In this document: piece by piece, positions 1-64,000 of the stretch
Layout of the letters: each line of letters begins with the position of its first letter
How positions within the stretch are numbered: the first letter of the stretch is position 1
Source: an uncultured archaeon
Lineage (GTDB): Archaea > Asgardarchaeota > Lokiarchaeia > Sigyniarchaeales > SOKP01
Assembly (NCBI GenBank): GCA_964486045.1
Contig: CAZALK010000003.1
Location: 224,001-288,000, forward strand
Reading direction: 5' to 3'
Length of the DNA: 64,000 bases
Made by a program: the position numbers and the translations under genes
The notes under the pieces: model-generated
What the model was told of the DNA's origin: nothing
Seen by the model: the letters and a program-made list of their open reading frames with translations, nothing else
The model's database searches: none

Positions 1-61
1 TTTTGTTGTTGTTCTTGTTGTTTTTGTAGGACTTTGTCGATTCTTTCTCCAAATTTGGCAA

Positions 62-282
62 TATCTTACATACTAAATGTGTTACAGAAGTGATTGAGAA
101 CTATATTGTTATAATTGAACTGAGCGTAATATTTATAAGCATAATTTTACTAAAATCTTTTAGTAATAATTTTTATGGCAAAATAATAGATAAAATCCCC
201 AAAAATATTGGAATTCTAAAAAGTTTTCGAATATATTTTGAAACCAAAATGTTTATAAAAAATTGATAGAAATCTAGGTGGT
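62..282 (+). repeat. Upstream/promoter region of surface-protein gene, copy 1 (near-identical copy at 7151-7370)
   Basis: Manual alignment to 7151-7370 shows only about 10-12 differences in ~220 bp. Contains TTTATAA followed by the inverted repeat TTTTACTAAAA-TC-TTTTAGTAA, and the SD AGGTGG. Confidence 0.9.
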
Positions 283-2048
283 TGGATATAAAAAAGAGAA
301 ATCTTAAAGCAATTTTCATGGTACTGTCGTTTTTTTTTATGAATCTGAGTACCATTCCTTATATTTACGCTGCACAGGAAGAGACGGCCTCATTCTCGTG
401 GGCTGTAACTACATTCTCGACATCAATGTCAAAAGTCTGGGCTGGTGAACCAACGCTTCAAAACTTTACCGGATCATTTATAAACTTCTTCACTTACATC
501 GATCATTATATAAACCATTCTGATAACACCTATATTGAAGAAAAGCGTAGCGTTGATTATAGCGCGAATTACACCTATTTCTATAACTACACAATGGACG
601 GGAGCCTCGATACGATTATTGATATAACAGTTTATAGAGTAGATGTCGATTATGGAAGTAGCGCACAGCTAATTTGGATGGCTTTAAAGAAGGGATTTTA
701 TGAGATCGATTTGTACAGGGAAAATTTTATCTATAATTATGAATATAATGAATCCAGCCATCAAACAGTAGATAAAGAAATAAAAAAATATGATCTGGAT
801 ACATTAGAACTGCTGGATTCTTGGAATGTGACGGAAGAAATAAATAAAACAGTGAGTTTTTCATATGGACGTTCCCAACAATCAATAAATGACCGTAGAA
901 TATTTAATGAGACGTTTACCAAACCCCTTTTTCTTACATTCCAGATATATGAGACTGAAAAAGGAGATAGAATTGCATGGGCAAGTACATTTTCGGAATT
1001 CTTGGTTTTTAAGGATAAAAATGGGGACGGGATATATTCCGTTGGCGAGTTCGATTCCACGCCAACGGGACCACTGAATATGCATTCTTCTTCTGAATAT
1101 GCAGGTAGTTTTATCCCGACAGCATATGAGCAGGGACTTTTTATGGAAAGCCAAATACATAACGAGACTACTACAATTAGTTTTCCTTCCGATAAGACTG
1201 TTGATCAAGTCGTATCTGGTATTGAGTTTACTCCACCGTCTTTGGATGGAAACGATACAGTCGTGTGGGATATCAACTATCGAGGCTTTCCTCTAAAGGT
1301 CCATATTGGCACTAATGACATCCCTTTTGAGCAGCATATCAACCCTGGGTCACTATATAATGACGTTCTCCCAAGTGATTATTCTTATGGATTTGATTAT
1401 AAAATAGGAGGGGGAAAAGCAGATCTGAGTTTAACTTTAGGGCTTCCCGCTTTAACTGATATTGATACTTACAATATACTAGAGACAGAGAATTATGGAT
1501 TGTCTCTCCCACGATATGACTATTTTATCTCCTCATTCGACATTAAGGAAAAGAACCCAAGAAAAGTGACCATGCCAGCTGAAAGTTTTGTTTTTGAATC
1601 AAATAACCAGACCGTAGCTGAGATAAATCTAATCAACCCCATTAAGGAAAATTATACTTTATATGATTACCCAAATATAGGAGATAATATATCTGTTGAA
1701 TCACGAGGAGCAAGTATTAATAATCTAATTATCGCTTCTAATAGTTTACAAGTGTGGGAACCGGAGGTATTATTTTTATATACTATTGAAGATCTTGTCA
1801 GTAATATTCCGGGGTTTACCGTGGTGGACGAGTTAGCTCATATACACACAGAAAATTATCCTGTGTGGGCGGGGAAAAAATTAGTACATGATCCCACTAA
1901 TACAATTTACTTTAAGAATATAACCATGCCGTTTCGAGTGGCGGCAGCGGGAATCATCTCAGGATATGATGTTGGTGTCATTTTTGGTTCATTGAGTCTA
2001 GTGGTTTTATTTATAACCATAAAACGGAAGAAATTAAAAAAAAAGTAG
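282..2048 (+). CDS. Secreted/cell-surface glycoprotein with C-terminal sorting signal (Loki-CTERM/PGF-CTERM-like); start may be ATA at 288
   Basis: Basic+hydrophobic signal peptide, many N-x-S/T sequons, DKNGDG motif, C-terminal ISGYD-TM-KRKKLKKK. Paralog at 7376-9136. Confidence 0.8.
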   Translation: MDIKKRNLKAIFMVLSFFFMNLSTIPYIYAAQEETASFSWAVTTFSTSMSKVWAGEPTLQNFTGSFINFFTYIDHYINHSDNTYIEEKRSVDYSANYTYFYNYTMDGSLDTIIDITVYRVDVDYGSSAQLIWMALKKGFYEIDLYRENFIYNYEYNESSHQTVDKEIKKYDLDTLELLDSWNVTEEINKTVSFSYGRSQQSINDRRIFNETFTKPLFLTFQIYETEKGDRIAWASTFSEFLVFKDKNGDGIYSVGEFDSTPTGPLNMHSSSEYAGSFIPTAYEQGLFMESQIHNETTTISFPSDKTVDQVVSGIEFTPPSLDGNDTVVWDINYRGFPLKVHIGTNDIPFEQHINPGSLYNDVLPSDYSYGFDYKIGGGKADLSLTLGLPALTDIDTYNILETENYGLSLPRYDYFISSFDIKEKNPRKVTMPAESFVFESNNQTVAEINLINPIKENYTLYDYPNIGDNISVESRGASINNLIIASNSLQVWEPEVLFLYTIEDLVSNIPGFTVVDELAHIHTENYPVWAGKKLVHDPTNTIYFKNITMPFRVAAAGIISGYDVGVIFGSLSLVVLFITIKRKKLKKK

Positions 2049-2115
2049 CCTTCTTTTTTTATAAATTCTATTTTCATTTTTTTTGTAAAAAGAAAGTTAT
2101 CTCCTTGCGATCAAG

Positions 2116-2214
2116 TTAGATTTTCTCTAACTTTCTAAAAAAATTAGCTATTTGAGAATAAATTTTTTCATTTTTATCATTATTTATTTTTCTCTCTATC
2201 ATAGTTGTTTTCAT
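2116..2214 (-). pseudogene. C-terminal remnant (32 codons) of the gene whose other copy ends at 9218
   Basis: Encodes DKNEKIYSQIANFFRKLEKI*, versus DKNEKIYSQIADFFRKFEKV* at 9218-9280. Confidence 0.55.
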
Positions 2215-2280
2215 GTGTTATTTTTAGTTTTTCCTCTTATCCATCAATTAATTTAATTCAAACCTGACAATAACATTTAC

Positions 2281-2420
2281 TATATTAGTGGACCATATTA
2301 AAAAAGACTGCTAAATCAAATTTATATTATATTAAGAAAATAGTTAATCAAAAAAAAGATTTGTAATTCAAGACAATAAGTTTTTCAAATATAGACTTAT
2401 TTATTATAATTTCACACCTT
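2281..2420. repeat. Direct repeat copy 1 (copy 2 at 4768-4890)
   Basis: tatattagtggaccatattaaaaaagactgcta...tattatattaagaaaatagttaatcaaaaaaaagatttg is shared, with a ~11-bp indel. Confidence 0.85.
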
Positions 2421-2724
2421 AGCTTTATTTTCAAAAGTTGAAATTAAATACAAATTTTAGACAGAAATATACTGTAATTTGAGTCTGTTCTAACTCGTAT
2501 CATATTTATCAATAATATTTTGAATTTTAGGACCTGAATTTCCTCAATATCAAACTTTTTAAGTCATTTCTGTAACGGTCCAAATGTAGTACCAACTTTA
2601 CCAATAGCAATTTGCTCTGTTTCTGCTGTCCGTAGTAGTGAATCGCTCCAAAATACACCTGTTATTTCGAATTCAAAATTTTCTAAAATGGCATGTTCGA
2701 TTGCTTTGTAATCGTATATATTCT

Positions 2725-3372
2725 TTATTTTAACATTTTTTTCTTTACAATATAAAGAATAGTTACGCCTGCAATAGCAGTTAATCCTATCAATATTGGA
2801 AGATCATATCCTGGAATTGATGAAGATGAAGCCGACCTACTTAGAACATGCACCGTAGTATTACCTGTTTCAGCCTCCCATTTAAACAGAACCCCATTAG
2901 CGTCATATGTTGAAGTATAGTGGAATGATTGAAAAATTTCGAACAACTTCATTCCAGAACTTGAGAAACCAGAGTTAGCTTCAGCAAATGCAGCGAGATA
3001 ATCACTAACGGGGGTAAGTACAAAGTAAAAAGGATCTGGCATATAGCCACTAGAAGGATCTCTATAAAGATTCGTCCAATACGAATCATCTGCGGTAGAA
3101 TTGAATGATTCACCTTCAGATATCCAATCCCAACTGTCATATTTTACCTCAAAATAATCTGATTCCCCCGTAATATCTGTAATATTAATTTTATGTTTAT
3201 CACCGAGACTAGATCCCATAAGCGACATTATATTCAATGTAACTGTATAAACAAACTCATCTCCCTCTTTTACTTTACAGGTATAAATTGTTTGTCCGAG
3301 TACATTTGTTAATATTGCTGAAAGTGATAGACTAAATAGAATCACAAAAATTAATTTTTCTTTTTTTTCCAT
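2725..3372 (-). CDS. Secreted protein with IPGYD-TM-KKK C-terminal sorting signal
   Basis: Signal peptide, Ser-rich linker, IPGYDLPILIG...VKKKMLK. Confidence 0.8.
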   Translation of the reverse strand: MEKKEKLIFVILFSLSLSAILTNVLGQTIYTCKVKEGDEFVYTVTLNIMSLMGSSLGDKHKINITDITGESDYFEVKYDSWDWISEGESFNSTADDSYWTNLYRDPSSGYMPDPFYFVLTPVSDYLAAFAEANSGFSSSGMKLFEIFQSFHYTSTYDANGVLFKWEAETGNTTVHVLSRSASSSSIPGYDLPILIGLTAIAGVTILYIVKKKMLK

Positions 3373-3586
3373 TTTAGATTTTCAACCTTATCTTTTTTTA
3401 ATAATTACATTATATATAGATTAATTATAAATAGCCACTTCTTTTAATCACGGTTCGACTTTTTTAACTACAATTTAAAATTTGTTTGAAATATTTTGAG
3501 TCTTGAAATTTAACAAAAAGTTCTTATTGAGTGATTTCTCAAGCGAATTTCTATATCTTATTTTTAATCTCTTTTTGACTCATTTA

Positions 3587-4693
3587 TTAGAGGTTTTTCA
3601 TAAATTGCACTTTTCGGGCAATTTTTGAACGTGAGAATTGAGTTATTAATTCAATCATTTTGTTCTTTTTTGATTCATCCAATTTTGATGCACGTATTAC
3701 TCCATCATTGATAGCTTTTGAAAAAATCTTTTCTCCTTTATCAGTTCGAGTAAGAACAGTAGTATATTTATCTGGAGAACTTAATCCCCCAAAAGAAATA
3801 TCAGCATATATGTTAGTGAAATCATCGCACGCTCGACATGCCGGCCTCATATAATTCTCTAATTGATTAAAAGGTATGTGAACTACTTTTTCCCCTGTCC
3901 CGTTATCTTTTAACCTAAAAATTAAATCTTCTTTTATATTTAATTTTTCAATATTTTCAAATGAAATATTAAAATCTGCTTCAAACTTTTCTATTTGCTT
4001 TTTATCAAACAGAAAATTCTCAAAACAAAATAAACCTAAGGAAATTTCGATGTGTTCTGAAGGGGTAACCGCTAAATCCTGCATACACCGAATAGTGTAT
4101 ATTTGGCAAGGTGTTCCCACCACAGCTAATTTCTTAAATTTATAATGATTTAATTTCTGAATTGAATTTGTATAGGTGGAATACCTTTGAATCTCATCTA
4201 AATGAGGAGACACATCAAGTTTGGCTCCAGAAGTTTTAATTAAATCATATTTACTATCTGCAAAATTAGCTTCTCTTGAAAATGGGGCATTAGTTTGTGC
4301 TACAATAGCACCGTCGATTAATTTCTTTTCTATCATATAATTAATTAATGAGTTTACAACCCCCCCATCGGTTCCATACTTTAGAAATTCTTCATCAGTG
4401 GCTTGACAAGAATAAATGCCTTTAAAATTTCCAAGCGGCATAGAATCATAGTTTTCAAACCCATATGTCTTATTAAGCTCATTATCTAAAATTTTTGTTT
4501 GGGGGCATATATAATAACAAATACTACATTCTTGGCACTGATCTTTATGGACATAAACGGGAGGAGAATATTGGTCTCTAAAAGCGATCACATTTTCAAA
4601 GTTTGCAGAGCAGAATGATGTACATCCGCCACACATTTGACAGATACCTTTCTCATGAACTTCTTTGATTAAATCTTTAAAAGACCGTACCAA
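3587..4693 (-). CDS. Coenzyme F420 hydrogenase/dehydrogenase beta subunit family protein (FrhB/FdhB-like) with N-terminal 2x[4Fe-4S]
   Basis: CQMCGGCTSFC and CQECSICYYICP, DGGVV, VGTPCQ, GLFCFENF, CRACDDFT-ADISFG motifs. Confidence 0.9.
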   Translation of the reverse strand: MVRSFKDLIKEVHEKGICQMCGGCTSFCSANFENVIAFRDQYSPPVYVHKDQCQECSICYYICPQTKILDNELNKTYGFENYDSMPLGNFKGIYSCQATDEEFLKYGTDGGVVNSLINYMIEKKLIDGAIVAQTNAPFSREANFADSKYDLIKTSGAKLDVSPHLDEIQRYSTYTNSIQKLNHYKFKKLAVVGTPCQIYTIRCMQDLAVTPSEHIEISLGLFCFENFLFDKKQIEKFEADFNISFENIEKLNIKEDLIFRLKDNGTGEKVVHIPFNQLENYMRPACRACDDFTNIYADISFGGLSSPDKYTTVLTRTDKGEKIFSKAINDGVIRASKLDESKKNKMIELITQFSRSKIARKVQFMKNL

Positions 4694-4767
4694 CTCTCAA
4701 TCACAATTGCTATATTATATTGATATTTAATTTAATAGATATTTAAAATATAAATTCACTGATTTAT

Positions 4768-4890
4768 TATATTAGTGGACCATATTAAAAAAGACTGCTA
4801 TATTATATTAAGAAAATAGTTAATCAAAAAAAAGATTTGCAATTTAAGATATTAAGAGTCTTAAAACAAACTTATTTGTCTTGATTTCAA
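4768..4890. repeat. Direct repeat copy 2 (of 2281-2420), upstream of frhB-like gene
   Basis: Direct sequence match by eye. Confidence 0.85.
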
Positions 4891-5506
4891 AGTTTTAGCA
4901 GAATTTATTAGATTAGGTTTTAAATTTTTGTAAGTTCACAGGACAGTGTACTTATTCTGAAATAAAAACATCTTGAATTAAAATATTTCGAAACATATCC
5001 TAAAAAGGCTAAAGCAATAAGTAGATCTAGAGAAATAGATGAACTTTCTAAGCAAGAGAAAGAAGAAATAATCAAATCTATAGGAATTGATATTTAAATT
5101 TACTTTTTAAGCTGATATATTAATTAGATGAAAAATAAGCAAGAGCAGGAATATTTATAATAAAAGCAGAAGTGTTTGAGGAAGCTGGGGAAAATATAGC
5201 AAAAATAAAAGAAATCCAATCTAAAAAGGATAATAACTAACTTACTATTTTTTTATTCTCTTATTTTTTAGATCGATATCTACAATAAATAAATCATTTT
5301 AGTTCAATTTTGACAACAAAATTTATTCCACCAGTACAACTATTCTTTAAATCTCTAACTATTGGTTTTAGTGAGGGGTTACTAGAATTCTGTATCACTG
5401 GCAAAAGTGATGAAAATCACAGATTTACACCAGTCCCTACATATAAATAACAAGATCGTCATTTTTGACCTAAATCAAAATTCAAGATCCAAATTTTTCT
5501 TTATAT

Positions 5507-6410
5507 ATGTTTGAATATACACTCTCTGAAAAAGCAAATTTTGGAGTGTTCTCATTCGAAATTTGGATTTTGAGAATTAATATTCGAAAGGTAAAAATCG
5601 TGTCTGAAAAAATAAATCTTGGAGTTAAAGTTCGTGGTTTCGAAGATCGTATGGTAACCGAGAATATCCCTCTCAAGTATTTTAAAAATAACTTTCTCAT
5701 CTCTGGGGGTGTTCGTAATGAAAGAACAGCATTATTGTCTCATGTTCTGAATCAATTTTACGCAGAATTTCCTGATATTGGTGTTCTTTTAATCCAATTA
5801 GGCTCAAATGAAGATACTTACCTCTACCATCTTGATAAGGTGTATGAATATGGCGATACTGAATTAGTTATTCCCTATTCTACAGGTCAACAGTTCAATG
5901 AGGTAATTAGGGAACGGTTTATGCGGTATTTGACTGCAATCTTTGGGTTTCATTATGAAATGAAGTTTGTAATCGCAAACCTGTCTCGACATTATAAAAG
6001 TGGAGGATTACCCAGCTCAATCGTGGATTTCTTAGAAGACTTGAAGGAGTACCTCATAAAAAATCATTATAGTGAAGATTTTACAAAGAGTAATGTAGCG
6101 AGTATTGAAAAAACAATTGAAATCTTTGAGGAAGATCCGGTTTTAGAAAGTACGGTCTCGATACCTCTAGAAGTCATTCCGGAATGGTTAAGTTTATGGG
6201 GTAAAGGGGAAAAGGTATGCATCGATTTAACCAACTGTAGCATCTATCATCAAAAGCTATTAGTTACCCTGATTACCCAAGCCATTAATATTTATATAGA
6301 TATCAATGATTCACATATTCCTACCGGGGATTGTAGTTATAGAGGACGCCGATAATGTTCTGGAGAAACCACCTCATGATGAGTATAGAAAGAATTATGA
6401 AGCCAATAAA
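5507..6410 (+). pseudogene. Degenerate HerA/DUF87-like P-loop ATPase, frameshifted near 6325 and truncated
   Basis: FLISGG (eroded Walker A), KVCIDL, and GIVVIEDAD (Walker-B-like) continuing in another frame; abruptly joins unrelated sequence. Confidence 0.5.
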
Positions 6411-6740
6411 GAACAAACTGTATTAAGTTTCCTTGTTGACAACAATATTCCTCGAAGAGATTATATAGAAGCTGGAAGAATTATGCATTTATGTCCTAGT
6501 AAGAGTATCAAATTTAAGAAATATCCGCTATTAACATATGAAAATGTATATAATTGGTATTGGGAAGAAAAACCTCCATGGTCCACGACAGATATTGCAG
6601 AGAAAATAGGGTGTAGTCAAGCTAATGTCTCGAAATTTATGAGAGAAAATATCATTCCTCGAAGAAACAATAAAGATGCTGCGTTAAATATTTTTGAATG
6701 TCCTTCTAAGAAAAAACATTATAAGTTATCCAATGAATAA
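6411..6740 (+). pseudogene. Fragment of an HTH-repeat DNA-binding protein fused to the ATPase remnant
   Basis: Repeated NNIPRR/NIIPRR motif and the HTH STTDIAEKIGCSQANVSKFM. Confidence 0.45.
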
Positions 6741-6755
6741 AAGCAAAAGATATCA

Positions 6756-7046
6756 TTGAATATGAAAGATCAGATAAGTAATACACAAAGAATAATTTTA
6801 CAAGAATTGGGAAAAAATAAAAGTATGTTCATAGACGAACTAATAGAACATCCTAATTTCAAAGACTTAAGAAAAACGAGAGCATTAAGGGGCTCAATGT
6901 ATTGTATATTTAAAAGAAATTTAGTAAAGAGAATATTAGATTATAATCCAAAAAGTAGACCAAACTATCATAACCAATACAAGTATATGATAACAGCAAA
7001 AGGTGAAGAAATTTTATCTAAATCATTGAAAAAAATAAGCTCTTAA
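6756..7046 (+). CDS. Small winged-HTH protein (possibly the C-terminal part of the preceding broken gene)
   Basis: ISNTQRIILQEL...LVKR...YMITAKGEEIL, a MarR/PadR-like wHTH pattern. Confidence 0.5.
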   Translation: MNMKDQISNTQRIILQELGKNKSMFIDELIEHPNFKDLRKTRALRGSMYCIFKRNLVKRILDYNPKSRPNYHNQYKYMITAKGEEILSKSLKKISS

Positions 7047-7150
7047 TAACCTCTCCTTAAATTTTCAATTATTCACACATTTAATCTTTTTTGATTATAT
7101 AAATGATATGTCCATGTTGTTTAATATAAATATTATACTAATATATGCAT

Positions 7151-7370
7151 TATCTTACACATTAAATGTGTTACAGAAGTGATTGAGAACTATATTATTA
7201 TAATTGAACTAAGCGTAATATTTATAAGCATAATTTTACTAAAATCTTTTAGTAAAAATTTTTATGGCAAAATAATAGATAAAATCCCCAAAAATATTAG
7301 AATTCTAAAAAGTTTTCAAATATATTTTGAAACCAAAAGGTTGTAAAAAATTGATAAAAATCTAGGTGGT
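7151..7370 (+). repeat. Upstream/promoter region copy 2
   Basis: Near-identical to 62-282; perfect TTTTACTAAAA-TC-TTTTAGTAAAA palindrome. Confidence 0.9.
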
Positions 7371-7375
7371 AAAAT

Positions 7376-9136
7376 ATAAAAAAATATTATAAAACATCCC
7401 TTATTGTTTCGCTTCTTTTTATCTTAAACATAAGTGCTATCCCTTATATTAATGCTGCAAACGAAGAGTCTGCCTCGTTTTCGTGGGCTGAGACTACCTT
7501 CTCTACATCGCTGTCGAAAGTATGGAGTGGAGATCCAATATTCCAGAACTTTACAGGTTCATATTCAGACGTCTTTATAATTGAGGATCACTATATCAAT
7601 CATACTGACAACACATATATAGAGGAAAGGCGTATTATAGATTATAACGCGAATTATTCATATTATTATAACTATAGTCTAAAAGGAAACTTTGATTTAG
7701 ATATTGATATTACAGTTTATAGAGTAAATGTAGACTATGGGAGTAGCGCACAGTTAATTTGGATGGCTCTAAAAAAGGGGTTTTATGAATTAGATTTATA
7801 TAGAGAGACATTTGGATTCTATCAAGAGTATAATGAAACCAATCATCAAATAATTGATAAGGAGAAGAAAAAATATAATCTAGATACATTTGAGTTATTA
7901 GATGTGTGGAATGAGACTGAAATTGTCAATGAAGCAATGAACTTTTCATATGGTCAACCAGTTGAGGTAGTAGACGATCACCAAATCCTTAATGAGACAT
8001 TTACTAAACCATTCTTTCTTACTTTCCAAACTTATGAAACAGAAAAGAATGATAAAGTTGCATGGGCTAGTATTTTCTCAGAATTCTTAGTTTTCATAGA
8101 TAAGGACGGAGATGGAATATATTCAGTCGGTGATTTTGAAAGTCCTCCAATGTCTCAACTTAGTATTTATTCCTCGTCCGAATATGCCGGTAATTTTATA
8201 CCAGAAGTATTTGAGTATGGAGAATTTAGAGAGGGTTCAATCTTTAACATTACCAATACTGGTAGCTTTCCCTTCGATAAAACTGTCGATGAGATCGCGG
8301 CTGGCATTGTATTCACTCCACCTACGTTAGTGGGAAACGACACAGTTGTATGGGATATTAGCTATCGAGATTTTCCTATAAATGCCTTTATCGGTGAAAA
8401 AAGCATCCCATTTGCGCAAATGATTCGCCCTGGAGCAGATCCCTTGTATGCCGACCTTTCCCCAAGTGATTTCAACTATGGGTTCGACTATAAAATAGGG
8501 GGCGGGAAGGCAGATCTGAGCCTTACTTTAGGGCTTCCCGCACTAAGCGACCTCGACACTTATAATATCTTAGAACGACAAAATTACGGATTATCGATTC
8601 CACGGTATGACTATTTTCTCTCTTCATTTGAAATTAATGAAAGAAATCCAAAAGAAATTACTTTCCCATCAAATGGTTTTGTTTTTGAATCAAATAACCA
8701 GACAGTCGCTGAGATAAACTTGATTAATCCTATTAAGAAAAACTATACGTTATATGATTATCCAAATGTGGGAAACATTACATCAGTTGAATCCCAAGGA
8801 GCAAGTATTAATAATCTAGTAATGTCTCAAAGTAACCTACAGACTGGAGTTCCTGAAATTAACTTTCTTTATGCAATTGAGGAGATCGCTAATAATATCC
8901 CAGGATTTACCGTCGTAGATGATCTTTATCATGTGCATACAGAAAATTACCCTGTATGGGCAGGAAAGAAATTGATTCATGACCCAACAAATACGATTTT
9001 CTTTAAGAATATAACCATGCCGTTCAGAGCACCCTCAGCCAGCATCCCCGGATTTGAGACAGGTATCTTTTTTGGTTCATTAGGCTTAGTAGTTCTAGTC
9101 ATAACCTTGAAACTAAAGAAATCTAAGAAGAAATAA
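7376..9136 (+). CDS. Surface glycoprotein paralog of 282-2048; N-terminus extends 129 codons upstream of the track ORF; probable ATA start
   Basis: Frame is open from 7373 (after TAA) to 9136. Encodes the signal peptide IKKYYKTSLIVSLLFILNISAIPYINA and aligns with paralog 1 throughout; IPGFE-TM-KK tail. Confidence 0.8.
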   Translation: MKKYYKTSLIVSLLFILNISAIPYINAANEESASFSWAETTFSTSLSKVWSGDPIFQNFTGSYSDVFIIEDHYINHTDNTYIEERRIIDYNANYSYYYNYSLKGNFDLDIDITVYRVNVDYGSSAQLIWMALKKGFYELDLYRETFGFYQEYNETNHQIIDKEKKKYNLDTFELLDVWNETEIVNEAMNFSYGQPVEVVDDHQILNETFTKPFFLTFQTYETEKNDKVAWASIFSEFLVFIDKDGDGIYSVGDFESPPMSQLSIYSSSEYAGNFIPEVFEYGEFREGSIFNITNTGSFPFDKTVDEIAAGIVFTPPTLVGNDTVVWDISYRDFPINAFIGEKSIPFAQMIRPGADPLYADLSPSDFNYGFDYKIGGGKADLSLTLGLPALSDLDTYNILERQNYGLSIPRYDYFLSSFEINERNPKEITFPSNGFVFESNNQTVAEINLINPIKKNYTLYDYPNVGNITSVESQGASINNLVMSQSNLQTGVPEINFLYAIEEIANNIPGFTVVDDLYHVHTENYPVWAGKKLIHDPTNTIFFKNITMPFRAPSASIPGFETGIFFGSLGLVVLVITLKLKKSKKK

Positions 9137-9217
9137 TTGGTCTTAAATTTTATTTTTTTTCTAATTTTGTTTTTAAACCCGTCATGTACGGATCTATTTT
9201 TTCCCATCGATTTAGAG

Positions 9218-10080
9218 TTAAACTTTCTCGAACTTCCTAAAAAAGTCGGCTATTTGAGAATAAATCTTCTCATTTTTATCGTCGTTTAATTGTGTTAAAT
9301 AATCTATCAAATTATCTTTAACATTCAGAGCTTTTAATAATAAGGAGAGAAAACTGGTGAGTTCTTTATTGGTTTTTTCAGTAAAAGAATAGTGATATTT
9401 CCTTCCACCTAAAGTTCCTGCTTTGGATATCTTTTCTCAATTACATGATCCAAGGTGTCTACAGTATTTATGTTTCCAATCGGAATATCAATTATTAAAT
9501 GTTTGCAGATTATATACAGTTTCTTCGCAATATAGATCATTGTCTCCCCTCTCCTCAATTTAACAACAATATATTCGTTTATCCTAAATGAAGCTCTTCT
9601 TACTCCTGAGAACAAGGATGGCATGGAAATAATTCCTCCAACAAATATAATTACCGTTCCAGGTCCCTGTTCGAACCCTTCTACAAAGAATATTAGGATA
9701 TAGATATAGCCGGCTAATCCTCCAAGCAAGAGGAGCGGACTGTTAGTTATCCATTTTAAATTGTTCCGTTTTTTGTTTTTTAGATCATATGAGAATATAA
9801 TAAGAAACACACAACACACGCAAATCAAAAGAGTGCTTACAATACCTAGGCTCACTATAAAAAGAAATAAAAAAATAAAGGTATGTCCATGCAGTATTTC
9901 CAGATATTCCACAATATTTGGTTTCACTTCACCAACCCCCAACATCCAGAAGTCTAACTTCCCATATAAACTTCCGGAGGGGAAACATAAACCCAATAAT
10001 GCCACCGCAGCCCCTAGTGCTGGAAAAATAAATTTGTATTTTATAGGTGTGAGATTTGTGTCTACTATCGAGCTCATCAA
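9218..10080 (-). CDS. Membrane protein with a partial Lokiarchaeal 'FRINEYI' domain; probable 1-nt frameshift near 9430
   Basis: 4 TM segments, then FRINEYIVVKL (compare YRINDFITLKL in 44090). An alternative frame 9436-9218 is open and its end is conserved at 2116. Confidence 0.55.
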
Positions 10081-10260
10081 TATAAGTATTGTTTTTCATA
10101 TATTTAAGCTTTCAGATGGTGTATATCCCTTAATTGGATTTATCATTTGTAAGGAATAAATTTCAGCTCGTTGAAAAACACTGAATTTTGCACTTTCACA
10201 TAATTTTTCTTTTATATATGATTGTAAACAAAACAAAAATGATAGAGGTGATTTTTGGGA

Positions 10261-10903
10261 TTAGTCTTCCTTCATTTCCTTTGAGTCATCTTTGATAATA
10301 CTGCCCGGAATCCAAAATTTACCAGGCTTGAAAGTTCTCAATCTTTGTTTTCTAAATTCATCAGGAATCGTCATCCTTTTCATAACTTCTGAACTCAGGA
10401 TTCGAGCTCGATCAATTGGTTTTATCCACCTCATTGATTTCTCGAGTTTTGCAAACCTCTTCTGAAGTGGCTTTAGATTTTGGGCATTGATATAATCAAG
10501 AAATTGAACTAATTTACTTTCAAACCGTTTTACTAGTCCAGACTTGGTCTTTATGACAATTTTAGGATCCATTTTCTTGTGTATCATAGGGTAGACCAAA
10601 TCTCTCACGCTCCTTAACACCTCATAGACTTTACCCCTGATAATTGGTTCTTCAGCAAATTCCATCCAGAATCGGGGATCACCAAAAGACTCACAGAAGT
10701 CTATTCCATAAGGTAGTATCTCTATAAATTCACATATATCTTTCCAGATGAAAGTAAATGTAAATTCCTTGAAAAAGGAGAAATTACCAAAAAATCTAGG
10801 TACAATGGCAATGTTATCGGAGCATTCTGGAATATTTTGCAGAAAGCTCTGTCCGTACAATCCCTGTGTAAATATACTCTGACTTGGTGTTAACCATAGA
10901 CAT
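10261..10903 (-). CDS. Hypothetical basic protein (MGE-like); track ORF 10261-10860, possibly frameshifted from an SD-preceded ATG at 10903
   Basis: 199-codon ORF; an overlapping upstream frame MSMVNTKSEYIYTG has an AGGT SD. Confidence 0.5.
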
Positions 10904-11064
10904 TGAACCTTTTCTCGTTTTAGTTTTTAATTTAGATTATCCTCTCCATGGTTTTTTCCATAGCGTTTTAGGATCTAACCCGTTTTTAAGCTGATTTTAG
11001 AGCCGAATATTATATTTTCGCTGAAATATTAAAAAAAGTAATAAAAGGTTATATTCGCATTAGG

Positions 11065-11313
11065 TTATTCCACAGAGCTGGGCACAGGGTCGGTGTATGT
11101 GGAATCACAGTGGGCACATACTTTATATCCTTTTGTAAAGTCCAACTCTTCTATTTTCCCACAGTATGGGCATTTTGGCATATTCCGTCTTTTTCGTTCC
11201 TTTCGTTTATTTAACCATTGATTTAGAAAGCGTTGAACAACGATTACAATAACTCCTGAAGTAATCCCTGAAATCATCCCTGTTATTATAGCTTCGAGCA
11301 TAATAATTATCAA
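11065..11313 (-). CDS. Small membrane-anchored zinc-ribbon protein
   Basis: N-terminal TM with GxxxG, basic stretch, CPYC...CAHC. Confidence 0.7.
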   Translation of the reverse strand: MIIIMLEAIITGMISGITSGVIVIVVQRFLNQWLNKRKERKRRNMPKCPYCGKIEELDFTKGYKVCAHCDSTYTDPVPSSVE

Positions 11314-11348
11314 ATTTCATTTCATACTAATAAGGTTAACTATTCATT

Positions 11349-11379
11349 TGCCACCACTTGTGGTTAATTAAAAAAAGAA
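11349..11379. repeat. 31-bp direct repeat copy 1 (copy 2 at 11568-11598)
   Basis: tgccacc(a/g)ct(t/g)gtggttaattaaaaaaagaa; CCACC-N3-GGTGG hairpin in copy 2. Confidence 0.8.
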
Positions 11380-11410
11380 GAAAAATATTATTTTTTATTA
11401 AAAATCCAAT

Positions 11411-11539
11411 TCAATCTCTATATTCTTCTTTTATTAAAGGCACACCATTAATATTATCAATACCTATCATATCATTTACTTTTTTAACAATAATCTCTTC
11501 AATCTTTTTTATTTGTTCTTCAGTAAAGATTTCACTCAT
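11411..11539 (-). CDS. 42-aa small protein not in ORF track (MSEIFTEEQIKKIEEIIVKKVNDMIGIDNINGVPLIKEEYRD)
   Basis: Strong SD GGGGGTGA upstream of the ATG; amphipathic helix; lies between the two 31-bp repeats. Confidence 0.65.
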   Translation of the reverse strand: MSEIFTEEQIKKIEEIIVKKVNDMIGIDNINGVPLIKEEYRD

Positions 11540-11567
11540 CTTTCTTTCTCACCCCCTTAATTGTTTC

Positions 11568-11598
11568 TGCCACCGCTGGTGGTTAATTAAAAAAAGAA
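11568..11598. repeat. 31-bp direct repeat copy 2
   Basis: See copy 1. Confidence 0.8.
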
Positions 11599-11724
11599 AG
11601 AAATTAAGGTTTATTTTAGGAATAAACAATCGAGCGTTTATCCCCTTAAAAGCCTACGATTTGACGATTTGGAGACCACACACAAGAAAATAATAATCCA
11701 AATCCTCAAGACCGAATTATAATC

Positions 11725-11813
11725 ATAAGTTCACTACCTAATGCACTTATTATTAGATGGACGAAGTAAAACGGGGATCGGCTTTTAATCTTAGTTCCCA
11801 ATGTTCTTCCTTA
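11725..11813 (-). repeat. Structured ~90-nt dispersed repeat copy A (inverted copy at 22609-22705)
   Basis: Identical 25-bp core TAAGTGCATTAGGTAGTGAACTTAT plus alignable flank. Confidence 0.8.
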
Positions 11814-11877
11814 TTAAAATATATAATAGATTTTGAAAAGTTTTAATGCTCATAATATCTTATTTTGGTTGTTAAAA

Positions 11878-13380
11878 CTATTCTTTTTTATTATCTAAAA
11901 TTATTGGTTTACATCCTTTTCGTTTTGATCCGGCTATTCGTTCCAACAGGGCTAATCCGGGTTTAATTTCTTTTAGATTTTTGGATTCAATTAAACCAGC
12001 TTTAACTGCATCATTAAAGATTTTATCACCTTGCTTAGATCGGGTTATAACGGAAGACCATCCACTCGGAGACCCTATTGATCCCACAGAAATGTCAGCA
12101 TAATCTGCTGTAAGGTCTTCACAAAATCCGCAATTTGGTCTAGCATATGATTTTACCTCTTTAAGAGGGACTTTTTCGACTTCTCCAGATTTCAAGGATA
12201 TAATAAACTTGCCACCACTTATGTCCATTTTTGTTATTTCGTTAAGTTTTTTCTCGAATTTTTCTCCTGATAATTTAAAAACATTTTCAAACGAAAAAGC
12301 TTCCATACAAAATAGTCCAATTGTGTATTTGATATTTTTAAAGAATGGCAATCCCCCTGGATAAAAACTTCCTTTCTGAAGAGCAGTTATCATACATGGA
12401 GTACCAACAACAGCGATATTTTCATATTTTTTTGTTTTACTAATAATTGCTAAAGTTGACGCATTTGCATATTTAGTTCCACCCGTTTCATATAAATCTT
12501 TTACATCATCAACAATAACTGGTTCTGGTCTCCATAAATCATCAGCATGTTTCACAGCTACTATGGCATCTACTAACTTTTTTTTTAGTAAAAATTCGAG
12601 TAGAGCAGTGACTATTCCTCCGTCTTGTCGGACCTTTTTAATCTCTTCATTAGTAGTTGATGCTGAATAAACATTTTTGTATCCATTTATCTTAGCTGAA
12701 AATGTCAATGACTTATCGACTTTGCTAATACTTAGACCTGCTTGTGCAATTGAAAACGATTTACTGCACACGGAATAACATATTCCACATTTCATACAAA
12801 TTTCGTCATCAATTTCAAGCGTATCTGCTGTAACTGTTATGGCATCTACTGGACATACAGATGAACACCAACCACAATTACAACATACTCCGGAATCGAA
12901 CACAAGGGAAACAGCGTCAAAAAAATTCTCAATAAAATCATCTGCTAAAGGTTTCAACTGATATCTATAAAAGTAACTTTTGACTTCAACTTCTTTTTCT
13001 ACTCCCTTTACTTTCTTTGTGATTTTTTTTACCTTTACTTCAATATGTTCATCTACATACCCTTGCTCTTTTAAATAAATAACATCACGAATTACATTAG
13101 CAGCGGGAAATTCTTCAATTTTTTGTGCGATTTCTTCTAAGAATAACGGCTCTAAACCCTTTAATCTCTCCAAAATTAATTTACGTTCCGTCTCAGCGTC
13201 AATCATTGAGTCCAGAATTTCATAGAACTCATTTTCATCATATTTTCCAATATTAAGAATCTCGCCCTTTGCTTCAAAAAAAGCTCGAACTTGAAAATTT
13301 GCTGATCCTTGATATGTAGCTTCCATTAACTCCTTTGGAGATATTTTGGTAAATAATTTGTTATTTACAGTTTCGACCAT
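11878..13380 (-). CDS. FrhB/FdhB-family F420-binding subunit with N-terminal helical/wHTH extension and 2x[4Fe-4S]
   Basis: CCNCGWCSSVCP, CMKCGICYSVC, QDGGIVT, GGTKY, VGTPC, GLFCME, CGFCEDLTADYADISVGSIGS. Confidence 0.92.
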   Translation of the reverse strand: MVETVNNKLFTKISPKELMEATYQGSANFQVRAFFEAKGEILNIGKYDENEFYEILDSMIDAETERKLILERLKGLEPLFLEEIAQKIEEFPAANVIRDVIYLKEQGYVDEHIEVKVKKITKKVKGVEKEVEVKSYFYRYQLKPLADDFIENFFDAVSLVFDSGVCCNCGWCSSVCPVDAITVTADTLEIDDEICMKCGICYSVCSKSFSIAQAGLSISKVDKSLTFSAKINGYKNVYSASTTNEEIKKVRQDGGIVTALLEFLLKKKLVDAIVAVKHADDLWRPEPVIVDDVKDLYETGGTKYANASTLAIISKTKKYENIAVVGTPCMITALQKGSFYPGGLPFFKNIKYTIGLFCMEAFSFENVFKLSGEKFEKKLNEITKMDISGGKFIISLKSGEVEKVPLKEVKSYARPNCGFCEDLTADYADISVGSIGSPSGWSSVITRSKQGDKIFNDAVKAGLIESKNLKEIKPGLALLERIAGSKRKGCKPIILDNKKE

Positions 13381-13427
13381 TCTTTCTTCAATTTCCTATT
13401 AATTTTAATATATTTTTAATACTATTT

Positions 13428-13478
13428 TTATAAAAACTTGTAAGAACCCCTTCCTTTGCAGGGCTAGTCATCTTATAA
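13428..13478 (-). promoter_or_regulatory. Candidate SECIS element (3' of mvhD)
   Basis: RNA UUAUAAGAUGACUAGCCCUGCAAAGGAAGGGGUUCUUACAAGUUUUUAUAA: AUGA, AGCCCU/GGGGUU stem, apical AAA, lower UUAUAAGA/UUUUAUAA helix. It is the only GC-rich patch in the intergenic gap. The 3' core reads UUAC rather than canonical UGAN. Confidence 0.6.
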
Positions 13479-13498
13479 CTAAAATTTTTTTATAAGAT

Positions 13499-13960
13499 TC
13501 ATTCAGCAGGGGTAATTAATGATTCTTCTTTCTTTTTTGAAATTTTTACTCCTAATTTTTTTATCGGATTGGGACCTTCTCTTTCTACCTTTTCGTATGC
13601 ATCTTCTACGCTTTTCACGAATTTCTCACTTTCAGCTCCGCTTAACCAGTACATATTTACTCTCTGATGTCCAAAGCCTCTAGAAGCTAATATCCTATTT
13701 GCTAAGTCTACATGTGTTTGTGCGGAAAAGTTTCCTTGTTTGTATTGGCATTCATTGGGGCGTCATCCTACTACCATGACTCCATCTGCTCCCGACAAAA
13801 TGGTATAGAGAATATGCTTTAAATCGACTCTTCCTGTACATCGCACTTTGATTATTTTCACCGAAGTGGTATATTTCAACCGAGAAACACCTGCTAAGTC
13901 GGCAGCACTATACCCTCATTTCAAGCAAGCAAATGCAATTATCTGGTAGTTATTTTCCAT
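13499..13960 (-). CDS. mvhD: Hydrogenase iron-sulfur subunit MvhD/VhuD, selenoprotein (Sec15, Sec66), 153 aa; absent from ORF track
   Basis: MENNYQIIAFACLK-U-GYSAADLAGVSRLKY...VRCTGRVD...GADGVMVVG-U-RPNECQYKQGN. TGA at 13916-13918 and 13763-13765 align to [2Fe-2S] Cys ligands; GGAGGTG SD. Confidence 0.93.
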
Positions 13961-13964
13961 TTGT

Positions 13965-15941
13965 TTATACACCTCCTAAAAGACCAGTAATTTCAGCGAA
14001 TAATTGATAGTCTCGATAATATAATATATCGATCGCTTGAGTAGGACAACACGTAGCGCAAATACCGCAGCCATCACAGTTTATAGTATCTACAAAAGCT
14101 CCAATTTCCTTATCGATTTTTATAGCATTCTTTGGGCAAGCCTTTTCACAACGTCTACATGAAATACAATATTCACTTGCTACTTGAGCAGTAATCAGTT
14201 CAATATCTACTTCTCCAGGTGATGTTAATTCAGCGACTTTACTTGCTGCCGCTCTAGCTTGTGATACTGAATATGCTATATTTTTCGGTCCTTGTGCGAA
14301 GCCAGCAATATATATCCCTTTTGTTTTAGTTTCTTGAGGCATTAAACCAAAGTGAGATTCAGTAAGGAAACCATATATATTAGTATCAAGGTTCAATACT
14401 TTGGCAATTTGGTTCGTACCTTTTGAAGGGAGTGCTGCTGAGGAGAGTATTACTAAGTCCGCATCAATTTTAATGATTTCGTCAGTTAACGATGAATACA
14501 CTCGAAGATTAACATTTTTTGTTTCAGGATCTTCAGAAATCTCCCCAACTTTACCGCGAATCATCCTAATACCAGAATCTTTGGCACGTTGGTAATATTC
14601 TTCAAAACCTTTTTCACCAGCCCTGATGTCAATGTAACAGATAGTAATATTCGCGTCAGGAAATTCTTCTAACAATAATTTTCCATTCTTAAGCGATAGC
14701 ATACAGCAAACCCCGCTACAGTAAGTTCTTTCTGTAGTTCTACTCCCTACGCATTGTATGAATACGATTTCTTTCGGTTTTTTTTTATCATCAGATAGTC
14801 TTCTTACATGCCCTTCTAATGGTCCGTTCGGAGCTAGCATTCGTTCTAATTGAACTTGAGTTATAACATTGTCAAATTCTCCGTATCCGTATTCCCCAAA
14901 TGGTTCATACATATCCCAACCAGTTGCGATTATGATTGAACCGACATCTAGATTAACTTCTTTTGGTAATTGACTAAAATCAATAGTACCTAATTCGCAA
15001 GCGTCTATACATGCGAAACACTCAACACAGGCATTTCTATTTATGTCATAGAGAAAGGGTACAGCTTGACCAAATGCTATATCAATTGCTTTTCGTGCTC
15101 CTAAATTTTCATCAAAGAAGTTTGAAGTATAGACAGGGCACACTTCTGAGCATGCACCACAACCATTACACTCATCCGTAACAAAGCGCGGTTTCATTTC
15201 TACTTTTACTCTATAATTACCGACATACCCTTCGACTTCCTTCACTTCACTATAACTTAAAATCTCAATATTCTCGTTTCTATTGACATTTAGCATCACA
15301 GGTCCGCATATTCAAATCGAACAATCATCCGTGGGAAATGTACGATCCAGTTGGGCCATCCGTCCCCCTATAGTGGTTTTGTTTTCCACAAGATAAACTT
15401 TTATGCCTTGATTCGCAAGATCTAGAGCCGCGTTCATCCCAGCAATCCCAGCTCCTACAATTAAAGAAGCCTTTGTAACTGGAACGGTTTTGACAGGTAT
15501 ATCTTCTAAGTTCTTTGCCCGTTCTATCCCGCTTTTTACCAAAATTTTTGCTTTCTCTAAAGCCTCTGAGTTATGTTTTGTACACCATGAAACATGTTCC
15601 CGTATATTTACCATTTGGAAGTAATAGGGACTTAGATCTGTCTTTTTAATCGTGCTTCGATAAATAGGTTCATGTGTGCGTGGTGTTCATGCAGCAGCGA
15701 CAATACGATTCAAGTTTTTCTCTTTGATATCTTCCATAATTTCATTCTGCGCAGCTTCAGTTCATAGAAAACCGTTCTTTTTTGATAATACTATTTCATC
15801 CCCTAAACTTTGAGCATAATCTACGAGCGCATTAACATCTATTTTGCTTTTAATGTTAACTCCTCACTCACAAGAATAAAATCCAATCCGTAGTTCTTCA
15901 GTTTCTTTATTTTCACTAGTTTCATTCCGTTGACTATTCAT
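13965..15941 (-). CDS. hdrA: Heterodisulfide reductase subunit A, selenoprotein with 4 Sec (U26, U60, U85, U210), 658 aa
   Basis: Single frame from ATG 15941 (AGGTG SD): RIGFYSCE-U-GVNI, FL-U-T, AAA-U-TPRTHEP, GAGIAG, FPTDDCSI-U-ICGP, QCVGSR, YCSGVCC, ferredoxin motifs. TGA at 15864, 15762, 15687 and 15312. Confidence 0.95.
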
Positions 15942-16218
15942 TTTTTACACCTTTTTTAAATTTCCACCTCAATTATTGATTATCAATTTCAACCATAAGG
16001 TTGATTTTAATTTTAATTTTCAAAATTAAATCACTTCTAATTTAAATTTTATTGATTTTTAAAACTTTTAATCTTTTTGTTTATCAAATTAAACAAGATT
16101 TTGTGGATTGCTTACTTACTTAAACCATTTTTAATGGGATCGGTTTAAAATTTCGGAAAGCATGAGAAATTAGGATGATGAATGATCAATAAGTATAGTG
16201 CGAAAAAACTTTGTAAAT

Positions 16219-17514
16219 TTAAATACTTAGAATTTCTTTTATAAGAGAGATTATTGTTTTTGTATTGAAAACAGATGTTTCTGCTGTTTTAATAAATTCT
16301 TTTATTTGATCATGATAATGTTTTTCAAAATGATTAAGAAAGTAAACTAATCTCTCTTTTAAACTTTGATTAGCGGATTTAGACAAAAATAAAGCTAATT
16401 TTATAAATTTACCATATGTTGCATGGATGTATAAGCCTTTATAATTAATTTCTTCCATAGAAGTAGTGCCCCCTAGTTGCGACATAAAAGAATCCATAGC
16501 TGACAAAAATCCTGATATTAGCTCTTTATCAACAGGGTAGTCTTCGCTTGCATGAGATACCATGTTTACCCCTGATATTTTATCAATGATTAATAGGCTT
16601 CTGAAGATATCATTGAATTTTGGCTTAACAGCTATTGAATGCTCCTCGGCAAGTAAAATTTTGCTGGGAAGTAATTCATACATAGTATAAGATTTAGATT
16701 TGTAAGCTTCCTTTTCTTTAAAATAATAACTGGATATAGTAGTTAATCGGGATGGTGCTCGAATTGGTTCATGTGGTAATTTTTTAATATACTCATCTCG
16801 CAACCTTGTGTCATGATCTTTAGATTTTTTGCCTTTAGTTATACCATAAATTTTCTGATGAATAGGATCAACTACGTAAAACCAAGCACGTAATTTCTGC
16901 ATATCTGAAACCAATCTTTTAAATCCAATATTTCGAACACCCCTGGGAGTGGTAACAAAAACAGTCCATAGAACTATTTTTGAGGCTTCACTGATCTGAT
17001 AAAAAGTGTCTTTATAATTTTCTTCTGTCAGTTCCTCTCCAGTCCTTATAAATACACCTTCAGTTCTTAATAATGGTTTTTTCTTAATTAAATAAAGATC
17101 TATTAAAAAATCTTTGATATCTGATGCATTGTAGACAATTATTCCCCAATCCGCTCCCTGATCTGCAAATGCGTCAATTAATTCTTGTTTGGAGATAAAA
17201 TCAAATCGTGTGATGTAATCACTTAGTTTCTCATCTTTTGTGATAGTATCTCCAATGAATGTTAAAAAAGTAGAATATTTCATCTGGAGATCAGGACTAG
17301 TTTGATATTTCTTAAAAAGATGAATGGATATAAGATCAAGTAATTCTAATTTAGTTAATGACTCATCCTCTGGGGTTGGAATATTATTTGTTTCCATGAA
17401 ATCATAAATTTCCTTGAACCTACTTCTTACGATTAAACAGTTCAAACATAAAATACCAATTTTCCCTTCGTTTTCTTTTTGAATCGTTTCTAAAATTTCA
17501 GTTGAGGATGGCAA
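16219..17514 (-). CDS. Hypothetical protein with C-terminal longin/roadblock-like domain
   Basis: LLIIDKISGVNM...DKELISGFLSAMDSFMSQL...EEINYKGL...LKERL..F..FEKHY is the typical Asgard longin pattern; the N-terminal part is unassigned. Confidence 0.65.
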   Translation of the reverse strand: MPSSTEILETIQKENEGKIGILCLNCLIVRSRFKEIYDFMETNNIPTPEDESLTKLELLDLISIHLFKKYQTSPDLQMKYSTFLTFIGDTITKDEKLSDYITRFDFISKQELIDAFADQGADWGIIVYNASDIKDFLIDLYLIKKKPLLRTEGVFIRTGEELTEENYKDTFYQISEASKIVLWTVFVTTPRGVRNIGFKRLVSDMQKLRAWFYVVDPIHQKIYGITKGKKSKDHDTRLRDEYIKKLPHEPIRAPSRLTTISSYYFKEKEAYKSKSYTMYELLPSKILLAEEHSIAVKPKFNDIFRSLLIIDKISGVNMVSHASEDYPVDKELISGFLSAMDSFMSQLGGTTSMEEINYKGLYIHATYGKFIKLALFLSKSANQSLKERLVYFLNHFEKHYHDQIKEFIKTAETSVFNTKTIISLIKEILSI

Positions 17515-17761
17515 CGTTTCGTAGTCTATATTGGTTATTTTATTTTTTAGGTTTTAAAATATTCTCAAAATGAAAATAGATAAGTTATTTTATAGCATAT
17601 TCCTTGCTTATAATATATCTTCAGCATTTAATTACTCTTAGTTCTCTTTTTATTTTTATATATTTTCGTTATCACTACTGATTACCTACTAAAAAGCTGT
17701 CATTAGATTTAAAAATATTTTGAATAAAAATAAGTAAAAAAAAAATTAATGATTTAAGAAT

Positions 17762-19795
17762 TTATGCTCTTCTTCTCTTCAGGAAAATATATACCGCCGT
17801 AGCACCCATTATGCTTCCAATTATTATGGCTAAATCGAATCCAGGAATAGCTGCTTCAGGGGTAGTAGGAGGAGTTCCATAATATTTATCGATAGCTTCT
17901 TGATAAGTCTCGGTTGGTGAAGTATATCCAAAAGAGAAACTTGACCAACCTGTCAATATAAACTCGTTAGCTGCGTACATTCCTAAATCAGTGTAGTAGG
18001 TATAATCTGTTATTGACCATGTACCTGTCGTTGAAATAAGTTGGATTAACCCAGCAGGCATCGGAGCAGTACCATAGGTAGCACCATTTGCAGTTTGCAT
18101 TGGAGGTGCTGGGATGCCATCACCATCAGCTTGTCCTCCCGTGGCATCTGCTTCTGATTGTTGAAAACCAGATTTGTCTACAGCCTCTTCAAAGAATTGT
18201 ACGAGACGATAATGAGATATTGGTTTATAGGTTGCATTAGCGAGTGCCATTATCTCACGTAAAGCCCCAATGACAGCACCGATACTTTTTGGTGTATATA
18301 CATAGGTCGTAGCTCCTTCAGAACTTTTATAAACCCCATTGTTGTCATCCCATAATTGTCTTTCTAAGAAATCGAACGCTAGAAGTGCAGCGTTTTTATA
18401 TTTTGCATCATTAGTCACCTTATATGCTGCTAATAGACCTCGGATTGCTCCAGCTTGTGTTTCTAAGGTTCTTGCTGAAGTTGAAGCTGAACCTGCTAAT
18501 AAATCATAGCTGTTTTCAAAACCACCATCAGTTGGATCTTGAAGGTTGTTAATAAGAAAATCTGCTTGATCTGCTATGTACGTATTTTGGCCGAGCATAT
18601 TCATTGTTACACTACTCCATTCCTCTATTGCAGCAATTGCAAGTCCGGCATCGGCAGTAGATATGATATTTCCAGGAGTTAAAGTCCCAGGGCTGTAAGT
18701 AGAAGTATCCACGAATGTGTTGGAAACACTGTTCCAATGACCGCTTAAGAGCGTTGACCATATTGTCATTGCTAGCCCTTTCGATAAGTCCTCTGGACCT
18801 GGCATTCCAGTCTGAATCATGTTCCCTGGAAATGGCTGTTGTCCCATTCCAGTTCCATTGAAAATGTCATCCTGTGCTGGATCAGCAGACCACCCGTGGA
18901 ATCTTGCGCTCATCCATAATAATGACAATTGATCCCATAGTGTACTTGAACTATCGACCACAGAATAATTTTCAGGTTTTGGCATCGGCATCATACCACC
19001 TTCAGGTACGAAAGTATTGTTGATATCATAGGTGTATCGATGTGGAAAATAATGAGTAGAGGCATCAGTCATCGGGTCAAGCCCCATGTCAAGCATACCT
19101 GAAGAAATATTCACCGCAATCATTCCTTTTAGGAGCTTCATCTTGTTAATAACTTCGGCTGTCAAAACAAAACCACGGAAACCTTGTGTATTCCAATCCA
19201 TTCCATTAGTTGGTCCCAAACCTAATGCTATAGTAGCCCCTGCCTGCGTATAATTTAGCATGGGAGATGTATCAGGTGGTAATTGAGTTACAGAACCATT
19301 TGTTATATAATGGTTCCAACCAAGAAAATCTTCCGCCCATAATACATTTTTCAAGCCAGCTTGACCCAAAACAGCTGGATAAAGATCCTTATCGGCACCT
19401 GAGAGGTCCCATCTCAAAGTCGTGAAATTTTTCGCAGAATTAATAACATCTACAGCTTGGGCATATTTTGGTGTTGCTGACGCAAATTCCGCAAAAATTA
19501 CCCAAGCATTTATTGCTGGACCTCCAGCAGTCAGATTTGCGGCAGTACCGACTTTCATCATCATCATCGTCATATTTCCCATAAAAGACGGATTATATAC
19601 CATGTGGAGACCCATACCGGACATCATTACCGTATTTCCGAGATAATATCTCGAATACCAGTAACTTTCATTCGCAACGACTCCCCAGCTTTTTGTAGGC
19701 CCTGTATTTGTAGCTGCAATCGCAAAATTTGATGAGAACCCTTGGATTAAAAAAATGCTAATCAAAACTGTTAAAACTAATCTATTTCTTTTCAT
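17762..19795 (-). CDS. Met-rich secreted, CTERM-anchored protein with probable six-hairpin (alpha/alpha) barrel
   Basis: Signal peptide; MMSGMGLHM...MGNMTMMMM; ADFLINNLQDPTDGGF and AIRGLLAAYKVTNDAKYKNAA...FDFLERQLWD..NGVY hairpin repeats; IPGFD-TM-KRRR. Confidence 0.7.
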   Translation of the reverse strand: MKRNRLVLTVLISIFLIQGFSSNFAIAATNTGPTKSWGVVANESYWYSRYYLGNTVMMSGMGLHMVYNPSFMGNMTMMMMKVGTAANLTAGGPAINAWVIFAEFASATPKYAQAVDVINSAKNFTTLRWDLSGADKDLYPAVLGQAGLKNVLWAEDFLGWNHYITNGSVTQLPPDTSPMLNYTQAGATIALGLGPTNGMDWNTQGFRGFVLTAEVINKMKLLKGMIAVNISSGMLDMGLDPMTDASTHYFPHRYTYDINNTFVPEGGMMPMPKPENYSVVDSSSTLWDQLSLLWMSARFHGWSADPAQDDIFNGTGMGQQPFPGNMIQTGMPGPEDLSKGLAMTIWSTLLSGHWNSVSNTFVDTSTYSPGTLTPGNIISTADAGLAIAAIEEWSSVTMNMLGQNTYIADQADFLINNLQDPTDGGFENSYDLLAGSASTSARTLETQAGAIRGLLAAYKVTNDAKYKNAALLAFDFLERQLWDDNNGVYKSSEGATTYVYTPKSIGAVIGALREIMALANATYKPISHYRLVQFFEEAVDKSGFQQSEADATGGQADGDGIPAPPMQTANGATYGTAPMPAGLIQLISTTGTWSITDYTYYTDLGMYAANEFILTGWSSFSFGYTSPTETYQEAIDKYYGTPPTTPEAAIPGFDLAIIIGSIMGATAVYIFLKRRRA

Positions 19796-20101
19796 AATTT
19801 TTTATCAATTTTTAAAATTTTTTAGTGATATTATATATTATTTTAAGGTTCTATATAAACTTAGTTTTTTTAAAGTATTATTAATTATTACTTTAAAAAA
19901 CGATAATGAAAAAAAAAAAGGTATGTGATTTTTAGGTTTTTTTCATGAAATGTTAATTAAAGAAAGAAATGCAAGATTGATTTTATAAAACTTTAAAACC
20001 TTGAAAAAATTTGATCTAATATCAGATTAGGCATTTAAAGAATATAGAAAAGAAGAATTGATAATTAAAAATATAAAAATTAATCAGTAAATCCTCAATT
20101 T

Positions 20102-21208
20102 ATGAGTTTAGGAAAAGAAATTGAAATAAGGGACGAACTAATAAGAATCTTTAATGAAGTTCAAGGAGATAAGGTTTACGATTTCATTCTTGATGTTGTA
20201 TTAAAAGTCTTAGAAAGCACTTACGGTGTATTTTGCTATCTAAACTACGATCGTAAAATCGTTTGTCTCTCCATAGAAAAAAATTCTTGGACCGAGCATC
20301 AATTACCTGAAAAGGCAATGCTTCTAACTCAAGATGATTGGTTAGATATTTGGGGACGATCTGTTCTTGAAAAAGATACATTCGTTTCGCATGATCCATT
20401 TAATATGCCCGGAAGTAAAATTATTATTCAAAACCTGCTAGATGTCCCTATTTCGCATCGAAAGACCGTTCTAGGTCATATTCTTATAGCAAACAAATCA
20501 TCAAATTTTACTGATAAAGATACAAGTCTATTAGAAACTATTACAAATTATATTTTTCCTCTGTTAAAGTTAAGATTAAAACAGGAGAGTACTCAAAAGA
20601 AATTAATAGAATCCAAAAGAGCCTTAAAGAAATATAGGGAAAAATTTGATGAAGTCGATAAACAAATAATGTATCAATTATATTTAGATGGGAAAAAAAG
20701 CCCGCTTCATATGGAAAATGATGTTTTTAAAGCAAATAAGAAAAAAATGAGTCATGTGGGAATAAAGAATCGAATAGCAAAATTATTGGATTCTAAGACT
20801 TTAAACATTCAAGGAAATGTAAATTTTAAAAAAATTGGGGTTAAAGCCGCTTTTATTAAGTTTGAATTTGAAAATTTTGATTTTATTGATGATTTTATTG
20901 AGAAGTATACTCATTGTCCCCGAGTATTTATGATATCAAAAATTACTGGCCAATTTCATATTATAATATGTGTAATGGGTATGAGTTTAGCAGAGATAAA
21001 TGATTTTGTTAATCAGCGAATTTTAGAGGATAAAAAACAAATTAAATCTTCAAGCACGGTGTTTGCTTCAGAATTGATAAAGCCACAATTCTTTCCTCTA
21101 AAGATAGTTGGAGATTTTTATGAAAATATATATTTAAATAAAACTTGCAAAGCATTTTCTAAAAATCTCTGTAATGGATGCAATATTTTAAAATTTGATG
21201 GAACCTAA
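20102..21208 (+). CDS. GAF-domain + Lrp/AsnC-type transcriptional regulator with C-terminal Cys cluster
   Basis: GAF (LLDVPI..LGHILIANK...FTDKD..LLETI), DEVDKQIM, SHVGIKNRIAKL, HCPRV..ISKITGQFH, CKAFSKNLCNGC. Confidence 0.8.
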   Translation: MSLGKEIEIRDELIRIFNEVQGDKVYDFILDVVLKVLESTYGVFCYLNYDRKIVCLSIEKNSWTEHQLPEKAMLLTQDDWLDIWGRSVLEKDTFVSHDPFNMPGSKIIIQNLLDVPISHRKTVLGHILIANKSSNFTDKDTSLLETITNYIFPLLKLRLKQESTQKKLIESKRALKKYREKFDEVDKQIMYQLYLDGKKSPLHMENDVFKANKKKMSHVGIKNRIAKLLDSKTLNIQGNVNFKKIGVKAAFIKFEFENFDFIDDFIEKYTHCPRVFMISKITGQFHIIICVMGMSLAEINDFVNQRILEDKKQIKSSSTVFASELIKPQFFPLKIVGDFYENIYLNKTCKAFSKNLCNGCNILKFDGT

Positions 21209-21282
21209 AAAAAGTGGAATGACAATTTCTAAAAAAAATGATAATATATGGATTATTTAAACCACCGCAGAATTTTGTTATA

Positions 21283-21891
21283 CTATAACAGGCCATCAAT
21301 TTCAGTTGTAACTTTGCTATAAAAGTTATCGGTTCCAACAATTTTTTTAATAAAATTACCGTTTTTGTCCATAACTATTGTTGTAGGAGTATAGGAAACG
21401 CTCCATGGACTACGACTACTAATTGAATGCGAAATATCATCTCGTACAATATCCCAATTAGCATTAAGTGTATTCCTCCAATTATATAAACCACCATTAG
21501 AATCCGCGGGATCGATAGTTATAGTTAGGATGTAGAGTTGAGTGTTTGAATAATCATCTTCGATAACTGCCAAATAAGGATCCGCGACTTTACAGTAAGG
21601 ACAATTAAGATAAAAGAAATAAAGAAGAACTACTTTTCCTTGATGAGATGATAATTTAATTGTACTTCCATCAATATCTTGAAAAGTTATACCAGAGGGA
21701 TTTAATTCCTCCTCAATATTTCTACCAGAATAATCGATTGCAATTCCAATAACAAGTGCGATAGAAATTACTCCAATAATGATAAATAAAGGTGTAAATT
21801 TCTTAGATAACGCTTTTCCTTCTTTTTTTCGGATTCTACTTTCGTATCTTTTTTTTGCATCTCTTGCTTCCTTAGGGTTATACTTTGGCAT
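21283..21891 (-). CDS. Membrane-anchored TlpA/redoxin-family thiol-disulfide oxidoreductase
   Basis: TM, FQDIDGSTIKLS.HQGKVVLLYF, CPYC, YTPTTIVMDKNG. Confidence 0.88.
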   Translation of the reverse strand: MPKYNPKEARDAKKRYESRIRKKEGKALSKKFTPLFIIIGVISIALVIGIAIDYSGRNIEEELNPSGITFQDIDGSTIKLSSHQGKVVLLYFFYLNCPYCKVADPYLAVIEDDYSNTQLYILTITIDPADSNGGLYNWRNTLNANWDIVRDDISHSISSRSPWSVSYTPTTIVMDKNGNFIKKIVGTDNFYSKVTTEIDGLL

Positions 21892-22373
21892 CCTTTATCA
21901 ATTTTTATTTTATGGTTAATTTTGAACTTTTTTTTTAATTAGACTTAATAACTAAAAAGACAATTTTGTAAATCGTATTTAAATGTAATGTTTATACTCC
22001 ATAATTTCACTCTTGCAGTGTGCGCAAGCAATATTTTCAGCTCAAATGGTTGGAAAACAACTGTTTATAATAATTGCTCTGTACGCAGTTTTAATGATGA
22101 TAACCTATATTCACTCTTTGATATTGACTTTCCTCATGACTTAACTTTTCATTAAAGGTTTTATCTAATCTATTCTAAAATCATTGAAAAATTTCTTGGA
22201 TATATTTTATTTTTGAGTTATATATAGAAATATATATTCTTTTAATTTTATAAGATAAGGTAATAATTTCAAGTGAAAAACGCTAAAGTAATCAAAACTT
22301 TTAAATATATAGTTTTATATATAATAATTGGAGATTGTTAATAAATCTTAATGGGGTGATAAAGCACAAGAAA

Positions 22374-22478
22374 ATGAACGCTAAAATGATGTATGAGATT
22401 ATTATGGCAGCAATTGGGCTATCTTCACTTGCCATGCTTGGCTATGTCTTGTTGCTACTTCTCGGGATCTTTCTGTAA
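22374..22478 (+). CDS. 34-aa single-TM small protein (not in track)
   Basis: MNAKMMYEIIMAAIGLSSLAMLGYVLLLLLGIFL; upstream AAAACTTTTAAATA promoter-like sequence and GGGGTGA SD. Confidence 0.6.
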   Translation: MNAKMMYEIIMAAIGLSSLAMLGYVLLLLLGIFL

Positions 22479-22608
22479 AAATTTAGTTCTGTAAAACTTA
22501 ATCTATCCTCATAGATAGCTACTGAATTTCTTAATAACCAAAAAAATAGATCTTCAGTTTGAAAAATAATGATCTTTCTAAAATCAAAATCCTTTTCAAT
22601 ATCAAAAT

Positions 22609-22705
22609 TAAGGAAGGACTAAGGGAACTAGGTTTAATAAAATGATTTCCCCTTTTTCTTCTCCCATCTAATATTAATTCTAAGTGCATTAGGTAGTGAA
22701 CTTAT
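22609..22705 (+). repeat. Structured dispersed repeat copy B
   Basis: Reverse-complement match to 11725-11813. Confidence 0.8.
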
Positions 22706-22910
22706 CTTTTTAGCTAATGAGTAGAATGAAATTAAAAAAATTAAAAAGCCTAAGATAAGATCTGATGTGGTTAAATATATCAATAAATCTCCACAAGGAA
22801 TTAAAGTTGACTCATTCATACAAAGAAATTATCTAATGATAAATAATTAAATTAATTTACAAAAATGAGAGTTGAAATTGATTATTAACTTTTACAGCTT
22901 CCCTTTTATA

Positions 22911-23648
22911 TCATTTTGGGATTATTCTTGGCTTTATTAAAGCCGTAAGTGAAAGAGGGATTACCCAGATCAGGATTGAGAAAAGTAACATCCACTCTAA
23001 TAATGGAGTACTGTCTATTAGATTCAAAATAGAAACAATTAATGGTCCAAATATTCCATAGACCCCTAGAATTTTGGGAATTTTAGTATCATATAAAACA
23101 ATTAACCAGCCCATAAAGAAAGCACCAAAAGTAAATCCACCAAAAGCTAGATACGACATAATACCATGAGGTCCCTGGCCTAAAATGGACAAGACTTCAT
23201 AGTCACGGTCTGCAGAAAAGATACCTACTCCAATATACCCTATATTTCCGATTATACTGAATAAAAAGGCAAAACTACTTAATCGAAAACGCAATCGAGA
23301 ATGGTGCCGATCTCTCAAATCTGTTTCTTTAGGTAATGGAGCAAGTGTTTTTTCCATGTAGAAAGTAAGCGGAATAGTCATAGATCCAGCAATTATACAT
23401 GCAATATCATATAAAATTGGGGCAGGAGTGTGATTGAATGATCCAAGATCAGAAATCCAGTTATCCCAAATAGTATATCCATCTGGATCGAAAATCGCAG
23501 CTATGAGAACTCCTATTATAAGCAGTGATATATAGCCTACCATAACAACCATGGCGCAGCGTTTCACTAAAGTGGGATTAGTAACAACATTGTAGAATCT
23601 TGCCCTACCTTTATTAATTGATTGCCGAATTGTCATAACGTATTTCAT
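22911..23648 (-). CDS. DUF998-like multi-pass membrane protein
   Basis: GYTIWDNWISDLG, VGIFS, H...S.LAF and EW motifs. Confidence 0.75.
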   Translation of the reverse strand: MKYVMTIRQSINKGRARFYNVVTNPTLVKRCAMVVMVGYISLLIIGVLIAAIFDPDGYTIWDNWISDLGSFNHTPAPILYDIACIIAGSMTIPLTFYMEKTLAPLPKETDLRDRHHSRLRFRLSSFAFLFSIIGNIGYIGVGIFSADRDYEVLSILGQGPHGIMSYLAFGGFTFGAFFMGWLIVLYDTKIPKILGVYGIFGPLIVSILNLIDSTPLLEWMLLFSILIWVIPLSLTALIKPRIIPK

Positions 23649-23935
23649 AATGTATATAACTTAAATAGAATGTAAAAATGTCCTTGCCTTTATAGTAGTA
23701 AAATCCTAATTAATGGTAAAAGCATAGAATTAAAACTAAAGAAAAAATGCATTTATTGTAGTTTGATTCAGGTTTTATAATCGAATACCACTTAGAAGCA
23801 CAAATTTCTAACGGATCCAGTAGTAATAAACTGTGGTTATGTCATATTTGGTAAATATTTTTATAGGTCATGATCTATTTTGATAATAGTTGAAGCTAAA
23901 AATAAAATCTCTCAAAAATACTGTAGGCTTATTGA

Positions 23936-25534
23936 ATGACAAAACCAAAGATTCTCCCAAGTGAAATATACCAGAGAATAGAAGAATTTGGATTAAAAAC
24001 TTCAGTAGGTATGCTAACAGATATAATTGAATTAGATAGAGACGATAAAAGAAGGATAGAATCACTCAAATATTTAGCATTAATGAGCCATAACTCGCCA
24101 TCAATCGAGACCGAGTGCTATGACATATTTGAAAGTATATTAGTGTCTGAAGAAAAGGTTGGAATAAGATGCGAAGCCGCGAAAGCTTTAGGAACAATAA
24201 AACATGAAAAAGGATTAGACCCATTAAAATGGGTATTAGAACAAAACCAAATTAACAATCAAACGAAATTGTCTGTTTTAAATGCAATTAGAAAAATCAG
24301 GTTTCAAGAACCAGAAGCTCAACTCTTTATTAATGAATTAGATAGCAATTTTGGGTCAATAAAGGAATATGTTTCAATTCAGTTATTAAGCTTAAATCCT
24401 GAAATATTAATACCTGTGCTATTAGATTCGTTAAAAAACAAAGATTATTCAAATCAACACAAAATCGAATTAGTAAAATTACTTGGGTTAAAATTAACAA
24501 GTATCAATATATCTTCTGATAACGTCAGCGATATAATAGGTGATAATCATCAGATTTTAACTAATCTAATTCAAAACAAAATAAATTTACTTGACATAAT
24601 TACATTGATATTAAGAGAAGAAGATAAGGAATTAATGAATTCTGCTATTACAATTTTAAAAATATTGGAAGAAGAAATTGAAACTAATTTAATAGAACTG
24701 GCATTAATCGATGATTTTAGGGTAAAGAAGAACGCTATTGTTTTAATTGGTAAATTAAAACTTAAGAATGCTGTCGATTTACTCATTACTAATTTAGATA
24801 ATATCTATAATGAGGTTATTATTGCTTCAATTGAAAGTTTAAGCGAAATTGGAGATATATCAGCTGTACCTGAACTGTTAAATATTTTAGATATTGAAGA
24901 TGCAAGTTTTGAATTCTTAGATTTTAGTTTTTTTTCATATATTTTAGACGCAGTGAAGAAAATTTATTTAAATAATAAAAATACTCCCTATGATTATTTG
25001 TATGCGTCTTTAGCTAAAGATAATAACGTTCTTAAAGAGAGCATAGCCTATATTTTCGGGGAACTAGGGGAAGACGAGTTTATCGGTCCATTAACAGATT
25101 TATTGAGCGTTCCAAACTTAGATGTGAAAAAAAATGCAATCATCGCATTAGGAAAAATAGGAAATGTCACTCCGTTAGAGCATTTGATTAATGTATTAAC
25201 TGATGATAATTCTTATTGGTTGATAAAAAAGGTAACAGTTGATGCAATCTATACCATATTTCAGAATAATTGGTATAGAGTACAAGACGATGTGAAGGAT
25301 ATCCGAAGAATTTTAAATAAAAATATTGCTGAGTTAGTTGACTATTTAGGAAATTCAGGAGAAGAAAACTTTAAAGTTAAATTAAGTTTAATTAGGCTAT
25401 TGGAAACTTATGGAGATGACCATTCATTAAGTGCCTTACTTAAAAGGGTTAACGATTTCCATAGAATTGTCAGGATTCGTGCTTCTGATGCTATTAAAAG
25501 GATCCAAGAAAGACTTGAATTAGAAAATAATTAA
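23936..25534 (+). CDS. HEAT-repeat (PBS-lyase-like) protein
   Basis: Repeated VKKNAIIALGKIG / IRCEAAKALGTI / VRIRASDAI. Confidence 0.88.
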   Translation: MTKPKILPSEIYQRIEEFGLKTSVGMLTDIIELDRDDKRRIESLKYLALMSHNSPSIETECYDIFESILVSEEKVGIRCEAAKALGTIKHEKGLDPLKWVLEQNQINNQTKLSVLNAIRKIRFQEPEAQLFINELDSNFGSIKEYVSIQLLSLNPEILIPVLLDSLKNKDYSNQHKIELVKLLGLKLTSINISSDNVSDIIGDNHQILTNLIQNKINLLDIITLILREEDKELMNSAITILKILEEEIETNLIELALIDDFRVKKNAIVLIGKLKLKNAVDLLITNLDNIYNEVIIASIESLSEIGDISAVPELLNILDIEDASFEFLDFSFFSYILDAVKKIYLNNKNTPYDYLYASLAKDNNVLKESIAYIFGELGEDEFIGPLTDLLSVPNLDVKKNAIIALGKIGNVTPLEHLINVLTDDNSYWLIKKVTVDAIYTIFQNNWYRVQDDVKDIRRILNKNIAELVDYLGNSGEENFKVKLSLIRLLETYGDDHSLSALLKRVNDFHRIVRIRASDAIKRIQERLELENN

Positions 25535-25671
25535 TCTAATTTTTTCTAGAAATGTGCTCTCAATTGTTCTAATCTCAAAAGTGAATTTAACCATAATTTT
25601 CTTATGCTCTATTTTATGTTAATTTCGGATTTTGAGATGCAAATCTGGGTTTAGATTATTTCTGGTCCACA

Positions 25672-25736
25672 TTTTCTGTAGAAATATATTTGTGTGGTAT
25701 TGTAAAAATTTGTACGGAAAGCTTAAATATTCTGGA
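25672..25736 (+). repeat. Promoter-containing direct repeat (copy 2 at 27048-27112)
   Basis: ttttc(t/a)gtagaaatatatt(t/a)gtgtggtat(t/c)gtaaaaat...cttaaatatt(c/t)tgga. Confidence 0.75.
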
Positions 25737-25776
25737 GTAATTAAAATGCTTACTTGCACTCATTTAAAAACTAGAG

Positions 25777-26826
25777 TTGAACATGTTTATTCCCAATCAC
25801 AAGTTCGGTCAAATAACCGTTGCGAAAGTAAACAACTCCGATGAATTAAAGCAGATATTGACTGATCCTTGGCTCGAATCCGAGACCATCATTATCAAAC
25901 CGAACTGGGGGTCAAATCAACCAGCCCAATTCAACGATTCCAAGACTATAAGAATGATTTTAGAGACCTTTGACTCCCATATCGTGGTCACGGAGTCACA
26001 CGTACATTCCTTTAGTCCTCCTAAGGAGGGAGGGAGTATCACCATCGGAGATAAAGAAGTCAACTGGGAATGGGTCCTAAAGGGTGAGGGATGGAACTGG
26101 CTCATCGAAAACCCAGACTGGGATTGGCTCAAGAAAGACGAGTACTGGAATCAGCTCAAAAAGGCGGAAAAAGCCTTCCTTGACGAATTTGGTTTCACCG
26201 ATCTCTTTAAAGAGTTCGGTGTCAGCTACATCAATGTGACTGATGAGTTCTGGAATGAAAGGATAGCCGATCCAACAGAAGTTAAGAGTTTAGTAGAAGC
26301 ACGCTTCAAACCGGTCAAAATAGATAAGCTTTATAGTATGGTCCCGAAGAAACTTTACGATCTGCGTGGATCGACATTTATCAGCTTAGCTAAGCTGAAA
26401 CATTATGCCTCTTTTACTATAAAGAACATTTTTGGAATGATACCTGATCCGATAAGACCTTGGTGGCATGGACCAAAAAATAGTAGGATTGTTACAAGCA
26501 TTATCGATATCAACAAAATTTACCATTCTTTATTCAATGTTTATGGGATATGTGACGCTTTGAACGCTACTGCTTTCCCTCACCCCGAAGGCAAGTTTGA
26601 ATTTATTGGTAAGTATAACATTATAAAGGCCTTTGGGGTTGTGGCCTTTGGTAGACATCTTGTATCTCTTGACGCTATCCTCCTTAACCTCACTGATCAA
26701 TGGATTACGGTGGTACCAAAGTTAAATAAAGTACCAATTGACATCGCCCAAAAGGAGTTCGGACCCTATGATAAGGAATTCCTCAAAGAATCAAAATTGA
26801 AGGTGGGGGACTGGTTATCGCCCTAG
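25777..26826 (+). CDS. DUF362-like protein, compositionally foreign (more GC-rich)
   Basis: IIIKPNW, VVTES, FISLAKLK, TIKNIFG, LVSLDA motifs. Confidence 0.75.
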   Translation: MNMFIPNHKFGQITVAKVNNSDELKQILTDPWLESETIIIKPNWGSNQPAQFNDSKTIRMILETFDSHIVVTESHVHSFSPPKEGGSITIGDKEVNWEWVLKGEGWNWLIENPDWDWLKKDEYWNQLKKAEKAFLDEFGFTDLFKEFGVSYINVTDEFWNERIADPTEVKSLVEARFKPVKIDKLYSMVPKKLYDLRGSTFISLAKLKHYASFTIKNIFGMIPDPIRPWWHGPKNSRIVTSIIDINKIYHSLFNVYGICDALNATAFPHPEGKFEFIGKYNIIKAFGVVAFGRHLVSLDAILLNLTDQWITVVPKLNKVPIDIAQKEFGPYDKEFLKESKLKVGDWLSP

Positions 26827-27047
26827 CTATACTGACGAAATCTAATTGTATTTTTATTTTTATGAAGAATTTAATTGTCTAATATTGTTGCCTCTTAAAA
26901 CTTAGAGAAGATCCTCATCTAAATCTTTATTAAATTTCATAAAATGTTTGAGTTATAGTTATGATGCAAATGCGAACATCCAGAAGTGATTAGTGGTCAG
27001 GATGTCTGTGCTAAAAAGAATTTGAGTGAGGAAGATAGTTTATTAAC

Positions 27048-27112
27048 TTTTCAGTAGAAATATATTAGTGTGGTATCGTAAAAATCTAAATAAAAAACTT
27101 AAATATTTTGGA
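27048..27112 (+). repeat. Promoter-containing direct repeat copy 2
   Basis: See 25672-25736. Confidence 0.75.
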
Positions 27113-27203
27113 AGTGTATGACAGTATAATCTAGTCTTCCCCCTGATTTTCGATATTATCTTTTTCAATAGACGCATCAAAAATATCGAAGATTTTGATT
27201 TAT

Positions 27204-27896
27204 CTATATATCTTGCATCCATACTCTAAAGTTTGAAAACTTAATACTAAATTCTTTAAACTTATTTACAACCAGTAATAATCCTTTTTCAGGTATAATA
27301 AATGAACCCCGTCCTAATTTCATTCCCTGCAATTTTTTTACTATCCCTTCTTTTTTATATTTGTATAATTTCTCTGAATATTTCTTAGTAGTTTTATATC
27401 CATATAGTATTCTTTTTAGTTTCATTTTATCCGAACTATTAAGTGCTCTTAGATTTAAAGTTATGATTTGATATGGCTTAAATTCAAGAGTTTTTATTAA
27501 AATTTCATAATAATTAGAATTCCCATAAAGCAATTGTCCTTCTGCCAAGATATTTTCAATAAAAATTCTATCCCAGTTATTTATATCCTCCGGTAAAAAG
27601 AACACACATTGGATGGAGAGGTTTAAATCTTTTCCTAGGCTTAAAAAATAGTTAAAAATAGTATTTTGCAACATTTTAGGAGTATTTTGCTTAAATAAAA
27701 TACAGATGTCAATATCACTCTCCTTATTAAATTTTCCTGAAGCCAAAGAGCCAAATAATACAATACTTTCAATCTCTTTAAATTCGGAGAGTTTGCTGCC
27801 TATAAAATTTTTGATTTTATTTATAAGCTTCTCCAATTTTGGATTTTTTCCATAATCTTCAATCTGGTTTTTTTCAAATTTTATATTAAGAGCCAA
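27204..27896 (-). CDS. Minimal nucleotidyltransferase (MNT) antitoxin-like protein with C-terminal extension
   Basis: IVLFGSLASG...ESDIDI, ILAEGQLLY. Confidence 0.85.
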   Translation of the reverse strand: MALNIKFEKNQIEDYGKNPKLEKLINKIKNFIGSKLSEFKEIESIVLFGSLASGKFNKESDIDICILFKQNTPKMLQNTIFNYFLSLGKDLNLSIQCVFFLPEDINNWDRIFIENILAEGQLLYGNSNYYEILIKTLEFKPYQIITLNLRALNSSDKMKLKRILYGYKTTKKYSEKLYKYKKEGIVKKLQGMKLGRGSFIIPEKGLLLVVNKFKEFSIKFSNFRVWMQDI

Positions 27897-27897
27897 C

Positions 27898-28257
27898 TTA
27901 TAACACCTTTTTACATATCTCTTCTAATTTGTAATATTTCTCCTTTAATTCATTAAAATCATCATCTGTCCAACTAAATCCATAAGTAAATTTTGGACGA
28001 ATTTTATTTTCAATATCTTGAAATAATCGCCATACATTTTCTGTTTCCTTTTCAAAGATATTAGGATTATTTTCTAAAACGATCCTTACTTTTTGATGTT
28101 TGTTAACATGTATTCGATATTTCGCAGCGCAGCATTCAATTAAATGAAATATCGAAAGAAAATATAATTCTGCTCTAGAAGGCTTTGAATTAACCTCATT
28201 TTCAGCATCTTTTTTAAAATTCAAATATGATTTTTTATGATTTTCAAATTTACTCAT
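27898..28257 (-). CDS. HEPN-like protein, partner of MNT (start likely 28257 or 28266, not 28356)
   Basis: All-helical, ELYFLSIFHLIE...H...IRPKFTYG; 1 nt from the MNT gene. Confidence 0.65.
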   Translation of the reverse strand: MSKFENHKKSYLNFKKDAENEVNSKPSRAELYFLSIFHLIECCAAKYRIHVNKHQKVRIVLENNPNIFEKETENVWRLFQDIENKIRPKFTYGFSWTDDDFNELKEKYYKLEEICKKVL

Positions 28258-28452
28258 ATTTAACATCAATTCATTTTTCGTAATATAATAATGCGAAAGA
28301 ATATATAAATATTTACCCTTATTTTTTATGCAATTTAAAGCCATAGGGAAGTGCATAACATAATTTAATATATTCTCGTAATGAAAATTTGTTTGAAGGA
28401 GAACATTCTTTATATCCTTGATTTCATTTTTTTTTATTTAGATTTATAACTC

Positions 28453-28588
28453 ATTTCTAATTAGGAGAGAGTTAGTTTCTTCTCATTATAATAATCTTTT
28501 TTTAACATAATCTATAATATTTATTTGAAATTTTTAATTTTGTAATTTCAAACTTTAGTTTACAAGAATTATCATGACAGAGGTTAAA
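28453..28588 (+). repeat. Diverged duplicate of the frhB (29599) promoter and first five codons
   Basis: Aligns with 29480-29613, including caagaattatcATGAC; MTEVK versus MTEDK. Confidence 0.8.
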
Positions 28589-28641
28589 GGTAAAATGAAA
28601 GCGATTTTATACGCCAAATACGTTAAATTGGAGAATTCTGT

Positions 28642-29307
28642 ATGAAAGTTGAAATGTTCTTATCTGGTTTTCTCTTTCTGTTTATTATAATTACAAACAT
28701 TGCAAGTGTGAGATTTGGGAATAAAACTTTTAGTGATTTGGACTCAGATGCTAAACTGCAGGAGATTAACAATGATCCAAAAAAATTCAAAATTAGTATC
28801 GTGTTAATACTCATAGAGCACGTTAGCATAATATCTCTTGCTGTAACGTTGTTTATTGCTTTTAGTCCATATAACGTAATACTTGGAATTGTTTGGGCTA
28901 TCTTTCGAATAGGAGAAGGTTTGATCCAAATCTACAATAAGAAAAACTTTTGGGGACTTCTCAATATAGCAAAACAATACTCAAGTACTAGTGGTGCTGA
29001 AAAAAATGCGTCAATTGATTCAGGTCGTAGCATTCTCAAAACAAAAAACTCTAGTTTCACATTTGCCCAAATCTTATTCTCCATTGGTACTCTTGCATAC
29101 TCAATCCTGTTTGCTACATATGGAGTTGTACCCGCATTTATTGGTTGGTTTGGGATTGTTGCTAGCATTCTCTATGGTGCCGGTGCGGGTATAACACTGG
29201 TTAAACCTGACTTTAAAGTCCTGTGGAAAATCGGGGGTTTGTTAATTTTGCTTTATGAAATAGTCTTAGGAGGATGGCTATTGTTATCTCCACTCTTCGT
29301 CCCATAA
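28642..29307 (+). CDS. DUF4386-like membrane protein
   Basis: Multi-TM, FRIGE, VPAFIGWFG, EIVLGGWLL. Confidence 0.75.
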   Translation: MKVEMFLSGFLFLFIIITNIASVRFGNKTFSDLDSDAKLQEINNDPKKFKISIVLILIEHVSIISLAVTLFIAFSPYNVILGIVWAIFRIGEGLIQIYNKKNFWGLLNIAKQYSSTSGAEKNASIDSGRSILKTKNSSFTFAQILFSIGTLAYSILFATYGVVPAFIGWFGIVASILYGAGAGITLVKPDFKVLWKIGGLLILLYEIVLGGWLLLSPLFVP

Positions 29308-29598
29308 CGGACTTGATAAATGCGTTTCTCCTCCGGGGAAGCTAAAATTTTGATATAGGTTGACCCATCAAATTCTAAAAAAGTTCAAAAATATTATCTT
29401 TTTTACTCATGTTGATAAATACTACCTAAAAAAATACTAAAATTTGCAGGTTTTTTTATTTTTTTTAAGCTTTTAATTTATTTCTAAAAAAGAGTGAGAA
29501 GGTTTTTCTCATTATACTAATCTTTTTCTTACATAATTTATTATATTTATTTGAAATTTTAATTTTCTTAATTCATATTCTAGTTTTCAAGAATTATC

Positions 29599-31080
29599 AT
29601 GACCGAAGATAAAACTGACGAAGAAAAGACCAAATATGAATATTCATTTGATTATATTCAGAGAAAACTCGAAGGAAAAAAAGACAGCTACGGACTATTA
29701 GTCAAGGATATCATTAGAACAGGAATTTGTACAGAATGTGGGACTTGCGCAGCAGTATGTCCAGTTTTAGAATGGGATCAAATTGCAGGGCAACCAAAGC
29801 TTATAGGAAAATGTAATGGATGTGGAATTTGTTATAACCAATGTCCTCGAACAATAACGGATCCTGTCCAGCTAATGGGAGAATTTAAAACTGGTTATGT
29901 TTCAAATACTAACATTCCTGAGATAATTGGAGCACAAGACGGTGGGACAGTAACATCTCTTTTATCTTATTTATTTGATGAACATCTTATTGATGCTGCA
30001 ATTGTAACAATGAAAGATCCCAATCATCCATGGAACCCAGCAGCACAAATCATAACTAATAAAACTGACTCGATAAGAGCTGCTGGTTCAATCTATACTC
30101 ATTCTCAAACAGTAGAAGCTTTAATGGAAGCTATTCGACAAGAATATCGATCAATAGCCTTTGTTGGCACTCCTTGTAATATTGATGCTGTTGATAAAAT
30201 GATAAATTCACCAGCGGGAATGTTGCGTTATTTTATGCGGGCAAATGTCTTTAAAATTGGCTTATTTTGTATGGATGCCTTTTCACCAGAAACACTTTAT
30301 GCAAAATTTGAGAAAGATGGAATCGATTTAACTAAAGTTGTGAAGATGGACATAAATAAGGGAAAATTTCATATATATTATGTAAATCAAGAAGAACCTG
30401 TAAAATCATACCCTATCGCTTCATTGCATAAGTTTAAATCACCAAGTTGTACTTTCTGTACAGATCTAACTGCGGAAAATGCTGATCTCTCAGTTGGATC
30501 AGTTGGAAGTGGGGCAAAGAAAAATACAGTTTTTGCAAGAACTGGGATTGGAGCTGAAATTTTAGAAGATGCCGCAAAAAAAGGTTATATTACAATTGAA
30601 CCATATAATGCAATTAATTTAAATGCAGTGTTAAATTTATGTAAACGAAAAAAGTCTGCTCAGTACAATATTCAGAAAAGAAAGGTATTTGTTGTAAGAG
30701 ACACTCTGGATGATGAGGACGAAGAAGAAGTATCTAACATCGAAACAATGCCCGAAGTTGAGAAACCAAAACCCCTAAAAGGTACCAGGAGAGCGATAAG
30801 CGTGACAAAAAAATTAAACGAAAAAAAGAAAACTTTAGATCTCACTATTACAAATACTGTAGGATTTGCATTAGATGATATAAAAATTAGGGTGGCTGCT
30901 GTCGACGAAATTTTTGAAACAAAACCATGGATAACTACGATAAAAGAAATGTTTCCATTTGAAACGATTGAAATTCCTTACCCACTAGAATCATTGGAAG
31001 GAAGTGTGTTAGTTGAGGCGACGTCTAAAACGTATGGAAAAATTTTCTCGCGGACATTGAAATATTCACCAGCAAAATAA
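29599..31080 (+). CDS. FrhB/FdhB-family protein with acidic linker and extra C-terminal beta-sandwich-like domain
   Basis: CTECGTCAAVCP, CNGCGICYNQCP, QDGGTVT, VGTPC, GLFCMD, CTFCTDLTAENADLSVGSVGS, then DDEDEEE and a ~95-aa tail. Confidence 0.9.
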   Translation: MTEDKTDEEKTKYEYSFDYIQRKLEGKKDSYGLLVKDIIRTGICTECGTCAAVCPVLEWDQIAGQPKLIGKCNGCGICYNQCPRTITDPVQLMGEFKTGYVSNTNIPEIIGAQDGGTVTSLLSYLFDEHLIDAAIVTMKDPNHPWNPAAQIITNKTDSIRAAGSIYTHSQTVEALMEAIRQEYRSIAFVGTPCNIDAVDKMINSPAGMLRYFMRANVFKIGLFCMDAFSPETLYAKFEKDGIDLTKVVKMDINKGKFHIYYVNQEEPVKSYPIASLHKFKSPSCTFCTDLTAENADLSVGSVGSGAKKNTVFARTGIGAEILEDAAKKGYITIEPYNAINLNAVLNLCKRKKSAQYNIQKRKVFVVRDTLDDEDEEEVSNIETMPEVEKPKPLKGTRRAISVTKKLNEKKKTLDLTITNTVGFALDDIKIRVAAVDEIFETKPWITTIKEMFPFETIEIPYPLESLEGSVLVEATSKTYGKIFSRTLKYSPAK

Positions 31081-31157
31081 ATTTGTCAAAATCCTTTTAT
31101 TAACAAGCACTATAATAAAGTATTAAATAATAAAAATTTTGAAGATGAAATTCAACA

Positions 31158-32066
31158 ATGAAAATTGCATTAATAGGATTGGCTGGTTGTGGTAAAACGA
31201 GCCTCTATTTGATAGGATTTACAGAAGCAACCCCAGAACAAACAAAATCATTATCTCCTACAATATTGTATGAGACTCGGCGCCATCCATTCTTAGGCTT
31301 AAATGTGGGCATCTGGGATATGGGTGGTCAAGAACAATACAGAAAGGATTATATGGAACACTCAGAACCCTTAAAAGGGACTGACATCCTTATTCCTGTA
31401 GTAGATTTACACGATCCTGATAATTTTGAAACGGCAAAAGAGTACTTTCTTGGGTTATTGGATATTTATCGAAAGAATAATGAGAAACCTAAGATCTTCC
31501 TCTTTTTACATAAATATGATACACAAGATTTTCAGAAAGAGCTTTTAGATACAAACGTAAAGAAAGCAAAAGAGATTTTTTTAGACCTTTTCAAAACATA
31601 CGATTTTGATTTTACTTTTACAAGTATATATGAACAAGATAAATTAGCTAAAGTATTCCGAAACCTTTTAATGACTTCATATACTGAATTGAAAAATAAT
31701 GTTGAAAGAGCTGATAAACAACTTGAAGAAATTAAAGCAAAGATCATTATTTCTGATATCTCTGGGAATGTACTTTCTCACAATATTGCTGGTGTAACTA
31801 GTGGTTTAACATTAAGAAGTGATCTTAGAGATTTTATTAATGCAAGTAATGTCATACGAGAAAATATTTTTATGAATGATTCAGCAAATTTTAAAGGTGA
31901 AGATGAAGATGGAAAGCAAATTGAATTGTATATTTTTAAATATATAATATCAGTATTAATAATGAAATCAGGAGAATTGGATGTGGAATCACAAGAAAAA
32001 TTAAATTCTTTACTAAAAGATATGAAGTTGTTTGCGGATTTGATTATTTCAGCTCACACAGATTAG
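31158..32066 (+). CDS. Rag/Gtr-like small GTPase with C-terminal roadblock-like domain
   Basis: GLAGCGKTS, LSPTI, FLGLNVGIWDMGGQ, FLHKYD, TSIY (compare RagA FLGNL..WDCGGQ, VHKMD, TSIW). Confidence 0.85.
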   Translation: MKIALIGLAGCGKTSLYLIGFTEATPEQTKSLSPTILYETRRHPFLGLNVGIWDMGGQEQYRKDYMEHSEPLKGTDILIPVVDLHDPDNFETAKEYFLGLLDIYRKNNEKPKIFLFLHKYDTQDFQKELLDTNVKKAKEIFLDLFKTYDFDFTFTSIYEQDKLAKVFRNLLMTSYTELKNNVERADKQLEEIKAKIIISDISGNVLSHNIAGVTSGLTLRSDLRDFINASNVIRENIFMNDSANFKGEDEDGKQIELYIFKYIISVLIMKSGELDVESQEKLNSLLKDMKLFADLIISAHTD

Positions 32067-32133
32067 GGTAAAAAAAATTTATTAAAATACCATTATAATA
32101 TAAAAATAATTTTTTAGCTTTAAAGGAATAAGT

Positions 32134-33348
32134 TTGACGTTGATAAAATTACAACTATCCACTTTAGAGAATAGTTCTACGGTTATAGGAGATAAATTAA
32201 ATATTAGAGCAAAATATATTTTTGAAGAAGATACATCTGTTTTATGGAGCGGTGTTCAATTAATAACAAATCCACCATGTGCCAAAGAACTTCAAATAGC
32301 AAAAGAAGAAATATTTTCAGAAGGAACTTTTGAAGCTGGAGAATATATCCGGGAAAAAAATCTATTAGTAAGTAGTAATGTTGTTCCAACTATAAAAAAT
32401 AGGAATATCAGTTATTTTGTAAACTTAATTTTAAGGCATCCAAATCATAATAAAACCGGTAAAGATTTAATCATTAATCAAACTCAAGCTATTGAGTTAA
32501 AAAAAAAAAAAAATCTTTCAACAAAATTACCCAATCCAATTTCTTTTTCATTATCAGGATTGAATATTTTACTTACTAAAGATATATTCAAACCTGGAGA
32601 GACGATTAAGATAAGTTTTTCTTCTGAAGTGCTTAAACAATTAGAGATACGATTATTACAAAACGCAAATCTTGTTTGTTTTTGTAACGCTTACGGTAAA
32701 GATTGTAGTTTAGTTGAGGAATTACCCCCTGCAATTGCTGGAGATGCAAAAACAACAGATATGGAAAGGGGATTTTTATTGTTAAATGTGCCGGAAATAG
32801 CTGAACCAAGTCATAATTATCTTTGGGAACCTATTGAAAAAGAACAATTTGGAGTAAGGTATGGAGATTATACTAAATGGTCTCTCCTAATTATGGGAAA
32901 AGAAAAGCCCGAATATGGTAAAGAGCCAATAAATTTTGAAATTCCAATTACAATTGTACCAAAACGTTTTATAGAAAAGAAGGGTGAAATTAACCTATTC
33001 TCAAAAGCAAATTCGAGTTCACATTCTTTATTTGATGGCTTATCCTCCAAATTTCAAAAAATATATAAAGTACTTTCATTAAATTCAGATTTAAATAATT
33101 ATAAGTTGAAAGTAAAAAATATTTCACACGCCGATCTCAATGGTGTAACGGTAAAAGTAGCGGGATTACATGAAGGTTTTTTTGAAACTGCCCCAAACCT
33201 AACTGGATTCAATTCATGGAAAATTAACGAGGAAAAAGAGATTATATATAAGACAAAACAAAAAATTTCAGCTGTAATTTCTGAAATCTCAGATAACACT
33301 CAAAAAAAAATTAAGATTCAAACCCCAATTTCCTCAAATTTTTTTTAA
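32134..33348 (+). CDS. Arrestin-fold protein (N and C domains) with additional C-terminal domain
   Basis: FEAGEY...VVPT...ISYFVNLILRHP (arrestin-N pattern); KDIFKPGETI...LEIRLLQ...LNVP...PS...WSL...FEIPITI (arrestin-C pattern). Confidence 0.7.
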   Translation: MTLIKLQLSTLENSSTVIGDKLNIRAKYIFEEDTSVLWSGVQLITNPPCAKELQIAKEEIFSEGTFEAGEYIREKNLLVSSNVVPTIKNRNISYFVNLILRHPNHNKTGKDLIINQTQAIELKKKKNLSTKLPNPISFSLSGLNILLTKDIFKPGETIKISFSSEVLKQLEIRLLQNANLVCFCNAYGKDCSLVEELPPAIAGDAKTTDMERGFLLLNVPEIAEPSHNYLWEPIEKEQFGVRYGDYTKWSLLIMGKEKPEYGKEPINFEIPITIVPKRFIEKKGEINLFSKANSSSHSLFDGLSSKFQKIYKVLSLNSDLNNYKLKVKNISHADLNGVTVKVAGLHEGFFETAPNLTGFNSWKINEEKEIIYKTKQKISAVISEISDNTQKKIKIQTPISSNFF

Positions 33349-33469
33349 GGATATAATCTTTTACAGACTTCCCGAACAAAATACTCGAAGAAGTAATAAA
33401 TCTTATTAGAATTTCTAAGTTATATCAAAATAATTATCTTATTTATATTCTCATGAAATGGTGGTGTAG

Positions 33470-34039
33470 ATGGTAAATAGATGTAGTTGGGCAAATTACA
33501 GTGATTTAATGAAAAAATATCATGATAAGGAGTGGTGCGCACCAGTTCATGATGATCAACTACTTTTTGAATTTCTGGTGTTAGAAGGGGCTCAAGCCGG
33601 TCTGAGTTGGAATACAATTTTGAAAAAACGCGAAAATTTTAGAAAAGCTTTTGATAATTTTGACTACAAGAAGATCTCGAGATACACAAATCAAAAAATT
33701 GATGAATTGCTTAATGATAAAGGTATTATAAGAAATAGACTAAAAATAGAATCTGTGATTACAAATGCTAAGGCGTTGCTAAAAATTCAAAAGGAATTTG
33801 GCTCTTTCAACACATATTTATGGAATTTTGTAAATAATAATACAGTAATGAACAATTTTAAAAAAATGGAAGATTTACCATCAAAAACGGACCAGTCAGA
33901 AGTAATTAGCAAAGATTTGAAGAAACGTGGTTTTAAATTTGTTGGACCAACAATTATTTATAGTTTTATGCAAGCTATTGGAATGGTAAATGACCATTTA
34001 GTCGATTGTTTTCGATATAATGAGATAAAAAAGATATAA
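33470..34039 (+). CDS. tag: DNA-3-methyladenine glycosylase I
   Basis: RCSW, YHDKEW, LEGAQAGLSW, IIRNRLKI, GFKFVGPT, NDHLVDC. Confidence 0.96.
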   Translation: MVNRCSWANYSDLMKKYHDKEWCAPVHDDQLLFEFLVLEGAQAGLSWNTILKKRENFRKAFDNFDYKKISRYTNQKIDELLNDKGIIRNRLKIESVITNAKALLKIQKEFGSFNTYLWNFVNNNTVMNNFKKMEDLPSKTDQSEVISKDLKKRGFKFVGPTIIYSFMQAIGMVNDHLVDCFRYNEIKKI

Positions 34040-34139
34040 TATCCTCCCTCGTATTCAGAATATTATCCGAGATTTACATTTTATTGAGAACTTAATAAAA
34101 AAGTTTTTATTCAATTTCATTTATATAATCAACATACAC

Positions 34140-34325
34140 ATGCGATGTGAGGGCTGTTTAAAGCAAGAGAATTTATTTATGTGTTTTTTTAATGATAGAA
34201 GTAAAGAAGTTTATTATTGCGCCAAATGTTTGGCAAAGTTACTAATCGAAGACCCTTTGCCGATTTACAATATGAGTAAACTTGGATATACATGGAAATC
34301 CACAGACATCGTTAAAAAGATTTAA
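34140..34325 (+). CDS. Small zinc-finger protein
   Basis: CEGC...YCAKC; promoter-like AAAAGTTTTTAT upstream. Confidence 0.6.
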   Translation: MRCEGCLKQENLFMCFFNDRSKEVYYCAKCLAKLLIEDPLPIYNMSKLGYTWKSTDIVKKI

Positions 34326-34346
34326 CTTTAACGAGATTAACATTTA

Positions 34347-34940
34347 TTAGTTGATAGTAGAAATCAATTTATGATCATAATATTTTTGCAAAACTAATTG
34401 TAACATATTTTCAAAACATTCTAAAATACCCTCACCGTTGATAGCAATGGTAGATCTTGTATTTATATTTTTATATTTATGAAAATCTATCGCTTTTAAG
34501 AATTTTGTTGAAATAAATTTCTCTGGGAGGTCTTGTTTATTAAAGGCAGCAGTAATTGGAAGGTCTTCAAGAGAATCACCAAAATATGAGATCAATTCAT
34601 TCCAGGAAATCAGATTTCGCTCATAAACCTTTTTTTGTGAATCTATTACGAAAATTATACCATCAACTGCTTTTAGAGTAATTGGTCGCGTAATTAAATA
34701 GAAACTCTGGCCTGTAGTAGTATATATACTTATTTTAAGAACCCAATCTTGATTTTGAAATGAAATAATACCATAATCAAAAAATAATGTTCGATTTACC
34801 GTGCTTTCAATACTCAGGATTTTCTCCTCTTTCCCAAAATGAGAAAACAATGTTTTAATGGAGGTAGTTTTACCTGATAGAGCAGGTCCAAAATAAACAA
34901 TTTTAATACTTATAGTTTTGTCAACATGATCTATTATCAA
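34347..34940 (-). CDS. MglA-like small GTPase
   Basis: KIVYFGPALSGKTT, RTLFFD, YTTTGQ, VDGIIFVIDS, NKQD. Confidence 0.88.
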   Translation of the reverse strand: MIIDHVDKTISIKIVYFGPALSGKTTSIKTLFSHFGKEEKILSIESTVNRTLFFDYGIISFQNQDWVLKISIYTTTGQSFYLITRPITLKAVDGIIFVIDSQKKVYERNLISWNELISYFGDSLEDLPITAAFNKQDLPEKFISTKFLKAIDFHKYKNINTRSTIAINGEGILECFENMLQLVLQKYYDHKLISTIN

Positions 34941-35053
34941 CTTAGGTACAACTCATTTCATTTTTACTGGTAAGTTAAAAAATAGCTTTTTAAAAACCAA
35001 GTTTTTTTAGGTATAATAAAAGAGAGAGAATATTCTTTCTATTGTAAAGATCT

Positions 35054-35446
35054 TTAATGATGACTAAAAATAAGTTTATTTTTTTCTATTTTACAAGATA
35101 AAAGATTCCTTAAAATTAGAATCTCAACCTCTCTCCTCAAAATCTCTTCACTAATGAGTAAATTTTCTTTTAATTTTAATTTATTACTTAGTTCTTCAAA
35201 AGAAATTGAATTATTTCCTGTTGGAATGTCCTTAATTATCTCAAGAATAACTTGTTGATGATGTGCAGATTTGCAATTGGAATCTAATTGATAGAGCTGA
35301 TGTACTAAATTGTAGTTAAAATCAGATTCACCATTTTTCTCTATTTCTTTTAAATTCTCTAAAATTGCATTAGCTTCTACATATTTTTCTAATCCTATTA
35401 GCTCCCTTGATTTATTCAACAATTTGATAAATTCTTTAAGATTCAT
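35054..35446 (-). CDS. Hypothetical protein, helical hairpin + winged helix (PCI-like)
   Basis: ISFEELSNKL...LRREVEILILRNLLSCKIE. Confidence 0.6.
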   Translation of the reverse strand: MNLKEFIKLLNKSRELIGLEKYVEANAILENLKEIEKNGESDFNYNLVHQLYQLDSNCKSAHHQQVILEIIKDIPTGNNSISFEELSNKLKLKENLLISEEILRREVEILILRNLLSCKIEKNKLIFSHH

Positions 35447-35538
35447 AGATATTCAAATAAAAGATCAATCTAATTTAATTTCTGCTTAAGAAGGTAAAAA
35501 AAATGAGTAAATAAAAAAATTTAATGTTTAGGCTTTCG

Positions 35539-35769
35539 TTAAAATGGAACACTGATGACTTCTTTAATTTCTGGTATGTGAGTTTTTAATGCTCTTTCAA
35601 TACCGAATTTTACTGTTTGTTGACTCATCGGACATCCAGCACAATGACCCATTAATCGAACCTTAACAGTTCCATCATCCTCGATCGAAACTAATTCAAC
35701 GTCGCCTCCGTCAAGTTGAAGTTGAGGTCGGATTTTTTCAATTACAGCTTTGACTTTTTCTTTATCCAA
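35539..35769 (-). CDS. NifU-C/Nfu-type Fe-S carrier
   Basis: IRPQLQLDGGDVELV...GHCAGCPMS. Confidence 0.93.
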   Translation of the reverse strand: MDKEKVKAVIEKIRPQLQLDGGDVELVSIEDDGTVKVRLMGHCAGCPMSQQTVKFGIERALKTHIPEIKEVISVPF

Positions 35770-36115
35770 AATTTTTTCACATAAAAAGGTTATATTCTTT
35801 AATAAAGATAAGGTAGTCTACATATTAAAGAGTTGTTTTTATATAATATTAACATTTATTGATAATCCTTTTACACCATAATAGGAAAAGTGGATTTTGT
35901 AATTAAAATTAGAAAAGGTTCAGTTTCGACGATAAGGATGGTTTTTTATATTAATATCTAAAATATAAAATTATGAAATTTTGATACTCAAGCTTAAAAA
36001 TACTTTTTTATAGGGAGATAAAAAACCTGTTCTTAGAATTTAGAAAATTGAAGTACTTTTTAATATCCTGCATAATTAATACCCTTAGACAAAAATATTT
36101 ATCATATAATTAACC

Positions 36116-36532
36116 ATGAGAAAGATCATACAGAATTTTAGAGACTTAGATCAGTTGATAGCGGAAGATAAGAAAGAAAAGTTATTTTCTTATCTGCAAA
36201 CTATAAAGAAGCTTGAGAAAGAAATTCCTGATATTTATGAGTTAATTGCTCAATACTTCATTGATAATGATAAGATTGAAAATTTTTTTGATAAATTGAA
36301 ATACTTCTTTTCAAAAAATATTGAAAATTATAACGAGAGGTTATATATCTTTGAATTACAGAATTTTTTGCTTAAAATTGTAAGAAATTACCAAAGAAAG
36401 ATTATAGTATTGGATTTAATTAAGGTATTGTCGAGAACAGGAATTTCAAATTTCTATGATTTGTTATATAATTTTGAAAGTAAGGTTTTCATTCCTCCGA
36501 AAAGACTCATTGATTTTATAGGGAGGGTTTAA
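36116..36532 (+). CDS. Hypothetical protein
   Basis: 138-codon ORF, very AT-rich. Confidence 0.55.
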   Translation: MRKIIQNFRDLDQLIAEDKKEKLFSYLQTIKKLEKEIPDIYELIAQYFIDNDKIENFFDKLKYFFSKNIENYNERLYIFELQNFLLKIVRNYQRKIIVLDLIKVLSRTGISNFYDLLYNFESKVFIPPKRLIDFIGRV

Positions 36533-36535
36533 ATT

Positions 36536-37072
36536 TTGGTAATAATTAATATTGAAGAAATTTCTGAATTTTATTTCAAGTTTGTGTTTGATCATCTTAG
36601 ATCACTCTATAATTCCATTATTCTTGGTTATTACTCTACTGATTTTACTTCATATCTTGATAAGTTAGCTGATTTTTTTGAATTATACTGGATTCTACTT
36701 AATGTAATACCCCATGAAATAGAATTTCGGATAGATCAGCATATAGGAAAATATTATGATAATGGTTATGAAGAGCTTTGGGATATTTATTCTGAACATG
36801 TTTTGAGAAATGATATTTTGTTAAAAATTAACAGCGATCACTTGGAGATTATTTTTAAAGATTATTGGGATGGAACTTATGAAGTTGAGGAAATAATCGC
36901 TTTTAATAACAGAAGTCCTAAATTTAAATTGAATTTAAAAAAAGTTTTAAACGATCAGGTTTATAGGAAAGATTGGTTTAAGAAACATATGAAAAGATAT
37001 TTAACTGAATCAGATTATGATATACTTGACAAAAAACTTTCAAGCTCGAATAAAGAAGTTAATTTTATATAA
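36536..37072 (+). CDS. Hypothetical protein
   Basis: 178-codon ORF with GGGAGG SD. Confidence 0.55.
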   Translation: MVIINIEEISEFYFKFVFDHLRSLYNSIILGYYSTDFTSYLDKLADFFELYWILLNVIPHEIEFRIDQHIGKYYDNGYEELWDIYSEHVLRNDILLKINSDHLEIIFKDYWDGTYEVEEIIAFNNRSPKFKLNLKKVLNDQVYRKDWFKKHMKRYLTESDYDILDKKLSSSNKEVNFI

Positions 37073-37208
37073 CTGAAGTGCATAGTTAGGAATTTCTCTT
37101 TAGTGATCTTTATAAATAACCTCTATTTTAAATTTTAGTTTAATCCATCAACAATATCAAAAATTTAAATCTTTGTCACGATTCTTATAGATTTATATCA
37201 TAAAAAGC

Positions 37209-37274
37209 AGCATCGAACGAGCTTTAAAAATCCACATTCCAGAGGTTAAAGGAGTCATTAGCGTTCCATTCTAA
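37209..37274 (+). pseudogene. Inverted, diverged copy of the last 21 codons of the nfu gene
   Basis: SIERALKIHIPEVKGVISVPF* versus GIERALKTHIPEIKEVISVPF*. Confidence 0.85.
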
Positions 37275-37331
37275 TATATAATTCTTTTTATTCTTCTTTT
37301 TTCTAACAAAAAAAAGAGCGGATGAGTCTAA

Positions 37332-37665
37332 CTAGGGAAACTCATCATTCAAGAAGAGATCATCGCCTATGTACACACTAGATTCATACAGATCTGCGGC
37401 GGGATTTAGACTAAAATTTAAACATCGTAACTTGTAGAGATTCTTGAGTCCTTTAACTTCAGTTATTTGATTATGCTTAACAATCAGATTTGTGAGGTTA
37501 TTGAGATTATCCAATCCTTTCATTTCAGATATCTGATTTTTCGATAAATTTAATTTCTGTTATATCTTTTAAATCTCTAACTTGTGCATCAGTTATAACA
37601 AGATTTGTGCCTAATAGTCCTGAGGTCTTAATTTTCTCTCCACGAACAACTACATAATCTATCAT
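37332..37665 (-). pseudogene. Internally deleted/frameshifted LRR protein
   Basis: MIDYVVVRGEK... shifts frame near 37555 into LNLSKNQISEMKGLDNLNNL LRR units. Confidence 0.65.
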
Positions 37666-37766
37666 GATATATCTCTAATCATGTATTATTATCTAACTAA
37701 AATTCCTCATTATATCTAGTGTATCTGATAATATGAGCAAATAGACATTTCAAGAAAATAAGAAAA

Positions 37767-37928
37767 TCAATCCATAAAAACATTTTTACATTTCGGACAT
37801 CCAACTAAATTGACACTCCTAACACGATCTTGACCAATTCTCTTAGATAGAGAAGACCCTTCTATTTCGATCCATTGATCGTCTTTTCCTTTTGGTTCAT
37901 AATCACAAGCAGGGCATATCAGTATCAA
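37767..37928 (-). CDS. 53-aa zinc-ribbon protein (not in track)
   Basis: (M)ILICPACDYEPKG...LVGCPKCKNVFMD. Confidence 0.65.
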   Translation of the reverse strand: MILICPACDYEPKGKDDQWIEIEGSSLSKRIGQDRVRSVNLVGCPKCKNVFMD

Positions 37929-37952
37929 TCACTTCTTTAAAAAAAATTTATC

Positions 37953-38345
37953 TTATTTGATTCTTATGTCTTCTATTTCTTCAATTACTTGTTCTGCTAT
38001 TAAAATACATTTATTGCAGAGCAATATATTCATTGATCTGTTTTTTAAATTGCTCAAATAATAATCGGCATCTCTTCTATAATCAAACAATTCTAATAAT
38101 TGATCAGCCATGTAATCCATGTTAATAGATTTTAAAAGATCTCTAACTTTCTTATGTTGACCCTCACTTCCAAATTTTTTTCCCCCTCTCTCTAATCTTG
38201 TTCGGGTTAATAGAAAAGCAGAATAATAAGCTCTTCCTACTGAAGTCCTAAATTTTCCTTTTTCATCTAAATCATTGATAAGCAATAATTTCTTAGCAAT
38301 ATTTAAGAATTCATAAGGATCAAAACTATTATTCAAGGATTTCAC
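37953..38345 (-). CDS. HEPN-domain protein
   Basis: RTSVGRAYYSAF, H..V, YRRDADY. Confidence 0.85.
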   Translation of the reverse strand: MKSLNNSFDPYEFLNIAKKLLLINDLDEKGKFRTSVGRAYYSAFLLTRTRLERGGKKFGSEGQHKKVRDLLKSINMDYMADQLLELFDYRRDADYYLSNLKNRSMNILLCNKCILIAEQVIEEIEDIRIK

Positions 38346-38921
38346 CTATGTTAAATCAAGTTTTATGTAAAATATATTGTTATAATTAATAAAATCTTTA
38401 ACTAATTCTTTAGAACCCATATAATCTTCTGTTAATTGTAATCCTTTTCTTACAAAAGAAGAAAGATTTTTCCATAATTTTAACTCCTCTTCAAAAGAAA
38501 TATTGTAAAACTTGATGAGAAGAATTATATTCCTTAATTCTTCAATTTCCCAATCTTGTTGGAAGCTTATTTTAGCATTAAATGCTAATCCATATTCTTC
38601 TTTAAATAAATAAAGAGTATTTTCTATTTCGGTAATATACTTCCGAAATGAAGTGTTTTCAAACATTTCCTCTTTTATATCCTTATCAAAGGAGATTTTT
38701 AGAGTATTTTTTAAAATTATAGGAATATCAATGTCAGGAAATTCATTAAATTCGCCAAATAGGAGTATTTGAGATGAAGAATCATCTTCTTCTAATATTG
38801 GAACATTTATAGAGCTGTTTGCTGAGAGATCATACTTTTCATATATAGATGATTTATTTAATAACCTCTCTTTAACTGTTTCGCCTACGTAAGTACCTTG
38901 ATAACTTGTCTCATTACTCAT
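38346..38921 (-). CDS. Hypothetical protein abutting HEPN gene (candidate antitoxin)
   Basis: Acidic ORF whose stop directly abuts the HEPN start. Confidence 0.6.
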   Translation of the reverse strand: MSNETSYQGTYVGETVKERLLNKSSIYEKYDLSANSSINVPILEEDDSSSQILLFGEFNEFPDIDIPIILKNTLKISFDKDIKEEMFENTSFRKYITEIENTLYLFKEEYGLAFNAKISFQQDWEIEELRNIILLIKFYNISFEEELKLWKNLSSFVRKGLQLTEDYMGSKELVKDFINYNNIFYIKLDLT

Positions 38922-38938
38922 ATTTTTAATTTGAAATA

Positions 38939-39778
38939 TTATTTTTGTTCATTAATATTAGTTTGTTTTAATCCTAAAGGAATAAGCACATCTCTTTTTA
39001 TTTGAAGTCCTTTATAGAATATATACATTTCTCGCCATTTCTTTACGATATTCCATAGGTTTTTGTTAAAATCAGTAAAGTCAATTTCCTTCTTCTCTTT
39101 AAAAGAATTAATGTATTCAAGATAAACTGATAAGTCCTCTTTTAGTTTTTCTTTATTTAATTGTTTACTACTAAAATTTTCATAATAAAAATATTGATAT
39201 AAATAACCAAGAGATTTAATGTAGATATAAATCATTAATTCTTTAAGATTAAAATAGTGATTTCTAATAACTCTTACCATAATATCAAGAATACCTTCAA
39301 GAAACTTGTTATTAATCATATATAAATAGTTACTATGACTTTCAATATAGTTTAACAAAAATTCGAATGATTGAGAAGAAAACTGAGGATTTTTAAGGTA
39401 ATGTGCATCTATATCACCTCTTAAAAATTCATTGATACTAAGATTATATTTATGGAACTCATTCCAAAGACTTTCTTCATTTAGATCTTTAAAAAACTCC
39501 TGAATTTTTGAGAGTAGTCCCTCCGCAACAACTTTCGCAGAATTTATTTTTTTAGATTTATCAGGATTATTAATAATCCCAATATAATCGTTAACCATAT
39601 CTTTAATAAAGACTCCTGGAAGACATAATTGATATTCATTAAATATAAGGCAGTTTTCTATATATCGGTTAGCTATAATATTAATGAGTCGAAAATTGTT
39701 TTTATCAAACAAATCTGCACACACATTAATATCTTGGTTTAATATCTTAATCGCTAATTCTAAATTTTTGTCGCTCAT
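38939..39778 (-). CDS. Hypothetical helical protein
   Basis: 279-codon ORF, co-oriented with the HEPN pair. Confidence 0.65.
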   Translation of the reverse strand: MSDKNLELAIKILNQDINVCADLFDKNNFRLINIIANRYIENCLIFNEYQLCLPGVFIKDMVNDYIGIINNPDKSKKINSAKVVAEGLLSKIQEFFKDLNEESLWNEFHKYNLSINEFLRGDIDAHYLKNPQFSSQSFEFLLNYIESHSNYLYMINNKFLEGILDIMVRVIRNHYFNLKELMIYIYIKSLGYLYQYFYYENFSSKQLNKEKLKEDLSVYLEYINSFKEKKEIDFTDFNKNLWNIVKKWREMYIFYKGLQIKRDVLIPLGLKQTNINEQK

Positions 39779-40270
39779 AAAATCATTAATATAATATGAA
39801 TTTAGTTTATTTAACTTTCACTGATTTATTAATTTTGTCGAGTATTATATTTGAAACAAGCTATTATACTATTATTAATTATTTAACAATTTCTAAGATA
39901 TCTTGTAGAATTACATAATTTCTAATTTTATTTTTTTATCCTATTCCTGAATAAATTTTGGCAGCTAATTTTTGATCTCAGAATAAAAATCTTTTTGAAT
40001 CGAATTACAAGGATGGAAAAGGTAATCTACCTATTAAAGGGTTGTTTTTATATTTTATTACATTTACTTCAAATTTTTTTTCCTAAATCATTTGAAAATT
40101 AGGATTTAGTTTTATTATAAAAAAATAGACAGACTAATTCTCCTTTTTCTATAAGAACGCTTATTAATTTTGAATGGGTGAAAGTTCTTGATAAAGTCTA
40201 TTTTGTAAAAGTTAATTATCGGGTAATAATTAAATAGCTTATATTAAAAATTCAAAGTTTATTTAAAATT

Positions 40271-41518
40271 ATGAGTAAAGTGGAAAACGAAGAAGATAAG
40301 AAAGTAGAGCGCTCAGAAAAAAGTAAACAAAAAAAAAAGCGAAGAAAAGTAACGCAAGGCCAGATGATTCAAGAGGCTCTTGGTTTAAATCCAACAGACA
40401 TTGAAGAGGTTGAGAAAAAGCTTTTTATCGTTCGCTTCCTTGATTTCTTTTCTGAAGATACTTTGGAATTTATTTTTAAAAGTCGCATTATGGAACAGAA
40501 TGTTACCCGACTAGCAACATATATGGATGCATTACAAATTGAAAGGGAGGAAGAAAAATTATTAAAACAATCCTTTGAGTCTAAAAATATAATAAAAGTA
40601 ATCGAGAGTGTCAAAAATAAAGCCGAAGAATTTGCCGTTAGTAAAGGAATTAAAAATAACGTTAATAAACGCTTACGTAGATTAACTTTGTTTATCACGC
40701 TACCTTTATTCGCACTACTTATCGTCTTAACATTTTTACCTCTCAACCTAACTTTCGTCTTTTTTCCTATTCTATGTGTCGTTTGTATCCTACCACAATT
40801 GATTAGAGGAAGAGTGGTTAAAAATTGGCAACAATTTAAAGAACAAAACAAAAATGATATTTACACAGAACACAGAGAAGATTTGTTGGTATTAAAGAGT
40901 TTTGCCGGTGAATTATTAAATAATATTAGATCAAGATTATTAGAATTACAAATTCCCCTCCAGTTAATAAAATTTACGCTTTTTAGTAGAGATTACGAAA
41001 ATTTGAATTTAATGAACCAAAAAAGTGTTCGAGGATTCATGCAGTACTTCTATACTTTTGAATATCCATCAGGAATGGATGCATTTCCGATACCAGAAAA
41101 ATTACAGAATTATCAACAACCATTAATTCAGAAGAGAAGTGCTGAAAAACCTGAAAAAAATTTCATAGTCTTAACTGAGATGAAGGGTAAGGATGGAATT
41201 ATAACATATTTTGTTCCAACTCTTAAAGATCAAATTGCCGATAAAATTAACACTTTGTTAAATGAATCCGAGTTTGCTAAAGCTCCAAAAGTCTTCAAAA
41301 GAATTATTCCTGATTACTCTAAAAGCATGGCAATATACTGTATATGTGGTGAAATTGCTGAAATAGAAAATGTGCAAATATGCAACTGGAAAGATCAGTT
41401 TAAATTTTATTTATTTGAAGCTAAAGAATGTAAATGTGGAGAAAAAACTTACGCAATTTCATTAATGGATGAATCAGCTGAAGTTCCTGAAGAATTAAAA
41501 GATATCTTCTCCAGTTAA
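40271..41518 (+). CDS. Membrane protein (2 TM) with C-terminal Cys-rich/Zn-binding domain
   Basis: TM hairpin at residues ~140-180; YCICG, ICNW, ECKCG. Confidence 0.7.
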   Translation: MSKVENEEDKKVERSEKSKQKKKRRKVTQGQMIQEALGLNPTDIEEVEKKLFIVRFLDFFSEDTLEFIFKSRIMEQNVTRLATYMDALQIEREEEKLLKQSFESKNIIKVIESVKNKAEEFAVSKGIKNNVNKRLRRLTLFITLPLFALLIVLTFLPLNLTFVFFPILCVVCILPQLIRGRVVKNWQQFKEQNKNDIYTEHREDLLVLKSFAGELLNNIRSRLLELQIPLQLIKFTLFSRDYENLNLMNQKSVRGFMQYFYTFEYPSGMDAFPIPEKLQNYQQPLIQKRSAEKPEKNFIVLTEMKGKDGIITYFVPTLKDQIADKINTLLNESEFAKAPKVFKRIIPDYSKSMAIYCICGEIAEIENVQICNWKDQFKFYLFEAKECKCGEKTYAISLMDESAEVPEELKDIFSS

Positions 41519-41522
41519 ATTT

Positions 41523-42872
41523 TTATTTCCTTTTTATTTTTGAATACCATTCATAAAGATATTTAAAACCTCTAATAGCTCTTTCAATTTCATTTTCAAA
41601 AACAGGGATTTTTAAATCAGAAGCGGTTTTAATAACTCTTTTAGCACCCTCATGTTCTGCTTGAATTAGGATAACAATTATGGGTTTATTTGGGTATGAT
41701 TCTTTAATACTTTTAAAGATATTAAAATCAAATTCAATTTCAAGAAAAAATTCCAATGCTAAAATTAAACCCTCAACAGCATCATCTTTCAATAGAGTTT
41801 TTGACGATGTATTATAAATTTCACAAATTTTAGTACCAACAAACTTTTCTGGAGGCCAATAATCAACAGGGTTCCCTAATTCACGAGTAGAACCTTTTAC
41901 CTTATCAAGAATGATTTTTCGATTTTTACTATCTAACTTAGCTATTGATAGTCCATACTTTCGCATTTCTTTAGTAACGAGTTGAATCGCTCCTGAACTT
42001 GGACCTACTAAGCCTAAATTTGGTCCCTTAGGTTCAGGACACCATAAAAATATTTTAGCAAATTCAAATAATTCTATATAATTAATTACAGAAATGCCCC
42101 CAACTTGTATCAACTCGTCTTCTTTTTTATCATCTTCTCCTACATAAAAAAACAATACCGGTTTAACAAGAACTAATTTCTTAACAGCCTGAATTATTTC
42201 GTCGGTTATATCTTTAAGAAATAACGAAATAACTCTTGTAGTTTCATCATTTTTAAAATATTCGAGGACATCTGCATCGTTAATATCAAAACCATTACCT
42301 AAATGAATGACTTTAGATACTGGTAGATTCTGTGAAGGATTCCACCATCCCATTGCACCTGCCAATCCTCCTGATTGAGCTATAAAACTAACTCCCTCTT
42401 TTATTTTTCTATGTTTTTGCATAAGATATTGTCTTACCGGGATAATTGAGGTCGTAAAGTTATTATTGAAATTAATAATGCCTACCATAGAGGGACCCAT
42501 AAATGAAACATTGTATTTTTCACTTATGAGGATTAATTTTTCTATTATTGCTGAATCAGTTGTCTGCATTCTTATTTCAGATTCAATTGCAATATTTTTT
42601 ACTCCAAACTTTGCTAATTCTTCAAAAATAAGGGCGATATTATTACTAAGGACAATTACTGCTAGTTCTGGAATTTCTGGTAGTTCATTCAAGGAATGAT
42701 AAGACTTTATCCCTAAAATCTCTTCTGCGTTAGGATTCAAGATGTATATTGTACCACGATAGAATATTTCAAGGAGATTTTTTAAAATAGTAGAACTGAA
42801 TGTATAGGCTTTCCTGGACGCACCAACTATAAGAATGCTTTTTGGATTGAAGAAGGGTTCGAGATCTTTCAA
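41523..42872 (-). CDS. ADP-forming acyl-CoA synthetase alpha-subunit homolog lacking the phospho-His loop
   Basis: FFNPKSILIVGAS, GPSMVG, FIAQSGGL, LGNPVD; no SHTG motif. Confidence 0.8.
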   Translation of the reverse strand: MKDLEPFFNPKSILIVGASRKAYTFSSTILKNLLEIFYRGTIYILNPNAEEILGIKSYHSLNELPEIPELAVIVLSNNIALIFEELAKFGVKNIAIESEIRMQTTDSAIIEKLILISEKYNVSFMGPSMVGIINFNNNFTTSIIPVRQYLMQKHRKIKEGVSFIAQSGGLAGAMGWWNPSQNLPVSKVIHLGNGFDINDADVLEYFKNDETTRVISLFLKDITDEIIQAVKKLVLVKPVLFFYVGEDDKKEDELIQVGGISVINYIELFEFAKIFLWCPEPKGPNLGLVGPSSGAIQLVTKEMRKYGLSIAKLDSKNRKIILDKVKGSTRELGNPVDYWPPEKFVGTKICEIYNTSSKTLLKDDAVEGLILALEFFLEIEFDFNIFKSIKESYPNKPIIVILIQAEHEGAKRVIKTASDLKIPVFENEIERAIRGFKYLYEWYSKIKRK

Positions 42873-43097
42873 GGTTAATTCTTATTGATAATTTAAAATT
42901 ATTATTTACAATTAATACTATTTTATAATTTTACTAGGTTTAATTTACTAATTCACATAAATTATAAATAAAATTACCGCTCTTGTTCTTGAGTTAGGAT
43001 TAGAAAATTATTACAAATTTTGAATACTTACTGAAGTTATCTAAAAAATCAAAAAATAATTATAATACTCGCCGAAAGTTTAATTAACATTGTTTTT

Positions 43098-43730
43098 TTA
43101 GGTTTCAGCATATTCTAATTCATAAAGAGGAATATCTTTTCTCTTTTTAGCATCATACAACGGTAATCCGGATCGCTTCAGAAGTTCAGGAGTCTTGTAG
43201 GCAAGAATAACTATTTGACATGAACTTGAAACCTTCATTGAAGCTATCCTTAATCGATCTCTCACTAAAGGTAGATCTTTTATGTAACATCCCAGATCAA
43301 CTATTACTTGGCCTGCCCTAACTCGAGCACAAACTCCTGATGATCTACCAAAAGAATTTCTCATACCTGATTGAATACGATCAGCTCCCGCGACTGCTAA
43401 CATCCGATTTTCTCGGAATTTTTGAAATGGTTTGGGGCGTATTCGTAACCTAAAATTTAGCCTTCCTAATTTTCGTTGTAGGACACCGTTTATCGAAATT
43501 CTTATAGCTTCAAGTGAGTTTGAGGAAATTTGAATTTGGTGATTAACTTTTAAGCCCACAATTAGTTCCCACAGGGCCCAGTCCCGTTCCTTGTTTCCTC
43601 CCCAGAATCTTTCTATTTTTGATTGAGCTCCACCTCTTGCATATTCTCTTCGATGGTTTGAGCTTCTTTTATGTTGATATGGTCGCCGGGTCCATTTAGA
43701 ATAACAATGCCAGGGCCGCTTGTGTGCCAA
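43098..43730 (-). CDS. rpl10e: 50S ribosomal protein L10e (uL16)
   Basis: RPWHCY, LEAIRIS, RENRMLAVAGADRIQSGMRNSFG. Confidence 0.96.
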   Translation of the reverse strand: MAHKRPWHCYSKWTRRPYQHKRSSNHRREYARGGAQSKIERFWGGNKERDWALWELIVGLKVNHQIQISSNSLEAIRISINGVLQRKLGRLNFRLRIRPKPFQKFRENRMLAVAGADRIQSGMRNSFGRSSGVCARVRAGQVIVDLGCYIKDLPLVRDRLRIASMKVSSSCQIVILAYKTPELLKRSGLPLYDAKKRKDIPLYELEYAET

Positions 43731-44089
43731 AAGACTTATATCACCAATCTAGTTTACCAATTCTATTATTTCGAACGATTAACTCGTTCGGTTAAATTAC
43801 TTCTAAAACTTAAATTAAAAAATGATAAATTTCTAATAAATTTTATGGTTCTTACATATCAAAACCTTTCATAATCATGAATATTTATCAAGGTATATAT
43901 TTAAATTTGTGAGCAATCTATAATATCCTAAGGATATGATGAAAATATTTATGTAAAGGGGAGAGTTTTTTGAGCAATGCAAATTCTTAACAAGCAAGAT
44001 TTAATCCTAAAAGCTTATATCTAGGATTAATTATTTTAATCTGAAGGAAAAAAATTCTATTAAAAAGATAAAACGACATAGAGTAAGAA

Positions 44090-45037
44090 ATGGATCAATA
44101 TAGAATAAATGATTTTATTACTCTTAAGTTAGAGGCCGATAAAACAGTAATATATGTCAGGACTATGAAATTTATGGCATGTAAACGACTTATTATTAAT
44201 ATTCCAAAAGAAAACCTTGATTCATTTGAATTTAGTGATTCGATCGACGAAATAGTGGAAGAAAACAAACACTACTTATACAAAAATAAGATTTATGAGG
44301 AATTTGAAGGAGAATTATATGAGGAATCTACTTCACAATATTCTATTACACCTGAAGAAGAATTCTGGGGGCATTGTTCCAATCTCCAAGCGTGGACGGA
44401 GAATAATTATGATACACGATTACTTCGCAATAATCTAGCTTTCCCTCTTTTGAAGAAGTTAACTGATTATGGTGATCCGCTAGCAAAAACAATGCTAAAA
44501 AAGGAGATAGTCAAAAGACTGGCTTCTGGGCATCAACCAACAATAATGTATTTATTCGTTGAGCGTTATGCATGGGATTATTTAGAAAACGACGAGATTC
44601 TTTCTTGCATATTAGATTTATCCGATTATGATGCGTTAATTGAGGCTTTCCCTCATAAATATAAGGAATTCACATTCCAGTTAGAATGTTTTGAGTTACA
44701 TGATTTAGTCATGGGTGGTAGTCATATCGCGATTGTGAATGGAAGGATTGTCGAATTAATGCTAGATGATCTGAATTTAGACGAATTCCCTGAGGCACTT
44801 ACAAGATTATCGGCTTTAGAAAAATTATGGATCTCTTACAATAATATTAAAAGCCTTCCTAAAACCTTAGAAAATCTAAAAAAGCTCAAAGTACTCGATA
44901 TAAGACAAAATCTCATAAAAGAGCTTCCTGATTCAATAATCAATCTACCTTCTTTAGAAGGAGTCTGGCTTAGCGGAAACCAAATTGAGAATATCCCTGA
45001 AAAAATAAAAAAAATAAAAAAACCAAGTTCAAATTAA
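44090..45037 (+). CDS. Lokiarchaeal FWGHCSNLQAW-domain protein with C-terminal LRRs
   Basis: ITPEEEFWGHCSNLQAW...LAFPLLKKL plus 3-4 LRR units. Confidence 0.85.
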   Translation: MDQYRINDFITLKLEADKTVIYVRTMKFMACKRLIINIPKENLDSFEFSDSIDEIVEENKHYLYKNKIYEEFEGELYEESTSQYSITPEEEFWGHCSNLQAWTENNYDTRLLRNNLAFPLLKKLTDYGDPLAKTMLKKEIVKRLASGHQPTIMYLFVERYAWDYLENDEILSCILDLSDYDALIEAFPHKYKEFTFQLECFELHDLVMGGSHIAIVNGRIVELMLDDLNLDEFPEALTRLSALEKLWISYNNIKSLPKTLENLKKLKVLDIRQNLIKELPDSIINLPSLEGVWLSGNQIENIPEKIKKIKKPSSN

Positions 45038-45236
45038 ATTTAGGTTAAAGCCAGATTAAAGGCATAATATCAAAATCTCCAAGCATCTCACGCTTGTTAA
45101 TTTAGTTAAATTTTATTTTTAATAAAACTTTAAGTTAAATATCTTAAATATTTTAATTTCATGAAGAATAATTAAAAATTTTTATTAAAAAGTGGTTTAT
45201 AACTAACAAAACCAATTAAATCTAAATTCAACAATT

Positions 45237-46376
45237 ATGATTGATAATCTTCAGGCATTTGAATTAAAAACAGAATTGCTGTGTAAAGGTTTATATCTTG
45301 ATGAAAATCTAATCCCACACTACAAAAATCAAGGTATCGAAATTGATTATGGTAGAAAAGGTGGGGCGGGTCCTTCTGGTGGAAAATATTTCATCTTAGA
45401 AGATGGTGTAACTCTAGTTAATGTTGCCTTATGGAATACTCCAGAAAAAAGTGATCTTGTTCTAAAAGAAAACATAAACGGTTATTTTGAAATTTACAAT
45501 AGAACAAAAGAAAAGAATTTTGGGAAATTAAAGCTAGTGATGAATCCTCGATTTTACAGTCCTGAATTTAAAACTTCGGATGGAATTGAGATGAAAAAGA
45601 TAGCTTTAGTACATGGGACGGATTGTTTATCCAGTACTATTTATCAAAAGTGTAAATATTGGGCTTGTGGAGAAGCTTGTGCATTTTGTGGTATTGAATA
45701 TAGTCTGCAAAACGATGCGACAATTTTAGAGAAGAATGCCCGACAAATGTCAGAAGTTATAACGGCTGCTAAGAAAGAGGGTCGGTGTAGACATATGGCT
45801 CTAACTAGCGGAACGGATGAAAATGATGATAAAGGAGCAATTCGTTATATTGAAATTTTAGAGGAAATAAAGAATAGTCATCCTGAAATCCCTGTACATG
45901 TCCAGATTGAAGCATTAGAAAATGTAGAATATATAGATAAATTAAAAGAGGCTGGAGCAAGCACTATTGGCATCCATCTTGAAGTCCTTGATGAAAATTT
46001 GCGAAGTAAAATTACGCCTGGAAAATTTCATATGAGCTTTGAATTGTTTGAAAAGAATTGGAAGCAAGCCATTGATGTATTTGGAAAAAATCAAGTTAGT
46101 AGTTATATTTTAACAGGATTCGGAGAAAATATTGAACAATTTTTAGAACGTGTTGAAAAAATTGTTTCAATTGGGGTAATCCCTTATATCACTCCTGTAA
46201 GGGCTATCGCTGGTAAAAAGAATTTACCTTTTACTGATTTTAAAGAGCTACTTGAGGTTTATAGGAAAAGTGCTGAACTAATGAAAGATTATGGGGTTAA
46301 TCCTTTGGAAAACATCGCAGGTTGTGTTCGATGTGGGGATTGTTCAGCGATTAGTGAAGCATACAAAACTTTGTGA
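45237..46376 (+). CDS. Radical SAM protein (MSMEG_0568-like)
   Basis: LHG.DCLSST..QKCKYWACGEACAFCGI; C-terminal AGCVRCGDCS. Confidence 0.85.
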   Translation: MIDNLQAFELKTELLCKGLYLDENLIPHYKNQGIEIDYGRKGGAGPSGGKYFILEDGVTLVNVALWNTPEKSDLVLKENINGYFEIYNRTKEKNFGKLKLVMNPRFYSPEFKTSDGIEMKKIALVHGTDCLSSTIYQKCKYWACGEACAFCGIEYSLQNDATILEKNARQMSEVITAAKKEGRCRHMALTSGTDENDDKGAIRYIEILEEIKNSHPEIPVHVQIEALENVEYIDKLKEAGASTIGIHLEVLDENLRSKITPGKFHMSFELFEKNWKQAIDVFGKNQVSSYILTGFGENIEQFLERVEKIVSIGVIPYITPVRAIAGKKNLPFTDFKELLEVYRKSAELMKDYGVNPLENIAGCVRCGDCSAISEAYKTL

Positions 46377-46449
46377 ACTTATTTATTAATAATGAGATTT
46401 GATCTATCTTTATTTCTAATAGATACTATTAATTAATTCACTTACTTTA

Positions 46450-47340
46450 TTGATAATTATGATGTTAAAAGACAAGAATATAATTCTAACAGGATCAGGC
46501 AGAGGTATCGGAAAAGTAATAGCAATAGCTTGTGCTAAAGAAGGGGCTAATGTTGGGTTGACCTCAAGGACCTTGGAACAATTAAGTACCGTTAAAAGCG
46601 AGATTGATGAATTAGATCTTGGAGTTAAGGTAATCGTAAAAACTGCTGATATCACAAATTATAACCAAGTTGAAGATATCTTTAAGTTATTTAAGGAAGA
46701 ATTAGGTTTACTAAATGGTGTAATCGCCAATGCGGGGAGATCTTGGAGAGCAAACGCTCATGAAGTTCCTCCGGAAAAATTTGCGATGGTGATTAATGCG
46801 AATATATTAGGCGTTTTTCATACATTTAGAGCTGCTTATCCATATTTAAAGAAGGATGATAATAATGATAAGGCAAGATTTATAATAACCGGAAGTGCTG
46901 TATATCCTACAGTAATGGGGGGATTTTCATCATATACGGCTTCAAAATATGGGGTTGTTGGATTACAAAGAGAATTGGCTACTGAATATAAACGTGAAAA
47001 TATTCTTGTTAATATGGTACTCCCAATGCAAGTAGACACTAAAATGTTAAGAGGAAGACGCGCGGGAGATGGAAATAAACCTCCTGGAGTGTTAGATCCT
47101 GAAGATTTGATTGGTTATTATTTATTTCTACTATCTGATGATGCAAACAGAATAAATGATGAATTAATTTATCCGAGCAATTTTGAGGCAATGAAAATGA
47201 TCATAAAGAAAGCACCAGAAGAAAAGAGAGAAAACTGGGAGACATTTAAATTGTATCTAGAAGAAATTTCTCCAAACCTCTATAACGATGTTAAAAAATA
47301 TGGGAAATTAGGAGAATTTATTTTAAATCATTCAAAATAA
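46450..47340 (+). CDS. SDR family oxidoreductase (start likely 46459/46462)
   Basis: TGSGRGIG, ANAG, YTASK. Confidence 0.92.
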   Translation: MIIMMLKDKNIILTGSGRGIGKVIAIACAKEGANVGLTSRTLEQLSTVKSEIDELDLGVKVIVKTADITNYNQVEDIFKLFKEELGLLNGVIANAGRSWRANAHEVPPEKFAMVINANILGVFHTFRAAYPYLKKDDNNDKARFIITGSAVYPTVMGGFSSYTASKYGVVGLQRELATEYKRENILVNMVLPMQVDTKMLRGRRAGDGNKPPGVLDPEDLIGYYLFLLSDDANRINDELIYPSNFEAMKMIIKKAPEEKRENWETFKLYLEEISPNLYNDVKKYGKLGEFILNHSK

Positions 47341-47342
47341 CT

Positions 47343-48647
47343 TTATTTGAAGGGATTTTTCTCATTAAGAATTTTTTGTTGATACTCTTTTAACGGTGGT
47401 GGGCATAATCCTGCTTTGTACGCTTCCTTCTTTAAAGACTTCATAATTTCTCCTAAATTTATAGACACAGGGCACCAATGGCGACAATTCTCACAACCTG
47501 TACAGAAAAATAGACCGTCTTTAATTGCGGCTTCAATTCCATTGTGGATATAATCTCGAATAATCCCATCAGCCCCTAATCCATATTTTGATGCAAATAT
47601 ATTACCAAATGCCCGTGATGCCGTACAGGTATAATTGCAGGTCTTGCAGCTAATACATCTTAAAAAATCTTGATAAAATAGATTTTCATTTAAAGCCTTT
47701 GTCCTCCAATCATCTACTAGAATCACCACGACTTCTTTAGCACCGTACATCCCAAGAACTTTTTCCCCTTGAATATCACCTGTAGCTGAAGGTCCTGAAA
47801 TTATACTGATATAATTAAAGGAAATATTATTAATCCTTGTTTGTAGTTTTGCAACTAAAATAGCGTCTAAAATTGTAGGGACTATCTTCGTTATTCCACA
47901 TAGCACAATATGCTTTTCAGTTGCTCTTGTCAGTAAACTAATATTCCCTTCATTTTCTCCTAACACAATGGCTCCATCTTCAGCAGAAATTACATTAGCA
48001 GACGTAAGAGATACTGTTACATTATTAAGTAATTCTTTACGATACGTTTCTCGAAAATAGTCAACAATCGCTCTAGGTGTTGGCTCAAGTTCTACGCCAT
48101 AAACTTCTTTTATTTTTGCAACTATATCTTCTCTCGAAAAATGAATACCTGGTCCAACTCCAAAAGTAGGTAACTTGTAATCAAACATGTGAACAAGGAC
48201 ATCACCTAAATCTGTTTCTTTAACTTCAATATTATTCTTCTTTAGAACATCGAGAACCCCAATATCTTTTGCTTCATTTGACTTTGATTTATAGAGTACT
48301 TTAGCATCACCAATCTCCTTTAACAAAAAACCATGAGCTTCCTCATTAGTTTTAGCTAGATAGACAGTCATATTATTAACTTCTCGCATCACCTTAATAC
48401 ATTTTTCGACATAGTAATCTATATTTTCCAAAAAATCCTCTTTCATAGCCATTAAGCGATCTTTATATTTATCAATAAACTCTTGAACTGAATCCTCGTA
48501 CATATGTCTTAAATTGCGCTGTTTTGATGCAAATCCACATAAAAATTTCCAAAAATTCCCAAATTTATATTCCCAGGTTCCTTCGGTTTCTAAAACACCT
48601 ATCCTTTGTTTTACTTTTTCATACAATTCTTTACCTTTATCACTCAA
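47343..48647 (-). CDS. LutB/LldF-like LUD + 4Fe-4S protein
   Basis: KSKS, ETDLG, ENEGNI, ISGPSATGDI, CISCKTC and CTGCENCRHWCP. Confidence 0.88.
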   Translation of the reverse strand: MSDKGKELYEKVKQRIGVLETEGTWEYKFGNFWKFLCGFASKQRNLRHMYEDSVQEFIDKYKDRLMAMKEDFLENIDYYVEKCIKVMREVNNMTVYLAKTNEEAHGFLLKEIGDAKVLYKSKSNEAKDIGVLDVLKKNNIEVKETDLGDVLVHMFDYKLPTFGVGPGIHFSREDIVAKIKEVYGVELEPTPRAIVDYFRETYRKELLNNVTVSLTSANVISAEDGAIVLGENEGNISLLTRATEKHIVLCGITKIVPTILDAILVAKLQTRINNISFNYISIISGPSATGDIQGEKVLGMYGAKEVVVILVDDWRTKALNENLFYQDFLRCISCKTCNYTCTASRAFGNIFASKYGLGADGIIRDYIHNGIEAAIKDGLFFCTGCENCRHWCPVSINLGEIMKSLKKEAYKAGLCPPPLKEYQQKILNEKNPFK

Positions 48648-49381
48648 CTTATTGGATCAACTCCTTCCATTAATTTAACAATAAAGTCTTCGATTTTTAT
48701 AACCGGTTTCTTAATATTATTTTCTTCTTTTATCCTTTTTAACGCTGTATAGCAAAATGGACATCCGGTAAGTAGGGCCTTCCCTTTATTCATATTATCA
48801 AATATTGATTTAGCGTTATAGTCACTATTTTCTTTAAACACTGAATAAACCCCCCCACCAGCTCCGCAGCAGATACTTTTTGTTTTATTAAAATCCATTT
48901 CAACTAATTCGACGTTTTCAATAGAATTCAGTATAGTTCGCGGTTCATCTATAATTGGAATTGAAGGATTTCGTAAGTGACAAGCATCATGGTAATTTAC
49001 CTTAATAGGATTTCCTAGATTTTTTAAATTTAGTTTTTCTAAATTTGAAGGCTCAGCTATAAATTGTAGTAAGTGTTGTACGTTAACAGAAAAATCAGAC
49101 CCTGCAAATTCTTTATAATATCGGGTGAAATAAGTATAGCATCCAGCACAAATTGTGACAAGATCAGTTACATTATTTGTTTTAAACCAACCATTGACAA
49201 ACTCAACATGTTCTTCCATAGTTTCATCCGGAGTTATATGATACGCTAATGAGCCACAACATGGGGCATCCTCTATTTCTTTATACTCATCATCTAAAAA
49301 TTGGATTAGTTTAAGAGCATTTTTGCATGTCGATTCATACTGCCTTTTGCTCAGACACCCAAAAAAAATAAGTTTCGTCAT
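48644..49381 (-). CDS. CCG-domain (LutA/HdrB/GlpC-like) Fe-S protein
   Basis: FFGC, CCG, CAGC, YHDACH, CCGAGGG, CPFC. Confidence 0.88.
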   Translation of the reverse strand: MTKLIFFGCLSKRQYESTCKNALKLIQFLDDEYKEIEDAPCCGSLAYHITPDETMEEHVEFVNGWFKTNNVTDLVTICAGCYTYFTRYYKEFAGSDFSVNVQHLLQFIAEPSNLEKLNLKNLGNPIKVNYHDACHLRNPSIPIIDEPRTILNSIENVELVEMDFNKTKSICCGAGGGVYSVFKENSDYNAKSIFDNMNKGKALLTGCPFCYTALKRIKEENNIKKPVIKIEDFIVKLMEGVDPIS

Positions 49382-49841
49382 GATTAATTATATTTTTTTA
49401 TATATATTAATCTTAAATTACTAGGAGAAAATTAAAATGCAATCCTTTTTTTAACCGATACAGATTTTATAAGCAAAATGCTACATATTTAATACATCGC
49501 GAAGGAGAGCAAGATATTCCGAAAGATCCTCAAGAACAAGGAATGAGGTTTCTTAAAGAAAGGGGGATTAATCCTATGGAAGCTTTTACTAAAAATATGT
49601 TAAAATAAAAGATGTATAGAAATAATCCTTTTTTTTATATGAATAAAAAGTGTTGATATACTACCATTCAATTTCCTTTCTCCTTAAGAATATTTAGTAA
49701 AAACACAAATTAATAGTTTCATTTTTTTTTTTCATAGAATCTCTAAAAATTAATATAATTACAAACTCTTATCTAATTTGAGATTAAACACATTATTAGT
49801 TATTTCATAGTAATCTTAAATAAATTGATGGTACGAATTTT

Positions 49842-51497
49842 ATGTCAGAATTTGATAAAATAAGAGAAGATATGGAAGAGTGGCAAACCACCTTTCCAAA
49901 TAATAAAGAAAGGCAAATTAGTTTCAGAAACCTTTCAGATATAGAAATTAAGCGTCTTTATACACCTAATGATGTAAAACAATTAAATTATGGATTGGAT
50001 TTAGGGTTTCCAGGACAATTTCCTTTTACAAGAGGAGCATATCCTAATATGTTTAGAGGTCAATTATGGACAATGAGACAATTTGCCGGTTTTGGAACTG
50101 CTGAACAAACTAATAATCGTTATAAATTCTTAATTAAGCATGGTCAAACCGGATTAAGTGTTGCTTTTAGTCTACATACTATTTATGGTATAGAAGCAAC
50201 AGATCAAAGAGCTTTAGGAGAGATTGGAAAAGAAGGCGTTGCAATTGATACTTTGAAGGATATGGAAACTCTTTTTGATGGAATTGATCTTTCAAAAATT
50301 AGTACATCGATGACAATAAATGCCCCGGCCTCAATATTATTAGCAATGTACATAGTAACTGCAGAAAAACAAGGACATGGAGCTGAAAAATTGAGAGGAA
50401 CTATACAAAATGATATTTTAAAAGAATATGTAGCCCAAAAATCTTGGGTATTCCCACCAGAACCATCAATGCGCTTAATAGTTGATACTATTGAATATTG
50501 TACTAAACATGTACCACAATGGTATACAATCAGCATCAGTGGATATCATATCAGAGAGGCAGGATCAACTGCCGTCCAAGAATTAGCATTCACACTAGCT
50601 GATGGGTTTGCTTATGTTGAAGCTGCTCTTGAGAGAGGTTTAGACATTGATGATTTTGCTCCTCGATTATCTTTCTTCTTTAATTCACATAATAATTTCT
50701 TTGAAGAAGCATGCAAGTATCGAGCAGCTCGGAGAATATGGGCTAAACATATGAAAAATAAGTATGGTGCAAAAAAACCTGAATCTATGCGGTTGAGATT
50801 CCATACTCAAACAGCAGGAGTTTCTTTAACTGCTCAAGAACCAGAAAATAATATTGTAAGAACCACAATTCAAGGCTTAGCAGCAGTTTTAGGTGGTACT
50901 CAATCATTGCATACAAATTCTTTTGATGAGGCCTTATGCTTACCAACTGAAAAAGCTGTTAAAATAGCATTAAGAACTCAACAGATTATCGCTTATGAAT
51001 CAGGAGTTACAGATACAGTTGATCCTTTAGCTGGTTCATATTATGTAGAATGGCTTACAAATAAAATGGAAGAAGAAGCTGAGAGTTATTTTAAACAAAT
51101 AGAGGAATTAGGTGGTGTTATTCCTGCGATAAAAGCAAATTTCCTACAAAAGGAAGTTGCGAATGCTTCCTATAAGTTTCAACAAGAAGTTGAAAATGCC
51201 GACCGAATAATAGTGGCCGTAAATCAATTTCAGCAAAAAGAACAGAATGTTGTGCCATTATTAAAAATTGATGATGAAGTTGCAGAAAACCAAGTTAAAG
51301 ACCTATTGAGAATAAAGGAAGAACGAGATAATATTAAAATAAAGGAAAAATTGGAAAGGATAAAACAAGCCGCGAAAGGTACGGAAAATTTAATGCCTTT
51401 AATCATGGATGCGATTAGAGTTTATGCGTCTATAGGAGAAATAATAAATTCATTAAAAGAAGTATTTGGAACATATGAGGAGGATTCAATTTTTTAA
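49842..51497 (+). CDS. Acyl-CoA mutase large subunit, isobutyryl-CoA-mutase-type residues
   Basis: PFTRG, WTMRQFAGF, QNDILKEYVAQK, ISISGYHIREAG, HTQT, SLHTN. Confidence 0.92.
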   Translation: MSEFDKIREDMEEWQTTFPNNKERQISFRNLSDIEIKRLYTPNDVKQLNYGLDLGFPGQFPFTRGAYPNMFRGQLWTMRQFAGFGTAEQTNNRYKFLIKHGQTGLSVAFSLHTIYGIEATDQRALGEIGKEGVAIDTLKDMETLFDGIDLSKISTSMTINAPASILLAMYIVTAEKQGHGAEKLRGTIQNDILKEYVAQKSWVFPPEPSMRLIVDTIEYCTKHVPQWYTISISGYHIREAGSTAVQELAFTLADGFAYVEAALERGLDIDDFAPRLSFFFNSHNNFFEEACKYRAARRIWAKHMKNKYGAKKPESMRLRFHTQTAGVSLTAQEPENNIVRTTIQGLAAVLGGTQSLHTNSFDEALCLPTEKAVKIALRTQQIIAYESGVTDTVDPLAGSYYVEWLTNKMEEEAESYFKQIEELGGVIPAIKANFLQKEVANASYKFQQEVENADRIIVAVNQFQQKEQNVVPLLKIDDEVAENQVKDLLRIKEERDNIKIKEKLERIKQAAKGTENLMPLIMDAIRVYASIGEIINSLKEVFGTYEEDSIF

Positions 51498-51511
51498 AAT
51501 GGTGAAATTAT

Positions 51512-51913
51512 ATGTCAGAAGAGAGAAAAATTAAAGTACTCGTTTGTAAACCAGGATTAGATGGTCATGATAGAGGAGCTAAAGTTATAGCAAGAGCTCT
51601 AAGAGATGCCGGAATGGAAGTAATTTACACGGGTATACATCAGACACCTGATGATATTGTAAATACCGTTATCCAAGAGGATCCTGATGCCGTAATGTTA
51701 AGTATTTTATCAGGTGCACATAATGCTCTCTGCCCTGTAATCATGAAAAAATTAAAAGAACAGGATATTGATGATGTCCTCGTTGCTGTAGGAGGAATTA
51801 TCCCTGATGAAGATAAACCCTTATTGGAAAAACAAGGTTTGAAAGGTTTTTACGGTCCGGGAACTAATCTGAAAACAATAGTGGAATTTGTGAAAAACAA
51901 TTTAAAAAGATAA
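51512..51913 (+). CDS. Acyl-CoA mutase cobalamin-binding small subunit
   Basis: KPGLDGHDRG, SILSGAH, GGIIP. Confidence 0.95.
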   Translation: MSEERKIKVLVCKPGLDGHDRGAKVIARALRDAGMEVIYTGIHQTPDDIVNTVIQEDPDAVMLSILSGAHNALCPVIMKKLKEQDIDDVLVAVGGIIPDEDKPLLEKQGLKGFYGPGTNLKTIVEFVKNNLKR

Positions 51914-51920
51914 TATTAAT

Positions 51921-52916
51921 ATGGATTACTCCGATTTAACCGAAAACCTATTAAAAGGCAATACTCGGGCTGCTGCTAGACTAATAACTGTAGTAGAAAA
52001 TGATATCGTTGCTGCTGAAGAAATTATTAACTCAATTTACAAACACACAGGTAAAGCATATATCATAGGTATAACAGGAGCACCTGGAACAGGTAAATCT
52101 ACTTTTATTTCAACATTAATTAAGAATTATGTTGACCAAAATAAAAAGGTTGGAATAATTTGTGTGGATCCAACTTCTCCGTTAACAGGGGGAGCTCTTT
52201 TAGGAGATAGAATTCGTATGAAACAACATTTTTCACTAAATAATGTCTTTATTAGAAGCATGGCAAATCGTGGGCAACTTGGTGGTTTAGCAAGAGCAAC
52301 TGAGGATACGATTAAAATTTTGGATGTGTATGGGTGTGATATAATAATTGTTGAAACGGTTGGAGTTGGACAATCTGAAGTTGATATCTTTAAGTCCGCC
52401 CATACTGTTATCGTGCTTTTAGTTCCAGGGTTAGGTGATGAAATTCAAGCTATTAAGGCAGGAATAATGGAAATTACGGATATTTTTGTCGTAAATAAGA
52501 TGGATTTACCAGGATCAGATAAGAAGGTAGCGGATATTATGCAAATGCTGAGATTCAAAAAAAGTTATAAGTATGAATCTGAAAGTGTAAGGAAAAAATT
52601 TGCGAAAATAAATCAATGGACACCAGAAATCACTAAAGTGAATTCAAAAACAGGAGAAAATTTTGATGCCCTCTTCGGACTTATAAAGAATCATAAACTC
52701 TTTTTAGAAGAATCTGGAGTAATGGCAAATTACATGGAAAACAGAATTAAAAGTGAAACTGTTCAAATTTTAAAACATAAGCTCACCAAGAAAGTTGAAG
52801 AATTACTTAATACTGATACAGAAATAGGAAAATATATTGGCCAAACAATTCAAAAATCCTTAGATCCTTATTCTATGGCAAATTTAATAATAAAAATGTT
52901 AGGGCTTGAAAAATAG
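51921..52916 (+). CDS. meaB: Mutase-associated GTPase chaperone MeaB
   Basis: GAPGTGKST, DPTSP..GGALLGDRIRM, ETVGVGQSE, NKMD. Confidence 0.95.
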   Translation: MDYSDLTENLLKGNTRAAARLITVVENDIVAAEEIINSIYKHTGKAYIIGITGAPGTGKSTFISTLIKNYVDQNKKVGIICVDPTSPLTGGALLGDRIRMKQHFSLNNVFIRSMANRGQLGGLARATEDTIKILDVYGCDIIIVETVGVGQSEVDIFKSAHTVIVLLVPGLGDEIQAIKAGIMEITDIFVVNKMDLPGSDKKVADIMQMLRFKKSYKYESESVRKKFAKINQWTPEITKVNSKTGENFDALFGLIKNHKLFLEESGVMANYMENRIKSETVQILKHKLTKKVEELLNTDTEIGKYIGQTIQKSLDPYSMANLIIKMLGLEK

Positions 52917-53117
52917 TCAAAATTACAATTCTAAAAATTTTGGCTCTCAAATTTAAAAAAAAAATTTATATTTTATTCAATTTTCTAATTTTAGTTGATA
53001 GATTAAATTCATTTCCTTTAAATATAAACCAAATTAATAATAAAATTACTAAAGTCTTAATTAAAATAAAAAAAATTCTTTTGTAAACTATTTTCCATAT
53101 TTTTACCTTAAATTCTA

Positions 53118-53530
53118 TTATTTAACAATTGGAAGAGTAAAGTAAAATGAAGATCCTTGATCTTTTCCTCCTGATTCCATCCAAATTTTCCCACCATGTG
53201 ACTCCACAATTCTTTTTGAAATATAGAGCCCTAACCCAGTGCCATCAATTCCTAAATCAAGCCCTTGCCCATAACGTTCGATTTTTCCGAATTGTTTAAA
53301 GATTTTCTTTTTCTGCTCATCAACAAAGCCAATTCCATTGTCTTTTACCGAAATAACTGCAAATTTTTCTTTTAATTCAGTTTTTATTTCAATTTTACCC
53401 ATTGGTGGGGTATATTTAATAGCATTAGTTAATAAATTTGAAAGTACATCGTGAATCTCCTCTTTTTCAGCATTTACGTACAAATTATTATGAATATCTA
53501 CTTCAATAGATTAATTTCTTCCTTCTGCTA
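53118..53530 (-). pseudogene. Truncated sensor histidine kinase (HATPase_c only)
   Basis: NLLTNAIKYT, DNGIG, GTGLGL; in-frame TAA just upstream and no HisKA domain. Confidence 0.8.
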
Positions 53531-53741
53531 AGGATATATTTCATGCTCAATTTAGTGTACTGATCAGTCAAATTTTTATATAAAATTATTATGTTTTATT
53601 TTAGAATAAGAGTTTTGAATATTTTGTCTCCAGACTATAGAAATTTCCAAAATATAAATATTAACATGGTTAATAATAATAGTAATAACAATAGAATTAA
53701 TTGAAAAAAACAAAATTAAAATTGATTAGAAGGGCTTAATT

Positions 53742-55580
53742 ATGATAACAGATAGAATCTTATTAACAACACCGTGTTACCCATACCCTACCCTTCCTGC
53801 TAACGACAGTTTAACGGATGCTACGGGTCAGCGCTTTACTCATGGAGATGATATTTTTACTATAGTCTCTCATACACATTGCTATGCTAATCATATTCTG
53901 GCGCAAAATATTAATATTCCCTCAACTCTGCTTGAATATCCTAGATGGAATAATTTTACTGAAGAAGTAGATAAAGGTTATGCTATAATCGGTATTAGTT
54001 CTTTTCCCGTGCATCTTGATACGGTATTAAAAATGTGTAAATATATCCGAGAAAAATTTCCGGAAACAAAAATTCTTTTAGGAAGTTATGGGGCTCAGGC
54101 ATTTGATGCACAATATGACGAAGAAACCAAAAAGGAATATGTAGATCATGTAGTACTAGGGGAAGGTGTAGAATTTCTTCGTGAATTTCTAGGAGAAAGC
54201 ACAGATCGACCTATTTCACAAAAAGTAATGCCCAAATGTGGGGGCGCCCCAGCTTTTATCAATGAATACCCTAGGGGTGGCCTGGGATTTCTAGTCACAG
54301 GATTAGGTTGCCCCGGTGGCTGTGATTTTTGTTCTACCACTGAAATGTTCAATCACAAAAGGATTGAGATACTTTCACCAGAAGAATTTGTTAATCATGT
54401 AGAATTGTATCGTAAACACTCTCCGGGTTTGTCATCAATCTTTGTAATCGAAGAAGATCATTTCCGCCATCCCCGATGGCTTACTAAAACCAGAGAAAAA
54501 TGGCAAGAAAACAAAGATCTAGTAGAAAATGTTGATTGGACTGGTTTTGGTTCAGTAGATTTTATATGGCATTATGCTAGTAATTATGGGTGGGATGCCA
54601 TTCCTGAAACGGGGATGGGTTCAGTTTTTATCGGTGTTGAATCTAAATTTGCTGGTGACCATGGTTACAAAAAAGTTAAAGAAGCCGATGCTCGAGAGAT
54701 TTTTCACAAGCTTCATTCAATGGGAATTCGTACACTCGGTGCATGGATATGTGGTTGGGATTATCATAGCCATGCAAATATGTATGAAGATCTTAACTAT
54801 TTTGTCGCTTGTAAACCTACTTATGAACAACTTACTCGCTTATCTCCGTTCCCAGGCACAGAATTATGGCGTAAACTTAAGGATCAGGGAAGAGTTAGTG
54901 AAGTACCGTGGGAAGATGTACATTTCTGGAGTGGTGCACAAAAAAACATTAATTTAGAAACTCATGAAACACTGAATCTAACAGAATATGGGTATGATTT
55001 GCTATATAAAACGTGGGGACCATCAATTCTTAGAAGAATGGAAGTAACTCTTAACGGATATGAATTTTGTATGAATTCTGACAATCCTATGATGCAAGAA
55101 ACGAGATCCAAATTATTCAAAGGGAGTTGTGTGACATCATGGGAAATGTTAGGTGCAATGTCTAGATTTGCGCCTAATGGCGTTGTGAGACGAAGAGTTC
55201 ATAAAGCAGACGAAAGGTTTAGGGATCTTGTAGGTGAACCTACTCCGATGATGGAAAAGCTTAGTAAAAGCATAGAACAACGGGCTGTGAAATTCAAGAA
55301 GAAGCATATGTTTGAACCATATAATCGTTATCCAAGAGAAGAACCCGCTAAACGATATCTCTACAATAAAGATAGTTCTATAAAAGATGATGATATTCCG
55401 TACATAACAGAGTATCCAAACAAAATTCCAAGAAAATTCAAGAGAGCCGTGAGGATGAATAATTTCAAATACAAATTATTAAGCAAATTTCTAAGTGCTA
55501 GATACAAAGTTAAATCGAATAAACACATAAACGAATTAGATAGTATTCTTTTAAGTGGCAAAGGTTTCGGGGGATTTTAA
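53742..55580 (+). CDS. B12-binding radical SAM protein
   Basis: N-terminal cobalamin-binding-like region (VVLGEG), GCPGGCDFC, IGVES, SPFPGT. Confidence 0.88.
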   Translation: MITDRILLTTPCYPYPTLPANDSLTDATGQRFTHGDDIFTIVSHTHCYANHILAQNINIPSTLLEYPRWNNFTEEVDKGYAIIGISSFPVHLDTVLKMCKYIREKFPETKILLGSYGAQAFDAQYDEETKKEYVDHVVLGEGVEFLREFLGESTDRPISQKVMPKCGGAPAFINEYPRGGLGFLVTGLGCPGGCDFCSTTEMFNHKRIEILSPEEFVNHVELYRKHSPGLSSIFVIEEDHFRHPRWLTKTREKWQENKDLVENVDWTGFGSVDFIWHYASNYGWDAIPETGMGSVFIGVESKFAGDHGYKKVKEADAREIFHKLHSMGIRTLGAWICGWDYHSHANMYEDLNYFVACKPTYEQLTRLSPFPGTELWRKLKDQGRVSEVPWEDVHFWSGAQKNINLETHETLNLTEYGYDLLYKTWGPSILRRMEVTLNGYEFCMNSDNPMMQETRSKLFKGSCVTSWEMLGAMSRFAPNGVVRRRVHKADERFRDLVGEPTPMMEKLSKSIEQRAVKFKKKHMFEPYNRYPREEPAKRYLYNKDSSIKDDDIPYITEYPNKIPRKFKRAVRMNNFKYKLLSKFLSARYKVKSNKHINELDSILLSGKGFGGF

Positions 55581-55609
55581 AATATATCTCAATAAGGGGA
55601 TCATCGGTA

Positions 55610-56707
55610 ATGGATATAACTTTAAAATCTAATTCAAAATCAATCCCCAGCAATTCACCAGTTAGTACTGTTCCGTCAGACTATTTTCCTCCGGAGTGCG
55701 GATTCTGGTATGAGTTATCAGATGGAATTGATGCAGGTAAAAAGCTGTTCTACAGAGATAGCAATCATGGGGAAGGCGCTCCTGAGGCTACAATAGTTTT
55801 TGTTCATGGTAATCCTGAATCTTCATATACTTATAGAAAAGTAATTGAACGTCTGATAAGCACTGCTACAAAACCTTTCAGAATTGTAGCGATGGATCAC
55901 ATTGGGTTTGGTTTATCTGATCAAGCTACATTTGAAATGGTTAGTATGGATCACGCAGATAATCTATTTCAGTTAATAAAGCATCTTGATTTGAAGAGGG
56001 TGACACTTATAATACATGATTGGGGGGGTCCAATTGGTATTGGGGCTTTCTTAAAGGTCTCAGATCTGGTATCTAATCTTGTCATATTAAATAGTACAGT
56101 ATTTCCTTTTCCAAAATCAGGGATGACGTATGAGAACTATCCAATAAAGCAATTTTCCTGGGCAAACACTCCAAATGTTATTCCAAACAATTTATGGGGG
56201 GCATTTGCTTCATTTGCGATTTTTTATAATCCGGAGGATCCACAAGATTTATTAACAAGATTACCTAGTATGCTTAAAGTAGCGATGGAAACCGGAAGTT
56301 TTTCAGAAAATGAAACCCCAACACAAAAATTCTTTAGGGCTCAGTTCCAATCAGAAAAGAATACGTTGAGTTCAAAACGTCTAGTACTTCAAACAAAATC
56401 ATGGGGTCATGGAAATATCTATAAAGAACCTCTTCTTGGTGAACGAGATACAACTTCCTTTTATCGCTCTATTCAAAATAATATCGCTAAGCTCTGGGGG
56501 CCAGATGGTCAAAATATTGGAGTTCGAGCTGTAATTGGGAAATGGGATCCATCAGCAAAAGATGAGGTCATGCAACAATGGAGTAAGCACCTTCCCCAAC
56601 TTAAAGGTCGTATTGAAATATTTGAAGATGCTGGACACTTTATAGAAGAAATTAAACCAGAAGCCATAGCAAATGCGATAAGTGATGTAGCTAACCTAAC
56701 TAGATAA
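55610..56707 (+). CDS. Alpha/beta hydrolase, haloalkane-dehalogenase-like
   Basis: FVHGNP, DHIGFGLSD, IHDWGGPIG, AGHFIEE. Confidence 0.9.
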   Translation: MDITLKSNSKSIPSNSPVSTVPSDYFPPECGFWYELSDGIDAGKKLFYRDSNHGEGAPEATIVFVHGNPESSYTYRKVIERLISTATKPFRIVAMDHIGFGLSDQATFEMVSMDHADNLFQLIKHLDLKRVTLIIHDWGGPIGIGAFLKVSDLVSNLVILNSTVFPFPKSGMTYENYPIKQFSWANTPNVIPNNLWGAFASFAIFYNPEDPQDLLTRLPSMLKVAMETGSFSENETPTQKFFRAQFQSEKNTLSSKRLVLQTKSWGHGNIYKEPLLGERDTTSFYRSIQNNIAKLWGPDGQNIGVRAVIGKWDPSAKDEVMQQWSKHLPQLKGRIEIFEDAGHFIEEIKPEAIANAISDVANLTR

Positions 56708-56841
56708 AAAAAAAAATTTAAACATTTTAATTTTTAACGATTTAAATGGTTCTACCTTATTTTAGAGGGCATGTAGATTGAAAAAATTTAATACTTCCTA
56801 ATATTATTAATTCTATTAATACTCGATAATAAAGTGATGTC

Positions 56842-58338
56842 ATGGCTTTATCTCCTGAAAAGATCTATGAAGATTTAAAAAGAAATACCATTGATAAATC
56901 ATCAGCTGTAGATTTATTAATTTTTTTAATAGGAAATGATAGTAGTTTTGAAATCAAGCTCGAGAGTATTAAAACTTTACAAAAAATAAAAGTTTCAAAC
57001 GAAAGAGTTTTTTCAGTATTAGAGGATTTGCTTGTTTCTGATTTTAGTGAGGAAGTAAGAGAATTAGCGGCTTATAGCTTAAAGGAATTGTTTCAGGAGA
57101 AAGCCTTGTCCCCTCTAAAATGGGCTCTGGAACATGAAAATTCTTTTCAAGTTTTAATGTCAATTATCTCTATTATAAAAAAAATAAATACTCATAACGC
57201 AAAATCAATTTTCATTGATAAAGTTGAGAAATTTGATATTGATAAATTTAGTAACAGCCTTAGAGCTTTCAATATTAAGAAAGAAATTCAAAGTTTTCAA
57301 ACTGATGAGTTAGCAAAAATCATCAAAAACTATGCAGTCATTAAACATTTTAAAGAAATTTTAAAAGATGTAAATTATCAAATAGAAAAAGGTCTAGTGG
57401 GGGAATTAAATCTATCATTTGCAAGTAATGATATAAATGGATGGAAAATTTTAAATCATTTATCTCACTTCTTAAAAATCTTAGAAGATCTTAAAAAATT
57501 AGAATTAAGGAGTAATCGAATTGGGAAATTTCCAATTTCTATCTCTACTTTATATTCTCTACAATATTTGGATTTAAGTCACAATAGTATAGATAAAATC
57601 CCTGATAGTATTCAATCATTAAAGTCTTTAGAATATTTAAATTTAGAATACAACAACCTAACAGAGATTCCGAGATTAATTAACTCATTAACTAAATTAA
57701 ATACACTAAATCTGAAACATAACAAATTATCAAATCTGCCCTCTACAATTGGGGAAATAACGTCTCTTGAAGAAATTAATTTGCACGGAAATCAATTTAA
57801 CGAGATTCCGTCTTCCCTCGAAAACCTTTCCTCACTTATTAGCCTTAAGCTAGGGTTGAATAGTTTAGAATCTGTACCAAAATGGATTAAAAATCTCCAT
57901 TCTCTTAAAGTTTTAGAATTAGGGGGAAACAAATCATTACCAAATATAAATGAATGGTTTGATTTTATACCTCTTGTGAAAGAGTTGAATTTATATAATG
58001 ATGAAATAAGAGAATTACCAGAATCAATAGGATCATTAAACTCTTTACAGGTCTTAATAATGCCCAATAATAAAATAACAAAGCTACCAGATTCATTTAA
58101 AGAATTAACTTCCCTCAAAAAAGTAGATTTAAGCTGGAATGATATCACTCATGTCCCTGAATGGATTAATTCTCTTACATCACTAGAAGAACTAAATTTA
58201 CGGGGAAATCAACTTGAATCTCTACCTGAGACGATATGTTTACTTCCCTCATTAAAGATTTTAATAATAACTCAAAACAAAAAAATGATACAAATTCCTA
58301 AAGACTTAAAAAATAGGGGAATACGAATAGAAAAATAA
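56842..58338 (+). CDS. HEAT + leucine-rich-repeat protein
   Basis: N-terminal HEAT (VRELAAYSL); about 12 LxxLxLxxNxLxxLP units. Confidence 0.92.
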   Translation: MALSPEKIYEDLKRNTIDKSSAVDLLIFLIGNDSSFEIKLESIKTLQKIKVSNERVFSVLEDLLVSDFSEEVRELAAYSLKELFQEKALSPLKWALEHENSFQVLMSIISIIKKINTHNAKSIFIDKVEKFDIDKFSNSLRAFNIKKEIQSFQTDELAKIIKNYAVIKHFKEILKDVNYQIEKGLVGELNLSFASNDINGWKILNHLSHFLKILEDLKKLELRSNRIGKFPISISTLYSLQYLDLSHNSIDKIPDSIQSLKSLEYLNLEYNNLTEIPRLINSLTKLNTLNLKHNKLSNLPSTIGEITSLEEINLHGNQFNEIPSSLENLSSLISLKLGLNSLESVPKWIKNLHSLKVLELGGNKSLPNINEWFDFIPLVKELNLYNDEIRELPESIGSLNSLQVLIMPNNKITKLPDSFKELTSLKKVDLSWNDITHVPEWINSLTSLEELNLRGNQLESLPETICLLPSLKILIITQNKKMIQIPKDLKNRGIRIEK

Positions 58339-58353
58339 GAAGACAGGTAAAGA

Positions 58354-58734
58354 TTATGATGGGGTAATTTCTATATAGATTTGTTTTTCTTTTTCCTCAG
58401 CATTTCGATTCTTTAAATGACTCAATAATTTAAACATGCGATATTTTTTTCTAAATAGCAATTTTGTACGCTCAGTTGCATCAGTTGTTAAAATAAGGGC
58501 TTCTCCATCAATATATTCAGTGTCGATCTTTCCTCTCGCATTGGTTGGTGCAATTTGAACATGGGAATTACTTCTAATACGTCTAGCTTTAAAGGTATCT
58601 CCTCCCGTACAAGCATAGAATTTTAGTTTCTCTTCTACAAACCAAACCTTACTAGCTACTCCTTCTCCATTCTTACGGTAGGTTTTTAGGCTAATATACT
58701 TACCATCTTGTAGTATTGTTAAAATTTCACTCAT
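58354..58734 (-). CDS. PPOX-class F420-dependent oxidoreductase
   Basis: YISLKTYRKNGEGVAS.VW, KARRIR.N..V.IAP...RG, KKY. Confidence 0.88.
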   Translation of the reverse strand: MSEILTILQDGKYISLKTYRKNGEGVASKVWFVEEKLKFYACTGGDTFKARRIRSNSHVQIAPTNARGKIDTEYIDGEALILTTDATERTKLLFRKKYRMFKLLSHLKNRNAEEKEKQIYIEITPS

Positions 58735-58769
58735 AAATCTTCACTTTCTGAATATAAGTTAAAATTACC

Positions 58770-59024
58770 TTACTTTTTTTTTTTTGGATCAATCCATTCA
58801 GAATAAATTTCTACTATTGTTAAAGTCTTATTCTGATGACACTTCTCACACTCTTCATCGGAAAGCTTTTTAAACACGAAATCACCAGCTTTAAATTTTC
58901 GTGAAATGTCAGCTTGACAGGCTCCACATTTAATAATACTATGCTTTTTCTCTACAAATCTCTTCTTTCGATCAAGAATTTCTCCTATCGCGGGGATTGC
59001 AGGGAATTGGGGCTCATCACTCAT
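58770..59024 (-). CDS. Small archaeal Zn-binding protein
   Basis: CGAC...RKFKAGDFVFK...CEKC...IVEIY. Confidence 0.75.
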   Translation of the reverse strand: MSDEPQFPAIPAIGEILDRKKRFVEKKHSIIKCGACQADISRKFKAGDFVFKKLSDEECEKCHQNKTLTIVEIYSEWIDPKKKK

Positions 59025-59357
59025 TACTTGTTTACCTCATTTATCTTTTTGAAAACTTGGTCATAGTTATTGTTATTACTTTACAAAACAAAACAATCCT
59101 AATAACTTTTTAGGTTTGCTTCCATAAATAATTTCAAATACAAACAAGTTGAAGTTTTAATAATTAGATCAACAATTCTTTTTCCGAAACTATAATCAAC
59201 GTATCTACTTTAAGCTTATCATTAATATCGTTTGGTTGGTGTAAGTATACATTATACATCTAAAAAAGTAAAAAATAAAATTGTATAAGCTCAAGAATTA
59301 AATATTGTTTCTTCTTATTAAGCTGTAATTTAACTTTTTTAGAAAAGTGGGAAAAAT

Positions 59358-60911
59358 ATGAAAAAAAAACTTGCAATCTCTAAATTTTTAATGGCTCAAT
59401 TACTATTGTGGGGTGTTTTCTCATTAATTTTGAGTTCTACACCGGTTTCTTTTCAAACTGATACTAGAACTACCGACCCATTTAATCTTAAGTCTAATGC
59501 TGTGGATTTTTTAAATGCTACTGTAATTTCAGACGGATTTGGTAGCATTTATTGGAATGATGGCAGTAGTTATAATCCCGCAGTTGCGGTCGATAGTGAC
59601 AACACAGTTCACGTAGTTTGGCATGATGACACTGATGGTCCATGGGGCACGGATACCGAAATTATGTATGCAAACTACACTACTGCAACTGGATTGTCAA
59701 ATGCCACTGTAATTTCTGATGGATTTGGTGGTGTTTATTGGAATAATGACGATAGCTATAGTTCCGCAGTTGCGGTCGATAGTAGCAATGTAGTTCACGT
59801 AGTTTGGTATGATTGGACTGATGGTATATGGGGCACGGATATCGAAATAATGTATGTTAACTATACTATTGCCGTTGGTTGGTCAAATGTTACTGTAATT
59901 TCTGATGGATATGGTGGTGTCTATTGGAATGATGGAAATAGCTTTATCCCAGCAATCATAGTGGATAACACTGACACAGTTCACGTTGCGTGGCATGATG
60001 ACACTGATGGTGTTTGGGGCACGGATATCGAAATAATGTATGTTAACTATACTATTGCCGGTGGTTGGTCAAATGTTACTGTAATTTCTGATGGATATGG
60101 TGGTGTTTATTGGAATAATGACGACAGCTTTAACCCAGCAATCATAGTGGATAACACTGACACAGTTCACGTTGTGTGGCATGATTGGACTGATGGTATA
60201 TGGGGCATGGATATCGAAATTATGTATGCAAACTACACTATTGCTACAGGTTGGTCAAATGCCACTGTAATTTCTGATGGATTTGGTGGTATTTATTGGA
60301 ATGATGGCGACAGCCGTGACGCTGCAATTACTATTAGCACCACCAATGGAATTCATGTAGTATGGGATGATATGACTCCTGGGCCTTGGGGTGTAGATAA
60401 GGAAATAATGTACGCTGTATACACAACGGGTTGGTCAAATGCCACCGTAATTTCTGATGGACAAAACGGTATTTATTGGAATGATGGAACTAGTAATGAT
60501 CCAGAAATCATTATGGATAATAACGACGTAATTCACGTTGTTTGGGAGGATTGGACTGATGATGGATGGGGAACTGATTGGGAGATAATGTACGCTGAAT
60601 TCATAACTGCGACAGGATGGTCTCTACCCTTGGTAATCTCTGATGGATATGGTGGTGATTTTTGGAACGATGGAAACAGCGTCGCACCTAGTATTGCTAC
60701 CGGTACCACCACAGTTATGGTAGTCTGGTATGATGGCACTGATGGTCCATGGGGCACGGATGTCGAGATAATGCATACATCAATTCCAATCCCTGCACCC
60801 TTCGTCGACAGTACACCAGGAACAAAGGGTATTCCTTTTGGAAACTTTTACCTATTATTTATCTTTGTAGGAATAATAGGGATTATAATATATACCAAAC
60901 GTAAGCTGTAA
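59358..60911 (+). CDS. Secreted 7x~62-aa repeat (probable beta-propeller) surface protein with C-terminal anchor
   Basis: Signal peptide; repeats NATVISDG.GG.YWND..S..P.....VHVVW.D.TDG.WGTD.EIMY; IPFG-TM-KRK. Confidence 0.88.
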   Translation: MKKKLAISKFLMAQLLLWGVFSLILSSTPVSFQTDTRTTDPFNLKSNAVDFLNATVISDGFGSIYWNDGSSYNPAVAVDSDNTVHVVWHDDTDGPWGTDTEIMYANYTTATGLSNATVISDGFGGVYWNNDDSYSSAVAVDSSNVVHVVWYDWTDGIWGTDIEIMYVNYTIAVGWSNVTVISDGYGGVYWNDGNSFIPAIIVDNTDTVHVAWHDDTDGVWGTDIEIMYVNYTIAGGWSNVTVISDGYGGVYWNNDDSFNPAIIVDNTDTVHVVWHDWTDGIWGMDIEIMYANYTIATGWSNATVISDGFGGIYWNDGDSRDAAITISTTNGIHVVWDDMTPGPWGVDKEIMYAVYTTGWSNATVISDGQNGIYWNDGTSNDPEIIMDNNDVIHVVWEDWTDDGWGTDWEIMYAEFITATGWSLPLVISDGYGGDFWNDGNSVAPSIATGTTTVMVVWYDGTDGPWGTDVEIMHTSIPIPAPFVDSTPGTKGIPFGNFYLLFIFVGIIGIIIYTKRKL

Positions 60912-61375
60912 TCTAACAACAATTTTTTTTTATTTTTTTCATTAAAACCATATTTTTTTGTATTATCTCCTAGGTGGATTTTAATTCAAATTTTCTTACA
61001 GTCTTCTTATTGTCATATCTTGACAATAAGTTCTGTTAATTCTTTTAAGTTCAATCATATAGTTGATGTTACAGTTTAAGAGATTTTAAAAAGTGATAAT
61101 TTAAAAAAGTAAAAACCTTCATCACAAAAGCCATGAATTTCATTTTCTTTTTGCATTATTCTTCGCCTTTTTTGTAAAAATAAAACTTGGTAAATGCAAT
61201 ACTAGCAGCTACCTATAAAAATATTACCATAAGATAATTTTACGCAAATCTAACCTTACAAGTAAAACCAGAATAACTAATTAAATATTTGATAACTTTT
61301 GAACAATATTGAAAAGATTTATATTAACAATCAGTTTAAGAGTATACTATCTTTTAACAAAACAGGTGAAATAAG

Positions 61376-62398
61376 ATTAATAAAAAAAAACAAAAGAGCC
61401 TATCCAAGATATTTTTTATTATTCTCATATTTTCTCTTTCAGGAATTACATTTTCGGGGTTCAATAAGACGCATACTGAAAATATAGAATTTGATATACA
61501 AACTTCCGTTCTTGGAATTGAATTACGAGATAGAGGTTCGGCTTTTAGTGGAATTAGCCCACTTGAAGTTATTCCAACTGTATCAAATTTTACTGTTTGG
61601 GCAGATATTTGGAATAATGGATCTGACCCTTCTGGTGCTTTTAATGTATCCTTTCGTGCATCTGATAATGGTAACATTACCCCCTCTGACACCGAGATAG
61701 GGAAAGTAACAGTTTCATCAATCAGCGCTGGAGATAATGCTACTGCTAGTTATACTGGTATATTTCCTGAAATAACATTTGTAACATTTGGTCAACCCAT
61801 TGATTATAGTTTTATAATTGGGTTCATTATTGATGTAGACGATGATGTAGTTGAGGATAATGAAGTAAATAATTGGGGTTTTTTAAATTATGTAGGATCC
61901 GATGTAGTATATGTTGCTAATAAATCCGATCTTAGAGATAGAGGACCTACTTATTCTGGAATGAATGCAACAACCGTAATACCGGGAGTTACAGCTTTTT
62001 CGGTCTTTGCTGATATAGAAAATAGAGGATTAAAAGAGGCAGAAAGTTCCAACGTGTCTTTCTATGCATCTCTGGATACAAATATTACTACATCAGACTA
62101 TTACTTAGGGTATGATGCTCTACTACCACTCTCAAATGGAACTTTTGCGGATGTTTCCTGGGCGGGAACATTTCCCAACATAACAGAGGGATCATACTAC
62201 ATCGGTTGGATTATTGACGTGAATGATGATGTTGACGAAGGGCACGAAGAAAACAACCAAGCCCATATACTCACACAATTAATAGTGAGTATACCAGGTG
62301 CTTCCGGCGGGATTCCGGGGTATAATATAATTTTATTAGTTAGCATTGGATCTATTATTTCGGTCATCATTGTTATTAGGAAAATGAAAAGAAAATGA
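61376..62398 (+). CDS. Secreted protein with two CARDB-like Ig domains and IPGY sorting tail; probable ATT start
   Basis: Frame open from 61370 to 62398; signal peptide NKKKQKSLSKIFFIILIFSLSG; duplicated LRDRG...IG.IIDV.DDV.E..E.NN; AGGTGA SD 6 nt before ATT. Confidence 0.8.
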   Translation: MNKKKQKSLSKIFFIILIFSLSGITFSGFNKTHTENIEFDIQTSVLGIELRDRGSAFSGISPLEVIPTVSNFTVWADIWNNGSDPSGAFNVSFRASDNGNITPSDTEIGKVTVSSISAGDNATASYTGIFPEITFVTFGQPIDYSFIIGFIIDVDDDVVEDNEVNNWGFLNYVGSDVVYVANKSDLRDRGPTYSGMNATTVIPGVTAFSVFADIENRGLKEAESSNVSFYASLDTNITTSDYYLGYDALLPLSNGTFADVSWAGTFPNITEGSYYIGWIIDVNDDVDEGHEENNQAHILTQLIVSIPGASGGIPGYNIILLVSIGSIISVIIVIRKMKRK

Positions 62399-62686
62399 AT
62401 ATTAATTTACACTTTTTTTTATTTTTTTATTAAAGCCCCAATTTTTCGGTAATATCTTCTAGGCAAAATTTAAATCAAGGATTATTACAATCTTTTCACT
62501 GTCAAAAGAATTAAAAACACAGAGTATAATTTAATGCTTATTTGGAGAATTGTTGGTGTTTGGCTGCCGTAAGTAAACTTTATGACACTAGAGAAGGAGC
62601 AAATAAAATTTAATAATCTTAAGAATTAAATATTGTTTTTTCTTATTGATGTATAATTTAACCTTTAACAAAAATGTGAGAAAAAT

Positions 62687-64000
62687 ATGAAAAAAAAATC
62701 TACAATCACTAAATTTTTAATGACTGAATTACTATTGTGGGGTGTTTTCTCATTAATCTTGAGTTCTACACCTGTTTCTTTTCAAAATGTTACCAGAACT
62801 AGCGAATCTTTTAATCTTAAGTCTAGTGCTATGGATTTCTCAAATGCTACTGTAATTTCAGACGGATTTAGTGGTACTTATTGGAATGATGACAATAGCT
62901 ATAATCCCGCAGTTGCAGTCGATAGTAGCAACACAGTTCACATTGTATGGTATGATTACACTAGTGGTCCATGGGGCGTGGACGCCGAAATTATGTATGC
63001 TAACTACACTATTGCTACAGGTTGGTCAAATGCCACTGTAATTTCTGATGGATTTGGTGGTGTTTATTGGAATGATGCCAGTAGCTCTCATCCCGCAATT
63101 GCAGTTGATAGTAATAACACAGTTTACGTATTTTGGGAGGATTTCACTGATGGTCCATGGGGTTCCGATTTCGAAATAATGTATGCCAAATTCACTATTG
63201 CCACAGGTTGGTCCAACGCAACCGTAATTTCTGATGGATACAATGGTGTTTATTGGAACGATGCTGGTAGTTATAAACCCACAGTTGCGGTTGATAGTAG
63301 CAACACAGTTCACGTTGCGTGGCATGATTACACTAATGGTGTATGGGGCACGGATATAGAAATTATGTATGCTAATTACACTATTGCTACAGGTTGGTCA
63401 AATGCCACTGTAATATCTGATGGATTTGGTGGGGTTTATTGGAATGGTGGTATTAGCGCGGCTCCCGCAATTGCGGTCGATAGTAGCAACACGGTTCACG
63501 TAGTTTGGTATGATTGGACTAATGGTCTATGGGGCACAGATACCGAAATAATGTATGCGAAACATGTGACTGCAACGGGATGGTCCAACGCAACTATAAT
63601 TTCTGATGGATATGGAGGTGTTTATTGGAATGATGGAGGTAGCAGTAATCCTGCAATTGCTATTAATAGCACCAATGGAATTCATGTAGTATGGGACGAT
63701 GGGACTAGTGGTGTATGGGGCACAGATAGTGAAATAATGCACGTTGAATACATAACAGAGTGGTCAAATACCACCGTAATTTCTGATGGACAAAATAACA
63801 TTTTTTGGAATGATGGCAATAGTTATGATCCAGAAATCGTTGTGGATGGTAACGACGCTATTCACGTCGTTTGGGTGGACGAAACCGATGGTGCATGGGG
63901 AACCGATAGTGAGATAATGTACACTGAATTCACAATGGTGACTGGATGGTCTCTACCTTTGGTAATTTCTGATGGATATGGTGGTGATTTTTGGAATGAT
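62687..64000 (+). CDS. Paralog of the 59358 repeat surface protein, truncated by window end
   Basis: MKKKSTITKFLMTELLLWGVFSLILSSTPVSFQ, the same repeats and a similar upstream region. Confidence 0.9.
   Translation, partial: MKKKSTITKFLMTELLLWGVFSLILSSTPVSFQNVTRTSESFNLKSSAMDFSNATVISDGFSGTYWNDDNSYNPAVAVDSSNTVHIVWYDYTSGPWGVDAEIMYANYTIATGWSNATVISDGFGGVYWNDASSSHPAIAVDSNNTVYVFWEDFTDGPWGSDFEIMYAKFTIATGWSNATVISDGYNGVYWNDAGSYKPTVAVDSSNTVHVAWHDYTNGVWGTDIEIMYANYTIATGWSNATVISDGFGGVYWNGGISAAPAIAVDSSNTVHVVWYDWTNGLWGTDTEIMYAKHVTATGWSNATIISDGYGGVYWNDGGSSNPAIAINSTNGIHVVWDDGTSGVWGTDSEIMHVEYITEWSNTTVISDGQNNIFWNDGNSYDPEIVVDGNDAIHVVWVDETDGAWGTDSEIMYTEFTMVTGWSLPLVISDGYGGDFWND

Follow-up and report, generated by a model that had tools for sequence, protein, structure and literature searches.

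Within the 64-kb window (the whole stretch of DNA analysed), a compact cluster is found on the minus strand, composed of an hdrA gene (13965-15941; 658 codons and a TAA stop), a vhuD/mvhD gene of the FlpD family (13499-13960; 153 codons and a TGA stop), an RNA element of the lokiSECIS type (13468-13502) and an frhB/fdhB-like gene (11878-13380; 500 amino acids). Translation of the hdrA frame demonstrated exactly four in-frame TGA codons, i.e. codon 26 (15864-15866), the second cysteine position of the N-terminal CxC motif; codon 60 (15762-15764) in the N-terminal domain; codon 85 (15687-15689) in the AAC(S/T)P motif of the same domain; and codon 210 (15312-15314), the canonical selenocysteine (Sec) site of HdrA with the sequence DDCxxU. 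Neither frameshifts nor further stops precede the TAA. The plus-strand reading of the same interval was discarded because it contains stops throughout. Standard ORF calling splits the frame into a 444-aa ORF (13965-15299) and a 100-aa ORF (15312-15614), so that the gene is hidden as a broken one; the first-pass annotation, made from the sequence alone, had listed the same four codons and described the gene as hidden in this way, and both points hold, with the gene on the minus strand. In the search of the source genome, the gene was returned as a 99% self-match with "4 TGA".

According to phmmer alignments with solved HdrAs, the four TGA sites coincide with cysteines of the motifs CHC/CYC, (Y/F)xC, AAC(S/T)P and DCxxC, and codon 210 falls on the residue given as X (Sec197) in M. 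maripaludis HdrA (9sfi_A), the corresponding residues being Cys197 in M. thermolithotrophicus and Cys205 in M. marburgensis. These alignments confirmed the earlier proposal that the TGAs occupy HdrA cysteine motifs and that the last of them is the Sec site of Methanococcales. The match with 9sfi_A extends over residues 17-656 (E=7.8e-193), and 8rvu, 5odc and 7bkb are matched as well. Foldseek aligned the model of the protein with chain A of 8rvy, 8rvu, 5odc and 7bkb at TM 0.65-0.75 and a probability of 1.00, 8rvy_A and 8rvu_A being the best matches. The domain order is that of the five-domain form of HdrA, with an N-terminal cluster domain, an FAD/thioredoxin-reductase-like domain, an inserted ferredoxin domain and a ferredoxin domain at the C terminus. 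Pfam families Pyr_redox_2, NAD_binding_8 and FAD_oxidored were found at residues 160-256, where G163, G165 and G168 are invariant, and Fer4 families at residues 250-317 and 585-640. The cysteines of the inserted ferredoxin domain (258/261/264/268/305/308/311/315), of the CVGSR...C..CC cluster motif (397/408/412/413) and of the C-terminal ferredoxin domain (592/595/598/602/622/625/628/632) are invariant, and positions C24, U26, U60, U85, C207 and U210 are invariant as Cys/Sec.

The model of the N-terminal domain (pLDDT 93.4) superimposes on the N-terminal domains of solved HdrAs with TM 0.90-0.95 and an rmsd of 1.1-1.6 Å. Compared with Pfam FlpD, this domain gave no match at E values up to 10, and a test of its being an MvhD-like module by hhalign (A2 vs A3) resulted in a probability of 1.3%. 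A wide search with VIA-align retrieved generic flavodoxin-like folds only, and in Foldseek the MvhD/ElpC chains were found at ranks 10, 12, 16 and 34 (TM ~0.5, E 3e-3 to 1e-2) amid unrelated folds of the same class. The protein stays below the cut-offs of all three NCBIfam HdrA/HdrA2 equivalogs (NF041778, NF041891 and NF040770), the best score being 743 bits against a cut-off of 1100 and the others 572 against 1300 and 571 against 1400. It is thus a member of the HdrA family that should not be named CoB-CoM heterodisulfide reductase, and since, in addition, the operon of hdrA, vhuD and the frhB-like gene contains no hdrBC, heterodisulfide reduction of the methanogen type is unlikely.

For comparison, 80 orthologous loci from Promethearchaeota were collected, giving 81 sequences with the window's own copy. 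Column 26 is U in 77/77 and column 85 in 78/78 of the orthologs covering these columns, and column 210 is U in 80/80 as well as in all Sec-containing paralogs examined; at column 60, U occurs in 56 and Cys in 22 of the 80 orthologs. Retention of the TGAs had been named at the outset as a point on which the Sec reading would depend, and they are kept, with the alternation between U and Cys at column 60. All four TGAs are present in ~80%-identical orthologs from at least 15 genomes of the same genus. The hdrA paralogs carry 0-3 TGAs, with U/C swaps among them at columns 26, 60 and 85. Values of dS in the ortholog comparisons range from 0.6 to >2, and chance can be excluded as the origin of the four TGAs, since the same columns recur in orthologs that have reached saturation at synonymous sites. 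The stop codon of hdrA is TAA or TAG in 78/78 readable orthologs and never TGA. In the inserted ferredoxin motif, orthologs were seen with rare additional Sec residues at columns 308 and 311; judging from the available text of Mariotti et al. 2016, both columns appear to lie outside the five positions given there.

The ratio ω amounts to 0.027-0.078 for the TGA-interrupted codons 13-210 and to 0.035-0.063 for codons 211-657. As estimated from these substitutions, the codons that precede and separate the UGAs are constrained as strongly as the remaining gene. A decaying pseudogene, in which the four TGAs would be nonsense mutations of a former Cys-containing HdrA, could be suspected from the fragments yielded by ORF calling, from the more diverged N-terminal domain of the window copy (median 68% identity to the orthologs vs 82% elsewhere in the protein) and from the loss of C117. 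It is nevertheless exceedingly improbable, given that the same TGA columns are shared by as many as 80 independent MAG loci despite saturated synonymous sites, that each TGA occupies a conserved Cys column, that both a SECIS and a Sec machinery are present, and that the interrupted part evolves at ω of 0.03-0.08 with no frameshifts or other stops; elevated dN/dS, which the first-pass annotation had associated with a pseudogene, was not observed. Errors of assembly or sequencing in the MAG may be considered a negligible explanation: the genome is in 45 contigs with an estimated contamination of 7.8%, but identical TGA positions occur in dozens of independently assembled genomes. Judged by its sequence, the locus is a genuine intact multi-Sec selenoprotein gene and not a pseudogene.

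It is also highly improbable that UGA acts as a stop here and that only a truncated HdrA is made, i.e. the 444-aa ORF starting with the GTG at 15299, devoid of the N-terminal cluster domain and of the start of the FAD-binding part. Such an ORF exists, and ANME archaea are known to possess HdrA homologs lacking the N-terminal domain (PMC9012536); its start, however, lies past the GxGxxG FAD motif (residues ~163-168), so that the product would be unable to bind FAD normally, and purifying selection acts on codons 13-210 no less strongly than on the rest of the gene.

With regard to the motif usually read as EQCSWVH, the first-pass annotation had described the variant EHVSWCT and concluded that a cysteine was shifted by three positions. 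The motif REHVSWCT is indeed present at residues 114-121, but the shift is not, since 63/81 sequences read REHCSWCT with both cysteines. C117 is kept in 78/80 and C120 in 74/80 orthologs, and the window copy has merely lost C117 (V117), as have two other MAGs (Val in locus L116 and Ile in locus L107). The solved HdrAs 9sfi and 8rvu have no cysteine at either position (REHDAFVH and REHDSWVH, respectively), and the cysteines of this motif are therefore not required as ligands.

The Sec reading had also been tied from the beginning to the presence of a Sec machinery, and the genome was found to contain a tRNA-Sec gene along with coding regions for SepSecS, SelD, a SelB-like and a PSTK-like protein. 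The tRNA-Sec gene, with the anticodon TCA, scores 63.5 bits, over the Rfam cut-off, and SepSecS (390 bits) is encoded ~1.3 kb from it. The SelB-like gene, on the same contig, reaches 233.6 bits against an NCBIfam equivalog cut-off of 242 and the PSTK-like gene 141 bits against 290.5, both below cut-offs of models built on other lineages and both still the best matches. Two selD genes, each with an in-frame TGA, score 181 and 164 bits. A lokiSECIS-like element is located just 3' of other Sec-HdrA paralogs (contigs C7 and C17) and of selD in the same genome. The other read-through ORFs of the window gain only short junk tails past their TGA, which indicates that, apart from such sites, TGA functions as a normal stop in the window; a genome-wide reassignment of TGA was rejected, as TGA terminates ordinary window genes.

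Decoding of the UGAs as a standard amino acid, either as Cys via the Sec pathway under selenium scarcity or as Trp or Gly through a lineage-wide reassignment, would agree with the alternation of column 60 with Cys codons, from which it follows that Cys is tolerated there, and the residue actually inserted is not provable from sequence. We consider such decoding very unlikely, as TGA ends vhuD as well as the ordinary window genes, in-frame TGAs are confined to the Cys columns of HdrA, VhuD and SelD, all of them known families of selenoproteins, a Sec-specific tRNA and enzymes are encoded, and the SECIS is conserved with covariation.

The vhuD gene begins 4 nt after the hdrA stop and is matched by Pfam FlpD (E=6e-42) and NCBIfam VhuD (156.5 bits). 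It contains two in-frame TGA codons of its own, Sec15 (13916-13918), aligning with Cys16 of M. marburgensis MvhD, and Sec66 (13763-13765); both align with the two X residues of M. maripaludis VhuD (9sfi_K), and both are U in 66/66 orthologous loci where the motif search located vhuD. The lokiSECIS reads AUGA/AUCUUAUAA/AAAAAUUUUAG/UUAUAAGAU/GA. Its AUGA core occupies 13499-13502, so that the UGA therein doubles as the vhuD stop codon, and it is followed by a 9-bp stem (13490-13498 with 13470-13478), an apical loop of 11 nt, AAAAAUUUUAG, and the 3' GA at 13468-13469. The minimum free energy fold consists of this 9-bp stem and a 4-bp closing helix (z=-2.7). The 35-nt skeleton has a single match in the 64-kb window and none directly after hdrA.

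The element is present in 71/75 orthologous loci, 432-480 nt past the hdrA stop, the AUGA being invariant in 71/71 and the 3' GA occurring in 58, with AA in the other 13. Compensatory changes were seen at pair 4 (U-A to C-G in 14 loci), pair 6 (A-U to G-C in 8) and pair 7 (U-A to A-U in 6 and to C-G in 4), counts that represent related sequences and not independent events. An Rfam scan of 13200-16200 with E values up to 10 retrieved no SECIS family and one chance snoRNA match; the SECIS was assigned from the published motif together with folding and covariation, as Rfam is without a model that recognises lokiSECIS. Presumably, the one lokiSECIS serves all six Sec codons (four in hdrA and two in vhuD), which lie 261-2364 nt upstream of it.

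The reading favoured by these observations, to which we assign a probability of about 0.93, is that of an intact hdrA-vhuD-(SECIS)-frhB-like operon in Promethearchaeota (Lokiarchaeota) with the hdrA UGAs 26, 60, 85 and 210 read as Sec. Selenium would be inserted at these four codons by a machinery of the archaeal/eukaryotic type, comprising tRNA-Sec, PSTK, SepSecS, SelD and an EFSec/SelB-like factor, and recoding would be directed by the single eukaryote-like lokiSECIS at the stop codon of the two-Sec vhuD. With one such element at the vhuD stop, a single polycistronic hdrA-vhuD mRNA is therefore to be expected, carrying six Sec codons and one SECIS 0.26-2.4 kb away. On this mRNA, the UGA inside the SECIS core would terminate vhuD and UAA would terminate hdrA.

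Such an arrangement is not new. The available text of Mariotti et al. 2016 (PMC4989117) describes precisely this, namely a Lokiarchaeota HdrA in which as many as four Sec occur at five positions, a tandem VhuD and one shared SECIS; the first-pass annotation had cited the paper for multi-Sec proteins of Lokiarchaeota. The Asgard-wide extension was given by a 2024 ISME J paper (PMC11227280). The multi-Sec HdrA, its tandem arrangement with vhuD and a eukaryote-like SECIS common to both genes are thus already known, published in 2016 and surveyed across Asgard in 2024. As in Lokiarchaeota (PMC4989117), the canonical Sec site is always included, Sec occurs on conserved Cys columns, and a two-Sec vhuD follows immediately downstream, on the same strand and after a very small gap, here of 4 nt. 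As published, the lokiSECIS is located downstream of vhuD only and has the AUGA...GA core, the 9-bp stem and the A-rich loop of 11 nt. An hdrA stop codon that is never UGA, predicted by Mariotti's model, is true here as well, and the use of the UGA of the SECIS core as a stop codon, published for VhuU.1, is seen here for vhuD. Nothing essential differs from the Lokiarchaeota multi-Sec HdrA of that study, and the present locus is another genome's copy; small additions are the linkage with the frhB-like gene (17/17 loci), the distribution at column 60 (U 56/Cys 22) and the rare Sec at 308/311.

Compared with M. maripaludis HdrA/VhuD (9sfi), the domain order, Sec210 (Sec197) and both Sec of VhuD are the same. 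Methanococcal HdrA, however, has one Sec, whereas four are present here, with the N-terminal HA3 domain holding the additional three; in methanococci, the genes have SECIS elements of the archaeal type (PMC4989117, PMC11227280) in place of the lokiSECIS; and the methanococcal partner is the VhuAGU hydrogenase, while here, in a non-methanogen, it is an FrhB-like protein with no hdrBC alongside. The best NCBIfam match of the HdrA is HdrA2, the HdrA-MvhD fusion of Methanosarcina (NF040770), over profile positions 1-639; the MvhD portion fused at the C-terminal end of the same profile (positions 644-773) is matched by VhuD with 132 bits. HdrA2 is fused and without Sec, whereas the genes here are separate and Sec-bearing.

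The frhB-like gene encodes a ferredoxin-like N-terminal part followed by the F420-binding FrhB_FdhB N and C domains, as judged from matches to Pfam Fer4 and FrhB_FdhB_N/C and to NCBIfam PRK09325 (273 bits, above the cut-off of 269). It lies directly downstream, with 69-75% identity, in 17/17 orthologous loci that had sufficient flanking sequence, while ORFs upstream of hdrA gave no Pfam match. The FrhB-like protein is likely the electron-input subunit of the cluster. A similar input arm is known from the F420-dependent Elp-Hdr of Methanothermobacter marburgensis (ElpABC and HdrABC; PDB 8rvu/8rvy; PMC12350162), in which HdrA is likewise combined with an MvhD homolog (ElpC) and an F420-oxidising subunit of the FdhB/FrhB type (ElpB); by analogy, we infer a complex of the HdrA, VhuD and FrhB-like proteins of the operon. 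Elp-Hdr differs in having ElpA/FdhA-like, absent from the operon here, in having Cys at all redox positions where some are Sec here, and in that here the FrhB-like protein has a ferredoxin-like extension of its own at the N terminus. Judging from the homologous Mvh/Elp-Hdr complexes, F420H2 would be the electron donor, oxidised by the FrhB-like subunit. CofH and CofE score above cut-off, so that the genome can make F420.

The low-potential electron would exit via the mobile N-terminal "shuttle" [4Fe-4S] cluster HA3 to ferredoxin, and the high-potential one would pass through HA4 to a partner, of the HdrBC type or another, whose gene lies elsewhere. HdrB homologs are found on other contigs or as a weak match ~35 kb away (C3:272692), the best one (C2:92974) adjoining a Sec-free HdrA paralog. 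Sec210 and Cys207 would represent the canonical pair of Cys and Sec that lies between the mobile arm and FAD, a pair on which conflicting views exist in the literature and whose role was called unresolved in 2026 cryo-EM papers; the shuttle cluster HA3 and this pair are treated in PMC13580544, PMC13518236 and PMC9012536.

In solved HdrAs, the N-terminal cluster is bound by cysteines of the N-terminal domain and by Cys197 of the partner protomer (PMC9012536), and literature including PMC12350162, PMC6019823 and PMC12054007 names only these as ligands of the N-terminal [4Fe-4S]. Three of the four conserved or invariant cysteines of the N-terminal (HA3) domain are Sec here (26, 60 and 85). A selenium-ligated HA3 cluster is thus plausible, and if ligation is as in the solved HdrAs, at least two HA3 ligands would be selenolates. 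The first-pass annotation had proposed three selenium ligands for this cluster and, as a consequence, an altered potential in the bifurcation path, both of which may apply. A further, speculative and rather unlikely proposal is that Sec26, Sec60, Sec85 and Sec210 of the partner protomer are exactly the four HA3 ligands, leaving C24 and C207, which are never Sec in any sequence examined, as spare or relay thiols and rendering HA3 all-selenolate. No such proposal for HdrA was found in the literature searched. Mariotti et al. 2016 (PMC4989117), predating the structure, stated that the extra Sec of HdrA are not cluster ligands, a statement that now looks outdated.

Standard gene callers break hdrA and miss vhuD entirely, and metabolic reconstructions of Promethearchaeota consequently under-count bifurcating Hdr modules. 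With selenium at sites of the HA3 domain and at the Cys-pair site, these proteins would offer a useful natural tool for studying flavin-based electron bifurcation by anomalous scattering, 77Se spectroscopy and Sec-to-Cys comparison at position 60. If the all-selenolate HA3 were true, it would be a natural selenium-ligated Fe-S cluster at the entry to the low-potential bifurcation branch, and the Asgard enzymes would be natural Se-labelled probes of the electron crossing the gap between FAD and HA3/MvhD.

The hdrA gene occupies 13965-15941 on the minus strand of the window; read on the plus strand, the same interval has stops throughout the frame. With TGA read through, it is translated into 658 residues ending at a TAA codon and contains exactly four in-frame TGA codons, at positions 26 (15864-15866), 60 (15762-15764), 85 (15687-15689) and 210 (15312-15314), all on the minus strand. 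Under the standard code, ORF calling yields only fragments of 444 and 100 aa, and the gene was therefore accurately described in the first-pass annotation as hidden as a broken gene. Pfam domains correspond to an FAD/pyridine-nucleotide-disulfide-oxidoreductase fold with two ferredoxin-type dicluster regions. A phmmer search of the PDB matched every solved HdrA over its full length, the best match being 9sfi_A from Methanococcus maripaludis (E = 7.8e-193, residues 17-656); 8rvu, 5odc and 7bkb come next. In these alignments the cysteines of the CxC, (Y/F)xC, AAC(S/T)P and DCxxC motifs fall on the columns of the four TGA codons, and the X (Sec197) of M. maripaludis HdrA is aligned with codon 210. 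The placement of the four codons on HdrA cysteine motifs, the last being a known Sec site, is thereby borne out, and the earlier description of the sequence proved right in every particular. Its scores fall short of the equivalog cut-offs for methanogen HdrA, and its host does not belong to the methanogens; the fitting name is therefore HdrA-family bifurcating flavoprotein, whether it works by bifurcation or confurcation, rather than CoB-CoM heterodisulfide reductase.

That hdrA is functional is supported by five concordant lines of evidence: normal TGA stops, Sec machinery, TGA conservation, purifying selection and a SECIS. TGA is a normal stop in the source genome; reading through it lengthened other ORFs of the window by a short meaningless tail in every case. 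Code reassignment has a probability of at most a few percent. The Sec machinery whose presence was to be confirmed was found in the 5.18 Mb genome: a tRNA-Sec (63.5 bits, over the Rfam cut-off; tRNA-SeC with anticodon TCA according to ARAGORN), SepSecS (390 bits, 1.3 kb from the tRNA-Sec) and two selD genes, each with in-frame TGA. The contig with the tRNA-Sec also encodes a SelB/EFSec-like GTPase (233.6 bits; best match TIGR00475) that narrowly misses the cut-off of 242 bits. A PSTK-like kinase (141 bits, PSTK being its best match) is likewise under its cut-off. On contig C15 of the source genome, a stretch of about 7.5 kb (G000:C15:132874-140357; loci L001, L002 and L011) contains the SelB/EFSec-like gene, the tRNA-Sec and SepSecS, which form a small Sec-machinery cluster. 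The two selD genes adjoin each other at G000:C1:756646-759952 (L004, L005) and carry one and two in-frame TGA codons.

Conservation was followed in 80 orthologous loci of 72–82% identity from a scan of GTDB species genomes, mostly titled Promethearchaeota/Promethearchaeia MAGs, the rest being labelled as other Asgard candidate phyla or as uncultured archaeon. Wherever the column is covered, TGA is kept at columns 26 (77/77), 85 (78/78) and 210 (80/80), while column 60 has TGA in 56 loci and a Cys codon in 22; this Sec/Cys interchange is the classic selenoprotein signature. A six-frame search of 40 relatives turned up orthologs, about 80% identical, that have four TGA codons and are spread over at least 15 congeneric genomes; the paralogs it turned up have 0-3 TGA codons. 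That the TGA codons arose by sequencing error is again at most a few percent probable. The ω values (Nei-Gojobori) for codons 13-210, the portion left untranslated were the TGA codons stops, are 0.027-0.045 among orthologs and 0.056-0.078 for the window copy (three comparisons with estimable dS, seven others being saturated at synonymous sites). Codons 211-657 give 0.035-0.063, from which the upstream portion is indistinguishable. The elevated dN/dS named earlier as the mark of a pseudogene is thus not seen (0.027-0.078 over codons 13-210), and a decayed gene and a truncated product are each likewise at most a few percent likely.

The selenoprotein reading of hdrA extends to the next gene. Four nt past the hdrA stop starts vhuD (FlpD/VhuD; 13499-13960, minus strand, 153 codons; Pfam E = 6e-42, NCBIfam VhuD 156.5 bits), in which TGA codons 15 and 66 match, in alignment, the two Sec positions of 9sfi_K, the VhuD of M. 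maripaludis; the counterpart of codon 15 in M. marburgensis MvhD is Cys16. The vhuD stop, codon 154, is again TGA and lies within the AUGA core of an element at 13468-13502 (minus strand), consisting of AUGA, a 9-nt arm AUCUUAUAA, an 11-nt loop AAAAAUUUUAG, an arm UUAUAAGAU and GA. By its sequence, this reads as a textbook example of the eukaryote-like SECIS of Lokiarchaeota (lokiSECIS), and it folds as predicted (z = -2.7 versus shuffles). It is the sole match in the 64-kb window to a 35-nt skeleton, AUGA-N9-AAAAA-N15-GA, taken from Mariotti's description, with base-pairing checked apart by folding; the match alone is weak evidence, at least one being found in 28 of 100 shuffles, and Rfam did not recognize a lokiSECIS at these positions. 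An equivalent element lies 432-480 nt past the hdrA stop in 71 of the 75 orthologous loci with enough sequence, with AUGA invariant, a 3' dinucleotide of GA (58 loci) or AA (13 loci), and double compensatory changes at stem pairs 4, 6 and 7. In all 78 readable orthologs hdrA ends in TAA or TAG, never in TGA. Elements resembling the lokiSECIS also lie just 3' of the other two Sec-HdrA paralogs of the source genome, on contigs C7 (three TGA) and C17 (two TGA), and of one selD, the second of the adjoining pair, where the element (C1:759918-759952) ends in AA, not GA.

The multi-Sec interpretation of HdrA is right, but has been in print since Mariotti et al. 2016 (PMC4989117), who reported for Lokiarchaeota that VhuD always lies directly downstream, that HdrA always ends in UAA or UAG and, in one case, that the AUGA of the SECIS doubles as stop codon. 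A 2024 ISME J survey (PMC11227280) extended this to 227 Asgard genomes and noted the AUGA_AA variant. The essentials of the finding are therefore all known already, and the window holds one more copy. In a few of the four-Sec orthologs a further cysteine, belonging to a classical CxxCxxCxxxC ferredoxin motif, is replaced by a fifth in-frame TGA, at column 311 (loci L058, L090, L114) or 308 (L125) in the inserted ferredoxin domain, or at column 625 (L066, L032) in the C-terminal one. Column 625 corresponds to the fifth of Mariotti's five Sec positions as these are derived from the text of that paper; 308 and 311 seem not to belong to the set so derived.

Directly after the SECIS follows an frhB-like gene (11878-13380, minus strand; 500 aa) with a ferredoxin-like N-terminus and FrhB/FdhB N and C domains (NCBIfam PRK09325, 273 bits, over the cut-off). 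The order is the same in 17/17 orthologous loci with sufficient flank, and hdrA-vhuD-SECIS-frhB-like is therefore a conserved unit. The module resembles Elp-Hdr in its HdrA, VhuD and FrhB-like components and differs in having no FdhA/ElpA, hydrogenase or hdrBC alongside. Directly upstream of hdrA, two large ORFs of 431 aa (16219-17514) and 677 aa (17762-19795), both on the minus strand, have no Pfam matches, and the former has no counterpart beside hdrA in orthologous loci. Elsewhere in the window (47343-49381, minus strand), a LUD-domain/Fer4 protein gene adjoins one for a CCG-domain (HdrB/GlpC-like) protein; this LutABC-like lactate-utilisation pair, whose CCG gene has a normal TGA stop, has no connection with the hdrA operon.

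The three-gene unit is intact, under selection and equipped with a SECIS, in a genome encoding tRNA-Sec and homologs of Sec-pathway enzymes. By homology with Mvh-Hdr and Elp-Hdr (PMC12350162), F420H2 would be oxidised by the FrhB-like subunit, the low-potential electron would exit through the Se-rich N-terminal-domain cluster HA3 to ferredoxin, and the high-potential electron through HA4 to a partner encoded elsewhere. The genome contains CofH (448 bits) and CofE (259 bits), both over cut-off. HdrB homologs are present, none within the hdrA operon; the best adjoins a Sec-free HdrA on contig C2.

The motif read in the first-pass annotation as a Cys shifted by three positions shows no such shift. 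The window HdrA has REHVSWCT, with V117 (codons 117-119, 15585-15593) and C120 (15582-15584), and both cysteines are usual among orthologs: REHCSWCT occurs in 63 of 81 sequences (80 orthologs plus the window copy), C117 being kept in 78/80 orthologs and C120 in 74/80. C117 is absent only from the window copy and L116 (both Val) and from L107 (Ile). C120 is thus an extra Cys typical of, and specific to, the ortholog clade, and C117 was lost in the window lineage. Solved HdrAs have no Cys at either position (REHDAFVH in 9sfi, REHDSWVH in 8rvu), so a Cys here is not an obligatory ligand. In the AlphaFold model, residues 117 and 120 are placed just past strand 4 of the N-terminal domain, at the cluster-binding edge of the sheet.

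In the HdrA N-terminal domain, Cys or Sec is invariant at exactly four columns: 24, 26, 60 and 85. In the AlphaFold model of this domain (pLDDT 93.4; TM 0.90-0.95 and rmsd 1.1-1.6 Å against solved HdrA N-terminal domains) they lie at or just past the C-terminal ends of strands 1-3. According to Chadwick et al. 2022 (PMC9012536), the ligands of the N-terminal cluster in the crystal structure are Cys of this domain together with Cys197 from the other protomer, the latter corresponding to Sec210 of the window copy. As C24 is the only true Cys of the four columns, then, if three of the four ligate and ligation is conserved from solved HdrA, there would be at least two N-terminal selenolates plus Sec210', three or four Se ligands in total. 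The proposal of Se at three N-terminal-domain cluster ligands is accordingly plausible from the alignments, as is a potential of HA3 changed by Se. The newest cryo-EM work, in which HA3 is a mobile "shuttle cluster", complicates this picture. The Cys202/Cys205 pair of the cryo-EM papers, equivalent to C207/U210 of the window copy, is described in one (PMC13580544) as binding an unidentified ligand located between FAD and the cluster of MvhD, and in another (PMC13518236) as a possible selenylsulfide relay, its role being left open by the authors of both. The remaining interest of hdrA lies in the possibility that all four Sec are ligands of a single [4Fe-4S] cluster.

What the first reader, a model, noticed from the sequence alone, without database searches (positions are those of the whole stretch)
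29599..33348. FrhB-Rag GTPase-arrestin cluster in which the redox enzyme and the arrestin share a C-terminal domain
Seen: three adjacent co-oriented genes. The FrhB tail (LDLTITNTVGFALDDIKIRVAAVDE-IFETKPWITTIKEMFPFETIEIPY, ~30790-31080) aligns by eye with the arrestin tail (YKLKVKNISHADLNGVTVKVAGLHEGFFETAPNLTGFNSWKINEEKEIIY, ~33050-33348). The shared pattern is L.(I/V).N.....L..(I/V).(I/V).VA...E..FET.P..T.......E..EI.Y. Each tail follows a low-complexity linker, and the other two FrhB paralogs in the window lack it. Known: Rag GTPases and alpha-arrestins are eukaryotic nutrient-signalling/trafficking components with Asgard homologs; FrhB binds FAD/F420. Inference: the shared domain is a dimerisation or GTPase-docking module that couples F420 redox state to a Rag-arrestin switch. 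I know of no description of such a system. Caveat: the 67-77 bp gaps contain TATA-like sequence, so co-transcription is not certain.
Basis: partly seen in the sequence, partly recalled or inferred. Interest (0 to 1): 0.88.

Follow-up and report, generated by a model that had tools for sequence, protein, structure and literature searches.

The report
Shared domain ties Asgard Rag module
In this Lokiarchaeial genome a redox enzyme, a Rag-type GTPase and an arrestin-fold protein form a gene unit kept across several Asgard classes, and the two outer proteins really do end in the same rare small domain, which points to a testable partner set for an archaeal relative of the eukaryotic nutrient switch.

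Summary
The window holds three co-oriented genes:
- an FrhB-family Fe-S flavoprotein (29599-31080);
- a Rag/Gtr1-type GTPase (31158-32066);
- an arrestin-fold protein (32134-33348).

The C-terminal ~95 residues of the first and third are homologous. The window pair alone is weak (BLASTP E 3e-5). Profiles that include distant orthologues give hhalign probability 97.7%, E 2e-12, while reversed and shuffled controls score 18 or less.

The domain is a 7-strand Ig-like sandwich, remotely CARDB/DUF11-like, and it is not promiscuous. Among 1.84 billion representative proteins it sits on only three Asgard architectures: FrhB, the arrestin-like protein, and an unannotated third family that is sometimes fused to 4 CBS domains. 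A genome search added a fourth carrier, an NfnB/GltD-like oxidoreductase that replaces FrhB in one lineage.

FrhB-Rag adjacency is almost invariant (44 of 50 loci). The arrestin gene is adjacent in the ancestral layout and often displaced. This Rag subfamily and the domain co-occur in the same five Asgard families.

That the domain docks on Rag has only weak support (complex score 0.57, best control 0.00). F420 sensing is untested. The scan reported this module before on other genomes.

The parts
29599..31080 (+). FrhB-family Fe-S flavoprotein gene (P0001, 493 aa): ferredoxin-like 2x[4Fe-4S] N-terminus, FrhB_N, FrhB_C, acidic linker, shared tail
   Evidence: Orthologue alignment A1 has 82% mean column identity. 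The 8 ferredoxin Cys and C193, C224, C284, C287 are invariant.
29710..30609 (+). Catalytic core of the FrhB-like protein (Fer4 residues 38-85, FrhB_N 110-175, FrhB_C 184-337)
   Evidence: Pfam hits above the curated cut-offs.
30691..30780 (+). Acidic/lysine-rich low-complexity linker before the tail (residues ~365-394)
   Evidence: Read directly from the translation. It is the poorly conserved stretch of alignment A1.
30781..31077 (+). Shared C-terminal domain, FrhB copy (residues 395-493): 7-strand Ig-like beta sandwich
   Evidence: AF2 model pLDDT 91.8. hhalign to the arrestin tail gives 97.7%, E 2e-12. Atlas TM 0.84 to 344-346 aa Promethearchaeota proteins, which are the third family.
31081..31157 (.). 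77-bp AT-rich spacer with TATA-like strings
   Evidence: The FrhB-to-Rag gap is 14-135 bp in 44 of 50 related loci.
31158..32066 (+). Rag/Gtr1-type GTPase gene (P0002, 302 aa): G domain 1-175 with GxxGCGKT, DxGGQ and Rag-type HKYD, plus a conserved C-terminal domain 176-302
   Evidence: Pfam Gtr1_RagA 74.8 bits. Profile vs PDB: RagA 77.9 bits and Gtr1 76.6 bits, against Arl3 36.9 bits. Motifs are invariant in A8. The C-terminal part has no Pfam hit.
32067..32133 (.). 67-bp AT-rich spacer with TATA-like strings
32134..33348 (+). Arrestin-fold protein gene (P0003, 404 aa; likely true start is the TTG at 32140)
   Evidence: N-lobe 1-126: VIA Z 13.9 Spo0M, 12.6 ARRDC3, 11.8 arrestin, 11.5 VPS26C. 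Arrestin_C hits in 14 of 22 relatives. PLM features 0.87 to arrestin/Vps26 clusters.
32677..32706 (+). CxCx6C segment (C182, C184, C191). Together with C49 (32278-32280) this gives four Cys invariant across the family; possible metal site
   Evidence: Invariant columns of A6, 22 sequences down to 24% identity. Metal binding is an inference.
33046..33345 (+). Shared C-terminal domain, arrestin copy (residues 305-404)
   Evidence: It is the confident part of the P0003 model, with the same strand order as the FrhB tail.

Best explanation
The three genes are the core of a conserved Asgard module built around one Rag/Gtr-type GTPase.

The other components are:
- a flavin/Fe-S oxidoreductase, FrhB-type here and NfnB/GltD-type in one lineage;
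- an arrestin-fold protein;
- a third, longin-like protein with or without CBS domains. In this genome it is encoded 62 kb away.

Each of these three ends in the same private Ig-like domain. Most likely this domain is a common docking handle. It would bring each carrier to one shared site, with the Rag GTPase dimer as the best candidate. The GTPase switch would then be physically tied to a redox enzyme, a candidate regulator/energy sensor and an adaptor.

Shown: domain homology, its restriction to these carriers, synteny and phyletic co-occurrence.

Inferred: binding to Rag, a GAP role for the third protein, and the direction of information flow (redox enzyme as input or as regulated target).
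For: 1. Homology of the tails across three families: hhalign E 2e-12, 1e-25 and 2e-13, with controls scoring 18 or less. The combined alignment A5 has an invariant Asn and an FE motif.

2. Restriction. The A5 profile found 140 proteins at E<=1e-3 in 1.84 billion representatives.
- Those with a recognisable N-terminal part are 7 FrhB-type, 18 arrestin-type and 41 third-family.
- Thirty giant CARDB/DUF11 repeat proteins match only short stretches.
- About 40 short entries (53-267 aa) were not resolved.

3. Synteny. Rag lies within 200 bp downstream of the FrhB tail in 44 of 50 class loci. The arrestin gene lies directly after Rag in 10 of 46 loci, and within 9 kb on the same strand in 33 of 46. 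Loci from three other Asgard families keep third ... FrhB-Rag-arrestin.

4. Phyletic pattern in one sample of 151 Asgard genomes.
- The domain occurs in families f1, f12, f17, f21, f22 and f25 only.
- This Rag subfamily (E<=1e-60) occurs in f1, f12, f21, f22 and f25 only.

5. Replacement of the redox carrier. In f25 the domain ends an NfnB/GltD-like protein, which closes an operon that starts with the Rag gene. CBS and two third-family genes lie opposite.

6. Gene fusion. The third family is fused to 4 CBS domains in 632-645 aa forms and sits next to a separate 4xCBS gene in L006.

7. Complex prediction with two Rag copies plus the tail gave weak support: score 0.57, best of 3 controls 0.00.
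- The mark was reached by 58 of 80 solved complexes and 2 of 110 mismatched pairs.
- At 0.60 or under it was reached by only 7 of those 80 solved complexes and by both mismatches that passed.
- The runs agree in at least 66% of contacts, and partner pLDDT is at least 77.
Against: - The complex score lies in the band where passes are more often wrong than right unless the prior is good. No interface was reported.
- Three genomes of family f17 keep FrhB plus tail but have no Rag orthologue (two checked at E<=1e-20, all three at E<=1e-60). Their only hit with the domain profile is the FrhB tail. Their neighbourhood is unrelated. The tail can therefore persist without the module.
- In many genomes of the own family, the arrestin and third genes are kilobases away or elsewhere.
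- The fold is a very common Ig-like sandwich with no function-specific match. The best VIA Z is ~10, to transglutaminase and GH2 Ig domains.
- No expression or protein data exist.
Confidence: 0.5

Rival explanations
1. The shared domain is a hetero- or homo-oligomerisation module. The tails bind each other and assemble the oxidoreductase, the arrestin-fold protein and the longin-like protein into one complex. Rag engages that complex through other surfaces, for example the longin domain.
For: The same homology, synteny and co-occurrence data apply. Ig-like sandwiches often pair edge to edge (general knowledge). The Rag-tail prediction is only weak.
Against: f17 genomes carry a single tail-bearing protein, which fits only homo-oligomerisation.
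Confidence: 0.2
2. The domain is a localisation or ligand-binding module for membrane lipid, envelope, cytoskeleton or a small molecule. It sends each carrier independently to the same place, and the gene linkage reflects co-regulation rather than direct contacts.
For: Foldseek lists the lipid-binding sandwiches RhoGDI, UNC119 and NPC2 among the best PDB matches, at E ~1e-3 and TM 0.5-0.6. FrhB plus tail persists alone in f17.
Against: Those matches are no better than many unrelated Ig domains. The domain occurs on no other protein families in 1.84 billion representatives, which is unusual for a general targeting domain. The controls scored 0.00.
Confidence: 0.15
3. There is no functional coupling. 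The tail is a neutral stabilising Ig domain that spread by local domain duplication among neighbouring genes, and the gene order is simply inherited.
For: All carriers are neighbours in the ancestral layout, which favours local duplication. Kin genomes are not independent samples.
Against: The tail is strongly conserved. Mean column identity is 75-80% within each carrier family, and an Asn and the FE motif are invariant across families. The domain was moved onto a different oxidoreductase in f25 while staying next to Rag, CBS and third-family genes. The layout is retained across several classes.
Confidence: 0.07

Closest known systems
Eukaryotic Rag/Gtr GTPases with their longin-domain GAP complexes (GATOR1 NPRL2-NPRL3, FLCN-FNIP) and Ragulator/EGO
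   Same: The GTPase is of the Rag/Gtr1 type: Pfam PF04670, an HKxD G4 motif, and best PDB sequence matches to RagA and Gtr1. It is genetically tied to a protein whose N-domain resembles NPR2/C9orf72/folliculin longins by language-model features (0.92 to an archaeal cluster in which 19% of members carry NPR2; 0.77 and 0.75 to eukaryotic clusters). CBS domains add a plausible adenylate-sensing input.
   Different: There is a single Rag gene per module rather than an A/C heterodimer pair. No Ragulator-like or TOR components were seen. The partners are a redox enzyme and an arrestin-fold protein. All partners share a private Ig-like domain that eukaryotic partners lack. The longin assignment is not supported by the Pfam NPR2 or Folliculin HMMs.
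Asgard FLCN/SMCR8-type 'GP-motif' longins (PMC12290439) and NPRL2-like longins (bioRxiv 10.1101/2020.10.19.343400)
   Same: These papers report Asgard longins resembling GAP longins and explicitly leave their GTPase partner open. The third family has an invariant Gly in the loop before the second strand and a conserved SxRxKxRxG loop.
   Different: Membership of the third family in that class was not established here. Neither paper, as read here, describes the FrhB-Rag-arrestin cluster or the shared domain. PMC10933270 states that MK-D1 GTPase genes generally are not in operons with regulators.
Arrestin clan (alpha-arrestins ARRDC3/TXNIP, Vps26, bacterial Spo0M)
   Same: The N-lobe fold matches at Z 11-14, ahead of generic Ig domains. 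The second lobe matches Pfam Arrestin_C in most relatives.
   Different: There is an extra third beta-sandwich (the shared tail) and four invariant Cys. The window protein itself has no Pfam hit. The second-lobe model is poor.
CARDB / DUF11 / DUF7507 Ig-like repeats (E-set)
   Same: It is a seven-strand sandwich. The tail profile picks up short stretches (profile positions ~15-37, around the conserved Asn) of giant CARDB/DUF11 repeat proteins.
   Different: The tails themselves hit no Pfam family at E<=1. The domain is cytoplasmic and single-copy, and it is confined to three or four Asgard architectures rather than being promiscuous.
FrhB/FdhB family (F420-reducing hydrogenase beta subunit and relatives)
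   Same: FrhB_N and FrhB_C score well above their cut-offs, with conserved cluster cysteines and an N-terminal 2x[4Fe-4S] ferredoxin domain.
   Different: It is not next to hydrogenase or formate dehydrogenase partner genes. It carries the extra tail. Its cofactor and substrate are unknown.

Membership tests
Rag/Gtr GTPase family (PF04670) | The G domain matches Rag/Gtr better than other small GTPase families | tested here: met
   Gtr1_RagA scores 74.8 bits (cut-off 22) against Arf at 44.3. Profile vs PDB: RagA 77.9, Gtr1 76.6 and RagC 49 bits, against Arl3 36.9.
Rag/Gtr GTPase family (PF04670) | G motifs with a Rag-type HKxD in G4 | tested here: met
   GxxGxGKT, DxGGQ and HKYD/HKFD/HKWD are conserved in 20 orthologues. 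That HKxD is Rag-typical rests on my own knowledge.
Rag/Gtr GTPase family (PF04670) | C-terminal roadblock domain that mediates dimerisation | tested here: inconclusive
   Residues 165-302 are highly conserved but hit no Pfam family at E<=10. The Gtr2 alignment extends to position 229. The domain was not folded on its own.
Rag/Gtr GTPase family (PF04670) | Obligate heterodimer of two paralogues (A/B-type with C/D-type) | tested here: inconclusive
   Most genomes have one orthologue at E<=1e-60 and one Rag gene per locus. More distant Rag-like paralogues were not surveyed.
FrhB/FdhB family | FrhB_N and FrhB_C domains above the Pfam gathering score | tested here: met
   68.1 and 142.1 bits, against cut-offs of 22 and 23.3.
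FrhB/FdhB family | Use of F420 (or another flavin) as substrate or cofactor | not testable with these tools
   Sequence alone does not separate F420-dependent members from other members of this family.
Arrestin clan | N-lobe with an arrestin-type beta sandwich | tested here: met
   VIA: Spo0M Z 13.9 (rmsd 1.9, 117 aligned), ARRDC3 N-lobe 12.6, arrestins 11.6-11.8, VPS26C 11.5, TXNIP N-domain 11.1. These rank above generic Ig domains. Model pLDDT there is only 60-80.
Arrestin clan | Second arrestin lobe (Arrestin_C) | tested here: inconclusive
   Fourteen of 22 family members hit Pfam Arrestin_C (best E 3.4e-5), but P0003 itself does not. The profile vs PDB gives ARRD-6 at E 0.046. The AF2 model of residues 127-303 is mostly below pLDDT 50.
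CARDB/DUF11-like Ig domains | Sequence match of the tail to the family models | tested here: not met
   There is no Pfam family at E<=1 for either tail. The only link is indirect: short partial matches of the A5 profile to CARDB/DUF11/DUF7507 repeat proteins. I therefore describe the fold as CARDB-like and do not file the domain as a member.
FLCN/NPRL2/SMCR8-type GAP longins (for the third carrier, outside the window) | Match to the NPR2 or Folliculin models, or to a solved GAP longin | tested here: not met
   No Pfam hit was shared by the 25 members at E<=5. No PDB sequence hit appeared at E<=10. The PF06218 and PF11704 genome searches do not hit this gene. Only language-model features point there.
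FLCN/NPRL2/SMCR8-type GAP longins (for the third carrier, outside the window) | GP motif before strand 2 and an arginine finger (PMC12290439) | tested here: inconclusive
   A7 has an invariant Gly (G31), usually as G-H-x-P rather than GP, and a conserved SxRxKxRxG loop in about 20 of 25 members. Positions cannot be mapped without a structure.

The most novel reading that the evidence does not exclude
The module is an archaeal counterpart of the eukaryotic Rag nutrient-sensing hub. The cell's redox and energy state sets the state of a Rag GTPase through a longin-type GAP. That state is read by a flavin/Fe-S oxidoreductase and by CBS domains. An arrestin-fold protein acts as the output adaptor. 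The private Ig-like domain is the docking code that defines who belongs to the hub.
Probability: 0.25. Interest if true: 0.9.

Novelty: new variant of a known kind. Interest (0 to 1): 0.78.

Why it matters
Asgard archaea encode dozens of Rag-, Arf- and Rab-like GTPases and many longin and roadblock proteins. Published work states that cognate partners cannot be read from gene order (PMC10933270). It also leaves open which GTPase the GAP-like Asgard longins act on (PMC12290439).

This module offers one defined set of candidate partners for one GTPase: a regulator-like protein, an adaptor-like protein and a metabolic enzyme. The set is marked by a shared domain and conserved across several classes. 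All members are soluble proteins of modest size that can be expressed and tested.

If the link to redox and energy metabolism holds, it would suggest what Rag-type switches sensed before TOR and lysosomes existed.

Tried and rejected
- Close-orthologue tail profiles (A2, A3) did not find each other in the own genome at E<=10 and gave only 45% by hhalign. Homology became clear only with distant orthologues.
- Foldseek of the full P0003 model was uninformative, giving tandem Ig proteins at TM 0.13-0.25. Atlas TM values of 0.3-0.43 to arrestin/Vps26 clusters are only suggestive.
- The third-family N-domain was not identified:
  - no consistent Pfam family;
  - no PDB sequence match;
  - the NPR2 and Folliculin HMMs miss it;
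  - an NPR2 search of 151 Asgard genomes found nothing, and nothing rang in the controls either, so that search is uninformative;
  - all 120 listed homologues are named 'hypothetical protein' or unnamed.
The third family and the Rag C-terminal domain were therefore not folded.
- Sequencing runs: no RNA holder is listed. Read laying was therefore not used, and co-transcription stays open.
- No promoter or terminator scan was run, because the tool's sigma-70 consensus does not apply to archaea. TATA-like strings in a 30% GC genome are not informative.
- Literature searches found no description of an FrhB-Rag-arrestin cluster or of the shared domain. The library lacks most subscription-journal papers.


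Full report
**What is in the window.** The window is G000:C3:224001-288000 of a 5.18-Mb, ~30% GC Asgard genome. Its relatives are labelled Promethearchaeota/Lokiarchaeota. Three co-oriented ORFs lie at 29599-31080, 31158-32066 and 32134-33348.
- P0001 carries a 2x[4Fe-4S] ferredoxin module, FrhB_FdhB_N and FrhB_FdhB_C within residues 38-337. An acidic linker and about 100 further residues follow, and these match nothing in Pfam.
- P0002 is a Rag/Gtr1-type GTPase.
  - Pfam Gtr1_RagA scores 74.8 bits against a cut-off of 22.
  - A profile of 20 orthologues hits RagA at 77.9 bits and Gtr1 at 76.6 bits, but Arl3 at only 36.9 bits.
  - GxxGxGKT, DxGGQ and HKYD are conserved.
  - Residues 165-302 are conserved but hit no Pfam family.
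- P0003 has no Pfam hit of its own, but it is an arrestin-clan protein.
  - Its N-lobe model matches Spo0M (Z 13.9, rmsd 1.9 over 117 residues), the ARRDC3 N-lobe (12.6), arrestins (11.6-11.8), VPS26C (11.5) and TXNIP (11.1). All rank ahead of generic Ig domains.
  - Fourteen of 22 diverse family members hit Pfam Arrestin_C.
  - Language-model features point the same way.
  - The model of the second lobe is poor.

**Are the tails alike beyond chance?** For the window pair alone the evidence is thin.
- BLASTP gives E 3e-5 for that single comparison. This would not survive an all-against-all search of the window.
- Profiles of close orthologues give hhalign probability 45%.
- Neither profile finds the other tail in the genome.

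The picture changed with distant relatives.
- A class-wide genome search with the FrhB-tail profile hit a second, neighbouring gene in several other families.
- A combined HMM then found the domain on three genes per locus.
- Family-specific profiles that include these distant members give three clear matches: FrhB tail vs arrestin tail at 97.7%, E 2e-12 over 90 columns; FrhB vs third family at 99.7%, E 1e-25; and arrestin vs third family at 98%, E 2e-13.
- Reversed and column-shuffled controls scored 18 or less, against 68-135 for the real pairs.
- HMMs of the full-length arrestin and third families also hit the FrhB tail among the window's ORFs.
- The joint alignment has an invariant Asn, an (F)FE motif and a W-x-P-x-EE stretch.
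- The FrhB tail folds confidently (pLDDT 91.8) into seven strands. The P0003 tail is the confident part of its model and has the same strand order.
- The two other FrhB paralogues in the window lack the tail.

**What the domain is.** The fold is a common Ig-like sandwich.
- The best VIA matches are Z ~10 to transglutaminase and GH2 Ig domains.
- Foldseek E values are ~1e-3 to GH3, RhoGDI, UNC119 and NPC2.
- None of these matches is specific.

Against 1.84 billion representative proteins, the A5 profile found only 140 hits at E<=1e-3.
- By their N-terminal parts, 7 are FrhB-type, 18 arrestin-type and 41 third-family.
- About 30 are giant CARDB/DUF11/DUF7507 repeat proteins that match only a short stretch around the conserved Asn.
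- About 40 are short entries that I could not resolve. They may be fragments or stand-alone domains.

The domain is therefore CARDB-like in fold but private to this module.

**The third carrier.** This is a family of 340-370 aa, with a copy in this genome at C3:190509-191588, 62 kb upstream of the FrhB gene.
- It has an N-domain of about 170 aa, a helical linker and the shared tail.
- In some lineages it is fused to four CBS domains (632-645 aa). In L006 it sits beside a separate 4xCBS gene.
- It has no Pfam family, no PDB sequence match and no annotation.
- Language-model features place its N-domain next to an archaeal cluster in which 19% of members carry NPR2 (0.92). The next nearest are C9orf72/NPR2 (0.77) and LST7/folliculin (0.75) clusters.
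- It has an invariant Gly before the second strand and a conserved SxRxKxRxG loop. [quoted passage not shown]
- This is a lead only. The Pfam NPR2 and Folliculin models do not hit it, and I could not fold it.

**Gene order and distribution.**
- In 50 loci of the class that carry an FrhB tail, the Rag gene starts within 200 bp downstream on the same strand in 44.
- The arrestin gene follows Rag directly in 10 of 46 loci with enough flank. It lies within 9 kb on the same strand in 33 of 46.
- In one complete genome the arrestin gene is elsewhere.
- Loci from three further Asgard families outside the class keep third ... FrhB-Rag-arrestin contiguous. A fourth has the pieces on both strands. The contiguous trio is therefore the likely ancestral layout.
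- In one sample of 151 Asgard genomes, the domain was found in families f1, f12, f17, f21, f22 and f25 only. This Rag subfamily (E<=1e-60) was found in f1, f12, f21, f22 and f25 only.
- These are kin, so the independent units are families, not genomes.

**Two informative exceptions.**
- In f25 the domain ends an NfnB/GltD-like protein (Fer4_20 plus Pyr_redox_2).
  - That protein closes an operon with the order Rag, NuoE-like, NuoF-like, NuoG/Fdh-like, NfnA-like, NfnB-like plus tail.
  - A CBS pair and two third-family genes lie on the other strand.
  - A different oxidoreductase carrying the same handle next to the same partners argues that what matters is bringing a redox enzyme into the module.
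- In f17, FrhB plus tail occurs without this Rag orthologue, and the domain profile hits nothing else there. The neighbourhood is unrelated. The tail can therefore persist on its own.

**Mechanism.** The best-supported reading is a common docking handle that assembles the carriers on a shared site, most plausibly the Rag dimer.
- The one complex job used two Rag copies plus the tail, both supplied as alignments. It returned weak support: score 0.57 (runs 0.55, 0.57, 0.60), best of 3 controls 0.00.
- Calibration for that mark is as follows.
  - The mark was reached by 58 of 80 solved complexes and 2 of 110 mismatched pairs.
  - At 0.60 or under it was reached by only 7 of those 80 solved complexes and by both mismatches that passed.
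  - The runs agree in at least 66% of contacts, and partner pLDDT is at least 77.
- This raises my odds modestly.
- Tail-tail assembly and a shared localisation or ligand-binding role remain open.
- Whether the oxidoreductase reports redox state to the switch or is controlled by it cannot be told from sequence. Nothing here bears on F420 itself.
- The arrestin-like family has four invariant Cys (C49, C182, C184, C191). I read this as a possible metal site, by inference only.

**Comparison with the literature.**
- Rag-like GTPases, NPRL2-like and FLCN-type longins and arrestin-like proteins are all known in Asgard archaea (bioRxiv 10.1101/2020.10.19.343400; PMC12290439; PMC10933270).
- PMC10933270 notes that GTPase genes generally are not in operons with their regulators.
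- PMC12290439 leaves the GTPase partner of GAP-like longins open.
- I found no paper describing this cluster or the shared domain.
- The scan itself has reported the same module on several other Asgard genomes. I read those notes after reaching my own conclusions. They agree with them and are not independent evidence.

**Verdict.** I class it as a new variant of a known kind, a Rag-type GTPase module with an unusual, domain-tagged partner set.

Noticed in passing
L004:1501-1680 (G000:C14:147212-147388, outside the window): A 59-codon remnant of the 3' end of an FrhB-tail gene, with its stop codon. It is closest to the LCGC14-type orthologues. It stands alone in an AT-rich intergenic stretch and looks like a gene fragment from a related lineage.
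   Followed up: partly
window 34347-35446 (-): An Arf-like GTPase (197 aa) and a 130-aa protein lie convergent with the arrestin gene. This pair sits next to the arrestin-like gene in many genomes of the same family, even where FrhB-Rag is kilobases away. It was not seen in the distant loci.
   Followed up: partly
window 32278-32280 and 32677-32706: Four Cys (C49, C182, C184, C191) are invariant in the arrestin-like family down to 24% identity. This is unusual for arrestins and suggests a Zn or Fe-S site.
   Followed up: partly
L064:4935-6668 and G201:C12:9003-9893: In one Asgard family the shared domain ends an NfnB/GltD-like oxidoreductase, at the end of a Rag-NuoE-NuoF-NuoG/Fdh-NfnA-like operon. 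A CBS pair and two third-family genes lie opposite.
   Followed up: yes
L066:6444-8030, L068:6235-7689: Genomes of another Asgard family keep FrhB plus tail without this Rag orthologue, and the domain profile found no other carrier in them. The neighbours are a peptidase S9, a GFO/IDH oxidoreductase and a TrmB regulator.
   Followed up: partly
window 32134-32142: The arrestin-like gene probably starts at the second TTG (32140). This gives the MIKLQL start that matches the homologues' MVKLEL, and it matches the 402-aa database copy P0030.
   Followed up: partly
window 33470-34039: A 3-methyladenine DNA glycosylase (Adenine_glyco-like, judged by its position in L001/L002) sits after the arrestin gene here. 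In relatives it lies between Rag and the arrestin gene, together with a HAD hydrolase. This is local rearrangement inside the module.
   Followed up: no
window 27204-28356 (-): Two abutting minus-strand ORFs lie upstream of the FrhB gene. One has a nucleotidyltransferase-like GS...DxD motif. They could be an MNT/HEPN-type pair. This was not checked with any tool.
   Followed up: no
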